64,000 nucleotides of DNA from Vicinamibacteria bacterium (GTDB lineage: Bacteria > Acidobacteriota > Vicinamibacteria > Marinacidobacterales > Marinacidobacteraceae): assembly GCA_964291235.2 (NCBI GenBank), contig OZ219816.1, positions 1,632,001 through 1,696,000 on the forward strand, given 5' to 3'. The stretch's first letter is position 1; each line of letters starts with the position of its first letter. Shown here piece by piece: positions 1-64,000 of this stretch. The notes under the pieces are model-generated. The model saw only the letters and a program-made list of their open reading frames with translations, had not been told where the DNA came from and searched no databases. Made by a program: the position numbers and the translations under genes.

Positions 1-618
1 GCGCTCGCCGCGGTGTTGGGCGGAACGCAGTCACTCCACACGAACGCGCTCGACGAGGCGCTCGGCCTCCCGACCGAGGAAACCGCCGAACTGGCGCTCC
101 GCACGCAGCAGGTGATCGCCTTCGAAAGCGGGGTGGCGGCCACCGTCGATCCGCTCGGGGGCTCCTGGGCGATCGAGGCGCTCACCGACCAGATCGAGGC
201 AGAGGCGCTCGACTGGATCGAACAGGTGGATCGCCTGGGCGGCGCGGTCGCGGCCATCGACGCCGGTTTCGTCCAGGCGCGCATCCAGGAGGCGGCCTAC
301 GCCTACCAGCAGGATGTGGAAGCCGGCGACGAGATCGTCGTCGGGGTGAACCGCTTCCGGCGCGAGGGGGAAAGAAGCAGGGTCGAACCCTTCGAGCTGG
401 ATGCCCGGACCGAAGCCTCGCAGGTGGCGCGCGTCCGGGCGGTGCGAGCCCGGCGGGACGGAGCGGCGGTGGACGCCGCACTTCGGGACATCGGCAGCGT
501 GGCGTCGCGCGGCGGCAATCTGATGCCCGCCATCCTGGACGCCGTTTCCGCGCTGGCCACCGTCGGGGAGATCAGCGACGCACTGAGGGCGGTCTTCGGC
601 GAGCACCGGGGACGCTGA
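1..618 (+). CDS. Methylmalonyl-CoA mutase family, substrate-binding subunit (3' part; truncated by window edge)
   Basis: LGGTQSLHTNALDEALGLPTE, ALRTQQVIA-ESG, DPLGGS, VVGVNRF, GNLMP and TVGEISDALR motifs; no fused B12-binding domain. Confidence 0.93.
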   Translation, partial: ALAAVLGGTQSLHTNALDEALGLPTEETAELALRTQQVIAFESGVAATVDPLGGSWAIEALTDQIEAEALDWIEQVDRLGGAVAAIDAGFVQARIQEAAYAYQQDVEAGDEIVVGVNRFRREGERSRVEPFELDARTEASQVARVRAVRARRDGAAVDAALRDIGSVASRGGNLMPAILDAVSALATVGEISDALRAVFGEHRGR

Positions 619-623
619 TCCCG

Positions 624-1241
624 GTGCCCGACCCGCCGGTGGATCCCCTGCCGGCCGTCGTTGCCGCCCACCGGTATTCCGATTTCCGGCAACGGCTCCG
701 CGACAGCGGTTGTACGCGGTGCGGGCTGTCGGCCGACAGGACCCACATCGTGGTGGACCGCGGAAGTCCGGATGCCGCCATCCTGGCGGTGGGGGAGGCG
801 CCCGGGGCGTCGGAGGACGCTCGGGGCATGGCGTTTTGCGGCCGCGCCGGCAAGATGCTCGACGAGTTGTTCCGAAAGGCGGGCCTCGCGACCGACGAGC
901 ACCTGCTCATCGTGAACGTGGTGAAGTGCCGCCCGCCCGGCAACCGGGCGCCGCGGGTGGAGGAGGCAGCGAGCTGCCGGCCGTTTCTGGAACGCCAGCT
1001 CGAATTGTCGCCGGCCCGGATCGTCGCGCTCATGGGAGCAACCGCGCTGAAACACTTCTCCCCGGAACGCGCGCGGGGGCCGCTCTCCGCCCGGGTGGGC
1101 CGGTTTTTCTCCCTGCCGGCGTGGCCTGACCGTGACTTCGTGACCCTCTACCACCCGGCAGCCATTCTGTACAACCGCTCACTCGAACCGCTGGCGCAGC
1201 GGCACATCCAGGCGGTTGCGGCGCGGGCCGGGCTCCCCTGA
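624..1241 (+). CDS. Uracil-DNA glycosylase, family 4 (Fe-S type)
   Basis: CTRCGL, VGEAPG, F-GRAG, NVVKCRPPGNR, C-PFL and YHPAA motifs. Confidence 0.92.
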   Translation: MPDPPVDPLPAVVAAHRYSDFRQRLRDSGCTRCGLSADRTHIVVDRGSPDAAILAVGEAPGASEDARGMAFCGRAGKMLDELFRKAGLATDEHLLIVNVVKCRPPGNRAPRVEEAASCRPFLERQLELSPARIVALMGATALKHFSPERARGPLSARVGRFFSLPAWPDRDFVTLYHPAAILYNRSLEPLAQRHIQAVAARAGLP

Positions 1242-1282
1242 CCGGAATACCCCGACGCCGCCGGCCCGCGACCGCTGCCGCC

Positions 1283-1987
1283 CTACGGCGGAAAAAGAGT
1301 CGGGTCGCCACGGAGTTCCCGAATCACTTCCCAACTCCAGCTCAGCCGGGTCTCCGCCGGCAACCCGCCGGTTTGGCGGTGGTAGCGACGCAGGAACCGC
1401 TCGGTCGCCGCGTTGACGTAGCCCCCGCCCTTCACTGCCCCGTACTCGGCAACGTATTTCTCCATCAGGGAGCCAATCAGGGCGTCCCGGCGGTCCTTGG
1501 CGATCACGCTCGCCGCCGCGACCGCCACGTGGTGCGATTCCCCGTCGTCCACCGCCTCCAGGTGCGGATAGCGCGGGCGAAGCGCTTCGAAAAGGCGCCT
1601 TCCATCCGCCACCACCCGATGCACGGTTCCCGCTTCGCGCACGATTTCATCGGCGGCGCGGCGTTCCAGGACGTTCAGGTCCCCGGCGGCGGCGTAGCGA
1701 TCCACCTCGGCGGCATCGAGCACCCGGACCACAATGTTCTCCGCCAGGCGCTCGATGTGGGCGGTCAGCGCCCGGCGGTGCGTGCGGGCGGCGTCGCCGG
1801 CGCCGAACCGCTTGGAGTCCCGCACCCCCAGCCGGGTCAAGGCGCCAGCCTTCAGGGGATCCACAACGACGCCGGCCACCACCAGCGGTCCAAGCACCGC
1901 GCCGCGTCCCGCCTCGTCGAGGCCGAGGACCTGGCGACCCCGCAAAGCGGGTCCCGGCTCACGCGACATCGGCTGCGGCCCGGGCAA
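1283..1987 (-). CDS. rnhB: Ribonuclease HII (archaeal-like sequence features)
   Basis: GLDEAGRG-VLGPLVVAG, GVRDSK, ADG, VAAASVIAK-RD, GGGY and R-SW; start may be a few codons downstream. Confidence 0.88.
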   Translation of the reverse strand: MPGPQPMSREPGPALRGRQVLGLDEAGRGAVLGPLVVAGVVVDPLKAGALTRLGVRDSKRFGAGDAARTHRRALTAHIERLAENIVVRVLDAAEVDRYAAAGDLNVLERRAADEIVREAGTVHRVVADGRRLFEALRPRYPHLEAVDDGESHHVAVAAASVIAKDRRDALIGSLMEKYVAEYGAVKGGGYVNAATERFLRRYHRQTGGLPAETRLSWSWEVIRELRGDPTLFPP

Positions 1988-2082
1988 TCCACCGGCCGGC
2001 GGCGGCAGGCGCGGAGACCGGCTCGCCGAAATAAAGTTCCGTTCGTAACATGAATAATCAGCGCATCAGAAGTAAGCAGGGC

Positions 2083-3525
2083 ATGGGCCGCTACAACGTC
2101 GTAATCATCGGGGCGGGGACCGCAGGTCTCGTGACCGCTGCCGGCACCGCCGGGCTCGGGGGACGGGTCGCACTGGTGGAAGCCGCCAAGATGGGTGGCG
2201 ATTGTCTCAACTACGGGTGCGTCCCTTCCAAGGCGCTCGTCTCGACCTCGAAACTGATCCAGGGCATCCGCAACGCCGAAGCCCACGGCCTCGATGCCAT
2301 GGAACCCCGTTTCCGCTTCGAGCGGGTCTTCGAACACATGCGCGAACGCCGCGCCCGGATCGCTCCCAACGACTCGGTGGAAAGGTTCACCGGACTAGGG
2401 GTGGATGTCTTCGAGGCGCGCGCCAAGTTTGTCAGCCCGCACGAAGTCGAACTCGACGACGGAACACGTCTCGAGGGAGCCCACTTCGTGATCGCTACCG
2501 GCACGAAGCCCTTCGTGCCGCCCATTCCGGGCCTTGACGGCGTCCCCTTCCTCACCAACGAAACCTTCTTCGACGAGCAGGAGCAGGCACCCGAATCACT
2601 GATCGTCCTGGGTGGCGGCCCCATCGGCTGCGAGATGGGCCAGGTGATGAACCGACTCGGGGTGCGGGTCACCATCCTCACCGACGTCCGCCGCCTCCTG
2701 CCCCGGGATGACCACGAGGCCTCGGCAGTCGTACACGACGCCTTCGCCGACGAAGGCATCGAGATCGTCACCGGCTGCCGGGTCACGTCCTTCCGGCAGG
2801 AGGCAAGCGGCGGGATCACCGCGGAGATGGACGGCGACTGCGGGTTCCGGACCGTCACCGCATCCCGGGTGCTGGTCGCCACCGGGCGATCCCCCAACGT
2901 GCAGGGTCTCGGCCTCGAGGCTGCCGGAGTCCGCTTCGACGCCCGCGCCGGAGTTCCGGTGGACGCCGGCCTGCGAACGAACGTCGCCCACATCTACGCC
3001 TGCGGCGATGTCGCCGGGCCCTACCGCTTCACCCATACCGCCGACTACCAGGCGCGCCTGGCGGTGCGGAACATCCTGCTGCCGCCTCCCCTCCCCCGGG
3101 CGAAGGCCGACTACCGGTACGTCCCGTGGGTGACCTACGTGGACCCGGAAGTCGCCCACTTCGGGCTCCGGGAAGAGGACGCCGCTGCGCAGGGGATTGC
3201 GGTGGACGTCCACCGGCACCACAACGACGACCTCGACCGGGCGATCACCGAGTCCGCCACGCGCGGGTTCGTGAAGGTCGTAACCCGGAAGGGCAAGGAC
3301 ACCATTCTCGGCGCCACCGTCTGCGGGCCGCGCGGGGGTGAGATCCTTCACGAGATCATGGTGGCGGCCAAACACGGTGTCGGCCTCGCGGCGCTCTCTT
3401 CGACGATCCACGGTTACCCGACCTGGGCACAGGCGGCCCAGCGGGTCGCCGATGCCTACCAGCGCACCCGGCTCACCCCGCGGGCGAAAGCGATCTTCGA
3501 GTGGCTCTACCGGAGGCGGCGATGA
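2083..3525 (+). CDS. Pyridine nucleotide-disulfide oxidoreductase (mercuric reductase/lipoamide dehydrogenase-like)
   Basis: IIGAGTAG, GGDCLNYGCVPSK redox disulfide, GGGPIG-E, IYACGD and H-YPT; lacks the MerA C-terminal Cys pair. Confidence 0.9.
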   Translation: MGRYNVVIIGAGTAGLVTAAGTAGLGGRVALVEAAKMGGDCLNYGCVPSKALVSTSKLIQGIRNAEAHGLDAMEPRFRFERVFEHMRERRARIAPNDSVERFTGLGVDVFEARAKFVSPHEVELDDGTRLEGAHFVIATGTKPFVPPIPGLDGVPFLTNETFFDEQEQAPESLIVLGGGPIGCEMGQVMNRLGVRVTILTDVRRLLPRDDHEASAVVHDAFADEGIEIVTGCRVTSFRQEASGGITAEMDGDCGFRTVTASRVLVATGRSPNVQGLGLEAAGVRFDARAGVPVDAGLRTNVAHIYACGDVAGPYRFTHTADYQARLAVRNILLPPPLPRAKADYRYVPWVTYVDPEVAHFGLREEDAAAQGIAVDVHRHHNDDLDRAITESATRGFVKVVTRKGKDTILGATVCGPRGGEILHEIMVAAKHGVGLAALSSTIHGYPTWAQAAQRVADAYQRTRLTPRAKAIFEWLYRRRR

Positions 3526-4199
3526 GCAGGAACCTCAAGTTGGGCGCGATCCTCGTCCTGATCGTCGCCCTGGTGGTCGTCTTCCCGATCGGCGACTGGA
3601 TCCAGGCGGGCGCCGAATGGGCCCAGGAACAGGGAACGCTGGGTCTGGTGGCCTTTGCGGCCCTCTACGCGGTCGCCACCGTGTTCGCCGTCCCCGGATC
3701 GGCGCTCACCCTGATCGCGGGAGGCGCCTTCGGGGTGGCTTCCGGGACGATCGCGGTCTGGTTCGGAGCGACGGCGGGACTCGCGCTCGCCTTCCTGGCC
3801 GCCCGGCGATTGGCCCGGGACCGGGTGGCTCGCTGGCTCTCGGCCAAACCTTCGTTCGCCGCGGTGGACCGGGCGGTCGCCGCCGAAGGCTGGAAGATCG
3901 TCTTCCTCACCCGGCTCACTCCGGTCTTCCCGTTTACCGTCCTGAACTACGCCTACGGCCTGACGGGCGTGAGCTTCGGCGGCTACCTGCTGGCCTCGGC
4001 GACGGGGATCCTCCCCGGAACCCTGCTCTACATCTACCTCGGGAGCAGCGTCGCCCGGACCGTCGCCGGCGAATCGGACCCGCTCGAGACCCTGTTGCGG
4101 GTCGTCGGGCTGGCGGCCTTCGTGCTCGTGACGATCCTCATCACCCGCGTCGCCCGCCGGGCGCTCCGCGAAGCCGGTGTCGAATCCGAAGGTTCCTGA
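3522..4199 (+). CDS. TVP38/TMEM64 (VTT, DedA-like) membrane protein
   Basis: ATGA overlap with upstream gene; VPGS-LTL-AG-FG, RLTPVFPF-LNYAYG and GILPGT-LY-Y-G. Confidence 0.9.
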   Translation: MSRNLKLGAILVLIVALVVVFPIGDWIQAGAEWAQEQGTLGLVAFAALYAVATVFAVPGSALTLIAGGAFGVASGTIAVWFGATAGLALAFLAARRLARDRVARWLSAKPSFAAVDRAVAAEGWKIVFLTRLTPVFPFTVLNYAYGLTGVSFGGYLLASATGILPGTLLYIYLGSSVARTVAGESDPLETLLRVVGLAAFVLVTILITRVARRALREAGVESEGS

Positions 4200-4203
4200 A
4201 CGG

Positions 4204-6949
4204 ATGCGGCTCCCGAACCGGCTTCTGGTCGGCGTCGCGGCGCTCCTGCTCATCAACTCCGGCTACCTGATCGCGGCCCGGGGGGCGACCCTCTTCCACG
4301 CCGCCCAGATCCTCCTGCATCCGGTCCTCGGGATCGCCGCTCTGAAGCTCATCCTGTGGGGCTGGAAGACGATCGCCCCGGCGCTCCGGAGCGATCCACT
4401 GCGCCGCTGGTTCTGGATCTCGGGGGGGCTGCTCGCGGTCAGCGGTCTCGGACTGTTCGTCTTCGGCGCCCTGCCCGAGACCCGGCCCCTGCTCTACCTC
4501 CACCTCGCCAGCGCCGCCGGGTTCGCGGGGCTGCTCGCCCGGCGGCGGGTACTGCTCGCTCCGCTCCTGCTGGCCGTTGCCGTTCCGGCGGGAGGGTTTC
4601 TTCGACCACTGCTGCCCGATCCCGGACCCGTGCTGAACGCCGGCCTGCCCCCGGCAACCATGACCGGCGAGGCCATGGGAGGCGCCGAAGGGCCGTTTTT
4701 TCCCTTCCTCAGCCGAAACGGAGCACGGTGGCCTCATTCCCGAGGAGTTCTTCCTCGAGAGCGGCAAGTGCGCCCGCTGCCACGCCGACATCACCCACCA
4801 GTGGAGCGAGTCGGCGCACCGCTTCGCGTCGTTCAACAACCCCTGGTACCGGCGCTCCATCGAATACATGCAGGACGTGGTGGGGGTGACCCCCTCCAAG
4901 TGGTGCGCCGGCTGCCACGACCACGCGGTCCTCTTCAGCGGTCAGATGGACCGCCCGGTCGCCGAGATCGTGGACCGTCCCTCGGCGAGCGCCGGACTTG
5001 GCTGCGTCTCCTGTCACGCCATCACCCGCGTAAAGGACACCATGGGGAACGCCGGCTTCGTCATCGAGTACCCCGAGATGCACGACCTGGCAGCTTCCGA
5101 CGACCCGCTGGTCCGTTCGCTCCACGACCTGGTGATCCACCTCGACCCCCAACCCCACATCCAGGCGTTCCTGAAACCGCTCCACACCGGCGACAGCTCG
5201 GCGTTTTGTTCGACCTGCCACAAGGTCCACCTCGACCAGCCGGTGAACGACTACCGCTGGCTTCGCGGCTTCAACAGCTACGACAACTGGCAGGCGAGCG
5301 GGGTCTCGGGAGAGGGCGCGCGGTCGTTCTACTACCCCGATTCTCCGAAGACCTGCGCCGACTGCCACATGCCGCCGGTCGCCGGCGAGGATCCGGCGGC
5401 CCGGAACGGCCTGCTCCGTTCCCACCGTTTCGCAACCGCAAACACCGCGCTTCCCACCCACTTCGGCCTCGACGAGCAGCTCCAGGCGGTTCGCGACTTC
5501 CTGCGCGCCGGTCAGGTGACGGTGGACATCTTCGGCCTGGTGCGCGACGACGCGGGGGAAGCGGCGGGCGCGGGGAGCCTCTCGGGCGGCGCGGATCCCC
5601 TGGTTCTCGCGTCCACCTTCGCGGTCGGCGAGGAAGCGGCGGCGCCAACCGGGCGCTATGCCCCTTCGGGGCCCCTTGGCGCGCTAAGCGCCCCGCTGGA
5701 CGAAGCGCTGCCCGCCCTGGTCCCCGGGGAAACGGTGCGGGTGGACGTCGTGGTGCGCACCAGGAACGTGGGGCACTTCTTTCCGAGCGGCACGATCGAT
5801 GCCCAGGAGGTCTGGCTCGAGTTCCGCGCCGAAGACGCCGCCGGAAGACCCTTCTTCTGGAGCGGGTTCACCGGCGAAGCGGGCGAGGCCACGAACGCCC
5901 CGGTGGATCGCTCCGCTCACTTCTTCCGCTCGCTGCTCCTCGACGCCCAAGGCAATCCCATCAACAAGCGAAACGCCTGGTCGGCGCGCAGCGTGCTCTA
6001 CGTCTCTCCCATTCCTCCCGGCGCGGCGCACACCGTGCGCTACCGGCTCCGGGTTCCGGAAGACGTCGAGGGGCCGGTCACCCTCAACGCGCGGTTGAAC
6101 TACCGAAAGTTCGACTGGTGGCACACCCAGTGGACCTTCCGGGGCGAACTCGACGAGAGCGGCGCAGTGGCCTCCGGGTACGACAATCGGGAGGTTCGGT
6201 TCGACGAGGCCATCCCGGCGCCGGACATCCCGATCGTCGAGATGGCCACCGATTCGCTGCGACTTCCGGTCGCCGCCGAGGCGAGTCCCACTGCCGAACC
6301 GGCCGGCGGCGATCTGCCCCGGGCGCTCCGCTTCAACGACTACGGGATCGGCTTGCTGCTCCAGGGCGATCTCCGGGGTGCCGAGGCGGCGTTCTCGACG
6401 GTCGCCGGGCTCGCCCCCGAATACGCGGACGCTCCGGTGAACCTCGCCCGGGTTCGTCTTCAGGAGGGTGATCCCGAGGGCGCCCAGGAGGCGGCGGAAC
6501 GGGCGCTGGCGCTCGCTCCCGGCCTCCCTCGGGCACTCTTCTTCCGGGCGATGGCGCTGAAGGCGCTCGGGCGCTACGACGAGGCGCTGTCCGACCTCCG
6601 CGCCGTGCAAGAAACCTATCCCCGGGACCGCGTGGTCAACAACCAGGTCGGGCGGCTGCTCTTCCTCAAGCGGGAATACGCCGAAGCGGTCGCGGTGCTC
6701 GAGAAGACGCTTTCCATCGATCCCGAGGACCTCGAGGCCCACTACAACCTGATGCTCGCCTCCCAGGGGCTCCGCGATCCGGAGCGCGCCGCCCGGCACC
6801 GGGAGCTCTACATGCGCTTCAAGGCAGATGAAGCCTCCCAGTTCGTGACCGGGGAGTACCGCCGGACGCATCCGGAAGACAACAACGAGCGGCTGCCCAT
6901 CCATGAGCACCAGGACGGTCTGGGTTCGCAGGAACCGCGGCACGAATAG
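4204..6949 (+). CDS. Membrane-anchored pentaheme c-type cytochrome with C-terminal TPR repeats (one +1 frameshift at T6, 4696-4701)
   Basis: N-terminal TM helices; removing one T gives GPFFPSSAETEHGGLIPEEFFLESGKCARCH in frame with ORF 4868-6949; CxxCH motifs CARCH, CAGCH, CVSCH, CSTCH, CADCH; TPR-like helices at the C-terminus. Confidence 0.85.
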
Positions 6950-7111
6950 CCGCGCGGCAGTTCGGGGGGCGCCGGCCCCCGGGTGGCAGGTTGGCTCCCG
7001 GGCCCCGGAGGCAGTTCGCCGTGACGCCAGCCGGACAGCGCGGCATCCGGAGAATGGGCGCTCCGATCTCTCCGGCGGAAGGATGAGAAATCCCGGCTAG
7101 GATTTGTCGTC

Positions 7112-7225
7112 ATGCCCGTCGAGATTGGCCGAGCCGAAGATCCCGACGAGTACCTGAACGCTGTCGAAGACACGATGAACGAGTGGGAATCGAAGGAAGA
7201 CGAGATCGCCTGGCGTGATTCCTGA
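7112..7225 (+). pseudogene. 37-aa ORF resembling the C-terminal tail of AbrB/MazE-type antitoxins
   Basis: Hand translation MPVEIGRAEDPDEYLNAVEDTMNEWESKEDEIAWRDS*; the EYL-A-E-T--EW-S-EDE-AWRD pattern is typical of those tails. Confidence 0.5.
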
Positions 7226-7244
7226 TGCGCGGGAAGTAGGACGA

Positions 7245-8948
7245 GTGCCGCGACGGGACTCGCCGTTCAGGCGGGTGGCCGCCCCGGGATCGGGAGCAGT
7301 CCGGCGCGCCGGGACGCTCCTCGCCGCCTTCGCCCTGGCCGGAACCGGAGCCGCGCAGGAGGCGCGCTTCGTGGACGTCACCGAGGCCGCGGGGATCCAC
7401 TTCGTGCACGAGAACGGCGCCTTCGGCGAGAAGTACCTTCCGGAGACGATGGGCAGCGGGGTCGCCTTCTTCGACGCCGACGGCGACGGGGATCAGGATC
7501 TGCTCTTCGTCAACAGCCGGCGCTGGCCGGGTCAGCGGACCGAACCCGAACCCACCTCCGCTCTCTACCGAAACCGGGGAGACGGCACCTTCGAGGACGC
7601 GACCGCCGGCTCGGGGCTGGACACTCCCGCCTACGGCATCGGCGTGGCGACCGCCGACTACGACGCCGACGGGGATCAGGATCTCTACCTGACGGTTCTC
7701 GGGCCGAACCGCCTGCTCGAGAACACCGGCGGCGGCGTGTTCCGGGAGGCGCCCCACGCGGCTTCGGTAGCCGATCCGGGGTTTTCGAGCGGCGCGACCT
7801 GGTTCGACGCCGACGGCGACGGAGATCTGGATCTGTTCGTGCTGAACTACGTGGAGTGGTCCGTCGAAGAGGACATCTACTGCGCGCTCGACGGGGTGAA
7901 CAAGAGCTACTGCACGCCCGAGTCCTATAACGGCGCGAGCGCCATCCTCTACCGGAACGACGGGCCCGGCGGATTCACCGACGTGACCGCGGAAGCGGGG
8001 CTCTTCAACCCCCGCGGCAAGGGACTGGGAGCGGCGGTTCTCGACTTCGACGGCGACGGGCTGTTCGACCTCGCGGTGGCGAACGACACGCAACCCAACT
8101 ACCTCTACCGGAATCTCGGGGAGGGGCGCTTCGAGGATACCGGGGTGCTGGCCGGAATCGCCTTCGCGGAGAATGGCGCCGCCCGGGGCGCCATGGGGAT
8201 CGACGCCTCCGACTACGACGGCGACGGCCTGCCGGATCTCGTCATCGGGAACTTCTCGAACGAGATGGTCTCGCTCTACCACAACGAGGGGGTTGGCTTC
8301 TTCATCGATCAGGCTCCGGTGTCCGAGATCGGCCGGAACAGTCTCCTCACCCTCGCGTTCGGGGCCTTCTTCTTCGACTACGACCTCGACGGCCGCCAGG
8401 ACATCTTCCTGACGAACGGCCACGTCGAAACCGACATCGCGGCCGTCCAGCAGCGCGTCAACTACCGCCAGCCGCCGCACCTCTTCCGCAACCGGGGCGA
8501 CGGCGGATTTGATGAGGTGACGGCGTCGTCGCCGGATCTGGCCCGCGCGATGGTGGGCCGCGGAGCCGCCTTCGGCGACATCGACGGTGACGGCGACCCG
8601 GACCTCGTGGTGAGCCAGAACGGGGCTCCGGCGCAGCTCTTCCGCAACGACGGGGGTGAGAGAAACGACTGGATCGGTTTCCGCCTCCGGGGACACAATT
8701 CGAACCGTGACGGAATCGGTGCGAAGATCACCGTTGTCATCGAAAACGCCGGCATGACCCGCACCGAAACCCGCGTCGTCAAAAGCGCCACCGGATACGC
8801 ATCGCAGAATCAGCTTGAAGTGATCCTCGGTCTCGGCTCCGGCGGCCGCGCCGTATCGGCCGAGGTGGTGTGGCCCTCCGGAGCCCGGAGCTCGATCGAG
8901 GCGCCCGCGGCGCGGCAGGTGCTGCTCGTGGAGGAGCCCTCGTCGTGA
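7245..8948 (+). CDS. CRTAC1 family protein (FG-GAP/VCBS repeats plus ASPIC/UnbV domain)
   Basis: FVDVTEAAGI-F-H, PETMGSGVAFFD, repeated D-DGDG-DL, RGAAFGDIDGDGD and NRDGIGAKITV...GLG; start uncertain. Confidence 0.92.
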   Translation: MPRRDSPFRRVAAPGSGAVRRAGTLLAAFALAGTGAAQEARFVDVTEAAGIHFVHENGAFGEKYLPETMGSGVAFFDADGDGDQDLLFVNSRRWPGQRTEPEPTSALYRNRGDGTFEDATAGSGLDTPAYGIGVATADYDADGDQDLYLTVLGPNRLLENTGGGVFREAPHAASVADPGFSSGATWFDADGDGDLDLFVLNYVEWSVEEDIYCALDGVNKSYCTPESYNGASAILYRNDGPGGFTDVTAEAGLFNPRGKGLGAAVLDFDGDGLFDLAVANDTQPNYLYRNLGEGRFEDTGVLAGIAFAENGAARGAMGIDASDYDGDGLPDLVIGNFSNEMVSLYHNEGVGFFIDQAPVSEIGRNSLLTLAFGAFFFDYDLDGRQDIFLTNGHVETDIAAVQQRVNYRQPPHLFRNRGDGGFDEVTASSPDLARAMVGRGAAFGDIDGDGDPDLVVSQNGAPAQLFRNDGGERNDWIGFRLRGHNSNRDGIGAKITVVIENAGMTRTETRVVKSATGYASQNQLEVILGLGSGGRAVSAEVVWPSGARSSIEAPAARQVLLVEEPSS

Positions 8949-10960
8949 GATTCACTCTGATTTCCGCCGGCGCGGGGCTCGCGGCGGCGCTTGGGCTCTT
9001 CGCCTCCGGCGCCGGCTCGCTTCCGGCCGCCGCAAGCGCGGTGCAGACCCAACCACCGTCGCTCCCCCCGCTCGCCGAACAGCCCGCCATGATGGTGGGT
9101 TCCGCCGATTGCCTCACCTGTCACGAGCAGGCCCATGACGACTGGACATCTTCGCGCCACTCCAAGATGGTGCAGCCGGCGGTTCCGGGTCAGGTGCTGG
9201 GCGATTTCTCCCAGGAGCGGCTCACCCTCAGGGGCGAGGACTACCGGATCCGGCGGGTCGGATCGAATTACTACATCACCGAATCGTTCTTTACCGGCGA
9301 GCCAGTCGAGCATCAGGTGGACTACACGCTCGGAAACCGGCGCATCCAGCACTACCTGACCACCCTCGAAGACGGCCGGGTCATCGTGCTGCCGCCAACC
9401 TGGGACGTGCTGCGGCGCGAGTGGTTCCACAACCTGGAGATCGCCGCCCCGGATCAGGCGGAGGGAATCGTCCCGGTCCAGCTCTGGAACAAGAACTGCT
9501 TCGGCTGCCACGTCAGCGACCAGATGAAAGGCTTCCGTCCTGGTGAGAACCGTTACGACACCACCTGGCTGGATTTCGGCACCACCTGCGAGCGGTGCCA
9601 CGGCCCCGGCAGCCGGCATGTGGACAAGTACATGAACCTCGACGCCTACGGTGACGATCCCGCAAGCCACATCGTGCAGCAGACCCGGCTGGACCACCAG
9701 ACGAACTCCATGGTCTGCGGCCAGTGCCACTCGTTCCGGGACCAGATGGCCTTCGGATTCGCGGCCGGCGACAACTACTTCGACTACTTCTTCCCGATTC
9801 TCGAGTACACCCAGGAGCCTTCCGAGGATCCCACCTGGTATCCGGACGGGAAAACCCGGCGGTTCTCGACCAACACGCTGGGCATCTGGCAGAGCGAGTG
9901 TTTCGTGGTCGGCGGCGCTACCTGCACCGGCTGCCACATCGATCCGCACCGGCCCGACATCGAGAAGAACGAGCAGCTCCTGCCGACGAACAACGGCCTC
10001 TGCACCGGCTGCCACGAGGCGATCGGGAACGACCTGACCGCGCACACCTTCCATCCGGCCGAGAGCGAGGGCAGTTCCTGCGTCGAGTGCCACATGCCGC
10101 GAAGCGTCACCAGCATTCGGGCGAAGATGCGCGACCACAGCATCTCGGTTCCGTCGCCCTCGAACACCGCAAGGTTCGGGATCCCAAACGCCTGCAACGA
10201 GTGTCATACAGCGGAGACTCCGGAGTGGGCCGTGGCCCGCATGGACGAATGGTGGGGCGAGACCCCGCGCCGGCGGAAGATCGAGCGGCGGGCCGAGGCC
10301 TACACCGGGGCGCGCGAACTGAGCCGGGAGGCGCTCGATCTCCTGCTCGCGATCTCCGCGGACGAGGCCGAGGGACCGATCAACCGGGCGAACGCCGCCG
10401 GGCATCTGGGCCGCTACCTGGCCGATCCCCAGACCCGGGAACCCGCGACCGCCGCCCTCCTCGCCGCTTCCGGCGACTCCCATCCGCTGGTGCGGGCGGT
10501 CGCTTCCCTGAAACTCGGCGAGACCGGGAACGCGGATTCGGCCGAAATTCGGGACACCCTCGTCGCCCGCGTTCAGGACGAGCGGCGGTCGGTGCGAATG
10601 AACGCCGCGATCTCGCTCCTCAACCTCGGGATCCGCACCCTTCCGGGGGAAGCCGAGAACAGTTTCGAACTCGCCAAGCGGCTGCACGCCATCCGGGGCA
10701 ATTTCTTCGCCGACGACGCTCCCCAGCAACTCAACCTGGGACGTCTCCACGTGCTCGACGGGAACCCCGCGGCTGCCGGACAGGCGTTCGAACAAAGCTA
10801 CAACCTCGATCCCGAACAGCCCGGAATCCGCTTCTTCATGGCGGTCACCCGTCTCTCTCAGCAGCGCTTTCCGGAGGCCCGCGAACTGCTCCGCTCCGTG
10901 CCCGCCGAAGATCCCTTCGCCCAGGAAGCGGCGAATCTCCTCCGTCAGCTGGAACCCTGA
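8945..10960 (+). CDS. Secreted octaheme c-type cytochrome with HEAT-like and TPR repeats
   Basis: GTGA overlap; signal peptide; eight CxxCH motifs (CLTCH, CFGCH, CERCH, CGQCH, CTGCH twice, CVECH, CNECH); HPLVRAVA and RSVRMNAA HEAT-like segments. Confidence 0.88.
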   Translation: MRFTLISAGAGLAAALGLFASGAGSLPAAASAVQTQPPSLPPLAEQPAMMVGSADCLTCHEQAHDDWTSSRHSKMVQPAVPGQVLGDFSQERLTLRGEDYRIRRVGSNYYITESFFTGEPVEHQVDYTLGNRRIQHYLTTLEDGRVIVLPPTWDVLRREWFHNLEIAAPDQAEGIVPVQLWNKNCFGCHVSDQMKGFRPGENRYDTTWLDFGTTCERCHGPGSRHVDKYMNLDAYGDDPASHIVQQTRLDHQTNSMVCGQCHSFRDQMAFGFAAGDNYFDYFFPILEYTQEPSEDPTWYPDGKTRRFSTNTLGIWQSECFVVGGATCTGCHIDPHRPDIEKNEQLLPTNNGLCTGCHEAIGNDLTAHTFHPAESEGSSCVECHMPRSVTSIRAKMRDHSISVPSPSNTARFGIPNACNECHTAETPEWAVARMDEWWGETPRRRKIERRAEAYTGARELSREALDLLLAISADEAEGPINRANAAGHLGRYLADPQTREPATAALLAASGDSHPLVRAVASLKLGETGNADSAEIRDTLVARVQDERRSVRMNAAISLLNLGIRTLPGEAENSFELAKRLHAIRGNFFADDAPQQLNLGRLHVLDGNPAAAGQAFEQSYNLDPEQPGIRFFMAVTRLSQQRFPEARELLRSVPAEDPFAQEAANLLRQLEP

Positions 10961-10985
10961 GAGCCGGGAGAAGGTGCGCTCCCCG

Positions 10986-11345
10986 ATGAGCCGCACCGCC
11001 GCACTGCTTGCGGCATTCATGGGTCGGGTGGCGGGAACCGGTCTGGCTGAGCCCGCCTCCGGTCAGGAACGCCGCTTCCATTTCGGGATCGGCGTCCCGG
11101 TGGAAACTCCCGGAGTCACCTACGAGAAGGCCGTGGACAACACCGACCCGGGCACCCTCGTCCCGGCCCGCGCCGCGGCCAGGTATTCGAGGAAGAAGGT
11201 TCCGCAAGCGGTTCGCTCGCCGGGTTCGCGCTACTGGCCGGTTACCGGTGGCCACTGGGCGGCGAGAGCGTGTTCCTGAGCGCCGAACTGGATGCCGTGT
11301 TCCATCGCGGCGCCCTGGAGGCCGAACTCCCGGGGCGGCGGGCCG
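10986..11345 (+). pseudogene. Frameshifted, truncated outer-membrane beta-barrel gene fragment
   Basis: Signal-like N-terminus and QERRFHFGIG...YEKAVDNT, then in another frame FALLAGYRWPLGGESVFLSAELD; fades out just before the 3' end of the convergent gene. Confidence 0.45.
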
Positions 11346-11428
11346 AGTCTGTCCCTGATGCTCGTGTTCGGGCGGTAGCTCAACGCCGGGTTCGCCCGCT
11401 TCTCGGACCAGCGTCGCGGTCCGCGGCG

Positions 11429-14400
11429 CTATCGGTCCCGATCAGGAGCCACGGCGCGAACCTCCGGCAGCAGGTGGCCACGGAGCACGAGGCCGTACGA
11501 GGGGCCATGGAACGCGTACCGGCTCCGGTCCGCCTGGAGACTCAGCGCCCAGCGCGCGCCGACCCTCATCCGACTGCCGAAGCGGAAGCTTCGGGTGCCG
11601 GACGGCGAATAGACGAATCCGCTGAAAGGAATCACCATGGCGCCCCCTCTCAGGGTCTCGAAGCCGTAACCGATCTCCGCCTCATGGCGGCCCTGGAGCA
11701 TCCCCGGGAAGTGGTTCACGGCGCTGGTGTCGGACCACAGGTGCTGGACGGTGCTTGCCGCGGCGCCGTGTACCGAGTGCAACCGGACCGCCAGTCCCAG
11801 GTAGTCGGGCCCCGGGTCGAGCCGCAGGGATCCGCCGAGGCCCCACTCGCGATAGCGCTCATCCTCGTGGGACACGAGGGAACGGCCGGTCATCTCCATG
11901 GACAACCCGCGGTCCCGGTTGCGATACCGGAGGCCCGACGCGACTTCGAGGCCCTGTCCCGATTCGGCGTCGCCGGCGTCCTGGCGGAAGCCCGCCTCGA
12001 CCAGCGGGCTGAGTTCCCCGCCCCCGATGGACGCGAGCTGAAACGAACCCTCCAGCAAGAGCCGGGTTCGCTGGGCTTCGGCGACGGAAGCCCGGCGGAC
12101 ATGCGTGGCATCGGACTCCAGCTCCACCCAGAAGATGTCGGACTTCACCGCCAGCCCGATTCCCGATCCGGAAAGAAGCGGCAGGTCGCCGCGGCCGCCG
12201 AACGCCCACATTCTCATGTGGAGATCGGCGTCCTGTTCGCCGCCCGAGATCCGGAGCGTGCCCGCACCGATTCCGCCGAGCCCCCACACCCGGAGCCACT
12301 CGGCGAGCGAGACGTGCACGTACGGATGAGCACTGCCGAGGATGCTCCAGATCTTCCCCATCCGTTCCGACTGGACCGCGGTCCCGCCCACGTGGTAGTC
12401 GCCGGTTCCAACGCTGCCGGCGAGCGCCAGGCCGCCAGTCAACCGGCCGCTCTGGACGTCGAATCCGGCGGTGACGCTTGACACCTCGCCGCTGAGCCCC
12501 ACGCCCGGATCGAGGCCGTCGAACTCCGTGTAGGAACCCCGGCCCCAGGCCGTCCAGCGTCCCCCGAATCCCCCTCCCGACGGGCCCTCCTGACTCTGGA
12601 CGACGAACGACGATCCGGAGAGGATCCGTCCCGCATCGAACCCGAGGGATGTCGCCTCCCGGCGATCGGGCGACGCCTCCGTCCCATGGGGCATCCACCG
12701 GCGGTAGCGCTCCACGCCGCCGAAGCCGAGGCTCGAGCGCATGGGACCGGATCCCAGAACGAAGTGGGAGCCCGGACCATCCGGGTTCGCGAAGCGGTCG
12801 CCGACGGCGTCCACGACCTGACTCGCCACTGTGCGGCCAAAGCGGGAGACCCAGGCGTCGGCCACGATCGCGTTGTCGTCGTCGTCCACGATCACGGCCG
12901 TGGCCTCGACTGCCGGGGAACCGGGTTCCCGCGGATTCGTCAGGCGGAGGTGGAAGTCTTCGTCCGCCTCGTCCAGGACGTCGTTCACGATCGCGACCGG
13001 GAGGGTGTCGCGGGTCTCGCCGGGCTCGAAGGTCAGGGTGCCGGTCAGTCCATCGAAGTCCTCGCCGGCGGTCGCCGTCCCATCCACCGTCCGGTAGTCC
13101 CAGGTGACCCGCTTGCCGGAAATGGTGTCAAGCGTCACCACGAATTCCATGCCGCCGGACCGCTCGGCCACCGTAACGTCCGGCACCCCCGGTTGCGGTT
13201 CCGCATCGTCGTCCTCGATGGTCCCAACGGCGAGCAGATCCCCCGCCACCGCGTAGCGGAGCCGGCTCAGCACCATTTCGACGGTCTCGTGCCCTTCGTC
13301 GAGCGCGTCGTCGAGGACCGTCACCCAGATCCGCTCTCCGTCGCTTCCCGGCGGGATCGTGAGCGTTCCGGAAGTGGGCCGGTAGTCGGTGTCCGCGATG
13401 GCCGAGACGGCCCGAGTCGCATAGTTCACGCTGACCGTCCGCCCGCTATCCGAGGCGAGGAAGACGAGGAAGCCGATGCGTCCGTCACCCTCCGGGGCGC
13501 TCACGTCCTCGATGAACAGTTGTGTTTCGCCGTCATCGTCCTCGATGGTCCCGACCGCTTCGGTGGAGGCGAGTCCGGCTCCCGAAGGCCGGTCGAAGCG
13601 GACGAGAAAGGTCTCGTCGTGCTCGTCGAGGAGATCGTTCAGAATCGGGACTTCGAACTCCCCCGACGCGGCGCCCGCGGGGATCGTGAGGGTACCGCTG
13701 GCCGCCGTGTAGTCGGCCCCCGCGGTGGCGGTGCGGTCGGCGGTGGTCCAGCGCACGCTCACCGGACCGGTGCTGGTCCCGGAGAGGTCGACCGTGAACA
13801 CCATGTTCCCGGTGTTTTCCGGGGCACGGGCGTTCCGCGGCTGCATTTCCAGGCCGCCGCTCCCCGCGGCCCGGGTCTGGGTCCCGGTGCCGCCGCCGGT
13901 GCCGCCGCCGGTGACACTGCCGCTGCCGGTGCCGGTGCCGCCGCTGCTGTCGTTGTCCTCGATGACGAGGAACACCGACGTCACCATTGTGGCGCCCGCC
14001 GTTCCGGCAACTTCAACGCTCTCATCGCGCTCAACAACCTCGTCGTCCACCGGCACGAGGGTGAACGAGCTCTGCGCGCTGGTTTGAGTGGTCGGAATCG
14101 TGAGTCTGAACCCCGAAACCGGGTCGAAATCGGTTCCCTCCTGGGCGGTCCCCGAGACCACCCTGACATCAACGTCGGTGTTTGACGTTCGTGTCGGACC
14201 ATTCCAGGCAGCGGTCACCGCAACGGAAATGCCGACAGAACCGACCCCCTCGGAGACCCGTCCGGGACTGACGCTCAGCTCGATGAACGGCGCGTCGTTG
14301 TCGGTGATCGTCACCTCCAGGAAGTCGGACACGCCGTCGTATCCCCCGCCGCTCGCATCATGATTCAGGCGCACGACCGGATCCTGGTTGGAGTCGTCGT

Positions 14401-15172
14401 CGTCCACCGCCGTCACCCTCACGGTCTGCGACTGATTCCAGTTGTTTCCCGTGAACGTCAGGGCGGATCGGTCAACCCGGACATCGGTACCCGAATGACC
14501 CGAGATCCTCACCCTCACGTTCCCGGTTGGCCGTTCGTCGAGCTCCACGGTATAGGTCTTCCCGGAAGTGTCGTCCTCGACCACGTCCAACGATTTGGTG
14601 GAAAGGGTGATGCCGGGGTTGTGAACCGTGCGAGTCGCACCTCCGTCACCCTCGTCGTCCACGACGCGGACGGTCACCCGGGCGATGCCGTGCAGGCGGG
14701 GCGGGCAATTGCTGCTCTCATCCCAAACCTCGTGGGTGAAGGTCACGAACTCGTCGTCGCTGTCATCGTCCTGAATGGCCGTGATGTTGATCCCGCGCCA
14801 CGGGGTCGGTTCCGCCGTGTCGCTGTTGTCGCTGGGAAATTCCCAGCCGGTGGACGGCGTCCAGCGAAGACCCACTTCTTCCTGCTGTTCTCGGTCGTTG
14901 CGCACTTGTCCGTTCGCGTGGACCCGAACCCACCATCCGACCTGACTGCTGGGATCGATCACGGGTTGCTGGCTGAGCCTCAGGTAGTAGGTAACGGCGT
15001 CTCCTTCGTTGATCTCGATCCGCACCGTACTGGTGGCGGGCGCATCCCCGTTCCGCGAGACCTCCACCGTCCCGCCCCAGTCGAAGATCGGGGAGTCCTC
15101 CTGGGCATGGGCCAGAGGGGCCAGCATCCCGAACGGCAGGATCCCTACTCCGAACGCGAGGGACTTCAACAC
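11429..15172 (-). CDS. Large surface protein with Calx-beta/Ig-like repeats and autotransporter-like C-terminal beta-barrel
   Basis: Signal peptide ending AHA-Q; repeated TA-AG-DY...GTLTIP-G...DD-LDE-ETF Calx-beta units; Gly/Thr linker; AWVSRFGRTVASQVVDAV followed by amphipathic beta-strands; start uncertain (ORF open to 15478). Confidence 0.85.
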   Translation of the reverse strand: MLKSLAFGVGILPFGMLAPLAHAQEDSPIFDWGGTVEVSRNGDAPATSTVRIEINEGDAVTYYLRLSQQPVIDPSSQVGWWVRVHANGQVRNDREQQEEVGLRWTPSTGWEFPSDNSDTAEPTPWRGINITAIQDDDSDDEFVTFTHEVWDESSNCPPRLHGIARVTVRVVDDEGDGGATRTVHNPGITLSTKSLDVVEDDTSGKTYTVELDERPTGNVRVRISGHSGTDVRVDRSALTFTGNNWNQSQTVRVTAVDDDDSNQDPVVRLNHDASGGGYDGVSDFLEVTITDNDAPFIELSVSPGRVSEGVGSVGISVAVTAAWNGPTRTSNTDVDVRVVSGTAQEGTDFDPVSGFRLTIPTTQTSAQSSFTLVPVDDEVVERDESVEVAGTAGATMVTSVFLVIEDNDSSGGTGTGSGSVTGGGTGGGTGTQTRAAGSGGLEMQPRNARAPENTGNMVFTVDLSGTSTGPVSVRWTTADRTATAGADYTAASGTLTIPAGAASGEFEVPILNDLLDEHDETFLVRFDRPSGAGLASTEAVGTIEDDDGETQLFIEDVSAPEGDGRIGFLVFLASDSGRTVSVNYATRAVSAIADTDYRPTSGTLTIPPGSDGERIWVTVLDDALDEGHETVEMVLSRLRYAVAGDLLAVGTIEDDDAEPQPGVPDVTVAERSGGMEFVVTLDTISGKRVTWDYRTVDGTATAGEDFDGLTGTLTFEPGETRDTLPVAIVNDVLDEADEDFHLRLTNPREPGSPAVEATAVIVDDDDNAIVADAWVSRFGRTVASQVVDAVGDRFANPDGPGSHFVLGSGPMRSSLGFGGVERYRRWMPHGTEASPDRREATSLGFDAGRILSGSSFVVQSQEGPSGGGFGGRWTAWGRGSYTEFDGLDPGVGLSGEVSSVTAGFDVQSGRLTGGLALAGSVGTGDYHVGGTAVQSERMGKIWSILGSAHPYVHVSLAEWLRVWGLGGIGAGTLRISGGEQDADLHMRMWAFGGRGDLPLLSGSGIGLAVKSDIFWVELESDATHVRRASVAEAQRTRLLLEGSFQLASIGGGELSPLVEAGFRQDAGDAESGQGLEVASGLRYRNRDRGLSMEMTGRSLVSHEDERYREWGLGGSLRLDPGPDYLGLAVRLHSVHGAAASTVQHLWSDTSAVNHFPGMLQGRHEAEIGYGFETLRGGAMVIPFSGFVYSPSGTRSFRFGSRMRVGARWALSLQADRSRYAFHGPSYGLVLRGHLLPEVRAVAPDRDR

Positions 15173-15528
15173 CGTCCGGCGCTTACCTGTCAACCAGTCC
15201 AACGTCCCCCGCAGGGTTCCGGATCGCAGCCGATGGCGACCCGCAGCGCGGCGCCGACCTTGCCGAATTCCTCCTCCTTGAGACGACCTGCGGCTTCGCC
15301 CAGCCGGAAGCGCGAGACGGTCATCACCGCGTCCAGGTTCGCCGCCGCCTGATTTCGGACCGAGGTGCTGCGCCCAGGCGCCGGCTGGCAGGTGCGGCTT
15401 ACGCCCCAAGGGGTCGTAGTTCCGGGGCGGCGGGCCTTCGTTCAGCGCGGCGGGCCACCGAAGGCACGGTGGGGCCAAGGAGGTCTGCTGCGGACCGGCG
15501 GCTCCGCCGAGGGCGGCGGAAGCGGGTC

Positions 15529-15566
15529 GTTACAAGTGTCACATTACACACTTTACACCCGTGTGA
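15529..15566. promoter_or_regulatory. AT-rich repeated motif cluster (TTACA, GTGTCACAT) upstream of the Calx-beta gene; putative operator/promoter
   Basis: ttacaagtgtcacattacacactttacacccgtgtgac in a GC-rich context; shares two 11-mers with 33382-33405. Confidence 0.5.
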
Positions 15567-15705
15567 CGCTCGCGTGCAATGCCTTGCGGAAGCCGCCGCC
15601 GGACAAGCCGCGGCCCGAACCGCGCGGGGGATCACCCCCCGAAAGGACTCCCACCCGCGGATTGACGCCGGCCGGGTGGGTGGCTGCCCGGCCGGCGGAG
15701 CGGCG

Positions 15706-16203
15706 CTATCCGATCGCGGCCTGGAGGTGCATGTTGCCGAAGTGGATCGTGAGCACCGGCTTCCCGGCGAAGTCTCCGCTTCCGGCGGTGATGTCGATCA
15801 GCATGTGGTCGGCGGTCCCCATCTGGTCGGAATAGCGGGAATCCAGCTTCATGACCTTGCCCATGTCGGGCATCTCGCCCCGGGGGATCCGGCCCTCATG
15901 GAGCGCCATCGACCAGGAACCGTCGTCGCCCATGACAACCCCGATGGTGTATTCGCCGGCGGCGATCGTCATATCGCCCGCCATGACATCGGCTGAGATA
16001 TTCAGGCGCGGGCCCCGGGGGCTGACGAAAGTGCCCGCCGCGATGGCCTCGACGTGGTCCATGTTGGCGTCGGTGGAGTTGTAGGAGACGGAAACCTCCG
16101 TCTCACCGATGGTGGTGGACACCGTCTTGTTGAAATGGGGATGCGCGAACGCCAGCGCCGAAACGGCGAGGGCGGCAAGCGTCAAGGTGGCAATGCGGGT
16201 CAT
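15706..16203 (-). CDS. Secreted DUF2911-like protein
   Basis: Signal peptide AFA-HPH; SVSY, IAAGEYTI and LTIHFG pattern. Confidence 0.6.
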   Translation of the reverse strand: MTRIATLTLAALAVSALAFAHPHFNKTVSTTIGETEVSVSYNSTDANMDHVEAIAAGTFVSPRGPRLNISADVMAGDMTIAAGEYTIGVVMGDDGSWSMALHEGRIPRGEMPDMGKVMKLDSRYSDQMGTADHMLIDITAGSGDFAGKPVLTIHFGNMHLQAAIG

Positions 16204-16265
16204 GAGTCTTTCTCCGATTGGAAGGAACAGGCCGTCCGCCGGCCGTGATTGCGTTCGCGGAAATC

Positions 16266-17489
16266 TTAGGCCACGCCGCTGAGGACGGCCGGAGAATGAT
16301 CCCGGCGCCACGCGCGCGCCACCTCGAGTACCCGGTCGATGTCGGTCTCGTCGTTGTGAATGAAACAGGAAAAGCGCAAGACCGCGCGGCGCACGGACAT
16401 CACCACGTCGGCGGCCTTCAGCCGGGCCCAGAGATCGGCAAGCGCCGGATCCTTCACCGTCCTTTCTCCCTGACGGCCAAGTTCCCCGACGGTCACGATG
16501 TGGGAAAGCCACGGGCCCGGCGCACCGCCGGTCAGCGGCAGATCCAGATCGGCGAGTCCGTTTGCGAGGCGCCGCGCCAACCCCAGGCTCCGTTCCTCGA
16601 TCGCCGCCGCCCCGAACGATTCCAACATCTCCAGGGCGCGGTCCGCGGCGACCGCGCCCAGGTAGTTGTAGTTGCCGAGATCGAAGCGGCGCGCTCCCGG
16701 CGCGTAGGGGATGTCGGCATCGGGAAGCGCCGTCTCGGAGGCATTGAAGAGCACCCCGTGACGGCCGAGCGCGGCGGGTTTGAGCGCCTCGGCGACGCCC
16801 CGGCGGCAGTAGAGGAAGCCGGTCCCGTAGAACGCGGAAAGCGACTTCTGGGTGGCTACCGCCAGGACATCAGCACCCATCCGGTCCACATCGGTGCGGA
16901 GCACGCCCACGGACTGCGCCGCGTCCACCACCAGATGGGCCCCGTGCAGATCCCGCGCCTCCTTCAGCGGAGCGAGATCGGCCACGTAGCCGGGTGAGTA
17001 GGACACCGCGGCGGCCGCGATCACCCGGGTACGAGGCCCCACCGCCTCCGCCATCCGCACCGACGGCAGCCGCCCGCCGTCCGCCGGCACCGCCTTCAGT
17101 CGGACACCTTGCCGGAGCGCCAGGTTGCGCCAGGGCAGCACGTTCGCCGGATGTTCGAGATCGGGGCAATAGACCACCTCGTCCCCACGGCGCCAATCGA
17201 TGGCCCCGAGGAAGAGGTTCATCCCATCGGTCACGTTCCGGGTCCAGGCCACCTCGTCCGGATGCGCTCCGATCCAGTGGGCGAAACGGGCACGCCCCCG
17301 CTCCACCGTATCGAAGAGCCCATCCTTGTCGGGTCCCCCCTCCATGGCGCCGTCCAGATACCAGTCGCAGACCTCGCGTACCGGGCGGGCGAGCAGGCTG
17401 CGCACCGCGACGTTCAGATAGGGGCGCCGGGGCGCACCCGGATAGAGGGCGCGCGCGGACCGGATGGATGCGGCTTCAGGATGCGGCAT
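16266..17489 (-). CDS. Class V aminotransferase (PLP; cysteine desulfurase/isopenicillin epimerase-like)
   Basis: YLNVA, N-TDG-N, EHPANV-PW, VVDAAQSVG, ATQKSL and G-GFLY. Confidence 0.88.
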   Translation of the reverse strand: MPHPEAASIRSARALYPGAPRRPYLNVAVRSLLARPVREVCDWYLDGAMEGGPDKDGLFDTVERGRARFAHWIGAHPDEVAWTRNVTDGMNLFLGAIDWRRGDEVVYCPDLEHPANVLPWRNLALRQGVRLKAVPADGGRLPSVRMAEAVGPRTRVIAAAAVSYSPGYVADLAPLKEARDLHGAHLVVDAAQSVGVLRTDVDRMGADVLAVATQKSLSAFYGTGFLYCRRGVAEALKPAALGRHGVLFNASETALPDADIPYAPGARRFDLGNYNYLGAVAADRALEMLESFGAAAIEERSLGLARRLANGLADLDLPLTGGAPGPWLSHIVTVGELGRQGERTVKDPALADLWARLKAADVVMSVRRAVLRFSCFIHNDETDIDRVLEVARAWRRDHSPAVLSGVA

Positions 17490-18693
17490 CGGCGGATTCC
17501 TCCTTCTCCCTTCGGGCCACGACCATCGTCCCCACGAGGTCACCCATGATGTTGGCGGTCGTCGTGGGCATATCCACCAACCGATAGACACCCGCCACCA
17601 GGACGCCGATCTCCACCGGCAGGCCAAAGGCGCGAAGCAGCAGGAACTGGTTGACGAGCCCGCCGTTCGGAACGCCCGGGGCGGCAGCCGAGAACAGGGA
17701 ACCCAAGGCGATCACCATCAGCAGTTGCCCCACCCCGAACGACACTCCCTGGGCCTGGGCGGTGAACAGGACGATTCCCGCGAGCAGTACGGCGCTCCCG
17801 TCCTTGTTGAACTGGGCGCCGAGCGGCAGGGTGAGGGCATAGGTCGGACGTGGCAATCCCATCTTTTCGGCGGCGTTCAGCGAGGCGCCGAGGCTCGCGA
17901 GACTGCTGCAGGTGGAGGCGGTGGTCGTCCACACGGTCGCCGTCCGCCGGACGAACGACAGCGGGGAGGTCGCCGCCAGAAAGCGGACAGCAACGAAATA
18001 CAGGACGAAGATCGCAAGATCCGCGATCCAGACCGCCGCAATATATACACCCAACGGACCAAAAATAGAACTCCCGTATTCGCCCACGCTCGCCGCGGCC
18101 AGCGCCGCCACCCCAACGGGTCCGAACCAGAGAACCCCCGCCACCAATTGGCGGAGGAGTGCGGTTCCCGAAGCGAAGAAGCGCGCGATGTCGGCGCGCC
18201 GTTCCCCGTCGAGGCCCCAGGCCGCGAAGCCCACCATCAGGCCGAGCACCACCACGGCCGTAACCCGGCCGTCCACGAAAACCCCGAGGGCGTTGTCGGG
18301 CACCAGCGTGAAGAGAAAATCCTGGAACCCGGGAGTCGCGGCGGATCCTTCACCGCCGCCCCCGGCCGCCTGGGCGAGACCGGCTCCGGGTCGCATGAGC
18401 CCCATCACGGCAAGCGCAACCAACTGAGCCGCCACCGTGGTGATCAGGAAAAAGGCGCCGATCCGGAGCAGGACGCGGCTCACCCCTCCCGAGGCTCCCG
18501 ATGAGGCCAGCGCCGAGATGAGGTTGAAGAAAACCAGCGGGACGGCGACGAGTGTCAGCAGGCGGATGAAGATGTCACCGAGAAACGCCAGACGGGTGGC
18601 GCTCTCCCCGAAGATCACTCCCAAGGCGACGCCAAGCCCCATGCCGATCAGCATCAGGTTCCCGAGCGAGGGAAGACGGCGGGCGTTGGTCAC
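17476..18693 (-). CDS. Dicarboxylate/amino acid:cation symporter (DAACS family)
   Basis: LGDIFIRLL---VPLVF, ST-SSLASL, LPLGAQFNKDG, PGVP-GG and D---TTAN--GD. Confidence 0.92.
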   Translation of the reverse strand: MTNARRLPSLGNLMLIGMGLGVALGVIFGESATRLAFLGDIFIRLLTLVAVPLVFFNLISALASSGASGGVSRVLLRIGAFFLITTVAAQLVALAVMGLMRPGAGLAQAAGGGGEGSAATPGFQDFLFTLVPDNALGVFVDGRVTAVVVLGLMVGFAAWGLDGERRADIARFFASGTALLRQLVAGVLWFGPVGVAALAAASVGEYGSSIFGPLGVYIAAVWIADLAIFVLYFVAVRFLAATSPLSFVRRTATVWTTTASTCSSLASLGASLNAAEKMGLPRPTYALTLPLGAQFNKDGSAVLLAGIVLFTAQAQGVSFGVGQLLMVIALGSLFSAAAPGVPNGGLVNQFLLLRAFGLPVEIGVLVAGVYRLVDMPTTTANIMGDLVGTMVVARREKEESADAAS

Positions 18694-18800
18694 CAGGCTG
18701 CACCGCACGGTATCAGTGGAAACGGCGGATTCCGCAGGGAATCTCGCAGCCCTCCCGTATGATCGTTTCCACGAAAGCCACCATCCCAAGGAGTCCGTCC

Positions 18801-21218
18801 ATGAGTCTTCGCGCCCTTCGCATTTTCCTGCTGCTGGCCGCCGGCTGCCTGTGCGCCGCCGTCGCGCCGGCCCAGGACGAAACCCGCGAGGCTTCCGGGC
18901 TCCAGGCGCCCGTCGAGGTTCTCACCGACCGGTGGGGGCTCGACCACATCTACGCCGACAGCGAAGAGGACCTGTTTTTCGTCCAGGGTTACCGCGCCGC
19001 CGAAAACCGTCTGTTCCAGTTCGAGATGTGGAGGCGTCAGGCCACCGGGACGGTGGCGGAGATCCTTGGCCCCTCCGAACTCCAACGCGACATCGGCACC
19101 CGCCTCCACATGTTCCGGAAGGACATGGGCGAGGAGATGCGCTGGTACCACCCGCGCGGCGACACGATCATTCCGGCCTTCGTCCGCGGCATCAACGCCG
19201 CGGTGGAGCGTGCCCGCCAGAATCCGGACTCCCTGCCGCTCGAGTTTCGCCTGCTCGGAATCCTGCCCGAACCCTGGACCGAAGAAGTGGTGATCTCGCG
19301 CCACCAGGGACTTCTCTCCAACGTAACCCAGGAGTTGAACTACGGGATGGCGGTCGCGGCTATCGGCGCCGAGGCGCTCATGGACATCGACTGGTTCCGC
19401 CCCGGCGTGCCCCAGCTCGAACTCGATCCGGCGATTGACGAATCGCTCCTGAAGCCCGAGATCCTCGACATCTACCGCGCTTTCCGGGGCCCGGTCATCT
19501 TCAAGCCGGAGCAGATCGCCGCCGAGTACCGCAACCGGGACGCCGAGCGGCTCGCACTCCTTCAGGAAATCCCTTCCGAACTGCACCTGGTGGACCTTGG
19601 CGAACAGATCGGATCGAACAACTGGGTGGCGCACGGGGAGCGCACCTGGACCGGGCTGCCCCTCATCGTGAACGACCCGCACCGCACCATCGTCGCCCCA
19701 TCGCTGCGCTACTTCGTGCATCTGAAGGCGCCGGGCTGGGACGTCATCGGCGGCGGTGAGCCGGTCCTTCCGGGCCTTTCCATCGGGCATAACGAGAGAG
19801 GCGGCTGGGGTCTCACCGTTTTCGGGCAGGACAACGAGGACCTCATGGTGTACGACACGAATCCGGACAACCCGAATCAGTACCGCTACCTCGGCGGATG
19901 GGAGGCGATGACCGTCCGCACCGAAACCATCGCGGTCAAGGGAGCGGCCGACCACGAGGCGACTCTCAAGTACACCCGCCACGGCCCGGTGGTGTATGAG
20001 GACACCGAGAACGACAAGGCTTATGCCCTGCGCGCCGCCTGGCTCGAAATCGGGAACTCCCCCTACCTCGCCAGCTTGCGGATGGACCAGGCCCTGACCT
20101 GGGAGGAATTCGTCGAGGCCTGCAACTACAGCGGGATTCCCGCGGAGAACATGATCTGGGGCGATGTGGACGGGAACATCGGCTATCAGGCGGTGGGGGT
20201 CTCCCCGATCCGGAACGCCAACTGGAGCGGCCTCGTCCCGGTGCCCGGGGACGGCCGCTACGAGTGGCAGGGATACCTGCCGATCAAGGCCCTGCCCTCG
20301 GTCAAGAACCCGGAGAAGGGCTTTTGGGGCACCGCGAACAACCTGATGGCGCCCGCGGTGGCCTCCCACTATCCCCATCCCGAAGCGCTCCATTTCACCT
20401 GGGGCGACGAGATGCGGGGCCTGCGGGTGGACGAGCTGATGCGAAACGGCCAGCGGCACACCGTTCAGGACATGATGGCTTACCAGCACGACGAGTTGAG
20501 CGTGGTCGCCCGGAACCTGGTGCCGCTGCTCATGCTGGCCGAACCGCCCGACAGCGCCGCGAAGGCCGCCCTCGCCGACTGGGATTTCGTGATGGACAAG
20601 CAGTCGGTGGCGGCGACCATCTATCTGCACTTCGAACGGCGGGTCTCCGAGGCGATGCGCGAACTCCTGATCCCCGAAGCCGCCCGAGGCCTGGTCCGGG
20701 GGGTGAACAAGAAACGGATGTTCGACCATCTGATGGCGCCCGACGGCCGTTTCGGAGACGACCCGATCGGCGCCCGCGACGAGCTCCTGGTGAAGGCCTT
20801 CGCCGACGGGGTCCAGGACGTCACCGAACGGCTCGGCGCCGACATGGCGAACTGGCACTACGGGCAGACCGCCATGAAGCACGTTCACATCACGAACTAC
20901 ATGGCCCAGGCGGTGAACGAAGAGACCCGGCAACTGCTGGAGGTCGGGCCCTACCCGCGGGGCGGCTACGAATCCACGGTCAACAACACCGGCGGCGGCG
21001 ACAACCAGCGCTCCGGCGGCAGCTTCCGCGTGATTCTGGACCCATCGAACTGGGACAACTCGATCGCGACCAGCGCTCCGGGCCAATCGGGCGATCCGAT
21101 GAGCCCGCACTACCGCGATCTCTTCGAGCTCTGGGTGCGCCACCAGTACTTCCCGCTGGCCTACACCCGGGCGAGGGTGGAGTCGGTCACGGAACACCGC
21201 CTGGTGCTGAATCCGTAG
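18801..21218 (+). CDS. Penicillin acylase family Ntn-hydrolase (S45)
   Basis: AAGGAG RBS; signal peptide; DRWG--HIYA, RLFQFE-WRR, GSNNW, NDPHR, TRHGP and PGQSG-P-SPHY. Confidence 0.93.
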   Translation: MSLRALRIFLLLAAGCLCAAVAPAQDETREASGLQAPVEVLTDRWGLDHIYADSEEDLFFVQGYRAAENRLFQFEMWRRQATGTVAEILGPSELQRDIGTRLHMFRKDMGEEMRWYHPRGDTIIPAFVRGINAAVERARQNPDSLPLEFRLLGILPEPWTEEVVISRHQGLLSNVTQELNYGMAVAAIGAEALMDIDWFRPGVPQLELDPAIDESLLKPEILDIYRAFRGPVIFKPEQIAAEYRNRDAERLALLQEIPSELHLVDLGEQIGSNNWVAHGERTWTGLPLIVNDPHRTIVAPSLRYFVHLKAPGWDVIGGGEPVLPGLSIGHNERGGWGLTVFGQDNEDLMVYDTNPDNPNQYRYLGGWEAMTVRTETIAVKGAADHEATLKYTRHGPVVYEDTENDKAYALRAAWLEIGNSPYLASLRMDQALTWEEFVEACNYSGIPAENMIWGDVDGNIGYQAVGVSPIRNANWSGLVPVPGDGRYEWQGYLPIKALPSVKNPEKGFWGTANNLMAPAVASHYPHPEALHFTWGDEMRGLRVDELMRNGQRHTVQDMMAYQHDELSVVARNLVPLLMLAEPPDSAAKAALADWDFVMDKQSVAATIYLHFERRVSEAMRELLIPEAARGLVRGVNKKRMFDHLMAPDGRFGDDPIGARDELLVKAFADGVQDVTERLGADMANWHYGQTAMKHVHITNYMAQAVNEETRQLLEVGPYPRGGYESTVNNTGGGDNQRSGGSFRVILDPSNWDNSIATSAPGQSGDPMSPHYRDLFELWVRHQYFPLAYTRARVESVTEHRLVLNP

Positions 21219-21299
21219 TCTCGGAAGCCTGTTGGCACTCCGGGCGGGGCGACGATGAGGCGATCAGGCCGGAGAATTTCGGCGTGCCATGCACGGCGA

Positions 21300-21323
21300 T
21301 GCCGGCCTGGAGGTCGGCGCTCC
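21300..21323. repeat. REP-like palindrome (TGCCGGCC-GGAGGYCGGCG-TCC family)
   Basis: Same hairpin motif recurs at 36884, 37079, 49213, 49313, 49585, 55930, 56145, 57331 and 61984. Confidence 0.75.
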
Positions 21324-21328
21324 TTCGC

Positions 21329-23422
21329 ATGACGAACAGCGGCGACGCATCTCCCGGGCCGCCGCGCGCCGCCCGGCGCCCCGTCGCCTACGAGAAGTTC
21401 GGGCGGCGCTGGACGGATCCCTGGGCCTGGATCCGGGACCGCGACAACCCCGAGGTTCTCCGCCACCTCGAGGCCGAGAACGCGTGGACCGAGCGGTGTC
21501 TCGCACCCTGGTCCGGAATCCGGGACGCCGTGCTCGGCGAAATGAAGTCCCGCATCGTCCCGGACACCGCCTCTCCCCCGGTGCGGCACGGGCCGTACCT
21601 CTACTTCTCGCGGTACCGAAGGGGCGAGGAGTACCCGGTGTTCTGCCGCCGTTCGGCCCCGGCGGCGGGTCGTCCGGCGGGGAAGGAGCATCTCCTCCTC
21701 GACTCGAATGCGCTTGCCCGCGAGGCGCACGGGGAGGCGGCGGATGGCTATTTCTCGATCGGCGCCCTCGAAATCTGCCCGGAGCACCGGATCCTCGCCT
21801 TCGCGACGGACACCGTGGGGCGCCGCATTCACGAGTTCCGTTTCCTCGACACCCGGACGGGGAAGGTGCTGGAAGACCGGGTCCCGGGAGCCGCGCCGAA
21901 CCTCGTCTGGACGCGGGCCGGAGACGCGGTGGTGTACACCCGTCTCGATCCGGAGACGCTCCGCTGGAACCGCGTGATGCTCCACCGGCTCGGGGAGGCG
22001 CCCGGACGGGACCGGCTCCTCTACGAGGAGACCGACGATTCCTTCTGGGTAGCAGCCCACGAGAGCCGCTCGCGGGAGTTCGTGCTGCTCCACAGCGAGC
22101 AGACCGACCATGCGGAAGCCTGGGCCATCTCGAGTCGCGAGCCGGAAGCCGCGCCGCGCCGACTTCTTCCGAGAGGACGGCCGCACGAATTCGAAATGGA
22201 TCATTTCCGGGGCCGTTTCGTAATCCGCACAAACCGGGGCGCGCCCGACTTCCGTTTGGTGACCGCCCCGGAGGAATCTCCCGCGACCGAGTCGGCCTGG
22301 GAAGATCTCGTCCCCGCGCGGGAAGGCGTCCAGCTCGAGGGTTTCGAACTCTTCGATACCCATCTGGCCCTGTTTGAACGCGAGCAGGGTCGCCAGGAGC
22401 TTCGCCTGATGGATTGGGAGACCGGCGCGACCCGGCAGGTGCCGCTGCCGGGACCGGCCCGGGCGCTCGACGAGGAAACCAACCCGGAAACCGGCGCCGG
22501 GGAAGTTCGGGTGGTGGTGAGCACGCCGAAGACTCCGCCCACCACCCTCGCCGTCTCGCTGGCGACCGGCCGCCGACGGACCCTCAAGCGAGAGAGAGTG
22601 CCCGGCTTTCGTTCCGCCGACTACCGGGTGCGCCGTCTCTCGGCCCGGGCGCGCGACGGCGTGCGGATCCCGATCTCGCTGGTCCATCACCGCGACCATC
22701 CGCCGGGAAACGCATCGCCCCTGCTGCTCTACGGATACGGCGCCTACGGGATCTCGATGGATCCCGTGTTCTCCCGGGCCCGACCGAGCCTCCTCGACCG
22801 CGGCTTTTGCTTTGCCATCGCACACATCCGGGGCGGCCAGGAACTGGGGCGCGCCTGGTACGAGGCCGGCAGGCAGGACAACAAGACGAACACGTTTCAC
22901 GATTTCGCGGACTGCGCCCGCCACCTGCGGGCGCGCGGGATGTGCGACCCGGGTCGGATCTACGCCATGGGCGGCAGCGCCGGAGGCCTCCTGATGGGCG
23001 CGGTCCTCAACGACGAACCGGCGCTCTTCGCCGGGATCGTGGCGATGGTCCCCTTCGTGGATGTCCTGAACACGATGCTCGACGCCGACATCCCGCTCAC
23101 CACCGCCGAGTACGACGAGTGGGGCGATCCCAATCAAGAGGAGTTCTTCCAACTCCTCGCGAAATACGCGCCGTACGAGAACGTCCCGAAGGCCGCCCTG
23201 CCCCACGTCCTCGTGACCAGCGGCCTCCACGATTCCCAGGTCCAGTTCTGGGAGCCCACCAAGTGGGTGCAGCGTCTGCGGGAGCGGAACACCGATCCGG
23301 CAGCGCAGATCCTGCTCCGTACCAACCTGGACGCCGGCCACGGAGGCCGGTCGGGCCGTTACCGCGGTCTCGACGAGATCGCCGAGATCTACGCGTTCCT
23401 GATCGGGTTGAGCGGAGCGTGA
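21329..23422 (+). CDS. ptrB: Oligopeptidase B (peptidase S9A)
   Basis: D-W-WIRD, LLYGYGAYG, HIRGGQELG--WY, GGSAGGLL, PFVDV-NTM-D--PLT--EY-EWG, HDSQV-FWEP-KW and AGHGG. Confidence 0.93.
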   Translation: MTNSGDASPGPPRAARRPVAYEKFGRRWTDPWAWIRDRDNPEVLRHLEAENAWTERCLAPWSGIRDAVLGEMKSRIVPDTASPPVRHGPYLYFSRYRRGEEYPVFCRRSAPAAGRPAGKEHLLLDSNALAREAHGEAADGYFSIGALEICPEHRILAFATDTVGRRIHEFRFLDTRTGKVLEDRVPGAAPNLVWTRAGDAVVYTRLDPETLRWNRVMLHRLGEAPGRDRLLYEETDDSFWVAAHESRSREFVLLHSEQTDHAEAWAISSREPEAAPRRLLPRGRPHEFEMDHFRGRFVIRTNRGAPDFRLVTAPEESPATESAWEDLVPAREGVQLEGFELFDTHLALFEREQGRQELRLMDWETGATRQVPLPGPARALDEETNPETGAGEVRVVVSTPKTPPTTLAVSLATGRRRTLKRERVPGFRSADYRVRRLSARARDGVRIPISLVHHRDHPPGNASPLLLYGYGAYGISMDPVFSRARPSLLDRGFCFAIAHIRGGQELGRAWYEAGRQDNKTNTFHDFADCARHLRARGMCDPGRIYAMGGSAGGLLMGAVLNDEPALFAGIVAMVPFVDVLNTMLDADIPLTTAEYDEWGDPNQEEFFQLLAKYAPYENVPKAALPHVLVTSGLHDSQVQFWEPTKWVQRLRERNTDPAAQILLRTNLDAGHGGRSGRYRGLDEIAEIYAFLIGLSGA

Positions 23423-23462
23423 ACGGCGCTTCCGGACACGAATTGCGCGGCCTGCGAATGGA

Positions 23463-24860
23463 TCAGACCGTCATCTTCTTCCAGCCGCCCCGTCGGAAGA
23501 CCAGTGTGCTGACCACCGCCGACAGGGAATAGGCAAGCGCCACCGCCCAGAACACGCCGTCCACCCCGAGGGCGGTGCGGGACAGCATCCATGCAACCGG
23601 GATCTCGAAGATCCAGAAACAGAGGACATCGATCCAGGTCGGCGTGCGGGTATCCCCCGCCCCGTTGAAAGCCTGTCGGGTAACCATCCCCAACGCGTAG
23701 AAGACGTAGCCGTAGCTCACCGTCCGGAGCGCGGTCGCGGCGATCTGCAGGACCTCCGGATCGTCTGTGAAGATCCGGGCGATCTCGGGCGCGAAGACCA
23801 CGAAGATGCCCGTCACGAGGCCCATGAACGCCATGTTCCAGCCGCTCGTGATCCACACCGCGCGCTCGGCGCGATCCGGCTTGCCGGCCCCGAGGTTTTG
23901 GCCCACCAGCGTCGAGGCGGCGTTCGAGAGCCCCCAGCAGGGAAGGATGACGAAGAGCGCGACCCGGATGGCGATGACCCAGCCGGCGACCGCAACGGTG
24001 CCGAAACTCGCGATGATGCGGATCAGCAGGATCCAGGGCAGCATGTCGGCCAGCATCTGCGCGATCCCGCCCACCGACACCCGGCAGAGGTTCTTGAGCA
24101 CTCCCCACTGGGTCCGGATGTCTTCGCGGCGAATCCGGAGCCGCGCTCCGCGGGTGAGGATCCAGAACTGGTAGAGGACGCCCGTTCCGCGGCCGATCGT
24201 GGTGGCGACGGCTGCCCCGGGGAGCCCGAGTTCCGGGAACGGCCCCAGCCCGAAGATCAGACAGGGATCGAGGACGATGTTGATCCCGTTGGAGAGCCAG
24301 AGCGCCCGCATCGCGGCCTGGGCGTCGCCCGCCCCGCGCAGGATCGCGTTGTTCAAAAACAGCAGGATGATGGTGGCCATCCCCGCAAACATGATCCGGG
24401 CGTGGGGGGTGCCGACGGCGATCGTCCCCGCATCCGCCCCCATGAGGTCCAACACCCGGGGAGCAAAGATCAGCCCCACGACCCCGAGCGCCAGCGAGAC
24501 CACGAGCCCGAGCCCGATCGCCTGCACCCCGGCGCCCGCCGCTCCCCGCCGGTCCCCCTCCCCGTAGCGGCGCGACACCACCGCCGTTACCGCGAACGAA
24601 AACCCGATTGCGACGGAGTACACCAGGCCGAGCGCGGTCTCGGTGATCCCCGCCGACGCGAGCGCCGCCGGCCCCAGCCGAGCGATGAAGAAAGCGTCCA
24701 CCACTGCGAAGATCGACTCCCCGACCATCTCGAGCGCCATCGGCACCGCCAGCACGAACACAACCGGGGTGAGCGGCCCGGAGGTCAGGTCGCGGTCGGA
24801 ACCCCGGAGCGCTTCGACGAGCAGCGCGAACAGGCGCCGCGTCCTTGAGCCCAGGGGCAT
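23463..24860 (-). CDS. MATE family efflux transporter
   Basis: DLTSGP, LAVPM-LE, LRGAGD, NI-LDP-LIFG-GP-P-LG--GAA-AT and LVGQNLGA. Confidence 0.93.
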   Translation of the reverse strand: MPLGSRTRRLFALLVEALRGSDRDLTSGPLTPVVFVLAVPMALEMVGESIFAVVDAFFIARLGPAALASAGITETALGLVYSVAIGFSFAVTAVVSRRYGEGDRRGAAGAGVQAIGLGLVVSLALGVVGLIFAPRVLDLMGADAGTIAVGTPHARIMFAGMATIILLFLNNAILRGAGDAQAAMRALWLSNGINIVLDPCLIFGLGPFPELGLPGAAVATTIGRGTGVLYQFWILTRGARLRIRREDIRTQWGVLKNLCRVSVGGIAQMLADMLPWILLIRIIASFGTVAVAGWVIAIRVALFVILPCWGLSNAASTLVGQNLGAGKPDRAERAVWITSGWNMAFMGLVTGIFVVFAPEIARIFTDDPEVLQIAATALRTVSYGYVFYALGMVTRQAFNGAGDTRTPTWIDVLCFWIFEIPVAWMLSRTALGVDGVFWAVALAYSLSAVVSTLVFRRGGWKKMTV

Positions 24861-24943
24861 GAACGTCGTGGCGTCGCGCGGTCAGCGGCCGCCGTCCGTA
24901 CAGCCGGTCCTGGCGCAGGCGGGGTGCATGTGGCGGGCGCCGA

Positions 24944-25777
24944 TCAGTCCGGCGGGATCAGCGCCACGATGCGTACCGGGGCGCCGGTGCCGGCCTCGAT
25001 CTTCATCGGGAGGGCGATGAGCAGGAAGCCGGACGGCGGAAGTTCGGACAGATCGCCGACGTTTTCCAGGTTGGGAATTCCGGCGGCGCCGCCGACCTGA
25101 TGCACGATGAAGTCGGTGGACGGTCCGTAGTCCACGCTCGCCGTATCGATCCCTACGAGGCCCACCTCGCGGTCGGCCAGGAGACGCATGGCGTCCTCTG
25201 CCAGCCCCGGAAAGTGGAGGTTGTCGGCGCTACCGGCTTCGTCGTCGCCCAAGTACGAGAGCGCATCCGGCCAGCGGCTCGCCCAGCCGGTGCGGAAGAG
25301 CACGGCCGTCCCGGGAGGGATCTCGCCGTGTTCCGCCTCCCAGTTCCGGACGTCGTCGGCGCTCGCCCGGTAGTCGGGATCGGCTTCCGCCTGCCCGCTC
25401 ACATCCACGACCACACCCGGGGCGATGAGGCGACTCAGCGGAATCTGCCCCACCAGATCGGCGCCTTCGTAGAAGTGGTAGGGAGCATCCAGATGCGTCC
25501 CCCCGTGTTCGGCGGTGGCGAACTCCTTCATCGCGTAGAAAAAACCCGCCGGCGTCATGCCCTCGGCCAGAGTGTCGAGTTGAAATCCCCTGGTGTCGGT
25601 CGGCCAGTAGAGGGTGTTCTCGCCATACCCGTGACTGAGATCCACCATCTTCCATCCCGCGACGGCCTCGGGACTGAGTTCGGGACCCGGCGGCGGCGCT
25701 GCCTCCGGCGGAGCCCCGCAGGAAGCGGCGCCCAGCGCGGCGACCACGCTGGCGACGACGAAGAATCGGGCTACCAT
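24944..25777 (-). CDS. Cyclase family metal-dependent hydrolase (kynurenine formamidase-like), probable lipoprotein
   Basis: VDLSH, EHGGTHLDAP-HF, RTGW, GIDT-SVD and LP-K---GTGAPVR; lipobox-like AASC. Confidence 0.9.
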   Translation of the reverse strand: MVARFFVVASVVAALGAASCGAPPEAAPPPGPELSPEAVAGWKMVDLSHGYGENTLYWPTDTRGFQLDTLAEGMTPAGFFYAMKEFATAEHGGTHLDAPYHFYEGADLVGQIPLSRLIAPGVVVDVSGQAEADPDYRASADDVRNWEAEHGEIPPGTAVLFRTGWASRWPDALSYLGDDEAGSADNLHFPGLAEDAMRLLADREVGLVGIDTASVDYGPSTDFIVHQVGGAAGIPNLENVGDLSELPPSGFLLIALPMKIEAGTGAPVRIVALIPPD

Positions 25778-25815
25778 CAAGAAAACCTGCCTGTGCAGGA
25801 ATGTTACCGAGCGAG

Positions 25816-26226
25816 ATGTCCCGAATCCTGGCGGCGTCCCTCCCCGTGGTGGCCGCGGGTGCTCTCCTCGCGCCGGGAAGCGGGGACGCGCTGCTGGCGG
25901 CCTCGGTGGTGAGCGCGGCCATCATCGCAGCGTGGAGCGTCGGCTCCGCCGACTCGCCAGGATCCCGGCGGGCGAACCCGGGGAAGCGCGCCGGCCAGAT
26001 CGCCAGCGCCGGATTCGCCCTTTCGCTCGCCGCGGGTGCGCTGGTCGCCGCGGGGGTCGCGGACGCGCCCGGCCTCTTCGGTCTGCCGCGGTCACTCTGG
26101 GGACTGCTGCTGGGCGTCTGGCTCGTGCCGCTGGTCGTAACCAGCTTCGGTTTCGCCGTCGCTTTCCGGCCCCCCGACCCGGCAGCGCTGGAACGGCTCC
26201 GCGCGGGATCGCCACCAGGCCATTGA
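25816..26226 (+). CDS. Small membrane protein, probable partner of the downstream symporter
   Basis: Several hydrophobic segments; stop overlaps the TTG start of the next gene. Confidence 0.6.
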   Translation: MSRILAASLPVVAAGALLAPGSGDALLAASVVSAAIIAAWSVGSADSPGSRRANPGKRAGQIASAGFALSLAAGALVAAGVADAPGLFGLPRSLWGLLLGVWLVPLVVTSFGFAVAFRPPDPAALERLRAGSPPGH

Positions 26227-27668
26227 TCCCGGCGCTCCTGCTCCTGCTGACCCTGCTCATAGGGTTGGCATCACTGCGAAAGACCCGGGATTCGTCGGAC
26301 TTTTTCGTGGCCGGACGCCGGTTGGGGAGCTTCCGCGCCGGGGTTGCGGTGGCGGCTTCCGCGTTCAGCGGCTTCGTGTTCCTGGGAGGGCCCGGACTCA
26401 CCGCGCAAATCGGTTTCGGTTCGCTGTTCATAGTGGTCCCCGCCGGGTTTACCGCCGCTCTGCTGTGCCGCACCACCGGCCGCCGACTCGCGCTGATCGC
26501 CGAAGCGAGCGGAGCCCAGACGCTGCCGGAGTCCATCGCCTTCCGCTTCGGGGCCAAAGCGCCGGCGGCGCTGGCCGCGGTCGCGATTCTGATCGGCAGC
26601 GTCATCTATCTCGGTGTCCAGCTCTCGGCGCTCGCCCGCGCCGCCCGCTTCGCCTTCCCCGAGGTCGGGCTCGGGGTCTGCCTCGTTCTCGGGCTGGGCG
26701 TCGTCCTCGCCTACTCGCTTGCGGGAGGAATGGTGGCCTCGGTCAACACGGACGTGCTGCAGGGGGGCGTGATGGTGGCGGCGGCCGTGGCGGCGTTCTG
26801 GTGGGTCATGACCCAGGTCGGGGGGCCCGCGGGCGCCGCCGCAAGCCTGAGCGCCAGCGGTCCCGGGACCGCCGGATTTCTCGAACCGCTGGGCGTACTG
26901 GAGCCGGCGACGGGGTTCGGTTTCCTGCTGCTCTTTTCGATCGGAACCCTCGGGCAACCCCATATGCTCCACAAGTTCCTGATGCTGAAGAGCCCGGAGG
27001 CGCTCCGCTACCTGCCGGCGGTGATCGGCGGCGCCCAGAGCCTCAGCATCCTCGTCTGGATCGGCCTCGGAACCGGCGCCATCGTCCTCGCTGGCGGCGT
27101 CCCGGGAACGGCCCCGGCCCACCCGGACGATGCCGCCCTCACGGTCCTCGGTCTGCCGCAGACGCCGGACCTCCTCGCCGGGGTGGTCGCCGCGGCGGTG
27201 CTCGCCGCCATCATGTCCACGAGCGACGCGTTCTTGAACCTCGGAGCGGCGGCGCTTTGCCGAGACCTCCCGCGCGCTTTCGGGCGGCGCCCGCTTTCCG
27301 GCCTGGCCGCCGCCCGCCTCGCGGGTCTCCTCGTGGGACTCGCGGCGCTCGGGGTCGCCGCCTGGCACCTCGCCGGAGGCGGCCTGATCGCGCTGCTCGG
27401 GACCCTCGGGTTCGGCGCGTTCGCCGCCGGGCTTGCCCCCACGCTACTGCTCGGCCTTTCCTGGTCTCGCGTCACGGGGCTGGCCGCGATCCTGGCCATG
27501 GCCGCCGGGCTCGGATCCTTGCTGGCTCTCGAGATGCTCGCGCCGGAACTCGCCGTTCCGCCGGCGGTGCTGGCGATGGCCGCCGGCTTCGCTGTCCTGG
27601 TAGGGGTCAGTCTCCTCTCCCGCCCGGAGCCCGCGCCCGAGTCCGTGCGGCTCGCGATGACGCTGTGA
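26223..27668 (+). CDS. Sodium:solute symporter (PutP/PanF-like)
   Basis: DFFVAGR-LG, SAFSGF-FLGGPG, GGM-AS--TDVLQG, GQPH---KF and AAIMST-D. Confidence 0.9.
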   Translation: MIPALLLLLTLLIGLASLRKTRDSSDFFVAGRRLGSFRAGVAVAASAFSGFVFLGGPGLTAQIGFGSLFIVVPAGFTAALLCRTTGRRLALIAEASGAQTLPESIAFRFGAKAPAALAAVAILIGSVIYLGVQLSALARAARFAFPEVGLGVCLVLGLGVVLAYSLAGGMVASVNTDVLQGGVMVAAAVAAFWWVMTQVGGPAGAAASLSASGPGTAGFLEPLGVLEPATGFGFLLLFSIGTLGQPHMLHKFLMLKSPEALRYLPAVIGGAQSLSILVWIGLGTGAIVLAGGVPGTAPAHPDDAALTVLGLPQTPDLLAGVVAAAVLAAIMSTSDAFLNLGAAALCRDLPRAFGRRPLSGLAAARLAGLLVGLAALGVAAWHLAGGGLIALLGTLGFGAFAAGLAPTLLLGLSWSRVTGLAAILAMAAGLGSLLALEMLAPELAVPPAVLAMAAGFAVLVGVSLLSRPEPAPESVRLAMTL

Positions 27669-28726
27669 CCGACCGACCGGCCTCGGGCTTGCGCATCGCG
27701 CTGATTACCGGCGGTTCGACCCCGGAACGGGACGTTGCGCTCGCGGGAGCCGGAGAAGTCCTGCGCGCCCTGCGCGTCGCGGGACACGAGGTGACGGCGG
27801 TGGACACCGTCCACGGGGAACTGGGGCCCGAGCAGGAAGGGCAGTTCCTCGCGCTCCGGGTCGGCCGCCGGCCCCCATCGGATCAGGATCTGACCGCGGC
27901 GCGCCAGCGCGAGGACGTGCCGGCTTTGCTCCGGCTGAAGGCGGTCGGCAACGCCGACCTGGCCTTCCTGGTTCTCCACGGACTCGACGGCGAAGGCGGG
28001 CTGCTCCAGGCAGTCCTCGAACTCGGCGGATTGCCCTACACCGGAAGCGGGGTGCTGGCGAGCGCGCTCGCCATGGAGAAGGCGGCCGCGAAGCGCGTCC
28101 TGCAGGGAGCGGGAATCCCCACCCCGCGGTTCGAGATGTTCGAGCTCCAGGCGCCGGACGACCGGCGGAGCGAGATCATCTCCCTCGGTTTTCCGGTAGT
28201 GGTCAAGCCGTCGCGGGTGGGATCCTCGGTCGGGCTGCGGACCGCCAGCGACTTCGAGGACACCCGTGCGGCTATCGCGGAAGCGCGTCGGCACGATCAT
28301 TGCGTTCTGGTCGAGGAAATGCTCCCAGGTCGCGAATTCACCGTGGGCGTCGTCGGGGAACCGGACGGGGTCGGCCTCGAACCGCTCGGCGTCGGGGAGA
28401 TCGTCACCGGCTCGGGAATGTTCGACTACCACGCGAAATACACGCCGGGAATCGCCGAGGAGATTTTCCCGGCGGACATTCCGGAGCCGCTCGCGCAAAG
28501 ACTGCGGGAGTTGACAGTCGAGACCCACCGGGCGCTCGGCCTGCGCGACTTCTCGCGGGTGGATTTCCGCCTCGACGAGCACGGCGAACCCCTGGTTCTG
28601 GAAGCGAACACCCTGCCGGGCATGACCACCAGGAGCCTGCTGCCCCAGTCCGCAGCCGTCATGGGAATCAGCTTTCCGGCGCTCTGCGACCGGATCGCCC
28701 GTCTGGCCGCACGGCGGAGAAGCTGA
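27665..28726 (+). CDS. ddl: D-alanine--D-alanine ligase
   Basis: GG-TPERDV-L, LHG--GE-G, PYTGSG--ASAL-M-K, VKP---GSS-G, FDY-AKY, RVDF and EANTLPGMT--SL-P. Confidence 0.93.
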   Translation: MTDRPASGLRIALITGGSTPERDVALAGAGEVLRALRVAGHEVTAVDTVHGELGPEQEGQFLALRVGRRPPSDQDLTAARQREDVPALLRLKAVGNADLAFLVLHGLDGEGGLLQAVLELGGLPYTGSGVLASALAMEKAAAKRVLQGAGIPTPRFEMFELQAPDDRRSEIISLGFPVVVKPSRVGSSVGLRTASDFEDTRAAIAEARRHDHCVLVEEMLPGREFTVGVVGEPDGVGLEPLGVGEIVTGSGMFDYHAKYTPGIAEEIFPADIPEPLAQRLRELTVETHRALGLRDFSRVDFRLDEHGEPLVLEANTLPGMTTRSLLPQSAAVMGISFPALCDRIARLAARRRS

Positions 28727-28729
28727 ACG

Positions 28730-29395
28730 ATGACCTTCAAGAGGCCGCTGCGGATTTGGGCGCTGATGAGCGCCTTCGGATGGGTGGCCGTCTCCTGCTC
28801 ACAGGCGGTATTGGTGCGGCCGGCGCCCTCCTACGAGGCATTCGCGTTCGAGGCGCCCCTGCCCGCCGCCGCCGCGGTCTTCGTGGATGCCGACCAGCTC
28901 TACCGGCAGGTCCGCATGGCGCCCGACCTGGACGACGGGGACTCTTTGTGCGACGAAGTCAGCTATCCGGTGGACGCCCGCGAAGCGCTGGCGGTGTCGG
29001 TCATCGGCACCCTGGAGCGGCTGGTGCAGGATGTGGCGCGGACCACGGTCCCGCTTGACCGGCAGGCGATGGAGGCGCGCGGTTTGGACGCCGTGATCGT
29101 CGTTCGCGCGGATACCTTCAATGTGGGTCTCACGAGCGGCGCGTTCCTGAGTTTCGAGGCCGGCGCCGACCTCACTCTGTCGGTATCGGCTTTCACGGGC
29201 GACGGCCTGGTGGTGCGGGAAGTGGTCTTCGGCAACGCCGTCCAGAACGAGAGCGGAATCTCCTGCAGCAACGGCGCCGAGGCACTCGGGGCGGCCGTCG
29301 AAATCGCGATCGAGAACACGATGACCGAGCTTGGCGAGTTGATCGCCAACTCCCCCGAGTTGCGCCTCTCCCTCGGCGATCCCGGCAGCCGGTAG
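28730..29395 (+). CDS. Hypothetical lipoprotein (paralog 1)
   Basis: Lipobox-like AVSC; aligns end to end with 29544-30191. Confidence 0.75.
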   Translation: MTFKRPLRIWALMSAFGWVAVSCSQAVLVRPAPSYEAFAFEAPLPAAAAVFVDADQLYRQVRMAPDLDDGDSLCDEVSYPVDAREALAVSVIGTLERLVQDVARTTVPLDRQAMEARGLDAVIVVRADTFNVGLTSGAFLSFEAGADLTLSVSAFTGDGLVVREVVFGNAVQNESGISCSNGAEALGAAVEIAIENTMTELGELIANSPELRLSLGDPGSR

Positions 29396-29543
29396 GCGAC
29401 TCGCGCCGCACCGACGCGGTGCGTCTGCCCGAGGCGCCGGCCGGCGCTCGGGCGGCCTCTTCAACCGGCCGGTGTTTGGGAGACAATCCGGGTCCGAGAA
29501 TCGGACCTGCCGAAACCCCTACCCGGCGATCCGCAGTCAGACC

Positions 29544-30191
29544 ATGTTTCCCAAATTCCGGCGAGTTGCGCTCGCAGCAGGTTCGCTGGCGCTCAGCGCC
29601 TCCTGCTCCCACTCGATCGTGGTGCGACCCGCACCTTCGTACGACGTCCTGGCCTTCGACGCACCTCTGCCGGCCGCGGCCGCCGTCTATGTGAACGCCG
29701 CCGGGCTCCGGAGGGTCATCCGGATCGCTCCCGACGAAGCCGGCGGCTACGGCTGGTGCGGCGACTCGCAATACCCCGTGGACGGGGAGGAAGCGCTCGG
29801 GGAATCCGTCATCACCACCCTCGCGCAGGTCATGCGCGAGGTGCGCCCCACGGCGACTCCGATCGACCGGGAGGCCATGGAGGCCGGTGGTTTCGACTCC
29901 GTGATCGTGGTTCGGGTGGACGAATTCGATGGGGCAGTCACCGGCGATCCCGTGGCTGACTTCGAAGCGACAGCCCAACTGACGCTCTCGGTGTCCGCGT
30001 TTACGCGCGACGGGTTGATCCTGCGGGAGATCGTTTACGGGAGCGGGGTGCGGAACGCGAGCGGGATCACCTGCAACGGCGGAGCGGAAGCGCTCGGACT
30101 CGCTGTCGAAGCGGCCATCGAGAGCGTGATGACCGAACTCGGAGAAATCATCGCGAATTCTCCCGAGCTGCGGGACTCGCTGGGCGCTTGA
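29544..30191 (+). CDS. Hypothetical lipoprotein (paralog 2)
   Basis: Lipobox-like SASC; shared VRPAPSY, YPVD, LTLSVSAFT-DGL and MTELGE-IANSPELR. Confidence 0.75.
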   Translation: MFPKFRRVALAAGSLALSASCSHSIVVRPAPSYDVLAFDAPLPAAAAVYVNAAGLRRVIRIAPDEAGGYGWCGDSQYPVDGEEALGESVITTLAQVMREVRPTATPIDREAMEAGGFDSVIVVRVDEFDGAVTGDPVADFEATAQLTLSVSAFTRDGLILREIVYGSGVRNASGITCNGGAEALGLAVEAAIESVMTELGEIIANSPELRDSLGA

Positions 30192-30213
30192 GAAGCGGGT
30201 ATACGCACGGAAC

Positions 30214-31941
30214 ATGAGTTCAACTCCGGCGGGCAAGCGAACCCTCCCGGCGGCGCTGCTCGGGCTCGTCGCGGCCTGCGCGGGGTCACCCGAAGGGGGG
30301 CCGGCGGATCTGCCGGCGGATCTTGTGGTCCGCGGAGGCGCGATCTACACCGCGAGCGCCGAGAGGCCGGTGGTCGAGGCGTTTGCGGTGCGCGACGGCC
30401 GGTTCGTCTTCGTGGGGGAGGCCCGGGAAGCGGAGCGCTGGCTCGGGGCGACCACGGAGGTGATCGCACTGGAGGGACGTGCGGCAATTCCGGGCCTGAT
30501 CGACGGCCACCTGCACCTGGAATCGGGCCTCTCGCTGATTCGCGGGGTGGATCTCACCGGAATTGCGGACCGCGGCGAATGGACCCGCCGCATCGCCGCC
30601 CGGGCGGCGGAACTCGGACCCGGGGCGTGGATCGTGGGGGGACGCTGGGACCACACCCTTTCCGGAGGAGAGTTTCCGACGACGGAGGACCTCGACCCGG
30701 TGAGTCCGGAGAACCCGGTAGCGCTCTCCGACATCGACGGACACACCACCTGGGTCAACAGCCTCGCGCTGGAGATTGCGGGCCTCGACGCGGCGACTCC
30801 CGATCCGCCCGGCGGACGGATCCTCCGCTATGCCTCGGGAGAGCCCACCGGGATCCTGCTGGAGACGGCGGGGGCCCTGGTGCGGAGCCACGTTCCCCCG
30901 CTCAGCGCCGACGAGGAGCGGGACGCCATGCGGGCGACGTTTGCGACCGCCGCCAGGCTTGGACTCACCGGAGTCCACACCATGGGCGGACTGGACCGGA
31001 TTCCGGAATACGTGGAATTCGCCGCTGCCGGCGAGCTGCCGCTCAGGGTCTGGTACGGCGCGCTGGGAGCCGCGGACCGCGTTCGGGACCTCGCCCGGGC
31101 GCGCGACGAGGCGGCAAACGCCCTGGCCCCGATCACCACCGAGCGGGGCCCGACCTTCGCGGTGGGCTACGCGAAGCTGATGGCGGACGGGGTGCTCTCC
31201 GCCCGCACCGCCGCTCTCCTCGCCCCCTATGCCGATGCTCCCGAAGACTCCGGCTTCATGGTGACCGAGTCCGAGGATCTCGCTGCCCAGGTTGCGGATA
31301 TCCACGCGGCGGGTTTTCCGGTGGCAATCCACGCGATCGGGGACCGCGCGGTCCGGCTCTCACTCGACGCGTTCGAGTCGGCTGCGCGACGGGCGACCCG
31401 CCCGGCACTCGCGGACCGCATCGAACACATCGAGGTGCTGGATCCCCGGGACGCTCCCCGGTTCGAGGAACTCGGGGTCCTCGCCTCCTTCAACCCGCAC
31501 CACTGCATCACCGGGATCGGCGTTTACAACACCGACCGCCTCGGCGAGGATCGGGCCGCCTGGTCTTTCGCCTGGGGAGCAGCGCGGGACGCGGGAGCCA
31601 CCCTCGTCTTCGGCAGCGACTGGGCCACCGCCCCCCTCGATCCCCTGCGTCAACTGTACGCGGCGACCGTGCGCGAAAAACCCGGCGGCGGCCCGCCGGG
31701 CGGCTGGCATCCGCACCAGCGAGTCTCCTGGCGCGAGGCGATTGCGGCGTACACGCTGACGCCGGCCGCCGCTTCCGGGTGGGACGATGAAATCGGCTCG
31801 ATCCAGGTCGGCAAGTGGGCTGATTTCGTGATCCTGAGCGGTCCCGTCCCGGATCCGCCGGACCACTCGATTCTCGATCTTCGGGTCCAGTCCACCTGGC
31901 TCGGAGGTTCCCGCACCTACCAGGCGGAAGCGGGCCGCTGA
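30214..31941 (+). CDS. Amidohydrolase 3 family (YtcJ-like), probable lipoprotein
   Basis: PGLIDGHLH, DGH--WVNS-AL, K-MADG-L-RTA-L, HAIGDRA, RIEH, FGSDW and GK-ADFV-L. Confidence 0.92.
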   Translation: MSSTPAGKRTLPAALLGLVAACAGSPEGGPADLPADLVVRGGAIYTASAERPVVEAFAVRDGRFVFVGEAREAERWLGATTEVIALEGRAAIPGLIDGHLHLESGLSLIRGVDLTGIADRGEWTRRIAARAAELGPGAWIVGGRWDHTLSGGEFPTTEDLDPVSPENPVALSDIDGHTTWVNSLALEIAGLDAATPDPPGGRILRYASGEPTGILLETAGALVRSHVPPLSADEERDAMRATFATAARLGLTGVHTMGGLDRIPEYVEFAAAGELPLRVWYGALGAADRVRDLARARDEAANALAPITTERGPTFAVGYAKLMADGVLSARTAALLAPYADAPEDSGFMVTESEDLAAQVADIHAAGFPVAIHAIGDRAVRLSLDAFESAARRATRPALADRIEHIEVLDPRDAPRFEELGVLASFNPHHCITGIGVYNTDRLGEDRAAWSFAWGAARDAGATLVFGSDWATAPLDPLRQLYAATVREKPGGGPPGGWHPHQRVSWREAIAAYTLTPAAASGWDDEIGSIQVGKWADFVILSGPVPDPPDHSILDLRVQSTWLGGSRTYQAEAGR

Positions 31942-32007
31942 GGAGTCCCGCCCCCGCCGCACGATCGGGCGGCGGACGGGAGCCTTTCACCCGATAGGCT
32001 TGCTTCG

Positions 32008-32874
32008 ATGAAAGGCGGCGTCCCCCAACCGATCGTCTCCGCCGCGTGGCTCCGCGAGCAGATCGCGGCGGGCAACCCCCGACTCGTCGTGGTGGATGTG
32101 CGCTGCGACCTGATGGACCCGGCCTGGGGACGGGCTCGCTACCTGGAGGGGCATCTTCCCGGGGCGGTGTTCGCTGACACCGACCAGCACCTTTCCGCCC
32201 CCAAGACCGGCGCCAATGGGCGTCACCCGCTGCCCACCGTCGAGCGGATGGCGGAAATCTTCGGACGCCTCGGCATCGGGTCGGACAGCGTCGTTGTCGC
32301 CTACGACCACGCGTCGGGCATGTTCGCCGCGCGACTCTGGTGGATGCTGCGATATCTCGGGCACATCCAGGCTGGAGTTCTGGATGGTGGAATTGGCGCT
32401 TGGGAGGAGGCCGGGGGCGCCCTCTACCCGGGCGAGGAGACCCGCCCGGGACGGCGCTTCGCGCCCGCGCCCGTACGGAACATGGCCGTCGGCGCGGCCG
32501 ACGTCGCGGCAGGTCTCGAGGACCGCTCCCATCTCCTGGTGGACGCCCGCGAGGCGATCCGCTGGCGGGGGGAGCAGGAGCCGATCGATCCGGTCGCCGG
32601 CCGCATACCGGGTGCGAGGAACCATCTCTGGAAGGAGAATCTCGGCCCGGATGGCCGTTTCCGCACGCCCGCGGATCTGCGAAGAAGCCTCGGCGGCCTG
32701 ACCGCGGACCGGGAGGGTCGTCCCATCGTTTGCTATTGCGGCTCCGGCCTGACCGCGGCGCACAACGCGCTTGCCCTGGAACTCGCCGGCATCGACAACG
32801 TGGCGGTGTACTCCGGTTCCTGGTCCGAGTGGTGCGCCGATCCCGACCGACCGGTAGAACGCGGAACGCCGTAG
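32008..32874 (+). CDS. Double-rhodanese sulfurtransferase (SseA/3-mercaptopyruvate sulfurtransferase-like)
   Basis: YLEGHLPGA, GRHPLP, AARLWW-L, GRIPGA, YCGSG-TA and YSGSWSEW. Confidence 0.93.
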   Translation: MKGGVPQPIVSAAWLREQIAAGNPRLVVVDVRCDLMDPAWGRARYLEGHLPGAVFADTDQHLSAPKTGANGRHPLPTVERMAEIFGRLGIGSDSVVVAYDHASGMFAARLWWMLRYLGHIQAGVLDGGIGAWEEAGGALYPGEETRPGRRFAPAPVRNMAVGAADVAAGLEDRSHLLVDAREAIRWRGEQEPIDPVAGRIPGARNHLWKENLGPDGRFRTPADLRRSLGGLTADREGRPIVCYCGSGLTAAHNALALELAGIDNVAVYSGSWSEWCADPDRPVERGTP

Positions 32875-32956
32875 CAGCCCGCGCGGATCCTTGGCCCCGC
32901 CCGGGCGACTCGACGGCTAGCAGCCGGTGGTGAGACCCCGGTGAGCACCGAGACCG

Positions 32957-33232
32957 CTAGTGAAGCGTGGGGACCTGAATTCGAGCTTCCGCTGTCTCGA
33001 TTGGGGTCGGACGCGGAATCCCGTCAGGCCACTCGGCGGGCTCCGGCCAGTTCTCCGAAAGAAAGCGAAACGCACGCTCTGCCCTGCGGGTCGTGATCGT
33101 CTTGCCGCGGCAAAGACGGGCCACCGTCTCGCCGCTCCCGGTGGCGTAGCGCGACACCGTGGAGACGCTGCGACCCGTGTATTCAGCGAAGAGCCCACAA
33201 AGCTTGACCAGTTGTCGTGCCGTGTCATCCAT
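32957..33232 (-). CDS. Small Cro-like HTH protein
   Basis: 91 aa; SVSTVSR-ATG-G----RL--G--IT-R and WP----WP--IPRP tail as in phage Cro-like proteins; divergent from a CI-like gene. Confidence 0.7.
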   Translation of the reverse strand: MDDTARQLVKLCGLFAEYTGRSVSTVSRYATGSGETVARLCRGKTITTRRAERAFRFLSENWPEPAEWPDGIPRPTPIETAEARIQVPTLH

Positions 33233-33405
33233 GGCACGAAATCATGCCACAAAGGGCACGTCCGCTTCAAGTCGATTCGGTTAGGATGTTACGTCTGACA
33301 TTCACCGCACCGCTTGCAGCGGTGTCCACCAGAAAGGGGGAGGCGGCAGCGGCCGCAGCCCGACAATCGACCGTAATTTGATGTAATGTGACGGATGTGA
33401 CACTT
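33232..33405. promoter_or_regulatory. Divergent cro/cI control region with operator-like sites
   Basis: Inverted repeat TGGCAcGA-aa-TCaTGCCA at 33232-33249; ATGTtacgtctgACAT near 33287; tandem ATGTGAC at 33386 and 33395. Confidence 0.55.
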
Positions 33406-34245
33406 AACGGAATAGAGAGATTAAGAAGCGCTTTTCGTGAGATGGTGGAGGCAGAGGGCCTTCGTCCCCTGGCCTCGCGGACGGGAATTCCCGTGGGTCA
33501 GATCCGGAGTCTGATCGACGGGCGGGCGGTCCGGGTGACGACCCTGGAACGGATGACCACGGTGCTCGGGGTACGGCTCACGATCGGACCAGGTACCGGC
33601 GGCGACCTGTCGCTGGCGCCCGCCCAGCACCACGACTTCCCTGCTGCCGATCCGGCGGCCGGGATTCCGCCGCCAGCCGCGAACGCGGGGCCGATGGAAG
33701 AGACGAAACCAATGGCGGACCAATTCCGCGACGGAGTCGGAGTCGTCAGGGACCTGGCGGAACGGGTCGCGGGGGCAGCGCACTCGCTGTTCCATCTGGT
33801 CTCGGGCTGGGATCCGGTGATGGACCGGGGGGCGCTCGCCCTGATTCCGTTCGCACCCGGCGGTCGGGCGGTCACGGGTGGAGCCGAGACGGTCGGCCGG
33901 GAGTCGAGCGTGACCGTCGGGATCTCCCGGGATGCCCTGCCCGGCTGGAGCGATCCGGGGCGCCTGGTGTGTCTCCGGACCACCGACGACTCCATGGATC
34001 CCAAGCTGTGCCGCGGAGATCTCGTCGCGGTTGACCCGGAGCGCTCGACCCCGGAAGACGGGCAGCTCTTCGCCCTGGCAACCGGAGGCGAAGTCACCGT
34101 CCGGCGTCTCAGATACCGGGATCGCTGGATCCTCGTCTCCGACAATCCGGCGTTTGAGGACCGGCCGCTCGTCGAAGACGACCAGATCCTCGGTCAGGTC
34201 GCCTGGCACGGCCCGCACGATCGGGACCTTCCCAGCGAGAACTGA
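33388..34245 (+). CDS. CI/LexA-like repressor (N-terminal HTH plus peptidase S24 domain)
   Basis: HTH GLRPLASRTGIPVGQIRSL; S24 motifs DDSMDP----GD-V-VD, VRRL, L-SDNP and I-GQV-W. Confidence 0.85.
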   Translation: MTDVTLNGIERLRSAFREMVEAEGLRPLASRTGIPVGQIRSLIDGRAVRVTTLERMTTVLGVRLTIGPGTGGDLSLAPAQHHDFPAADPAAGIPPPAANAGPMEETKPMADQFRDGVGVVRDLAERVAGAAHSLFHLVSGWDPVMDRGALALIPFAPGGRAVTGGAETVGRESSVTVGISRDALPGWSDPGRLVCLRTTDDSMDPKLCRGDLVAVDPERSTPEDGQLFALATGGEVTVRRLRYRDRWILVSDNPAFEDRPLVEDDQILGQVAWHGPHDRDLPSEN

Positions 34246-34263
34246 CTCTCCCGCGGGCGCCCG

Positions 34264-35164
34264 TCAGCCGCGTTCCCGGCCCCGGATCAGCCTCAGCATC
34301 AGGCGGTTCCACGGCGTTTGGACGTCGTGCTTCGCGCCCCGGGCAACGATGATCCCGTTCATCGCGTCCACCTCGGTGCGAACTCCGCGCTCGAGGTCCT
34401 GAAGCATGCTGGTCTTGTTGTCCGCGGTCCGGGCCACGATCCGCTCGATGGTTTTCCAAACCTTCGCTTCGGAAGTGGAGAACCCTTCCGCGAGCGCGAC
34501 CGCGACCGCCTCGCGAACCAGGTGCCGGAGCAGTTGTTCGCTTCCCGGATCGCGCAGAAGCTGCCCCGTGCGGAGGCCGAGAAGGGCGCTGACCGGATTC
34601 AGCGCTGCGTTCAGGATGGTCTTTTCCCAAAGCGGGGTTCGGATGTCGGGGACGCGCTGCACGGCGAAACCGGCCTTCGCCAGGCAGGCGGCGAGGGTGT
34701 CCGCGGCTTCTTCGCGCGACGCCTCGAAAAGGGCTCACGATCACTTCGCCAAGCCCGGCGTGGAACACCCGCCCCGATTCGAGAAGGGTCGCCCCGTTGT
34801 TGGAAACGGCGCCGATTACCGGGTAGTCCCCGGCCGCCAGCGCTTCCTCGTTGCCGAGGCCGTTTTGCAAGGAGACCCGGACCGGCCCGGTCCCGAGCGG
34901 GGCGAGGGCGAGCGCGGCGGCGGCGGTCGCGTGCGCCTTTACGGTAACCAGCACGAAATCGGGTCGAAAACCGGCCAGTTCGGCCGCGACGGGAGCGGCG
35001 GGCGGGGAGATGGCTCCCTCCGTGGCCCCCTCGACCCGGATGCCGTCCCGGAGGATCTGGGCCAGCCGTTGTCCCCGGGCGACCACTGCCACCGGGTGCC
35101 GGTCGGCAAGCCGCACCGCGAAGACGCTGCCGGTCGCTCCGGCGCCAAAAATCAAAAAACGCAA
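34264..35164 (-). CDS. panE: Ketopantoate reductase (one +1 frameshift at 34727-34730)
   Basis: IFGAGATG, VTVKA and SLQNGLG-EE in one frame; WEK---NAA-NP, N-TSMLQD----RTE-D--NG in the next; removing one base gives SPFEASREEAADTL. Confidence 0.85.
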
Positions 35165-35221
35165 CGGTTCGTGAGAGAGTAGCCGCCGCCGCACCCCGCG
35201 GTGCGAATTGAGGAGAAGCCG

Positions 35222-36868
35222 ATGCGAAGCGACGAAATCAAGCGCGGTCCGAGCCGCGCTCCAGCCCGCGCCATGTGGAAGGCCGTCGGGCTCACCGACG
35301 AGGCGATTTCCCGGCCGCTGATCGGCATCGCCAACACCTGGACCGAGATCACTCCGTGCAACTCCCATCTTCGGGAGCTGGCGGAACAGGTCAAGATCGG
35401 GGTCCGCGAGGCCGGAGGAACTCCGCTCGAGTTCAACACCATCGTGGTCACCGACGGGATCGCCATGGGGTCATCGGGAATGCGGGCCTCACTCGTTTCC
35501 CGCGAGGTAGTGGCGGACTCCATCGAGCTGGTGGCGCGAGGTCACCTGCTCGACGGCGTCGTGGCGATTTCCGGCTGTGACAAGACCATCCCCGGAACGG
35601 TCATGGCGCTCGCCCGGCTGAATCTGCCCTCGCTGATGCTCTACGGCGGCTCCATCGCAGCGGGCCGCTATCGCGGGCAGGACGTGACGATTCAGGACGT
35701 GTTCGAGGCGGTGGGCGCCCACGCCGCCGGCACGATGAGCGACGAGGACCTCAGAGAACTCGAGGGCGTCGCCTGCCCCGGCGCCGGCGCCTGCGGCGGC
35801 CAGTTCACCGCCAACACGATGTCGGTGGCCACCGCCTTCCTCGGGATTTCCCCCATGGTGGGCAACGAGATTCCGGCCACCGATCCAAGGAAGCCGGGGG
35901 CCGCCCGCCGAGCGGGCAAGCGGGTGATGGAGCTACTCCGTGAAGGACGAACCGCTCGCGAGTTTCTCTCCTCGGAAGCGCTTCAAAACGCCTACGCATC
36001 GGTCTCCGCGACCGCCGGGTCCACGAACGCGGTGCTCCATCTGCTCGCCATCGCGCACGAAGCGGGAAGCGAACTCACGCTCGCGGACCTGGACGCGATC
36101 GGGGCTCGAACGCCGGTCCTCACCGACCTGAAACCGGGCGGCCGCTTCACCGCACCCGACATGGAAACCGCCGGCGGCATGCGCCTGCTGGCGAGCCGGC
36201 TCCGTGAACTGGGTCTGCTCACCGACACCCCCACGGTCTCCGGCCGGTCGCTGTTCGAACTCGCCGGCGCCGCGACGGAACGTCCCGGACAGGAAGTCAT
36301 CCGCCCGGCGGACCGCCCGGTCAAGGCACGGGGAGGACTCGCCATCCTGACGGGAAGCCTGGCGCCCGAGGGCTCGGTCCTGAAGCTGGCCGGACACGCG
36401 AAGACCCGGCACGAAGGCCCCGCGCGCGTCTTCGATTCGGAGGAAGCCGCCTTCGCCGCGGTCCAGGAAGGACGCATCCAGCCCGGCGACGTGATCGTCA
36501 TCCGCTACGAAGGCCCTCGCGGAGGACCCGGAATGCGCGAGATGCTCGGCGTCACCGCGGCGGTGATCGGACGGGGACTCGGGGACAGCGTCGCACTCAT
36601 CACCGACGGCCGCTTCAGCGGCGCCACCCATGGGTTCATGATCGGTCACGTGGCCCCCGAAGCCGCGGCGGGAGGCCCCATGGGCCTGGTGCGCGACGGG
36701 GACCGGATCACCATCGACCTGGATTCCAGAACCCTCGACGTGGAGATGCCGGACGCCGCATCCCGGACGGCGACGCCCCCCGAATCCGCGTTCGCGGTCG
36801 GCGCGCTCGCCAAGTACGCCCGCACCGTCTCCTCGGCGAGCCGCGGCGCGGTCACGACCGCGGCCTGA
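35222..36868 (+). CDS. ilvD: Dihydroxy-acid dehydratase
   Basis: GAGGAG RBS; PCN-HL, DGI-MG, SL-SRE, GCDKT-PG, CPG-GACGG-FTANTM, GPGM-EML and TDGRFSG. Confidence 0.96.
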   Translation: MRSDEIKRGPSRAPARAMWKAVGLTDEAISRPLIGIANTWTEITPCNSHLRELAEQVKIGVREAGGTPLEFNTIVVTDGIAMGSSGMRASLVSREVVADSIELVARGHLLDGVVAISGCDKTIPGTVMALARLNLPSLMLYGGSIAAGRYRGQDVTIQDVFEAVGAHAAGTMSDEDLRELEGVACPGAGACGGQFTANTMSVATAFLGISPMVGNEIPATDPRKPGAARRAGKRVMELLREGRTAREFLSSEALQNAYASVSATAGSTNAVLHLLAIAHEAGSELTLADLDAIGARTPVLTDLKPGGRFTAPDMETAGGMRLLASRLRELGLLTDTPTVSGRSLFELAGAATERPGQEVIRPADRPVKARGGLAILTGSLAPEGSVLKLAGHAKTRHEGPARVFDSEEAAFAAVQEGRIQPGDVIVIRYEGPRGGPGMREMLGVTAAVIGRGLGDSVALITDGRFSGATHGFMIGHVAPEAAAGGPMGLVRDGDRITIDLDSRTLDVEMPDAASRTATPPESAFAVGALAKYARTVSSASRGAVTTAA

Positions 36869-36883
36869 GGGCGCGGCCGGCCA

Positions 36884-37101
36884 GGAGCGCCGGCCTCCGG
36901 CCGGCATCGCCGAGCGTAGCGAGGCGAAACTCCCAAGCCTGATCTGCCAGGATGGCGCCGCAGCCCAGCGGCGTGGCGCAGCGTCGCTCGTGCGGCCATA
37001 GAGCGCTACGCCGTCCCCGTTTGGGTCCGCGCCAACGGCGATGATCAAGTCTGGGAGTTTCGCGGCCTGCGGCCGCGATGCCGGCCGGAGGCCGGCGCTC
37101 C
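36884..37101. mobile_element. ~220-bp REP-bounded non-autonomous element (REPIN/MITE-like), copy A
   Basis: Terminal inverted REPs GGAGCGCCGGCCTCCGGCCGGCA; the reverse complement aligns throughout with 55930-56168. Confidence 0.75.
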
Positions 37102-37147
37102 TAGCCCATAGAATCGGCGGGTTCTTGCCCGTTTGGAGGTAGTGCGC

Positions 37148-40100
37148 GTGCGATTTCGTCTGTTGCCGTCGTTGTTTGCCGGTGGGATCCTGATCCTGCT
37201 CTCCGTAGCCGGGACGTTCGGCCAGAGCGAGGAGGAGGCGGAGGAGAAGAAAGAAGAGACGTTGCCGCTGGCCGCCAGCGACACCCTGTCCTTCACGGTG
37301 ACCGAGGGGACCTGGATGTCCCTCGACGTCTCTCCCGACGGACAGACGATCGTCTTCGAGCTCCTCGGGGACCTCTACACGCTGCCGATCGGCGGCGGCG
37401 AGGCCACCCGGATCATCGGAGGGCTGTCCTTCGAGAGCCAGCCGGTCTTTTCTCCGGACGGCGCCGAGATCGCTTTCCTCAGCGACCGGAGCGGCGTCGA
37501 GAACCTCTGGATCGCGAACGCTGACGGGAGCGACCCCCGCGCGGTGACCAAGGACGGCCCGACCCGCGACCGGCCGCAACTGATGGTTTCCCCGAGTTGG
37601 ACCGCGGACGGCGACTACCTCCTCGTCTCGAAGTCCCGGCCTCCGGAGCGCACCGCCGCCGTCTTCCTGATCCACCGGGATGGCGGGAGCGGCGTCCGCC
37701 TCGGCGAGAAACCTCCCGAGCCCACCCCCGGAGTCTCCGGAGCCCAGCCCCCGAACCGGCTCGGCGCCGTCGCCTCGCCGGACGGCCGCTACGTCTATGT
37801 CTCCGAGCGCCGCGGCACCTTCAACTACAACGCGCAGTTTCCGATCTGGCAGGTGGTCCGCTTCGACCGCGAGACCGGTGAGGAAACCACGATCACGAGT
37901 GCGCCCGGCAGCGCGATGCGCCCGCTCCTCACCCCCGACGGGGGCCACCTCGTGTACGCCACCCGGCACCGCACCCAGACCGCCCTCCGGGTCCGCGATC
38001 TGGCCACCGGCGCGGAACGCTGGCTGGTGAACGGCGTCACCCGCGACGACCAGGAATCCCGCGCCAGTCGGGACACGATGCCCGGCTACGCCTTCACCCC
38101 CGACGGCTCGGCCCTAATCGCCACGGTGGACGGGGGTTTCCGGCGCATCGATTTCGAGACCGGCGCCATGACCGCGATCCCCTTCGAGGCGCAAGTGGAA
38201 GCCGAGATCGCGCCCCGCCTCCACTTCCCGCGCCGGGTGGACGACGGACCGACGGTCACCGCCCGGATCATCCGCTGGCCGCGGCTCGCGCCGGACGGGA
38301 GCGCGGTGGTGTTCTCGGCGTTCAGCCGGCTCTATCGCATGGACCTCCCCGGCGGGACCCCCGCCCGGCTCACCGACTCCGATGAGGACGAGTTCATGCC
38401 CGCCTGGTCACCCGATGGGAGCACCGTCGCCTATGTCACCTGGTCGAGCACGGGAGGGCACCTGAAGACGGTGCCGGCGGCCGGCGGCTCCGGCAGCGCC
38501 ATCACCTCCGACCCCGCCTTCTACGCCGAGCCCGCCTGGAATCCCGCCGGGGACGCCGTCGTGATCCGCCGGGCTCCCGTCAAGGAGCACCTCTATTCCT
38601 TTCTCCGCGCAAGCTGGGGAAAGACCGATCTCTATGCGGATGAGGACGAAATCGGCGGCATGCGTGCGGCCGAACTGAGCGAACTGCTGCTCGTCCCGGC
38701 GGCGGGCGGCGACGTCACCGTGATCGGCCCCGCCGAGGGGGGCCGCTTCCCCCACTTCACGAACGACCCGGATCGCGTCTATCTCACCGGCGCCGGCGCG
38801 GGCCTCTACTCGCTCGAGCTCGACGGCAGCGACCGGCGCACCCACCTCAAGGTGACCGGGCGCGGCGCGGGCGCCAACCCGCCGCCGGCCGGACACATCA
38901 TGCTCTCGCCCGACGGCGACCGGGCATTCTTCGAGCTGCAGAACCGCCACTACCTGGTCGAGATCCCGAGCTTCGGGAAGCAGACTCTGGAGGTCAAGGT
39001 GGGCGGCGGCGAAACGCCGGTCCCGGTCCGCGAAGTCGCGCCCGAAGGCGGTGACCACCTCGCGTGGTCGCCTTCCGGCGACGCGGTCGTGTGGTCGCTC
39101 GGCAACCGCATCTACCGTCAGGACGCCGCCGCCATCGGGGGAGAGGATGACCTCACCCCGGACACCTTCGACGCGGTGGTGACCGAGCCCCGCGCCCGCC
39201 CGAGCGGGCAGATCCTGCTGAAGGACGCCGCCCGGGTCCTCACCATGGACGGGGAGGAGATCATTGAGGGCGGAGATGTCCTGGTCGAGGACAACCGGAT
39301 TGCCGCGGTGGGGGCCGAACTCGAAGCTCCCGAGGGGGCCCGGGTCTTCGACGTGTCCGGCAAGACGGTGATGCCGGGCTACGTGGACGCCCACGCCCAC
39401 ATGTGGGCGCCCCGTGGCGTCCACCAGCGCCAAGTCTTCCAGCATCTCGCGAACCTCGCCTACGGGGTCACCACCACCCGCGATCCGCAGACCTCCACCG
39501 CCGATGTCTTCGCCTACCGCGACCTCCAGGAAATCGGGCGGATCCTGGCGCCGCGGATCTACGCCACCGGCCCCGGGATCTTCTCCCGATCGGGGGTGTA
39601 CGACGCGGACGCCGCCGACGACTTCCTGAAGCGCTACGCGGAGTCCTACGACGCGATCACCATCAAGCAGTACGTGGTTGGCGACCGCATCGTTCGCCAG
39701 TGGGTCGCGATGGCTTCGATGAAGCATCAGCTCATTCCCACCACCGAGGGCGCGCTCGACCTGAAGCTGGACCTGACCCAGATGGCCGACGGCTTCTCGG
39801 GGAACGAGCACAGTCTCCCCATCGTCCCCATCTACGACGACGTGGCCCAGTACGTGGCGCGCACCCAGACCTACTACACGCCGACCATCCTGGTCGCCTA
39901 CGGGGGCCCCTGGAGCGAGAACTACTACTTCCAGAACACCGACGTGGTGGGCGACGAGAAGCTGGCCCGGTTCATCCCCGCCGCCATCCTCGACAACATG
40001 GTCCGTCGCCGCGGCCAGTGGTTCCTCCCCGAGGAGTACGTCCACTCGGGGATCTCCGAGGGCTGCATGAAGGTGATGCGCGCGGGCGGCCGCTGCGCGC

Positions 40101-40465
40101 TCGGCAGCCACGGCCAGCTCCAGGGACTCGGCGCCCACTGGGAGATCTGGGCGCTCCAGTCGGGCGGGCTGACCGAGCACGAAACGCTCATCGCCGCCAC
40201 CTATTTCGGAGCGGAGGCGATCGGCTTCGCCGAGGACCTGGGAACGCTCGAGGCCGGCAAGCTGGCCGACATCCAGATCCTCGACGCCGATCCTCTCGCG
40301 GACATCCGCAACACGAACTCGGTCCGTTTCGTGATGCGGAACGGCGAACTGTTCGACGCGAACACCATGGCCCAGCTCTGGCCGGTGGAGCAGCCGGCGC
40401 CGGATCGGTTCTGGGTGGGTGACAACCCGCCCTCGCCGTCGAGCGGATCGGGGACGGGGCGCTGA
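37148..40465 (+). CDS. Secreted TolB/PD40 beta-propeller plus amidohydrolase fusion protein
   Basis: EGTWMSLDVSPDG--IVF-LLGDLY, multiple P--SPDG repeats, PG-VDAHAH, YGVTT--DP, HGQLQG and GKLAD. Confidence 0.92.
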   Translation: MRFRLLPSLFAGGILILLSVAGTFGQSEEEAEEKKEETLPLAASDTLSFTVTEGTWMSLDVSPDGQTIVFELLGDLYTLPIGGGEATRIIGGLSFESQPVFSPDGAEIAFLSDRSGVENLWIANADGSDPRAVTKDGPTRDRPQLMVSPSWTADGDYLLVSKSRPPERTAAVFLIHRDGGSGVRLGEKPPEPTPGVSGAQPPNRLGAVASPDGRYVYVSERRGTFNYNAQFPIWQVVRFDRETGEETTITSAPGSAMRPLLTPDGGHLVYATRHRTQTALRVRDLATGAERWLVNGVTRDDQESRASRDTMPGYAFTPDGSALIATVDGGFRRIDFETGAMTAIPFEAQVEAEIAPRLHFPRRVDDGPTVTARIIRWPRLAPDGSAVVFSAFSRLYRMDLPGGTPARLTDSDEDEFMPAWSPDGSTVAYVTWSSTGGHLKTVPAAGGSGSAITSDPAFYAEPAWNPAGDAVVIRRAPVKEHLYSFLRASWGKTDLYADEDEIGGMRAAELSELLLVPAAGGDVTVIGPAEGGRFPHFTNDPDRVYLTGAGAGLYSLELDGSDRRTHLKVTGRGAGANPPPAGHIMLSPDGDRAFFELQNRHYLVEIPSFGKQTLEVKVGGGETPVPVREVAPEGGDHLAWSPSGDAVVWSLGNRIYRQDAAAIGGEDDLTPDTFDAVVTEPRARPSGQILLKDAARVLTMDGEEIIEGGDVLVEDNRIAAVGAELEAPEGARVFDVSGKTVMPGYVDAHAHMWAPRGVHQRQVFQHLANLAYGVTTTRDPQTSTADVFAYRDLQEIGRILAPRIYATGPGIFSRSGVYDADAADDFLKRYAESYDAITIKQYVVGDRIVRQWVAMASMKHQLIPTTEGALDLKLDLTQMADGFSGNEHSLPIVPIYDDVAQYVARTQTYYTPTILVAYGGPWSENYYFQNTDVVGDEKLARFIPAAILDNMVRRRGQWFLPEEYVHSGISEGCMKVMRAGGRCALGSHGQLQGLGAHWEIWALQSGGLTEHETLIAATYFGAEAIGFAEDLGTLEAGKLADIQILDADPLADIRNTNSVRFVMRNGELFDANTMAQLWPVEQPAPDRFWVGDNPPSPSSGSGTGR

Positions 40466-40848
40466 GGGCTTTCAGCCCATCGTCCTTCGCGCGCCGATGA
40501 GCTGCGCGCGCCCCGTCCCCGATCCGCCCGGCGCTTCGCGCCGGAAATCGAAACTCCCTGGTGCGCTCGCCGCGCACTGCGGCGAGTTCCGATTTGGCGT
40601 CTTCGTCTTGTGAAAGGGGGGGTGCCCCCCCTTTCACACTTTCCCCCCGGTGTCGAGCGGTTCGGGGACGGGGCGCTGAGGGCTTTCAACCCATCGTCCT
40701 GCGCGCTCCGATGAGCTGCGCGCGCCCCGTCCCCGATCCGCCCGGCACTTCGTGCCGGAAATCGAAACTCCCTTGTGCGCTCGACGCGCACTGCGGCGAG
40801 TTCCGATTTGGCGTCTTCGTCTTGTGAAAGGGGGGTGCCCCCCTTTCA
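40438..40848. repeat. Two tandem ~210-bp hairpin-rich repeats (40438-40651 and 40652-40848)
   Basis: Near-identical copies, each with four stem-loops; copy 2 is cut after CCCCCTTTCA and its tail reappears at 49049-49073. Confidence 0.9.
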
Positions 40849-41031
40849 TCCATAGTGAATGGCTCCTGCATGTTCCCAGAAGGGCATACACGAGCCTATA
40901 GTGCAAGAACACCAAGGGATTAGGGCCTGATACCGATTCCCGTGCTGCCCGCTTCCGTCCTGCCGAAGCGCTACACTTCTCGCCGATTGCGAGGGCCAAT
41001 AGGGGGGCCTCGTCACCTCGGAGGCGGCAAT

Positions 41032-42180
41032 ATGGCGAACATGACCGCAGCAAGGGCAAAGGCCCTCAAAGAACCCGGGCGCTACGGCGCGGGCGGCGGC
41101 CTCTACCTGCGGATTCGGGCCACCAAAGTGTGGGTCCAACGCTTGACCGTCAACGGCGTCCGCCGCGACATCACCATCGGACCCTTCGACTTGGTGCCGC
41201 TCGCCGAGGCCCGCATGGTCGCCCTCCAGAACCGCCGCGCCCTGTGGGAGGGGAAGGACCCCATCGCCGAGCGCCGCCGCGGCACCGTCCCGACGTTTTC
41301 CGAAGCGGCGGAGCGGACGCTGGCGGAGCGGAGGGCGAACTGGCGGGGCGACGGGTACGCGCGGGCGTGGGAGCGGACGCTGGCGCGGTATGTCTTCCCC
41401 GCGCTCGGAGCGATGCGTGTGGACGCGATTCGCGGGGATGACGTGCTCCGGGTGCTCTTCCAGGACGACCTGTGGAACCGGAAGCCGACCACCGCCCAGC
41501 GGGTGCGCCAGCAGATCCGTACCGTGCTGGGCTGGGCGCAGGCGCGGGAGTTCGTCGAGCGGAACGTGGCGGGCGAGGCGATCGAGGGCGCGCTCCCGAA
41601 ACGGCGGCGCCGTCCGAGGAGCCATCGCGCCCTGCCGCACGCCGAGGTGCGCGAGCTGCTGGCGAAGGTCGAGGGGTCGCGGTCGCGGGCGGCGGTCCGC
41701 CTCTGCCTCCGGTTCCTGATCCTGACGGCGGCGCGCAGTGGCGAGGCGCGGGGCGCGCGCTGGTCGGAGATCGATGTGGACAACCGCACCTGGACGCTTC
41801 CCGGCGAGCGCATGAAGGCCGGGAAGGAGCACCGCGTTCCCCTGAGTCCGCAGGCGGTGGCGGTCCTGGAGCGCGCCCGCCGGTTGCGGAGCCGGAAGGG
41901 GTGCGAGCTGGTGTTCCCCGGACGTTCGGGGGATCGGGAGTTGAAGGACATGGCGCTGACGAACGCGCTGTGGGCGGCGGGGGTGGGCGAGCGTGCGACG
42001 GTTCACGGGTTCCGCTCGACGTTCAGCGACTGGAGCGCCGAGCAGGGGAACGCGCCGATGCTGGCGGAGGCGGCGCTGGCCCATACGGTCCAGGGCGTCG
42101 AAGGCGCTTATCGGCGGACCGATCTGTTCGACGAGCGAAGGCCGGTGATGGACGCTTGGGGGGAGTACGTCGGGGGGTAA
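41032..42180 (+). CDS. Tyrosine recombinase/integrase, P4-like with N-terminal arm-binding domain
   Basis: GGAGG RBS; PGRY--G-GLYL, G-DP--ERR, LTAARSGE-RGA-WSEID, MK-G-EH-VPL, HGFRSTF, LAH and AY-R. Confidence 0.95.
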   Translation: MANMTAARAKALKEPGRYGAGGGLYLRIRATKVWVQRLTVNGVRRDITIGPFDLVPLAEARMVALQNRRALWEGKDPIAERRRGTVPTFSEAAERTLAERRANWRGDGYARAWERTLARYVFPALGAMRVDAIRGDDVLRVLFQDDLWNRKPTTAQRVRQQIRTVLGWAQAREFVERNVAGEAIEGALPKRRRRPRSHRALPHAEVRELLAKVEGSRSRAAVRLCLRFLILTAARSGEARGARWSEIDVDNRTWTLPGERMKAGKEHRVPLSPQAVAVLERARRLRSRKGCELVFPGRSGDRELKDMALTNALWAAGVGERATVHGFRSTFSDWSAEQGNAPMLAEAALAHTVQGVEGAYRRTDLFDERRPVMDAWGEYVGG

Positions 42181-42434
42181 GTCCGACTCGGAGGCTACGG
42201 GGACCACCGGCTACCAGTGTCCACAGCCGCGCTCGCGGTGCTCCGCGAGCCGAGAGCGTTCGCCACCGGCTCGGAGCCGGCATTCCCCCTCGGCGCGGAC
42301 CGGCCCGCTGTTTGACGGGGCGATCTCGAGGCCGGTTCGTCAACTCGGGATCGGTGAGGTGCCGCGTCGAGCCGCCAGCTTCTCGGTGAGGAGCATCGGC
42401 GCGGTCGAGGTCCCAGGATGGTCCCCATCCCTGA

Positions 42435-42640
42435 GGCTGGCTAACGTGCTTATGCACGAGGGCCAGCATACCCATTGTGTACACAATGGGACTGGCGAGG
42501 GAGGCTGCGCCCCCCTTCGAACCCCCGGCCCTTCGCGCCGCTACGGGAGCACCGGGCGGACGGGGCGCCGCCCCCGGACCCCCGCACCGGTTGCGCTCCT
42601 GGCGGAGCGGCTGGTTGCTGACCGCCTCGCGCAGGCGGAC
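42435..42640 (-). other. oriT-like element, copy 1
   Basis: Perfect 20-bp palindrome CCCATTGTGTACACAATGGG (42471-42490) followed on the minus strand by TATGCTGGC; inverted homolog of 45603-45810. Confidence 0.5.
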
Positions 42641-42751
42641 CAAGCGCCCTCTGATCACCCCGGTGGACCGCGACCCGGCGAACCCGTTCGGGGTCCACCA
42701 CATGCGCTGTCTTTCCTGCACGGGGGTCCTCGAAGTACGACCGGCTGCGAG

Positions 42752-43771
42752 TCAGATGCGCGGTCCCCGGAGTACGGGGTCGCGGCGGAGACGGTCGAGC
42801 GCCTGCTGTTGCAATTGCCGCGCCCGCTCCGTGCTGACGTGGAGGCTCCGTCCGACTTCGGCAAGGCTGGATTCTTGGCCGTCCGCAAGGCCGAATCGCA
42901 TCTCCAGGAGGTGTCGGAGGCGCTCCGGCAAGTGAGAGAGGGCGACGCGCAGACGCCGCCACTGCTCGGTACCGGCCGCGGTCTCGCACGGATCCGGGGA
43001 CCCGGGATCCGGAAGCGACAGAACCCACGGGAGGCCGTTCGTAGCGGGGGACGTGTCGAGCGACTCGATGTCGGATACCAGAACGATCGTGGAGCGCAGT
43101 TGCTCGACGCTGACTCCCAGCTCTCGAGCTGCGTGTTCGGTCGTGTGGGGCGGGCGTCTATCCCCCGTGCAACACGCGTTGCCAGACCGTTGTTCCTCGT
43201 GTGCCTCCACCTCGCAGGCGTGCCGCCGGAGCTCAAGGCGGCGTAAGGGAATACGAATCGTCCTCGACTGTTGGGAGAGCGCCCGGCAGATCGTCTGGCG
43301 AATCCACCCAGCGGCGTAGGCGCAGAAACTCCGGCCCGGCTTCGGTTCGAACCGACGGGCCGCGTGCAGGAGTCCGAGGTTGCCCTCCTGGATGAGGTCG
43401 CCGAGTGGCAGTCCGAGGTTCCGGTAGCTCTTCGCGATGGTGACGACGAGGCCCAGGTTGCTCTCGACCATCCGCTCACGGCCGAACTCGCCGTTGAACT
43501 GTTTGCGGGGGGCGGCGTAAATGCCATCCGGATCGGTTGCCCCGTCCGGTCGCGGGGCGCGTCGGCACCGCCGGGGCTCACTCCCGCGGAACCGGCGATG
43601 CCGGCGCCCGTCCTGGACGTAGAGCGCTATCAAATCCAGATCGGCTTGCCCGTGCGCCTCCGCGTCCGTTTCGCTCGGTGCGCGTGCTTCGCACGAGAGG
43701 CGCTCTTCTCCGGGTTCCTCCGCGTCATACGCGAGGTCTGGGTGTTCCCACTCAGAGTTCGGAGTCGCCAT
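42752..43771 (-). CDS. Divergent RpoD/RpoS-type sigma-70 factor
   Basis: Region 2 ESNLGLVV-IAK-Y---GL---DLIQEGNLGL--A--RF and WIRQ-I-RAL----RTIRIP; region 4 RFGL------SL-EVG--L-VS-ER-RQ. Confidence 0.88.
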   Translation of the reverse strand: MATPNSEWEHPDLAYDAEEPGEERLSCEARAPSETDAEAHGQADLDLIALYVQDGRRHRRFRGSEPRRCRRAPRPDGATDPDGIYAAPRKQFNGEFGRERMVESNLGLVVTIAKSYRNLGLPLGDLIQEGNLGLLHAARRFEPKPGRSFCAYAAGWIRQTICRALSQQSRTIRIPLRRLELRRHACEVEAHEEQRSGNACCTGDRRPPHTTEHAARELGVSVEQLRSTIVLVSDIESLDTSPATNGLPWVLSLPDPGSPDPCETAAGTEQWRRLRVALSHLPERLRHLLEMRFGLADGQESSLAEVGRSLHVSTERARQLQQQALDRLRRDPVLRGPRI

Positions 43772-43846
43772 GACAGCCTCTTCGTGGAGCGTCCGGCCGG
43801 AACGCCTTCCCTGGATCAGACAAGGATGTTTTGTGCCCGAATGAAC

Positions 43847-44242
43847 TCAGCTCGGCTGCTTCGAGACAGAGGTGGTCTCGGCGCGGAGGGCCGGGCTGAC
43901 GGCCAACCCGTAGCCGATGGAGTTCCACAGGGAAATCGCGAGCCAAAAGCCAACGTCGTGGAGAATCCCGAGCGGTTCACCCAACAGAACGCCCCAGTAG
44001 TTGTGGACGACGATGGCAAAAGCGCCGGCCAAACCAACGGCGAGAACGGCTCCGATGCCGGCGCTCACGAGGACGGGAGGCTCTGGCCGTGTCTTCAGCC
44101 ACCCGCCGATCGACGACCAAACCAGGGTGCCGACCAGAGTGCCCGCAAACATCGTAGTCGCCGCAACAACGGCGTCGGGAAGGACTCCACGGATTTCCGA
44201 AGCGCCTTCGAAGAGCACGAAGGCGAAGACGCCGGCAGCCAT
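43847..44242 (-). CDS. Small multi-pass membrane protein
   Basis: About four hydrophobic segments; co-oriented directly downstream of the peptide genes; start uncertain. Confidence 0.6.
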   Translation of the reverse strand: MAAGVFAFVLFEGASEIRGVLPDAVVAATTMFAGTLVGTLVWSSIGGWLKTRPEPPVLVSAGIGAVLAVGLAGAFAIVVHNYWGVLLGEPLGILHDVGFWLAISLWNSIGYGLAVSPALRAETTSVSKQPS

Positions 44243-44277
44243 CCCGCCGCTAAACGCTGCAACCTTCCGTTGTGACC

Positions 44278-44613
44278 CTAGATATTGCACTGGGAGATCT
44301 CCTCGTCCCGAATCCGGCGGCACTCGTCCTTCCGTTCCTGGTGCCGGGCGTGCACTTCCAGGAGGCATTGTTCGATGCGGCGCGGAAGGATGCGCCGCTT
44401 GCAGCGCGCGGCCTCCGCAAGGGAGTCCGCCTGCGCCTGATCTTCGCAGGCGTCGGCCCTCTCGATTGCCTCATCAATGCAGCAGGTGGCACCGGCAGAG
44501 ACGACCACAGCGTGCATGAAGGCAAAGGTGAAAACGATGAGGACGCCGAGACCTCTCGAAGCAGGAGGCGTCGTCGCGCGACGACGATGAGGCAAACGGA
44601 CTAGATGTTGCAT
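44278..44613 (-). CDS. Secreted Cys-rich helical peptide 1 (C-CX10CX14CX11CX14CX10C-NI)
   Basis: Hydrophobic leader ending MHAVVVSAGA-TCC; paralog of 44601-44870; start overlaps the upstream stop. Confidence 0.75.
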   Translation of the reverse strand: MQHLVRLPHRRRATTPPASRGLGVLIVFTFAFMHAVVVSAGATCCIDEAIERADACEDQAQADSLAEAARCKRRILPRRIEQCLLEVHARHQERKDECRRIRDEEISQCNI

Positions 44614-44870
44614 TCTCTCATCTCTCGATCTCGAATCTGGCGGCACTCCGCCTTCCGCTCGTTTAGCCTGTCGAGCGCTCTCTGCCGACACGCGTTGTCA
44701 GTGATTCCGCACCGCTGAGCTGCAACGATGGCATCGTATTCCGCCTTGTCGATGCAGTAGTCGTACCTCTCCAGCACGCGGTCAAGGCAGCAGGTCGCGC
44801 CGGCGAGCCCGATGACCGCGTGCATGATGACGAAGGCGATGGCGAGGAGGAGTCGGGAACCGGGGTTCAT
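44601..44870 (-). CDS. Secreted Cys-rich helical peptide 2 (C-CX10CX14CX6CX14CX10C-NI)
   Basis: 89 aa; leader ending MHAVIGLAGA-TCC; shares ERK-ECR-IRD-E---CNI with peptide 1. Confidence 0.8.
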   Translation of the reverse strand: MNPGSRLLLAIAFVIMHAVIGLAGATCCLDRVLERYDYCIDKAEYDAIVAAQRCGITDNACRQRALDRLNERKAECRQIRDREMRECNI

Positions 44871-44916
44871 CTGTCTTGCCTTCGCCGTAGATCCTCCAAA
44901 CACGGGACTTGGCACT

Positions 44917-45315
44917 TCAGCGCTCCAGGATGTCCGTCAGCAGCACCCGCAGGTGCTTAGCGTCCCGACTCCGGCTCTCCTCCATTTCGAGGCGCCACCG
45001 CTTGAGCTGTTCCTCGGAGGCGCCGGCACCGCGAAACGCGGCGAGCACGCGCGCGTCCGAGTCCTCCTCGATTCGACGAGCCTGCCCAACGTGAAGAGCG
45101 ACATGCTCCTTGAGGCCGAGTGCGGAATGGCCGGCCACGGACTGGCCGGCCGGTCCGACGAGTTCCAGCGGTGCGTGGCTCGGTGCCGGAACCGGAGCAG
45201 TAGGAGCGTCCCCCGCGGGGCCGGCCGCCGGAGGGATCACCGGAGTGTCACAGGCCAGCGCGATTGCGACCGCGGCCAGGGGAATCACGGCCAGGTGGAT
45301 GGGTCGTAGTCTCAT
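44917..45315 (-). CDS. Hypothetical lipoprotein
   Basis: MRLRPIHLAVIPLAAVAIALAC lipobox-like leader and Pro-rich linker. Confidence 0.55.
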   Translation of the reverse strand: MRLRPIHLAVIPLAAVAIALACDTPVIPPAAGPAGDAPTAPVPAPSHAPLELVGPAGQSVAGHSALGLKEHVALHVGQARRIEEDSDARVLAAFRGAGASEEQLKRWRLEMEESRSRDAKHLRVLLTDILER

Positions 45316-45602
45316 GCCAATTACGTTCAACACGCCGGAGCACATCTTTCAAGGGGCAAATGTCGGCTTCCTTGACTTGGCGGAGGGAAGGAGAGCGAAA
45401 CGCGGAGCGCAGACGGTCGGATAGCAAGCTCCGATCGCCCCGGGCTCGCGCGATTCGCGGCAATTTGGGCCGCCTATGTCCCGCGGCAGCGCCGTAATGC
45501 CCGCTGGCCGCGGAAGGGGCCACGTCGCCGCCCACGACCCCGTTGGCCCGCTCCTCGACGTTGGGGACCCGGAGGGCCTCCGCCGGGCCGGAGGCGGCCT
45601 GT

Positions 45603-45810
45603 GCCGCCCGCGGGAGGCGGTCAGCAACCGCAGCGGTGCGCCGCTCCGCCGGGAGCGCACCGGTGCGGGGGTCCGGGGGCAGTGCTCCCGTCCGCTCGGT
45701 GCTCCCGCAGCGGCGCGATTGGCCGGGGGTTCGAAGGGGGGCGCAGCATCCCCTCGCCAGAGCCCAGTGTTTCACACTGGGTAGGCTGGCCTAGCATCAA
45801 GTGGCCAGCC
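45603..45810 (+). other. oriT-like element, copy 2
   Basis: GGGGTTCGAAGGGGGGCGCAGC...CTCGCCAG, hairpin CCCAGTGT-TTC-ACACTGGG (45763-45781), then TAGGCTGGC and a second hairpin. Confidence 0.5.
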
Positions 45811-45961
45811 GGCTGTGGCGCTCTCATCGGCCGTAGTGGCCTTGGTGAGAACCGTCGCCAAGGCGCACGAAGGGCGCTGCTGTGGTCATGCTCGCTACCG
45901 CGAACGAGGGTGCCCGTGCCGCTCCAGCATACGCCCAACCGCGAAGCAGGGGGGAATACAA

Positions 45962-46526
45962 GGTAGTAGCTCAGTTTGAACTTGACACGCGGACCGACGC
46001 TGTGAAAGCTCCAGAGGGTACCTCGACCGAGGAGGCCCGAATCTATGCGTTTCCGTTTCACAATCACGCTTGCCCTCTTGGGGGGGGGGGCTGGTCGCCG
46101 GGACGGCGCTTGCGTCGCCAGTTCTTGACATCCGCGCGTCACTGGAGGCACACATTGCGGCCCCAGGCGTGCGCGCCCTGCCCCATTCGGCGGGCGCTCA
46201 GGATGATGACCTGCTACGCCGCCGGTGCCTCAGACAGGCGGAAGCGGCACTCCGGGAGTGCCAGGACACCGACGGGCAGGACTGCACCCGAATCTACGAA
46301 ACGCAGGTGGATGTGTGCTTGGCCACTTATCCGCAGGAAGAGGGCTGGGTGACGGTCTACAAGTGGTATCTCTTGGGCTCCGCCGGGGTCTTAGTGATGT
46401 GGCTGCTTTTGTCCTGAGGCGCAGGCCAATGACCTGACGGAGTCGCTCGCCAAGCCACGCGGCGGAGTCGCGGCTCCCCACCTGCCGTTGGCAGCCAAGG
46501 AACCGTAGTTTCAAACTGATATACGC
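45962..46526. mobile_element. IS-end-flanked passenger cassette without transposase
   Basis: GGTAGTAGCTCAGTTTGAA at 45962 and inverted TTCAAACTGA at about 46510 enclose a single gene. Confidence 0.5.
46045..46417 (+). CDS. Exported CX10C-X7-CX10C protein with C-terminal TM anchor; frameshifted in G11 tract (46080-46090)
   Basis: GAGGAGG RBS; MRFRFTITLALLG then poly-G; removing one G joins to LVAGTALA-S...CLRQAEAALRECQDTDGQDCTRIYETQVDVC...WYLLGSAGVLVMWLLLS. Confidence 0.65.
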
Positions 46527-46568
46527 AGTGGCAGTGATTTGTCACTGACTTGGCCGACAATTGCCAGC

Positions 46569-47006
46569 ATGAACAAACTGGCAACGGCGAAGTGGGCGCA
46601 GATCCTCGGCATGCTCGTAGAGGGCATGTCGATGCGGGCGGTCACCCGGAGCCCTTCGGAGTGCATCGGCACCCGGAAACGGATCATGCGGGGGAACCCG
46701 GCCCCGGAGAAGATCAGCACGTCATACGTGGAGCGGAGCAACCTGTCGGTCCGGATGGGAGTCCGCCGCCTCCCCCGGCTCACCAACGCATTCTCGAAGC
46801 GGCTCCTTCACCATGCCGCCGCCCTGTCGCTCTAATTCCTGCACTACAACTTCTGCCGGGTCCACAAAACGCTCCGCTTCACGCCAACGATGGCGACAGG
46901 GATCGACACCACCGTCCGGGATATGGAGTGGGTCGCCGGGCTGATTGACGCTCGCGCTCCGAAGCCGAACCGCCCGGCGAAATACCGGACCCGCAATTCA
47001 AGGTGA
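46569..47006 (+). pseudogene. IS1-family-like transposase remnant (internal deletion plus premature stop)
   Basis: MNKL---K--QIL--LVEG-SMR fused directly to ISTSYVER-NL--RM--RR--RLTNAFSK; TAA at 46833; then YNFCRVHKTL--TP-MA-G. Confidence 0.85.
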
Positions 47007-47265
47007 GACACCATCCGCCGGGGCGCTCCCGCCGGGCTGATACGGAGTGGTGCTATCGCTCTCTGCTGGCCGCTCCCCTAACCCTCCTGCATAAAACGCA
47101 GCGCAGCGGTGAGCGCCCGGTGCCTGTCCTGCGCGAGCAGAGACACGCGAGTTGGCGAACGTGCTGAGGAAGGTGCGCCGGGGTCACGCGAGTTGGCGCG
47201 AGGCGCGTGAGCGCCGCGGCAGCGTGCTGGTGGGGTAGGGGACTCAGGTCCACAACCTCCACCGG

Positions 47266-48858
47266 CTACCGGTACCGCGCGTTCCACCAATCCGGGTGCG
47301 GCATCGTCATCCCATTCCTGTTCTCGGCCCACTCGAAGAAGTCCCGGTTGTCCACTCTGTGGGTGAGCACTCGCCGGAACGCTTGCACCAGGCTAGCTCC
47401 CGCGCCGCCGGTCTCGAGGTAGTGCAGCACGTCGTCGCTGTTGTCGAAGGACACTCCGCGGTGGTTGACGAACGCAATGAAGTCGCGGGCAAAGGGTTCG
47501 AAATCCGCGCACGAGTGGAGGTAGGTGGCCTGCGGCCACCGCTTCTTCACCATGTCGTTGCGCGAATACTCGAAGGCGAGGCGGTTGAGGTCGATGCGGG
47601 CCGCGAGCACGGTGCGCAGCTCTTCCGATTCTCTGAACAACCGGTGGTACTGCAACTCGGCATTCGTCTCCTGGAACTTTTCCCGGGTCCATTCGTCGAA
47701 GCTGTAGTTGCCTTGAGGCATATCGGACGCGACGTAGTACTGCGCGAACCGGCAGAAGTTCGTCAGATCCTCGTATCCCGACTTGTTGCACGGGCCGCCC
47801 ATGTCGATCACCCCCAGCGGCCGTCCGAGTTCCTGCGTCCAGTGCGCCAACATGTCGGCCGCGTCGTCGTACGTCAATCGGAATTCGAAGAGACGTCCGC
47901 CGGCGGCGCCGTGCCCGTGGTAGTTCAGATGGTGCTCTGAGTCGGGGTACCGTGACACGAGATAGTTCGCGATCCTCTTGAACGTTTCGCGGAGGAAGCG
48001 GCTGACCTCGGGAGAGGAGTTCTCGTGCGGCGGCGGAAGCGGCATCCCGGGGAAGGCCAGGACCCGGAAGCTCTCACGGTAGGCCGTGTATTCCTCCGGC
48101 GTGATGTCTTCGTCGAGACCTCGGTGGGGGTTGAACGAGGCGGGGAATTCGTAGACGTGGACCGCACGGATCTCCTCCCAGAGAACGGCCTCGACGTACT
48201 TGAGGTTCGGGCTCTCTTTCAGGGGAACGCCCACGTCCCACGCCCCGTCGCCTTCCGCCACGAACGGAGTCCAGTCTTCGTTCACCATGACCGCCCGCAG
48301 CATGAGGTGATGCCGGTCGTGTTCCTGGAGGGGTGTCTGAACCTCGTGGGTCAGCACGACCCGGTCCTCGTGCCGTATTTCCACGGTGGACGCGCCGGGC
48401 TCGACCGCGCGCCAGTCCCAATAGCCGTTTCCACGCTTCCGTAAAGGGAGGACCGCAGAATTCGTCGAGACCGCCGCCAAATCGCCAGGATCCTCGTAGG
48501 GGCTCCCGTCGAGGAAAACGGCGAACGTGCCCTCGTGCCCCCAGTCCACGTCTTCCGGAACGGGGGGCGAGGGTTCGAAAGTAAACGCTCCCGCTGGCGT
48601 TTGCGGTTCTGGGGGCGGCGGGGTCGCGGGGGAGGGCGTCGCCATGGGTTCGTCCCCCCGGCATCCGGAGCCGAGGCTGCTGGCGACGAAGAGCATGATC
48701 GCGAGGGCGATCCGCCAACGCTCCCTGCCCGGCGCTGGCCGTTCGATTTCGCATCGGTGGAGGGATCCGCGCGCCAGGCCTCGGCGGCCTGGGCGACGGT
48801 AACAGCGATTGGCTTGGAGGAGGCCGGGCGCGGTGAGACGATCGATGGTGTAAGTCAT
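47266..48858 (-). CDS. Putative lipoprotein with clostripain-like (clan CD) cysteine peptidase domain
   Basis: GGAGG RBS; LGSGC lipobox-like; YP-----L-YHGHG--G, LGVIDMGGPC-K---E and YYVASD echo the C11 His-Gly/Cys dyad context. Confidence 0.55.
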   Translation of the reverse strand: MTYTIDRLTAPGLLQANRCYRRPGRRGLARGSLHRCEIERPAPGRERWRIALAIMLFVASSLGSGCRGDEPMATPSPATPPPPEPQTPAGAFTFEPSPPVPEDVDWGHEGTFAVFLDGSPYEDPGDLAAVSTNSAVLPLRKRGNGYWDWRAVEPGASTVEIRHEDRVVLTHEVQTPLQEHDRHHLMLRAVMVNEDWTPFVAEGDGAWDVGVPLKESPNLKYVEAVLWEEIRAVHVYEFPASFNPHRGLDEDITPEEYTAYRESFRVLAFPGMPLPPPHENSSPEVSRFLRETFKRIANYLVSRYPDSEHHLNYHGHGAAGGRLFEFRLTYDDAADMLAHWTQELGRPLGVIDMGGPCNKSGYEDLTNFCRFAQYYVASDMPQGNYSFDEWTREKFQETNAELQYHRLFRESEELRTVLAARIDLNRLAFEYSRNDMVKKRWPQATYLHSCADFEPFARDFIAFVNHRGVSFDNSDDVLHYLETGGAGASLVQAFRRVLTHRVDNRDFFEWAENRNGMTMPHPDWWNARYR

Positions 48859-49079
48859 GCGAGTGCCTCCGGAGATCGAGTTCCATCCTAATGGCTGGCG
48901 GATCCGGAAGGAGCACAGTTCTCCCGCGCAGGCTCAAAACTCCCCGTAAGACCCCATCCGCGCGGGGGGCCGCGGCGGGGGCCGGCGCAGCGGATCGGTC
49001 TCCGTAAACACAATGGAGTCAATGGGTTACGAGTGCGACCGGCGCGGACCCCCTTTCACACTTTCCCCCCGGTCACGCC

Positions 49080-49110
49080 GGCAGCGAACAAAGTTCGCTG
49101 CCATTTTTTT
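49080..49110 (+). terminator. Intrinsic terminator-like hairpin
   Basis: GGCAGCGAAC-aaa-GTTCGCTGCC followed by a T7 run. Confidence 0.55.
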
Positions 49111-49212
49111 CGCCCTCGTGGCGATAAACCCGCCACCCAGACGGGGATGCCGCAACGCCCCCGTGCCCGCCTGCGGCACCGCAGCTCTCCTCCCCCACCG
49201 CGCGCAGGAAAA

Positions 49213-49710
49213 GGAGCGCCGGCCTCCGGCCGGCATCGCGGCCGCAGGCCGCGAAACTCACGTAGTAGTCCGCCGCACCGCAGCCCTTCCCCCCCAACGG
49301 CGCGCGGGCAAGGGAACGCCGACCTCCAGGTCGGCACAGCCCGCCGCAGGCGGGCGGCAGTGAGTACCCCCCTTCAGCCCCAAGGCGCGCGACAACGGAA
49401 CGCCGGCCAGTTCTCCGGGCCTCCGGCCGCGAAACTCACGCAGTTCATCCGCCGCACAGCACCCAGCCAAACGGGGACAGCGCAACGCCCGGTGCCCTGG
49501 CGCCACCAAGGCTGCTGGGATCCACGCCGAGAGGGGAGCCATCCTGGCGCTGAGGGTCCGTCCCGTCGCCCGCCTTCGGCGGGCTGTGCCGGTGTGGACA
49601 CCGGCGTTCCCTTGCGGTCCCGGCCGTCTGCGCAAGGGTGAGAGACAGCCCAGCGCCGCCGGCTCATTGGATGCAGACAGCGGAGCGCCGGCCGGTTCTC
49701 CGGGCGCGGG
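49213..49710. repeat. Cluster of REP-like palindromes and degenerate REP-element segments
   Basis: Copies at 49213, 49313, 49397, 49585 and 49681; includes GCATCGCGGCCGCAGGCCGCGAAACTC shared with the ~220-bp elements. Confidence 0.75.
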
Positions 49711-49711
49711 T

Positions 49712-50158
49712 TCACGAGCCGCGCGAAGGGTCCTCCCAGGGATTCCGGACCTCGATCCCGAGGCCCGCGAAGTCACGGACGTTCCGGGTCGCGAGCGGGA
49801 GCGACTCGGCGCGAGCAGTCCCCGCTACGAGCGCGTCCGCTAACCGGAGAACGCGTCCCGCGCGTGCGGCTTCGGCGCGAATGCGGGCCGCCTCCCGAGC
49901 GCGCACCGGGTCCAGCTCGAGGACCCGGCCCCGAAAGGAATCCGCCAATTCCCCGACGAACCGCGTCAGTTGGTCACGCTTCCGGCCGGGCGGCAACCGG
50001 AGCGCGCCGTATTCGAGTTCATGAACAACCACGACCGGCAGCAGGGCGCCCCGCGCCGCGCGGAGAAACGCCATGACCCCGGGATGAGGGACCGGCCGGA
50101 ACAGTTCGGAAACCACGTTGGTGTCCAACAGGATCCGCATCTCGGCCGCCGACGTCAC
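49712..50158 (-). CDS. vapC: PIN-domain toxin (VapC/FitB-like)
   Basis: LLDTNVVSEL, EL-YG---LP-G-K, DAL-AGTA and LATRNVRDF; GTGA overlap with the antitoxin stop. Confidence 0.92.
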   Translation of the reverse strand: MTSAAEMRILLDTNVVSELFRPVPHPGVMAFLRAARGALLPVVVVHELEYGALRLPPGRKRDQLTRFVGELADSFRGRVLELDPVRAREAARIRAEAARAGRVLRLADALVAGTARAESLPLATRNVRDFAGLGIEVRNPWEDPSRGS

Positions 50159-50478
50159 TCTTCGAACTCCAGATCGGCGAAGGGAATCTCCCGGCCTCCA
50201 TCGTCGCGGCTCGGCAGCTCGATCTCGCAACCGCGAGGAGCGTTTTCCACCAGCCACTCCCCGAAACCGGGGGTGGGCCCCGCGCGGGCGAGCCATTCAT
50301 GGAGGGGCACGACCACATGGGGCCGCTGCTTCCCGATCTGCTGCGGACCCACCTCGCTGGCGCGACGCAGCACTTCCGACAGGCGCGACTTCGCCTCGGC
50401 GACGGTCCAGACCGCTTCCAGAGCGTCGAAATCGTACGAATGGGGTTTGTTGCCGGGCTCGCGCCGACGGTCGGTCAT
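50155..50478 (-). CDS. Phd/YefM family antitoxin
   Basis: WTVAEAKSRLSEVLRRA---GPQ-I----P-VVVP---W. Confidence 0.88.
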   Translation of the reverse strand: MTDRRREPGNKPHSYDFDALEAVWTVAEAKSRLSEVLRRASEVGPQQIGKQRPHVVVPLHEWLARAGPTPGFGEWLVENAPRGCEIELPSRDDGGREIPFADLEFEE

Positions 50479-50480
50479 AA

Positions 50481-50494
50481 AGACTAGTCTAGTC
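50481..50494. promoter_or_regulatory. Putative TA autoregulatory operator
   Basis: Perfect palindrome AGACTAGTCT with overlapping CTAGTC repeat immediately upstream of the antitoxin ATG. Confidence 0.65.
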
Positions 50495-50632
50495 CATACG
50501 CCCGCCGAGGCGCTTGCGGAGCGGCGACGAGCATCGTTCTCCGGCGGCGTAGCGCGGGCCGGAGACATGCCCGCTACCTCGCTCCTGCTCCGCCCGTTAG
50601 GCTTGCGCGCCACCGAGAATCTGGAGAGCGCC

Positions 50633-52810
50633 ATGCATGTTCCCGAACCCTGCCACTTCCGCAACTGGCTCCGGCAGACGCGCCGCAGCCTCCCGGCCGC
50701 CTTCCTGGTCCCTGCCCTCGCCGCCTGCGGCGGCGGCTACGACTACCCGGATACGCGCAAAGACGACCTTTCGGAGGAACTTCACGGCGTGACCGTCGAG
50801 GACCCGTACCGCTGGCTGGAGGACGACCAGGCGACCGAGGTACTGGAATGGGTGGATGCCCAGAACGAGGTCACCTTCGAACACCTCCGGTCGCTGCCGG
50901 AGCGCGAGGCGATCCGGACGCGCCTCCTCGAACTCCAGGACCACGCCCGCCAGAGCGCCCCGTTCCGTTTCGGTGAGCAGTGGTTCGTCCGCGCGAACGA
51001 CGGGCTCCAGAATCAGGACGTCCTCTATCGGATCGAATCGCCGGGCGAGGACCCGACCGGCTGGGAGGTGCTCCTCGATCCGAACGAGCTCTCCGAGGAC
51101 GGCACCACGAGCGTGGGCATGACGGCGTTCACCGAGGACGGCGCGCTGCTGGCCTACGGGCTCGCGGAAGCGGGCTCCGACTGGCGGGAGTTCCACGTGA
51201 TGGAGGTCGGGAGCGGCGAGAAGCTCGACGACCACCTGCGCTGGATCAAGTACTCGGAGGCTGCCTGGACCCATGACAACGGGGGCTTCTTCTACAGCCG
51301 CTACCCCGAGCCGGACCCCGACGCCGTGCAGGGCGGCATCAACCAGAACATGACCGTCTGGTACCACGCGCTCGGCACCGCCCAGGATGCCGACACGCTG
51401 ATCTACGCAAGCCCCGAGTTTCCGGACCGCCTGGCGGGCGCGCACGTTTCCGACGATGGCCGCTACGCGGTGTTCTCGATCAGCGAGGGCGTTAACCAGC
51501 GGAACGGCATCCACATCCTGGACCTGGGGCGGGCCGAAAGCCCCAGCTTCGACGGAGAGATCGTCCCCGTTCTGGACGAATTCGATGCTTACTACGGCTT
51601 CCTCGGAAACGACGGACCGCGCTTTTATTTCCTGACCGACAACGACGCACCGCGCTACCGCGTGGTCGCCATCAACATCCAGCGACCGGATCCCGCGAAC
51701 TGGCTGGAGGTCGTGCCCGAGAGCGAGGACACCCTTCTCACCGCGCGCATGGTCGGAGACCGTTTCATCCTGGGCTATCTCGACGACGCCAAGAGCCGCC
51801 TCGCCGTCCACACCATGGACGGCGCCTTCGAACGAGAGGTGCCACTACCCGGGATCGGCTCGGTCGGACAACTGAGCGGGACCCGTAAGGACGACGTCCT
51901 CCACTTCACCTTCGCCTCGTTCCTCTTCCCGCCGTCGGTTTACCGCTACGACCTCACCTCCGGGGAGACGGAGCCGCACTGGACGCCGGAGGTTCCGTTC
52001 GATTTCGACCAGTACGAGACGAACCAGGTGTTCTTCGCGTCCTTGGACGGCACCCAGATCCCCATGTTCCTGACACACCGGAAGGACATGATGCGGGACG
52101 GCGATAACCCCACCCTGCTCTACGGCTATGGCGGGTTCAACATCAGCCTGCCCCCGAGCTTCAATCCGTCGAATCTCGTGTTCCTCGAACGCGGCGGGGT
52201 CTACGTACAGGTCAACCTGCGGGGCGGCGGCGAGTACGGCGAGAGCTGGCACCGGGCGGGGATGCTGGAGAACAAGCAAAACGTCTTCGACGACTTCATC
52301 GCCGCCGCGGAGTTCCTGATCCACGATTCGGTCACCCAGCCGGCCCGGCTCGCCATCGCCGGCGGCTCGAACGGCGGGCTGCTCGTCGGAGCGGTGCTGA
52401 ACCAGCGGCCCGAGCTCTTCGGGGCGGCGCTCCCCGCGGTCGGGGTAATGGACATGCTCCGGTTCCACAAATTCACGATCGGGTGGGCCTGGACCTCGGA
52501 TTACGGCAGCCCCGACGACCCGGAGATGTTCGGGGTGCTGCGGGCCTACTCGCCGTACCACAACGTCGCGCCGAGCGAGGACTTCCCGCCGACGCTCGTG
52601 ACCACCGCGGACCACGACGACCGGGTGGCGCCGGGGCACTCCTTCAAGTACGCGGCGCGCATCCAGGACGTCCACGGGGACGGTCCGAATCCCGTCTTCA
52701 TCCGCATTCAGAAGAGCGCCGGGCACGGCGGCGGGATGCCGGTGTCCATGAGGGTGGAGCTCGAGGCCGACCGCTGGGCCTTCCTCCTCCACCACCTCGG
52801 CGTGGGCTAG
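50633..52810 (+). CDS. Prolyl oligopeptidase (S9A), probable lipoprotein
   Basis: LAAC lipobox; DPYRWLED, LLYGYGGFNIS, NLRGGGEYG, GGSNGGLL, TADHDDRV-P-HS-K and GHG-G. Confidence 0.94.
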   Translation: MHVPEPCHFRNWLRQTRRSLPAAFLVPALAACGGGYDYPDTRKDDLSEELHGVTVEDPYRWLEDDQATEVLEWVDAQNEVTFEHLRSLPEREAIRTRLLELQDHARQSAPFRFGEQWFVRANDGLQNQDVLYRIESPGEDPTGWEVLLDPNELSEDGTTSVGMTAFTEDGALLAYGLAEAGSDWREFHVMEVGSGEKLDDHLRWIKYSEAAWTHDNGGFFYSRYPEPDPDAVQGGINQNMTVWYHALGTAQDADTLIYASPEFPDRLAGAHVSDDGRYAVFSISEGVNQRNGIHILDLGRAESPSFDGEIVPVLDEFDAYYGFLGNDGPRFYFLTDNDAPRYRVVAINIQRPDPANWLEVVPESEDTLLTARMVGDRFILGYLDDAKSRLAVHTMDGAFEREVPLPGIGSVGQLSGTRKDDVLHFTFASFLFPPSVYRYDLTSGETEPHWTPEVPFDFDQYETNQVFFASLDGTQIPMFLTHRKDMMRDGDNPTLLYGYGGFNISLPPSFNPSNLVFLERGGVYVQVNLRGGGEYGESWHRAGMLENKQNVFDDFIAAAEFLIHDSVTQPARLAIAGGSNGGLLVGAVLNQRPELFGAALPAVGVMDMLRFHKFTIGWAWTSDYGSPDDPEMFGVLRAYSPYHNVAPSEDFPPTLVTTADHDDRVAPGHSFKYAARIQDVHGDGPNPVFIRIQKSAGHGGGMPVSMRVELEADRWAFLLHHLGVG

Positions 52811-52815
52811 CAGCA

Positions 52816-53592
52816 ATGATCCTGCGCCTCCAGCACATCGGCACCGCCCACCGGAGCCACGCTTCGGCCGCGGAACGCCTCCGCCAGGTGGGGCTCGAAC
52901 CATCCGAACTCCGTACCGACCAGGGGCGCGGGTTCCAGCTCGACTCCCGCAAGCTCCTCGGCAACGAGTGCTGGCTGCACGTGGTCCACAACTGGAACCC
53001 CGAAGCGCGGGTGTGCCGTTACCTCCGCACGGTTGGCGAGGGACTCGAACACATCGCCATCGAGACTGACGACATCGAGGGCGCAGTGGCCCGGGTGAAG
53101 GAAACCGCCCCCATCTTCGAAGATCGGATCTTCCACGCCGCGGACGGCTTCGAAGCGTTCGTCTATCCCGGCGACGCCTGCGGCTTCACCGTGGAACTGA
53201 TCCAGCCGCACGCCTCAAGCTGGAACTGGCCCGCCCCACCGCCGGAGCGCGTCAGTCCCACCCTCTCCGTCACCCGGCTGGCGGAGGTGGTCGCGGGGGC
53301 CGCGGATCCCGAGGCGGCGGGACGGCGGTTCGAAGAACTCTTCGGTGTCGGGTTCGAAAACGGCGGCGCCAGCGTCGCCGTCCCCTTCGGGAACGGCTGC
53401 GCGCTTCGCTTCCGGCGCGGCGCTCCGGGACTCGGCGCGCTGGTGCTCGAGACCACCGATCCCGCAGGCGACCTCCGGGCGCTCGAGGCCGGCGGGACGC
53501 CGGTTGCAGCCGGAAAACGGCCCGGAGAGCTCCGGATTCCGGCCTCGGTGGCCGGTTTCGAAATCGTGCTTCGTGGGTCGAACCACGCCTGA
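52816..53592 (+). CDS. VOC family protein (methylmalonyl-CoA epimerase-like N-terminal domain)
   Basis: LQHIG-A, GEGLEHIAIETDDI, AFV-P----G--VELIQP and a second degenerate VOC domain. Confidence 0.75.
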   Translation: MILRLQHIGTAHRSHASAAERLRQVGLEPSELRTDQGRGFQLDSRKLLGNECWLHVVHNWNPEARVCRYLRTVGEGLEHIAIETDDIEGAVARVKETAPIFEDRIFHAADGFEAFVYPGDACGFTVELIQPHASSWNWPAPPPERVSPTLSVTRLAEVVAGAADPEAAGRRFEELFGVGFENGGASVAVPFGNGCALRFRRGAPGLGALVLETTDPAGDLRALEAGGTPVAAGKRPGELRIPASVAGFEIVLRGSNHA

Positions 53593-53599
53593 GCCAGAA

Positions 53600-53620
53600 T
53601 CAGAGTCTTTTCGACTCAGA
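53600..53620. promoter_or_regulatory. HAIR-like (HspR-type) inverted repeat
   Basis: tcaGAGT-N7-ACTCAga versus consensus CTTGAGT-N7-ACTCAAG, upstream of the groES promoter. Confidence 0.45.
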
Positions 53621-53650
53621 TTTATGTAGTAAACAGCGGCTAAAAAGAAC

Positions 53651-53679
53651 TTGACAATTACGTCGTCCGCGCATATTCT
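53651..53679 (+). promoter_or_regulatory. Sigma-70 promoter of groES-groEL
   Basis: TTGACA (53651-53656), 17-bp spacer, TATTCT (53674-53679), A-rich upstream. Confidence 0.8.
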
Positions 53680-53835
53680 TCCCGCTGTCCGGCGCTCTTG
53701 AAGGCGCCGCCGGCCAGCCAACCGGCTGACCGGCGAGAAACGGCCCGAGGCCCTGAAGCCCGGTCGACCGGACACATCGCAACCCCAGTCATGGATGCCG
53801 CGTGGCGTCCATCCAGAACGAGGAGATACGTTCCG

Positions 53836-54123
53836 ATGAAGTTCAAGCCTCTGAGGGAGAACGTCCTGCTTCGCCGTCTCGAGGCGGCCGAAGAGAAGAT
53901 CGGCTCCATCATCGTCCCTGACACCGCCAAGGAAAAACCGATGACCGCCGAAGTGATCGCGGTGGGCGCCGGCAAGGTGCTGAAGGATGGCGAACGCCAG
54001 GCTCCCGAAGTGAAGCCCGGCCAGCACGTCCTGATCGGCAAGTACTCCGGCTCCGAAGTCAAGCTCGACAACGACGACTTCATCATCGTCCGCGAGGACG
54101 AGATCCTGGGCATCGTCGAGTAG
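53836..54123 (+). CDS. groES: Co-chaperonin GroES
   Basis: GAGGAG RBS; MKFKPL---V, IIVPDTAKEKP, AVGAG, KYSG-EVK and RE-EILG. Confidence 0.97.
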   Translation: MKFKPLRENVLLRRLEAAEEKIGSIIVPDTAKEKPMTAEVIAVGAGKVLKDGERQAPEVKPGQHVLIGKYSGSEVKLDNDDFIIVREDEILGIVE

Positions 54124-55806
<1,683 letters not shown>

Positions 55807-55827
55807 TCCAGGCTCCCTCTCACCCCT

Positions 55828-55861
55828 GGGCGTCGGCGCTCGCGCGCCGGCGCCCTTTTTT
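55828..55861 (+). terminator. Rho-independent terminator of groESL
   Basis: GGGCGTCGGCGC...GCGCCGGCGCCC stem followed by T6. Confidence 0.85.
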
Positions 55862-55929
55862 CGTGTGGGAGGGTTGCTATGACCACGCGGTTTCCGCTTA
55901 CGCCGAGAGGCTGCGTGGCGCAGAGACCT

Positions 55930-56168
55930 GGAGCGCCGACCTCTAGCCAGTTCTTCCGGTGGGGGCCGGCATCGCGGCCGCAGGCCGCGTAACTCCCAGA
56001 TCTGATCACCCCCGACGACGGCGACCCAAACGAGGATGGCGCGACGGTTTTACGTCTGCACGAGCGATGCTGCGCCGCGCCGCTGGGCTGCGGCACCATC
56101 CTGAACGATCAGGACAGGGAGTTTCGCCTCGCTCTGCTCGGCGATGCCAGCCTGGAGGCTGGCGCTCC
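55930..56168. mobile_element. REP-bounded non-autonomous element, copy B (inverted relative to copy A)
   Basis: Colinear with the reverse complement of 36884-37101; left REP interrupted by a short insertion. Confidence 0.75.
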
Positions 56169-56224
56169 TACTGCTCTTCGAGACGACGCGGACGGCCACT
56201 CCCGCCGCCTCCCTGGGAACCCGA

Positions 56225-57172
56225 TCAGAAGTAGTGCTTGAGCACCAGCGCGACTTCCCGGTATCCGAGGCCGCCGAGGCCGATGTCCACCCCGAACGGA
56301 GTCACCCCGTCGGCCTGGACCGGCGCGTGGCTGCGGATCAGGTCGTACTCCGTGGTGGTGGTGAGTTCCCCGAATCGGCCCCAGCGAACCTTGATCCCTA
56401 TCAACGCCTCGCCCAGATTCATATCGACCCCGACGATGAACTGGTATCCCGGGACCCAGCCGTCCATCTCGGCATTGAGCAGGCTGGCGGTTCCCGCGGC
56501 CGCGCGCTTGGCTTCCTCCGGCCAGTCGGGAACGAACTCGATGGCGAGGTAGTCCGGCTCCGGTTTGCGGACCCAGCTCGCTGCGTAGTGGGCCTCGACC
56601 TGCGCCAACCCGAACCCGAACCCCGCGTAGGGAGTCCACCGCGTCCGGTTCTCGTAGTCGTAGTAGAGGTTCAGGAAGATCTCTTCGGACTTGACGTCGG
56701 AGAGCGTCTCCTCCGGGGCCACCGCCCATTCGCCGTTCTTGCCGGTCACGGCTTCATCGCCGCCGGCCAGGTTGATCGGACGGGTGTCCCGTCCGTGACC
56801 ACGTAACCGGAAATCCAGCTCGGCGCGAAACGCGCCGATCGTGACGCCGACGGTCGAGCCATAGCCGAATCCGGTCCCCACGTCGAAAGAGTTCGTGAGT
56901 GAGGCGGTCGCTTCGCGGGCTCTGCAGGCGGCATCGTTCGGCGGCGTCAGTCCCGGGGGATAGAGGAGCGTGTCGCACCGCGTCGGGTGGTTCAGGAACG
57001 TCTGGGAGGATGTCGCCATCTGTGCCCGGGGACCACCCTCTTCGAACCCGATGTAGAGGCGTTGGGCCCCCGCGTCAGCGGCGGCGGCGAGCAGTGCCGC
57101 GCCCACCAGGATGCTGGCGGCGGCAGGCCGGCCCAAGAGGAATTGCAACGCCGGGCTGGTTGTTTGGTCCAT
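56225..57172 (-). CDS. Outer-membrane beta-barrel protein (opacity/OmpA-like barrel)
   Basis: Signal peptide; G--FRAELDF, FLNLYYDY, TPYAGFGFG, GYQF--GV and C-terminal YF. Confidence 0.8.
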   Translation of the reverse strand: MDQTTSPALQFLLGRPAAASILVGAALLAAAADAGAQRLYIGFEEGGPRAQMATSSQTFLNHPTRCDTLLYPPGLTPPNDAACRAREATASLTNSFDVGTGFGYGSTVGVTIGAFRAELDFRLRGHGRDTRPINLAGGDEAVTGKNGEWAVAPEETLSDVKSEEIFLNLYYDYENRTRWTPYAGFGFGLAQVEAHYAASWVRKPEPDYLAIEFVPDWPEEAKRAAAGTASLLNAEMDGWVPGYQFIVGVDMNLGEALIGIKVRWGRFGELTTTTEYDLIRSHAPVQADGVTPFGVDIGLGGLGYREVALVLKHYF

Positions 57173-57330
57173 GGAACCTCTCAGCCTCCAATACGCGGCG
57201 GGAGCCAGCCCTATTACAGCGGCGCGTAGCGCCGCGGGCGGTTCCTCGCCGCTCGCGCTCACGGGGTCCCCTCAGAGAGGGAGCCATGGTGACGCTGGGG
57301 AGTCCGGCCCGCCGCCCCGCTTTGCGGGGC

Positions 57331-57357
57331 TGTGCCGGCCTGGAGGCCGGCGTTCCC
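57331..57357. repeat. REP-like palindrome
   Basis: TGTGCCGGCCTGGAGGCCGGCGTTCCC. Confidence 0.75.
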
Positions 57358-57403
57358 GTGCCCGTGCGCCGCTGGGGCTGCTGGGCGGGGCGGCTCGACC
57401 GAC

Positions 57404-58222
57404 CTACCTGGCCCGGTACGCGATCACGTTGTGGGCGGGCAGCGTGAGGCGGCTCTCGATAACGCCACCGGCGCCTTGGATGCGGTCGGCAAGCTCCGGA
57501 ACTGTCATCAACTCCCGATACCCGGTGTTCAGTTCGTCCGCGAAGGCGCGGTAGAAGAGGCGCACCGCGAGCCGGTCGCGGGGACAACTGCAGATCTGGA
57601 GTCCGCCGGGGTTCAGGAACCGCCGGAAGTGCGCGATGAGCCTCGCCTTGCCCGGGTCGTCGAAATGCTCGATCAGGCCCCAGTCGATCCCGATGTCGAA
57701 TCGTCCGTCGGGGACGACGTCGAAGAAGTTCCGCCGCAGGTAGATCCACCGGTCGAGATCGCGCTCCACGACGATCTCGCGCGCTCCCGATCCGCGCGGC
57801 GCCCGGACGCGCACCCGCCGTGGCGCCCGCTGGAATCGTTCGTACGCCGCCGGGTCTTCATCGATCAGCACGACCTCGCCTCCCGCGCCGAAAAGCGCCT
57901 GGAGGATCGCGGCCTCCCAGCCCGCCTCGGCGCCGAAGAACACGATGCTCGGGTCGCGCGGAACACGAAGTAGGGAGAGGGCCCTCAGCTTCCCGGCAAA
58001 GTCATGGACCGCATCCCGCCGCTGCTGGGCGCACGCCAGCGCGAGGCGCAGGAGGCGCATCCCCGCCGGGCCGCGGTAGCCCCGGTTGATCTCCCGCCAG
58101 GGCGTCATCAGGAACCGTTCGAAGTTGGCGTTGAAGAGCGCCCAGTCCATCGCTCCCGAGCGCTCGGGGTCCCGCACCCGCACCGGATCGAAGCCGCGCG
58201 CCAACGGCAGGGTCACATGCAT
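57404..58222 (-). CDS. Class I SAM-dependent methyltransferase-like protein
   Basis: VFFGAEAG motif I variant, NFFD, FDI----GLIEHF and L-PGG. Confidence 0.7.
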   Translation of the reverse strand: MHVTLPLARGFDPVRVRDPERSGAMDWALFNANFERFLMTPWREINRGYRGPAGMRLLRLALACAQQRRDAVHDFAGKLRALSLLRVPRDPSIVFFGAEAGWEAAILQALFGAGGEVVLIDEDPAAYERFQRAPRRVRVRAPRGSGAREIVVERDLDRWIYLRRNFFDVVPDGRFDIGIDWGLIEHFDDPGKARLIAHFRRFLNPGGLQICSCPRDRLAVRLFYRAFADELNTGYRELMTVPELADRIQGAGGVIESRLTLPAHNVIAYRAR

Positions 58223-58244
58223 GAAGGTTCACTCCGCAAGGAAT

Positions 58245-59273
58245 ATGCTCACCATGTCCATGCTGTCCCCGCGCCGGAAAACCCTAACGGCCTCCGGCAT
58301 CCTCGCGCTCGGGCTGACGGGGGCGGCGCTCGGGGCGGGCGGTTGCGGCGCCGCCCCGGCCCCTTCTCCGGCCGAAATCGGCCAACAGATCGCCGACGCG
58401 ATCCAAGGCGTCGATGCCGCCGGATTCACGAACCTCGGGTTGAGCGCCTGGATCGGCCCGGGGAGCGGAGACGCACTCTACGAGGCCTCCGCGGATGTCC
58501 CCCGCCCCGCCGCCAGTGCGATCAAGACCTCCTACCTCGTGGAGTTCTTCTCCGACCGGGCGGAGCGCCTCGATGAGGCCGTCCCCGGGGCCGCCGAAGT
58601 CGTCGGCAACCCGGAGCACCCGGCCATTGTCCACTTCGACCCGGAGGTCCAGGCCGAGATCCGGGAGCACCTGGAAACCGCCACCGCGAGAACCGTCGGC
58701 CGCCACATGATCCGGGGCACCGGAGTTTCGAACCCGGTGTACAACGCGGCCGCGAACCTGGTCACCGCGTTCCTCGGCGGACCGCCCGAGCTGACTGCCC
58801 GGGTCCACGCCCGCCATCCGGACTTTGGCGGGATCGAGTCCCGGCGCTACATGCTCGCGGCGCGCGACGTGACCGGCGACAACGAGGCCACCGCGGCCTC
58901 GCTGGCGGCCGTGCTTTCCGCCGTCGCGCGGGGCGACGTCCCGGGCCTTTCTCCCGAAGCCCACGAGGCGATGCGCGACATCCTGTTCCTGGAGGAAACG
59001 GAGGAAGGCCGGCACTTCTACAAGGGCGGCTCGCTCAACTCGAATCCCATCACCCGAGTGCTGTCCGGCTACTGGCAAAACCCCGGGGAACCTCCGGGCC
59101 GCGAGCTCGTTTATGCCTTCATGGCCCAGATTCCGGGACCCGGAAGCGTCGCTCCCGGCGATCTCGAAGCCGGCGATGCCGGCCGGCGGCTTCAGGACTA
59201 CCTCGATGCGCTGCGGGCGGCCGCCCTCCCCGTCGCCCGCGCATGGATGAACGACGAGGACGCGTCCCGGTGA
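58245..59273 (+). CDS. Serine hydrolase, class A beta-lactamase-like fold, probable lipoprotein
   Basis: PAASAIK (SxxK), MI----SN---NAAAN, N-ATA and YKGG-L; GAGGC lipobox-like; start uncertain. Confidence 0.7.
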   Translation: MLTMSMLSPRRKTLTASGILALGLTGAALGAGGCGAAPAPSPAEIGQQIADAIQGVDAAGFTNLGLSAWIGPGSGDALYEASADVPRPAASAIKTSYLVEFFSDRAERLDEAVPGAAEVVGNPEHPAIVHFDPEVQAEIREHLETATARTVGRHMIRGTGVSNPVYNAAANLVTAFLGGPPELTARVHARHPDFGGIESRRYMLAARDVTGDNEATAASLAAVLSAVARGDVPGLSPEAHEAMRDILFLEETEEGRHFYKGGSLNSNPITRVLSGYWQNPGEPPGRELVYAFMAQIPGPGSVAPGDLEAGDAGRRLQDYLDALRAAALPVARAWMNDEDASR

Positions 59274-60553
59274 AGCAGCTCACCCTCCTCGCCGTCCTGT
59301 TGTTGACCGCCCCTGCCGCGCACGGTGAGGACTGGCCCCAGTGGCGCGGCCCGAACAGGGACGGCATCTCCGAGGAGACCGGACTTCTCCAGAGCTGGCC
59401 CGAGGGCGGCCCCCGTCTGGTTTTCCGCGCCGAGGGCCTCGGCGCCGGGTATTCGACAGTCTCGGTCGCGGGCGGGCGCGTTCACACGCTGGGAATGCTC
59501 TCGGGCCGCGAGTGGGTGATCACGCTCGATGCGGAAACCGGAGCCCAACTCTGGGCGACCCCGCACGGCGAGGGGTACCGGGACGGCCGCGGCGACGGCC
59601 CGCGGGGCGTCCCGACCGTGGTCGGGGGCCGGGTGTTCGCCCTGGGCGCGCAGGGCCAGCTCACCGCGCTCGACGCCGCGAACGGGCAGATCCTCTGGAC
59701 CGTCAACCTGCTGCAGCAGTTCGGGGGCCGGAACATCAGTTGGGGGATCAGCGAATCGCCCCTCGTGCAGGACGGCCGGGTGCTGGTGTCGCCGGGCGGC
59801 CGGAGAGTCGGCTTCGCCGCGCTGGACGCCGAGACCGGCGAACTCGTCTGGGGCGTCGAGGGCGACGAAGCCGGATACGCCTCCCCGCTGCCGCTGGACC
59901 TCCCGGGAGCCCCGCATATCGTCTTCTTCAGTGGCGAGCGCGCCGCGGGCATCCGGGCGGAAGACGGCGAGCTGCTGTGGAGCTACCGCCGCGCCTCGAA
60001 CCGGACCGCGAACATCGCCACCCCGATCCTGGTATCGAACCGCGGGAGCACGGCGGAAGTGTTCCTGTCGTCGGACTACGGGACCGGAGGCGCCCTTGTC
60101 GAACTGCGCACGGACGGCGCCGGCGGGGTGACCGCGGAGGAGAAGTACTTCACCCGGAACATGCGCGCCCACCACGCGACGCCGATCCTGCACGAGGGCG
60201 TGCTCTACGGGTTTTCCGGGTCCATCTTCAGCGCGCTCGACATCGAAACCGGGGCGTTGTTCTGGCGCGACCGCTCGATCCGCAAGGGCTCGCTCACCTT
60301 CGCGGACAATCGGATCTACGTGTTCAGCGAGCGCGGAGACGTCGCCCTCGTGGAACCCTCGCGCGCCGGCTACCAGGAACGCGGCCGCTTCGAACTCCGC
60401 CGGCGGGACCGTTCCGGGGAAAACACCTGGAGCCATCCGGTGGTCGCGAACGGCTTCCTCTACCTCCGCGACCAGGACGTGCTGCTCGCCTACGACGTGC
60501 GGGACAGACCGCAGGCGGCGCAAGCAGCACGGAGCGTCACCGCAAGCCCCTAA
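59270..60553 (+). CDS. PQQ-like beta-propeller repeat protein (BamB-like)
   Basis: DWPQWRGP-RDG, repeated LDA-TG---W, GYASP and WSHPVV-NG-LYLR. Confidence 0.9.
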   Translation: MKQLTLLAVLLLTAPAAHGEDWPQWRGPNRDGISEETGLLQSWPEGGPRLVFRAEGLGAGYSTVSVAGGRVHTLGMLSGREWVITLDAETGAQLWATPHGEGYRDGRGDGPRGVPTVVGGRVFALGAQGQLTALDAANGQILWTVNLLQQFGGRNISWGISESPLVQDGRVLVSPGGRRVGFAALDAETGELVWGVEGDEAGYASPLPLDLPGAPHIVFFSGERAAGIRAEDGELLWSYRRASNRTANIATPILVSNRGSTAEVFLSSDYGTGGALVELRTDGAGGVTAEEKYFTRNMRAHHATPILHEGVLYGFSGSIFSALDIETGALFWRDRSIRKGSLTFADNRIYVFSERGDVALVEPSRAGYQERGRFELRRRDRSGENTWSHPVVANGFLYLRDQDVLLAYDVRDRPQAAQAARSVTASP

Positions 60554-60585
60554 GAAAAGAGGCCGAAGCGGTACAGTAGCCATCC

Positions 60586-61173
60586 ATGGCTGCTGGCAAT
60601 CACTCCCCCGCATCCACACCTGACCCGGCCCCCACGGCTCCCGGAAGGGGACTGCTGGAGCGGGCCATCGCAGTCCTGAGCTTCCGGCCCGGCAGTTTCC
60701 GGTCGATCGCAGCCGCTCCCAGCACCTCGCAGAGCCTGATCGTGGCCCTGATCGGGTTTGCGCTCGCGGGAAGCGTCGGCACCTTGGCGCTGATGCTCAC
60801 CCTGGTCTACCCGATCGCCCTGCTGCTGGAGCTGGTGCTGAGCGGTTACATCTCCAGGTTTGTGGCCTCGATGGTGCTCGGCGAGGCGCGCGCCCAGAGT
60901 CTGCCGCCCTACCCGGACTGGGTTAGGGCCCACATGTTCACCGCCGCGCCCCTGGTGCTGGGGGTCGTGCCGCTCCTGGGCTTTGTCGCGATCCCCTACC
61001 AGTGGGTCCTCAAGGTTTTTTCGTTCAAGGACATGTCCGGTTGCTCAACCGGCGAGGGCGTGGTGATCCTGCTGGTCACATTCGTGCTGCCCTTCCTCGC
61101 CGGGATCATCGCTTCCGCCGTCTTCGGGGTCGGACTCCTGGGGCTTGTGGGAATCGGCGCACTCGCTTCGTAA
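60586..61173 (+). CDS. Membrane protein (Yip1-like)
   Basis: About five hydrophobic helices; AAPL-LG-VP-LG pattern. Confidence 0.55.
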   Translation: MAAGNHSPASTPDPAPTAPGRGLLERAIAVLSFRPGSFRSIAAAPSTSQSLIVALIGFALAGSVGTLALMLTLVYPIALLLELVLSGYISRFVASMVLGEARAQSLPPYPDWVRAHMFTAAPLVLGVVPLLGFVAIPYQWVLKVFSFKDMSGCSTGEGVVILLVTFVLPFLAGIIASAVFGVGLLGLVGIGALAS

Positions 61174-61460
61174 CGCGGGCCTGCCGGCGACGCCTGCAGT
61201 CAGGCGCGCAGCGGGGATTCGGACCGCAATGACGGCTTGTCCTTGCCTCGGCGCCCCCGCCGGGAGGGGAACCATCCTGACGCCGGAGGTTCCATCCCGC
61301 CGCCCCCTCCCCGGCGGGCGGCACCGGATCGGACGCATCTTCACACCGACTTCTCCACAAGGTGCTCCGCAAGTGAGAAGAAACCGACCGAAAACTCGTC
61401 TATAGGGGAGAGGAGGCACCCGGCCTCTTTCCCGTTTTCGCCTCCACGAAGGGACTCCCC

Positions 61461-61964
61461 ATGACGCAATCCACACCGGACTCGCCCACCCCCGAAACCA
61501 CGAGCGCCCCGCCCCCGGCGGCGACCGACATCCCGCCTCCTGCGCCGGATGCCGGCAAGGCGAATCCGCCCGTCCCGAGCGCGCTCTTCCGCGCGCTCGT
61601 GGACGCCGGCGCGGACGCGGAGCTCGCCTATACTGCGGATCGCCAAGCTGGCACCATGATCGAGAGCATCCTCGCCGCGCAGTTGCAGCCGCTCGCAGCC
61701 CGGATGGACCGCCTATTCGACGCGCAGGAACGCCGGTTCGACGCGCAGTTGCAGCCGCTCGCAGCCCGGATGGACCACCTATTCGACGAGCAGAATCGCC
61801 GGTTCGACGAGCAGGACCGCCGGTTCGACGAGCAGGCACGAAAGCTCGCCGAACACGATCGGAAGCTGGATGTGCTCGCCGCGCAGATGCGTCTGCTGCT
61901 GGGCGGTTTCGGCCTCCTGATCACGGCCCTCATCGCGGTCTTCGGCATCCTGTTCGCCCGCTGA
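61461..61964 (+). CDS. Coiled-coil protein with C-terminal TM anchor (DUF1640/Bdr-like)
   Basis: LFRALVDAGA--E-AY-A, RFDEQ heptads, internal 66-bp duplication and hydrophobic tail. Confidence 0.7.
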   Translation: MTQSTPDSPTPETTSAPPPAATDIPPPAPDAGKANPPVPSALFRALVDAGADAELAYTADRQAGTMIESILAAQLQPLAARMDRLFDAQERRFDAQLQPLAARMDHLFDEQNRRFDEQDRRFDEQARKLAEHDRKLDVLAAQMRLLLGGFGLLITALIAVFGILFAR

Positions 61965-61983
61965 ACGCATCCCCGCTTCCGGT

Positions 61984-62010
61984 TGTGCCGGTTCGGAGGC
62001 CGGCGCTCCC
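61984..62010. repeat. REP-like palindrome between convergent genes
   Basis: TGTGCCGGTTCGGAGGCCGGCGCTCCC. Confidence 0.65.
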
Positions 62011-62029
62011 TTTGAAAGCCGGGCTGAAT

Positions 62030-64000
62030 CTACCGAGCGCGGGCGGCCACCCACTCCTCCATCCGTTCGTAGAGCGTCGGGAGCACGACCAGGGTCAGCA
62101 GCGTCGAGGTGACGATGCCCCCGATCACCACGGTGGCCAGCGGCCGCTGCACCTCGGCCCCCGCGCCCTGTGACAGCGCCATCGGCAGGAAACCGATCGA
62201 GGCCACGGTGGCCGTCATCAGCACCGGCTTCAGCCGCGATCCCGCGCCGCCTACGATCGCTTCCCGGAGCCCGAGCCCCTCGTCCTCCCGGAGCGCCCGG
62301 ATCGCGGCGAGCATCACGATCCCGTTGAGCGTCGCGATTCCGAAGAGGGCGATCAGGCCCACCGAGGCGGACAGGTTGAGCGTCAGTCCCCGGATCCAGA
62401 GGGCCGCGATCCCGCCCACCGCGGCGAACGGCACGTTCAGGAGGATCAGCAGCGCCCAGCGGACCCGGCGGAAGGTGACGAACAGCAGCCCGAAAATGAT
62501 CGCGATGGAAAGCGGCACCACCAGCGCGAGCCGCGACGTGGCCCGCTGCTGGTTCTCGAACTGGCCGCCCCAGGTCAGGTAGTACCCGGAGGGCACCGCC
62601 ACCGCCTCCTCGATCCGGTCCTCCGCCTCGGCCACAAAACTGCCCACGTCGCGGCCCCGGACATTCGTCTGGACCACCAGGCGGCGCTCGCCGTTTTCGT
62701 GGTTGATCGCCTCCGGAGTGGGCGCGGCGGCAATTTCCGCGATCCGGCCCAGCGGGATCCGCTCACCCCCGGGGGCGACGATGGGCAGCGACGCCAGCGC
62801 GGCGGCGTCGGCGCGGCTCTCGGGCGGGAAGCGCACCACCACCGGAAAGCGCCGGGCGCCGTCGAGCATTTCAGTGACCACACTCCCGGCGACGGCGGTC
62901 TCGACGAACTCCTGCACGTCACCCACGTGGAGCCCGTAGCGGGCGAGGGCTTCCCGGTCGAGGCGGACTTCGAGCTGCGCGGCTCCGGACAGGACCTCCA
63001 CCTGGGCGTCGGCGGCGCCGGGGACGGCCTCGATCACCCGCAGCACCTCCACCCCCAACCGTTCGAGGACCGCGGCGTCGGGCCCGAAGATCTTCACCGC
63101 GACGTCCGCCTTGATCCCGGAGACGACCTCGTCGAGGCGCATGGCCATCGGCTGGGTGAAGTTCACCGAAAGCCCGGGGATCTCCGCAAGCGACGCCGCC
63201 ATCGCGTCGATCAGCGCCTCCTTCGAACGCCCGCTCGCCCACTCCTCGTCCGGATGGAGCAGCACGTACACGTCGCCCTGGTAGATGCCCATGGCCTCGG
63301 TGGCCAAGTCCGGCCGGCCCATCTTGGTGACGATCTCCGACACCTCGTCGAACTCGGCGAGCAGCTTCCGTTCCACGCGCGTCGAGATCTCCACGGATTC
63401 CTCGAGCGACACCGAGGGCAGCTTCCGGGTCTCGATCAGGATCGAACCCTCGTCCAGCCGCGGCATGAACTCCGTGCCGAGGAACGGAATGGACCCGACC
63501 GCCGTCAGGATGATGACCGTCGCGATGCCGACCGTCGCCGCCTTCCGGGACATGGCGACCCGCAACACGCCGAGATACCACTCGCGGAGCCGTACGAACC
63601 AGGATGCCTCGCGGTGGACGCCGCCGAACTTCAGCAGGAAGGACGAGACCACCGGGACACCGGTGAGCGAGAGGAGGAGCGACCCAAAGAGCGCCGAGCA
63701 GACCGTGATGGCCATCGGCCGGAACATCTTCCCCTCGAGACCTTCGAGGGTGAGGATCGGCAGATAGACCGCAATGATGATCAGCACCCCGAAGAGCACC
63801 GGCCGGGCAACTTCCACCGCGGCGCCGCGGATGAGGGCGACGCGCCCCCCGGGTTCCCCGCCGTCCCCCCCACCGGCCGCCCGGCGCCGCACGAAGCTCT
63901 CCATCATCACCACCGCGCCGTCCACGATGAGCCCGAAATCAATGGCGCCGAGCGACATCAGGTTCGCCGAAATGCCGAACAGCCGCATGCCCGTGAAACC
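62030..64000 (-). CDS. CusA/CzcA family heavy-metal efflux RND transporter (5' part outside window)
   Basis: ANLMSLGAIDFGLIVDGAVV--E, EGKMFRPMA, GTEFMP-LDEG, WGGQFEN, R--PVLMTA and GAEVQRPLATVVIGG. Confidence 0.95.
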   Translation of the reverse strand, partial: GFTGMRLFGISANLMSLGAIDFGLIVDGAVVMMESFVRRRAAGGGDGGEPGGRVALIRGAAVEVARPVLFGVLIIIAVYLPILTLEGLEGKMFRPMAITVCSALFGSLLLSLTGVPVVSSFLLKFGGVHREASWFVRLREWYLGVLRVAMSRKAATVGIATVIILTAVGSIPFLGTEFMPRLDEGSILIETRKLPSVSLEESVEISTRVERKLLAEFDEVSEIVTKMGRPDLATEAMGIYQGDVYVLLHPDEEWASGRSKEALIDAMAASLAEIPGLSVNFTQPMAMRLDEVVSGIKADVAVKIFGPDAAVLERLGVEVLRVIEAVPGAADAQVEVLSGAAQLEVRLDREALARYGLHVGDVQEFVETAVAGSVVTEMLDGARRFPVVVRFPPESRADAAALASLPIVAPGGERIPLGRIAEIAAAPTPEAINHENGERRLVVQTNVRGRDVGSFVAEAEDRIEEAVAVPSGYYLTWGGQFENQQRATSRLALVVPLSIAIIFGLLFVTFRRVRWALLILLNVPFAAVGGIAALWIRGLTLNLSASVGLIALFGIATLNGIVMLAAIRALREDEGLGLREAIVGGAGSRLKPVLMTATVASIGFLPMALSQGAGAEVQRPLATVVIGGIVTSTLLTLVVLPTLYERMEEWVAARAR

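Follow-up and report, generated by a model that had tools for sequence, protein, structure and literature searches.

Disulfide-stapled helical hairpins are already well known from mitochondria and from plants. The CHCH twin CX9C proteins and the twin CX3C small Tims, both eukaryotic, are helix-turn-helix proteins of the mitochondrial intermembrane space with nested disulfides between mirrored cysteines; they have two rungs at a spacing of 9 or 3, carry no signal peptide and depend on Mia40 for import. The plant alpha-hairpinins are much shorter. They are described as secreted helix-loop-helix defence peptides with two to three nested disulfides and a mirrored Cys motif of uniform spacing 3 (C-X3-C-Xn-C-X3-C, or C-X3-C-X3-C-X4-20-C-X3-C-X3-C in the 6C form), and the parts of the survey used here cover plant transcriptomes only and mention no prokaryote (PMC11591084). 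The closest described bacterial analogue is gallocin A from Firmicutes, a two-peptide (class IIb) bacteriocin with two adjacent paralogous peptide genes, modelled helical hairpins closed by one disulfide each, and a small protective protein encoded next, the immunity gene being third in the operon (PMC10100652). With regard to operon logic, the autoregulated CnrYXH operon of Cupriavidus metallidurans combines a membrane-anchored dimeric helical periplasmic sensor (CnrX), a small membrane protein (CnrY) and a sigma factor encoded last (CnrH) (PMC6851896).

The locus compared here with these systems lies in the window, the 64,000-nucleotide stretch of a Vicinamibacteria genome (G000). An initial annotation had proposed two paralogous small ORFs, each with a leader, TCC, seven cysteines and a C-terminal CNI, and both were recovered on the minus strand. 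The upstream gene, pepB (44601..44870), encodes an 89-aa precursor from its ATG; an alternative upstream start of the GVG type (GTG at 44915) would give 104 aa and abuts the lipoprotein stop. The downstream gene, pepA (44278..44613), encodes a 111-aa precursor with an Arg-rich N-terminus, and its ATG overlaps the pepB stop, the pepA start (MQHL) being read in another frame of the ..ECNI* end. Both leaders are hydrophobic, contain M-H-A and end in AGA, with T-C-C next. On recounting, the gaps between cysteines are 0,10,14,6,14,10 in pepB and 0,10,14,11,14,10 in pepA, the same spacings as originally claimed (10-14-6-14-10 and 10-14-11-14-10). The shared layout is therefore leader, TCC and CC-x10-C-x14-C-loop-C-x14-C-x10-C-NI, with a loop of 6 in pepB and of 11 in pepA. 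The spacing is retained in 15 of the 16 aligned family sequences with central loops of 4, 6, 8, 9 or 11 residues. In P0018, a metagenomic member, the third Cys (C3) is replaced by Gly and C6 is kept. The further claim that the residues between the cysteines diverge strongly is overstated: the paralogues share 44-48% identity, and a 15-sequence alignment contains many invariant positions other than Cys (M16, H17, R35, D37, D41, A43, A51, R68, E71, R72, K73, R77, R80, D81, and E83). Mature peptides of this type are acidic to neutral and very hydrophilic, with a pI of 4.6-6.2 in 10 of the 11 computed, 21-46% charged residues and a GRAVY of -0.3 to -1.15 (38-46% and -0.8 to -1.15, respectively, in the 7-Cys branch).

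The cysteine pattern is more than chance. A motif search over the whole genome (36,097 six-frame ORFs, minimum length 50 aa) found the exact pattern in four copies only, that is, the two genes in each of two cassette copies. The other 21 mirror-type matches in the genome are confined to four ORFs with short-period repeat translations, which we read as probable translations of DNA tandem repeats, and residue-shuffled ORFs gave 0-3 mirror matches of any spacing per genome. The dN/dS values between the copies, the orthologues and the two paralogues (0.23-0.32) indicate purifying selection, so that pepA and pepB can be regarded as real coding genes. Neither has a family match in Pfam (E <= 0.1), NCBIfam, PHROGs (E <= 0.01), PADLOC or the PDB, which agrees with the earlier remark that no bacterial family was recognised; a PDB sequence search with the family profile returned one chance row (E 0.73). 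A profile that predates the discovery of the 10-Cys and fused forms matched 7 of 1.84 billion representative proteins, from which P0021 was dropped as a translated tandem repeat. Furthermore, scans of contig collections yielded one locus among genomes, in G008 (Candidatus Marinacidobacterium sp.), and one near-identical 2.2-kb contig among metagenomes, and the plasmid and phage collections contained no match.

Structure prediction agrees with the antiparallel helical hairpin that had been proposed from the cysteine spacing. The AlphaFold2 model of the 7-Cys form consists of a helix (3-53), a turn (54-58) and a second helix (59-86), with a pLDDT of 88-96 over the mature part; the same fold is predicted for a 10-Cys relative, the hairpins of both forms having a pLDDT of ~90-97. 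The proposed nesting of C2-C7, C3-C6 and C4-C5 is consistent with the strict mirror symmetry of the cysteines. Relatives from sister genera possess the same six scaffold cysteines plus two extra pairs at exactly mirrored positions, which changes the helix Cys positions from {0,11,26} and {0,15,26} in the 7-Cys form to {0,4,11,22,26} and {0,4,15,22,26} in the 10-Cys form. Mirrored cysteines satisfy i+j = constant in every member, and the four extra cysteines are jointly present in all 6 sequences of the 10/11-Cys branch and jointly absent in all 8 seven-Cys sequences aligned with that branch. This paired gain at mirrored positions provides covariation evidence for a nested antiparallel ladder. 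The metagenomic member P0018, which lacks C3 and retains C6, is a point against this reading. Between the rungs lie the invariant small residues A43 and A51, and the genome encodes VKOR and three DsbA-like proteins. We infer that both peptides leave the cytoplasm via Sec and become oxidised on the outside, where each would form a straight antiparallel two-helix hairpin with its cysteines on an 11-residue (three-turn) register and three nested disulfides as the interface.

Such a hairpin would resemble CHCH proteins and small Tims in its predicted nested disulfides, with the periplasm corresponding to the intermembrane space, but it differs from them in having 3 or 5 rungs, gaps of 10/14 or 3/6/10/3, a Sec leader and a bacterial host. 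The gaps of 10 and 14 are distinct from the twin CX9C or CX3C spacing, and the C-x3-C of the 10-Cys relatives lies within the five-rung pattern. The zf-Tim10_DDP model gave a sub-threshold match (E 0.096, 12.7 bits versus a cut-off of 22.3 bits) in one of the six Cys-hairpin proteins scanned. From the alpha-hairpinins, with which they would share a secreted hairpin, nested disulfides and mirrored cysteines, pepA and pepB are set apart by the lack of a C-x3-C. In the family libraries, the PDB and the literature searched, we found no described bacterial family that appears to form a multi-rung disulfide-ladder hairpin. Foldseek likewise gave no significant PDB match for the pepB and 10-Cys models (no row at E <= 0.001; generic hairpins only). 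Its best row for the 10-Cys model was 4okv_F, the anopheline anti-platelet protein, which is an equally long two-helix hairpin (rmsd 1.6 Å over 59 columns, TM 0.78 on the target; rank 5 for pepB). With non-significant E values of 0.19 and 1.2, this insect salivary protein is a shape analogue only.

The two hairpins most likely pair with each other. The predicted pepA-pepB complex scored 0.76, compared with 0.03 for the best of 3 controls; this mark was reached by 58 of 80 solved complexes and by 2 of 110 mismatched pairs. At least 93% of the contacts recur between runs, and the partner has a pLDDT of 87 or higher. The model shows a parallel four-helix bundle in which family-invariant residues make reciprocal contacts (pepB D37-pepA R99 and pepB R77-pepA D54), and a further contact is predicted for L29-I46, both directly after CC. 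None of the listed interface residues is a cysteine. The complex test also passes close cousins, so heterodimer and homodimer look alike to it. Odd cysteine numbers (7 or 11, with the CC doublet) occur only in two-peptide loci (G000, G008, and G024), and the single-peptide loci (G019, G020, and G022) have 10 Cys and no CC. Together with the predicted complex, this lends indirect support to the suggestion that the spare first Cys serves dimerisation: the paralogues may pack side by side as a parallel four-helix heterodimer, which would bring the two spare cysteines together, probably in an intermolecular disulfide.

The two genes had been presented as free-standing tandem secreted peptides, a description that does not hold, as they are instead two genes of a five-gene operon with a sigma factor. 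Judged from the gene arrangement, the lipoprotein, pepB, pepA, 4-TM protein and sigma genes appear to form a translationally coupled operon within an integrase-bearing cassette. The first gene (44917..45315, minus strand) encodes a lipoprotein whose L-A-C lipobox signal peptide is followed by a Pro/Ala-rich linker and then by a helical domain (about 70 aa) in which a G-x-S-E-E-Q-L stretch is conserved. The 4-TM gene (43847..44290, minus strand) starts at a GTG (VQYLGS) that overlaps the pepA stop; its 147-aa product has about 15 residues before the first of four hydrophobic segments, short loops and an 'LWNS' motif. The last gene (42752..43771, minus strand) encodes a sigma-70-family factor with regions 2 and 4 (residues 98-330), which is RpoS/RpoD-like and far below equivalog cut-offs (best NCBIfam rows 150-171 bits; generic sigma70-ECF superfamily model 99.7 bits, rank 18). 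A tyrosine integrase gene with Arm-DNA-binding, central and catalytic domains (40942..42180, plus strand) is convergent with the operon. It belongs to the same duplicated block of 5.2 kb (40724..45889), whose second copy (G000:C2:564851-570090) is inverted and 94-96% identical. Upstream of the operon, the promoter-like element TTGAAA-N16-TTGAAC (45325..45352, minus strand) ends 9 nt before the lipoprotein ATG. This pattern, defined after seeing the sequences, has 2 matches genome-wide, each in front of one cassette copy, and it precedes the lipoprotein gene in 7 of 8 unfused regions and, among the fused loci tested, in 1 of 4; G024 and the other three fused loci lack it. Scanning for consensus promoters and terminators gave 0 sites of either kind. 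All parts would be co-transcribed in this genome from one promoter-like element, with translation coupled by overlapping stops and starts.

The lipoprotein and the 4-TM protein have no Pfam or NCBIfam family, and the ESM Atlas gave best scores of 0.78 and 0.86, respectively, with no family. A CpxP/Spy-like reading of the lipoprotein, prompted by its LTxxQ-like 'SEEQ' stretch, received no support from family searches. PADLOC matched 0 families for the other five cassette proteins. The sigma factor alone matches MzaA, with 100.7 bits in PADLOC and with 158 bits versus an 800-bit cut-off in NCBIfam; the similarity comes from the generic sigma part, and an MZA defence identity was rejected. PHROGs gave nothing for the cassette except generic sigma and integrase matches.

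All queries together located the module at 12 distinct loci, spread over 10 of the 28 genomes of the bacterial family, and with the peptide profile the form seen here was found in 2 of the 16 genomes of the genus; its distribution is patchy. The order lipoprotein, peptide(s), 4-TM protein recurs in G000 (two copies), G008, G019, G020, G022, and G024, and a sigma paralogue adjoins 10 of the 12 loci in two different arrangements. At five loci (the second locus of G008, G001, G010, contig C5 of G021, and G023) the hairpin is fused to a lipoprotein. It follows the linker and the helical domain in the first three and comes directly after the linker in G021 C5; the G023 copy is truncated. Apart from G021 C5, every fused locus is followed by a gene for a 'GLWN' 4-TM protein and has a sigma gene in divergent orientation; the short C5 contig shows neither. 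Elsewhere in G021 the peptides are deleted, and what persists is a remnant of the lipoprotein together with the sigma gene and two copies of the 4-TM gene. The 4-TM family is found at module loci only (6 of 28 genomes). In G024 each peptide has its own membrane protein; these score 6.2 and 3.4 bits against G000-type 4-TM proteins, within the shuffled range (top 13.3), and were set aside as homologues, being positional analogues only. The cassette is multi-copy in G000 and G001. A further sigma paralogue (G000:C2:425153-426178) stands without a module alongside. To judge from the sequences searched, the gene set of lipoprotein, hairpin, small membrane protein and sigma factor appears to be undescribed and so far limited to one family of marine Acidobacteria.

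The explanation that we favour, with roughly even confidence, is that the hairpins are the periplasmic part of a sigma-coupled, envelope-resident module for sensing or signalling. The dimer would be the periplasmic component of four parts, namely the lipoprotein, the hairpin(s), the small 4-TM protein and a dedicated sigma-70-family factor, and the unit would be tied to its own sigma factor by a logic like that of CnrYXH. The resemblance lies in the linkage of a sigma gene with periplasmic and membrane partners, conserved at 10 of the 12 loci, and no sequence similarity was found between the module proteins and CnrYXH. As far as the source describes them, CnrH is an ECF factor, CnrY is a single-pass protein with a 45-residue cytoplasmic anti-sigma segment, and CnrX binds metal via His, Glu and Met and has no disulfide ladder (PMC6851896). 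The sigma factor here is not of the ECF type, which counts against the analogy. With only ~15 cytoplasmic N-terminal residues versus 45 in CnrY, the 4-TM protein has no such anti-sigma segment and would make a poor classical anti-sigma factor. A more specific picture, which we consider rather unlikely as a whole, is a new trans-envelope signalling unit for a non-ECF sigma-70 factor. In it, a disulfide-ladder hairpin sensor (free, heterodimerised via the spare Cys, or lipoprotein-tethered) could respond to redox or envelope state, a 4-TM protein could act as minimal transducer, and the integrase-borne circuit of ~5 kb could travel and multiply with its own promoter. The tight link to one sigma clade suggests that this little-studied, uncultured lineage of marine Acidobacteria possesses a regulatory module yet to be characterised. 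With its five genes and one promoter-like site, the module is compact enough to be directly testable in a heterologous host.

How the hairpins are held outside the cytoplasm depends on the leader. A lipobox has the form [LVI][ASTVI][GAS]-C. In pepA and pepB the first Cys is preceded by G-A-T, and positions -3 to -1 of the relatives read G-[AP]-T, G-A-N, G-N-A, G-S-G or D-A-Q, so the suggested lipidation of Cys1 is not supported. The leader has a basic n-region, a hydrophobic stretch of 19-22 residues and A-G-A or L-A-G before TCC, and it is presumably cleaved in pepA and pepB. In the AlphaFold2 model of pepB, leader and helix 1 are drawn as one continuous helix, which raises the alternative that in the 7-Cys branch the leader stays as an uncleaved anchor. 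The two peptides would then be bitopic inner-membrane proteins (N-in, hairpin outside) packing with the 4-TM protein. The length of the hydrophobic stretch, its near-invariant M-H (H in 15 of the 16 sequences) and the Arg-rich N-terminus of pepA fit this alternative, and the predicted parallel dimer could place both anchors in one membrane. CnrX is also membrane-anchored (PMC6851896). Nevertheless, every member has a small-x-small site (A-G-A or L-A-G) just before TCC. In the 10-Cys relatives a linker of 8-12 residues comes after the leader, and the model draws the leader with low confidence as a helix of its own, as would be expected of a signal peptide that is cleaved. On balance we regard the anchor as somewhat doubtful. 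It is compatible with the sigma-coupled module and incompatible with secreted peptides.

The main rival to the sigma-coupled module is a two-peptide bacteriocin or toxin with immunity, in which the 4-TM protein would be the immunity protein, the lipoprotein would aid release and the sigma factor would be a dedicated activator. The order of the genes, with a small polytopic membrane protein encoded after two tandem paralogues for exported peptides, recalls the gallocin A operon, each G024 peptide has its own membrane protein, and the G021 membrane genes outlast the lost peptides in the manner of orphan immunity genes. An integrase-borne, multi-copy cassette of patchy distribution, with IS context, also fits an accessory gene set for competition or a selfish element. 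In contrast, the same hairpin is covalently part of a lipoprotein at five loci, which speaks for retention in the envelope and against a diffusible toxin. Gallocin peptides have few charges and insert into and permeabilise membranes, and their double-glycine leader is cut by an ABC transporter in an operon described without sigma factor or lipoprotein (PMC10100652). The peptides studied here are charged and hydrophilic (GRAVY of the 7-Cys branch as above), their leaders are Sec-type, hydrophobic and end in A-G-A without a double glycine, and no ABC or C39 exporter gene was seen among the cassette genes. Moreover, diversifying selection is not apparent from the dN/dS values, no widespread orphan members of the 4-TM family turned up in the 28 genomes, and the sigma linkage at 10 of 12 loci is unusual for bacteriocins. 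We therefore consider this rival unlikely. From the initial proposal of an effector, antimicrobial or signalling family, signalling comes nearest to the evidence, and the effector and antimicrobial readings are weakened by the lipoprotein fusions, the charged hydrophilic peptides and the lack of a visible exporter.

It is less likely still that the cysteines remain reduced and form a face that either coordinates a soft metal such as Cu(I), be it between the helices or inside the dimer core, or acts as a sacrificial periplasmic redox buffer. Copper storage proteins (Csp) are a model for soft-metal binding by Cys-lined helices, and from the spacings of 11 and 15 all cysteines would lie on one face of each helix. 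The predicted four-helix bundle and the several His near the Cys in the 10/11-Cys relatives point the same way, and sigma-linked periplasmic metal sensors exist, for example CnrX (PMC6851896). However, the constant i+j, the paired gain of cysteines and the small Ala between the rungs are what covalent rungs predict, DsbA and VKOR serve the compartment, no conserved His or Met stands alongside the Cys in the 7-Cys branch, and the predicted dimer interface listed above is free of Cys. A remnant phage lysis cassette (lipoprotein as o-spanin, TM-anchored peptides as i-spanins, 4-TM protein as holin) is close to refuted. It is conceivable from the integrase in the duplicated block and from the features of spanins, which pair a Pro-rich lipoprotein with a helical periplasmic protein anchored at its N-terminus and have disulfides between chains. 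However, the peptides, lipoprotein and 4-TM proteins have no PHROGs match at E <= 0.01, pepB has no match among phage records, and neither an endolysin nor a phage structural gene was seen among the genes examined in or beside the cassette. In six genera, moreover, the gene set lies on the chromosome and includes a sigma factor.

The family offers a natural series on one scaffold, with 3-rung, 5-rung, free, heterodimeric and lipoprotein-fused forms, which may be useful for studies of periplasmic oxidative folding and as a hyperstable mini-protein scaffold. In a wide structure search with VIA-align, the best Z was 9.3 and 32 chains reached Z >= 8, a range common for helical models. Outside the bacterial family, the 10-Cys profile gave weak matches only, in 6 genomes of the phylum (E 5.7e-5 to 3.6e-3). 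Five of these six loci were read, and the mirror ladder was found in G323 and possibly in G171.

The two cysteine-hairpin peptide genes belong to an operon of five closely packed genes on the minus strand, running from 45315 to 42752. The first gene (44917-45315, minus strand) encodes a lipoprotein with a signal peptide, an L-A-C lipobox, a Pro/Ala-rich linker and a helical domain. It is followed on the same strand by pepB (44601-44870; 89-aa precursor), pepA (44278-44613; 111-aa precursor), memb (43847-44290; 147 aa with four hydrophobic segments) and sigma (42752-43771), which encodes a sigma-70-family factor with regions 2 and 4. The pepB stop is overlapped by the pepA ATG and the pepA stop by the memb GTG, with the shared nucleotides reading ..ECNI-stop in one frame and MQ[HY]L in the next; such overlaps are, as a sequence feature, the usual signature of translational coupling. 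Re-reading of the pepA and pepB translations showed that the initial annotation, which described two paralogues with a hydrophobic leader and seven cysteines, mirror-spaced from the second onwards, was exact to the residue. Comparison of the peptide genes between the two cassette copies of the source genome (G000) gave dN/dS values of 0.29 and 0.32, comparison with their orthologues in a congeneric genome 0.26 and 0.23, and comparison of pepA with pepB 0.26, indicating purifying selection. The differences in loop length are whole codons throughout, giving loops of 4, 6, 8, 9 and 11 residues. Among 36,097 six-frame ORFs of G000, the exact cysteine spacing was found in the four peptide gene copies only. 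The 21 further mirror-type matches are confined to four short-period repeat ORFs, which we read as translated DNA tandem repeats, and a shuffled-ORF control gave 0-3 mirror matches.

AlphaFold2 with a 15-sequence alignment predicted pepB as a helix (residues 3-53), a turn (54-58) and a second helix (59-86), with a mean pLDDT of 86.5 and ten-residue blocks of 88-96 across the mature part. A 10-Cys relative from G019 again gave a hairpin (helices 32-60 and 67-93, ten-residue blocks 84-97), its leader forming a separate low-confidence helix; the helical hairpin proposed beforehand is thus predicted in both models. A broader profile identified relatives with 10 or 11 cysteines in sister genera, spaced by 3, 6, 10, 3, a loop of 5-10, 3, 10, 6 and 3 residues. 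In the alignment, six scaffold cysteines of these relatives coincide with those of pepA and pepB, and the four extra ones lie one turn inside C2 and C7 and one turn outside C4 and C5 (cysteines of the 7-Cys form, N to C). Counted from each helix start, the positions of paired cysteines sum to a constant in every member: {0,11,26} with {0,15,26} in the 7-Cys form, and {0,4,11,22,26} with {0,4,15,22,26} in the 10-Cys form. All positions fall within {0,4,11,15,22,26}; this is a register of 11 residues, or three turns, such as two straight helices tied side by side should show. The gain or loss of cysteines in pairs at mirrored sites is the best evidence obtained for the nested ladder. The metagenomic family member P0018, in which C3 is replaced by Gly and C6 is kept, is at odds with the ladder model, and metal binding by reduced thiols is a possible alternative to disulfides; G000 encodes a VKOR domain and three DsbA-like proteins, and thus has the enzymes to form disulfides outside the cytoplasm. 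In the 7-Cys branch, the leader may be cut off or may stay uncleaved.

In a complex prediction, the mature parts of pepA and pepB scored 0.76 and the best of three controls 0.03; of 80 solved complexes, 58 attain the mark set by this pair, and of 110 mismatched pairs, 2 do. At least 93% of the contacts agree between runs, with a partner pLDDT of at least 87. Reciprocal contacts are predicted between D37 of pepB and R99 of pepA and between R77 of pepB and D54 of pepA, all family-invariant residues. A further predicted contact joins L29 and I46, the residues directly after the CC doublets, which would make the spare cysteines of the two chains neighbours. These models suggest that the two paralogues probably pair with each other, in a test that does not separate the heterodimer from a homodimer. 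The peptides of two-peptide loci (G000, G008, G024) have an odd number of cysteines, 7 or 11, with a CC doublet, and those of one-peptide loci (G019, G020, G022) have 10 cysteines without the doublet; this pattern of cysteine parity and peptide number, comprising only about two independent contrasts, independently points the same way.

The order lipoprotein-pepB-pepA-memb-sigma is kept in the congeneric genome G008, with no integrase nearby. The sigma orthologue there (L019, 7137-8167, plus strand) matches G000 residues 1-21 and 22-337 in different frames, which could reflect a frameshift, an error in sequencing or a true start further downstream. With the first profile, the peptides were detected in 6 clusters among 1.84 billion protein representatives, in 1 of 401 phylum genomes (G000 itself) and in 4 of the 55 genomes in the order; the broader profile detected them in 7 of the 28 genomes in the family Marinacidobacteraceae. 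A 4-TM profile search revealed a second G008 locus, in which lipoprotein, linker, helical domain and a 10-Cys hairpin form one polypeptide, followed by a 'GLWN' 4-TM protein and with a divergent sigma paralogue alongside. The fused form has homologues in G001, with three copies, in G010 and, truncated, in G023, each adjoined by a sigma paralogue and a 4-TM protein, and a further fused lipoprotein-hairpin lies on a short G021 contig. All queries together identified 12 distinct loci, spread over 10 of 28 family genomes and 6 of 7 genera. Ten of these 12 loci have a sigma paralogue next to them, the exceptions being the short G021 contig and the G024 locus, which is split by an IS5-like transposase. 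The transposase ORF (L030, 7684-8508, minus strand), called by eye from the translation, separates the two G024 pairs of peptide and membrane protein. The main G021 locus (L029 on C36, 5963-8122, minus strand) is a decayed module with the peptides deleted: the lipoprotein reading frame continues into the final 16 codons of a hairpin peptide, the two 4-TM copies that remain are not separated by a stop codon, and the sigma gene is intact.

In G000, the operon and a tyrosine integrase form a 5.2-kb block (40724-45889) that is present twice, with the second copy at C2:564851-570090 and 94-96% identity between them. A partial third copy of the integrase was also observed, as 41142-42195 matches C2:560712-561765 at 94%. 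Short dispersed repeats of about 100-230 bp (36878-37106, 40438-40848, 42461-42611, 45591-45791 and 49048-49633) occur on both contigs in dozens to hundreds of copies, some tandem or inverted, and resemble REP- or MITE-type elements; the cassette is flanked or interrupted by two of them. On G001:C17, three copies of the fused lipoprotein-hairpin with 4-TM and sigma genes (L060, L063, L064) share 99.7-100% identity over at least 3.4 kb, each beside the C-terminal end of an integrase, indicating that this module type, too, multiplies within a genome.

A bipartite promoter-like pattern, TTGA[AC][AG]-N16-[CT]T[AG]A[AC][CT], which was defined after the sequences were seen, lies on the coding strand ahead of the lipoprotein gene. 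Of 8 unfused upstream regions, the 7 that are sigma-linked have it and G024 lacks it; of 4 fused loci, 1 has it. Across 6.9 Mb of G000 on both strands it matches only twice, at the two cassette copies, where it ends 9 nt upstream of the ATG, and the mRNA may therefore be leaderless.

The lipoprotein-fused forms suggest that the hairpin works at the envelope, and the repeated linkage to one sigma-factor clade in two gene arrangements suggests a functional tie to sigma. The sigma gene lies within the module operon, as for co-transcription, in G000, G008 and G021, and these modules resemble autoregulated sigma operons carrying their own modulators, such as CnrYXH, which combines a sigma factor with a dimeric, membrane-anchored periplasmic sensor of four helices and a small anti-sigma membrane protein (PMC6851896). 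By analogy, pepA and pepB would be the periplasmic sensor or ligand part of a sigma-linked unit, a proposal to which we give roughly even chances; the almost complete lack of cytoplasmic mass in the 4-TM protein and the non-ECF type of the sigma factor count against it. The main rival, a two-peptide bacteriocin with its immunity protein in the manner of gallocin A (PMC10100652), keeps some weight from the way the genes are ordered, from the patchy, mobile distribution and from the remnant locus in G021, but it sits poorly with lipoprotein-fused hairpins, with acidic, highly charged and hydrophilic peptides under purifying selection, and with cassette genes that include no exporter.

Curated families and solved structures gave no match beyond the generic hairpin shape, in agreement with the earlier remark that no bacterial family with this spacing was recognised. 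The nearest kinds are the eukaryotic CHCH, twin CX9C and twin CX3C proteins, plant alpha-hairpinins (PMC11591084) and single-disulfide hairpin bacteriocins (gallocin A, PMC10100652). A literature search found nothing on Marinacidobacterium or on bacterial or periplasmic disulfide-ladder helical hairpins of this sort. The novelty lies in the specific peptide family, with its lipoprotein fusions and its predicted 3-rung, 5-rung and heterodimeric forms, and in the sigma-linked module, integrase-borne in some cases, to which it belongs.

Several other ORFs were observed beside the cassette or in more distant genomes. A 530-aa ORF (47266-48858, minus strand) with a lipobox-like signal and a Pro-rich linker has no Pfam family, its only match being a weak one to the NCBIfam 'lipo-invert' anchoring domain (E 0.022, 15.1 bits; cut-off 37 bits). 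Just beyond the duplicated block, a 115-aa ORF (46070-46417, plus strand) carries a four-Cys mirror, C-x10-C-x7-C-x10-C, and a C-terminal hydrophobic tail; it looks coding from its codon-position GC (0.69/0.50/0.77) and has no homologue elsewhere in G000 or in the fetched loci. In another acidobacterial family, a 322-aa secreted protein (L043, G323:C121, 853-1818, minus strand) opens with a mirror ladder of another kind, C-3-C-6-C-3-C-6-C-[7]-C-6-C-3-C-6-C-3-C, and continues with a poly-Pro linker and a DUF5648-like domain, which suggests a broader superfamily in which ladder hairpins serve as N-terminal modules. A 164-aa ORF (L046, G171:C24, 1130-1621, plus strand) contains C-3-C-10-C-6-C and then C-6-C-10-C-1-C-1-C, separated by 58 mostly hydrophobic residues, and may be a ladder hairpin with a membrane hairpin as its loop.
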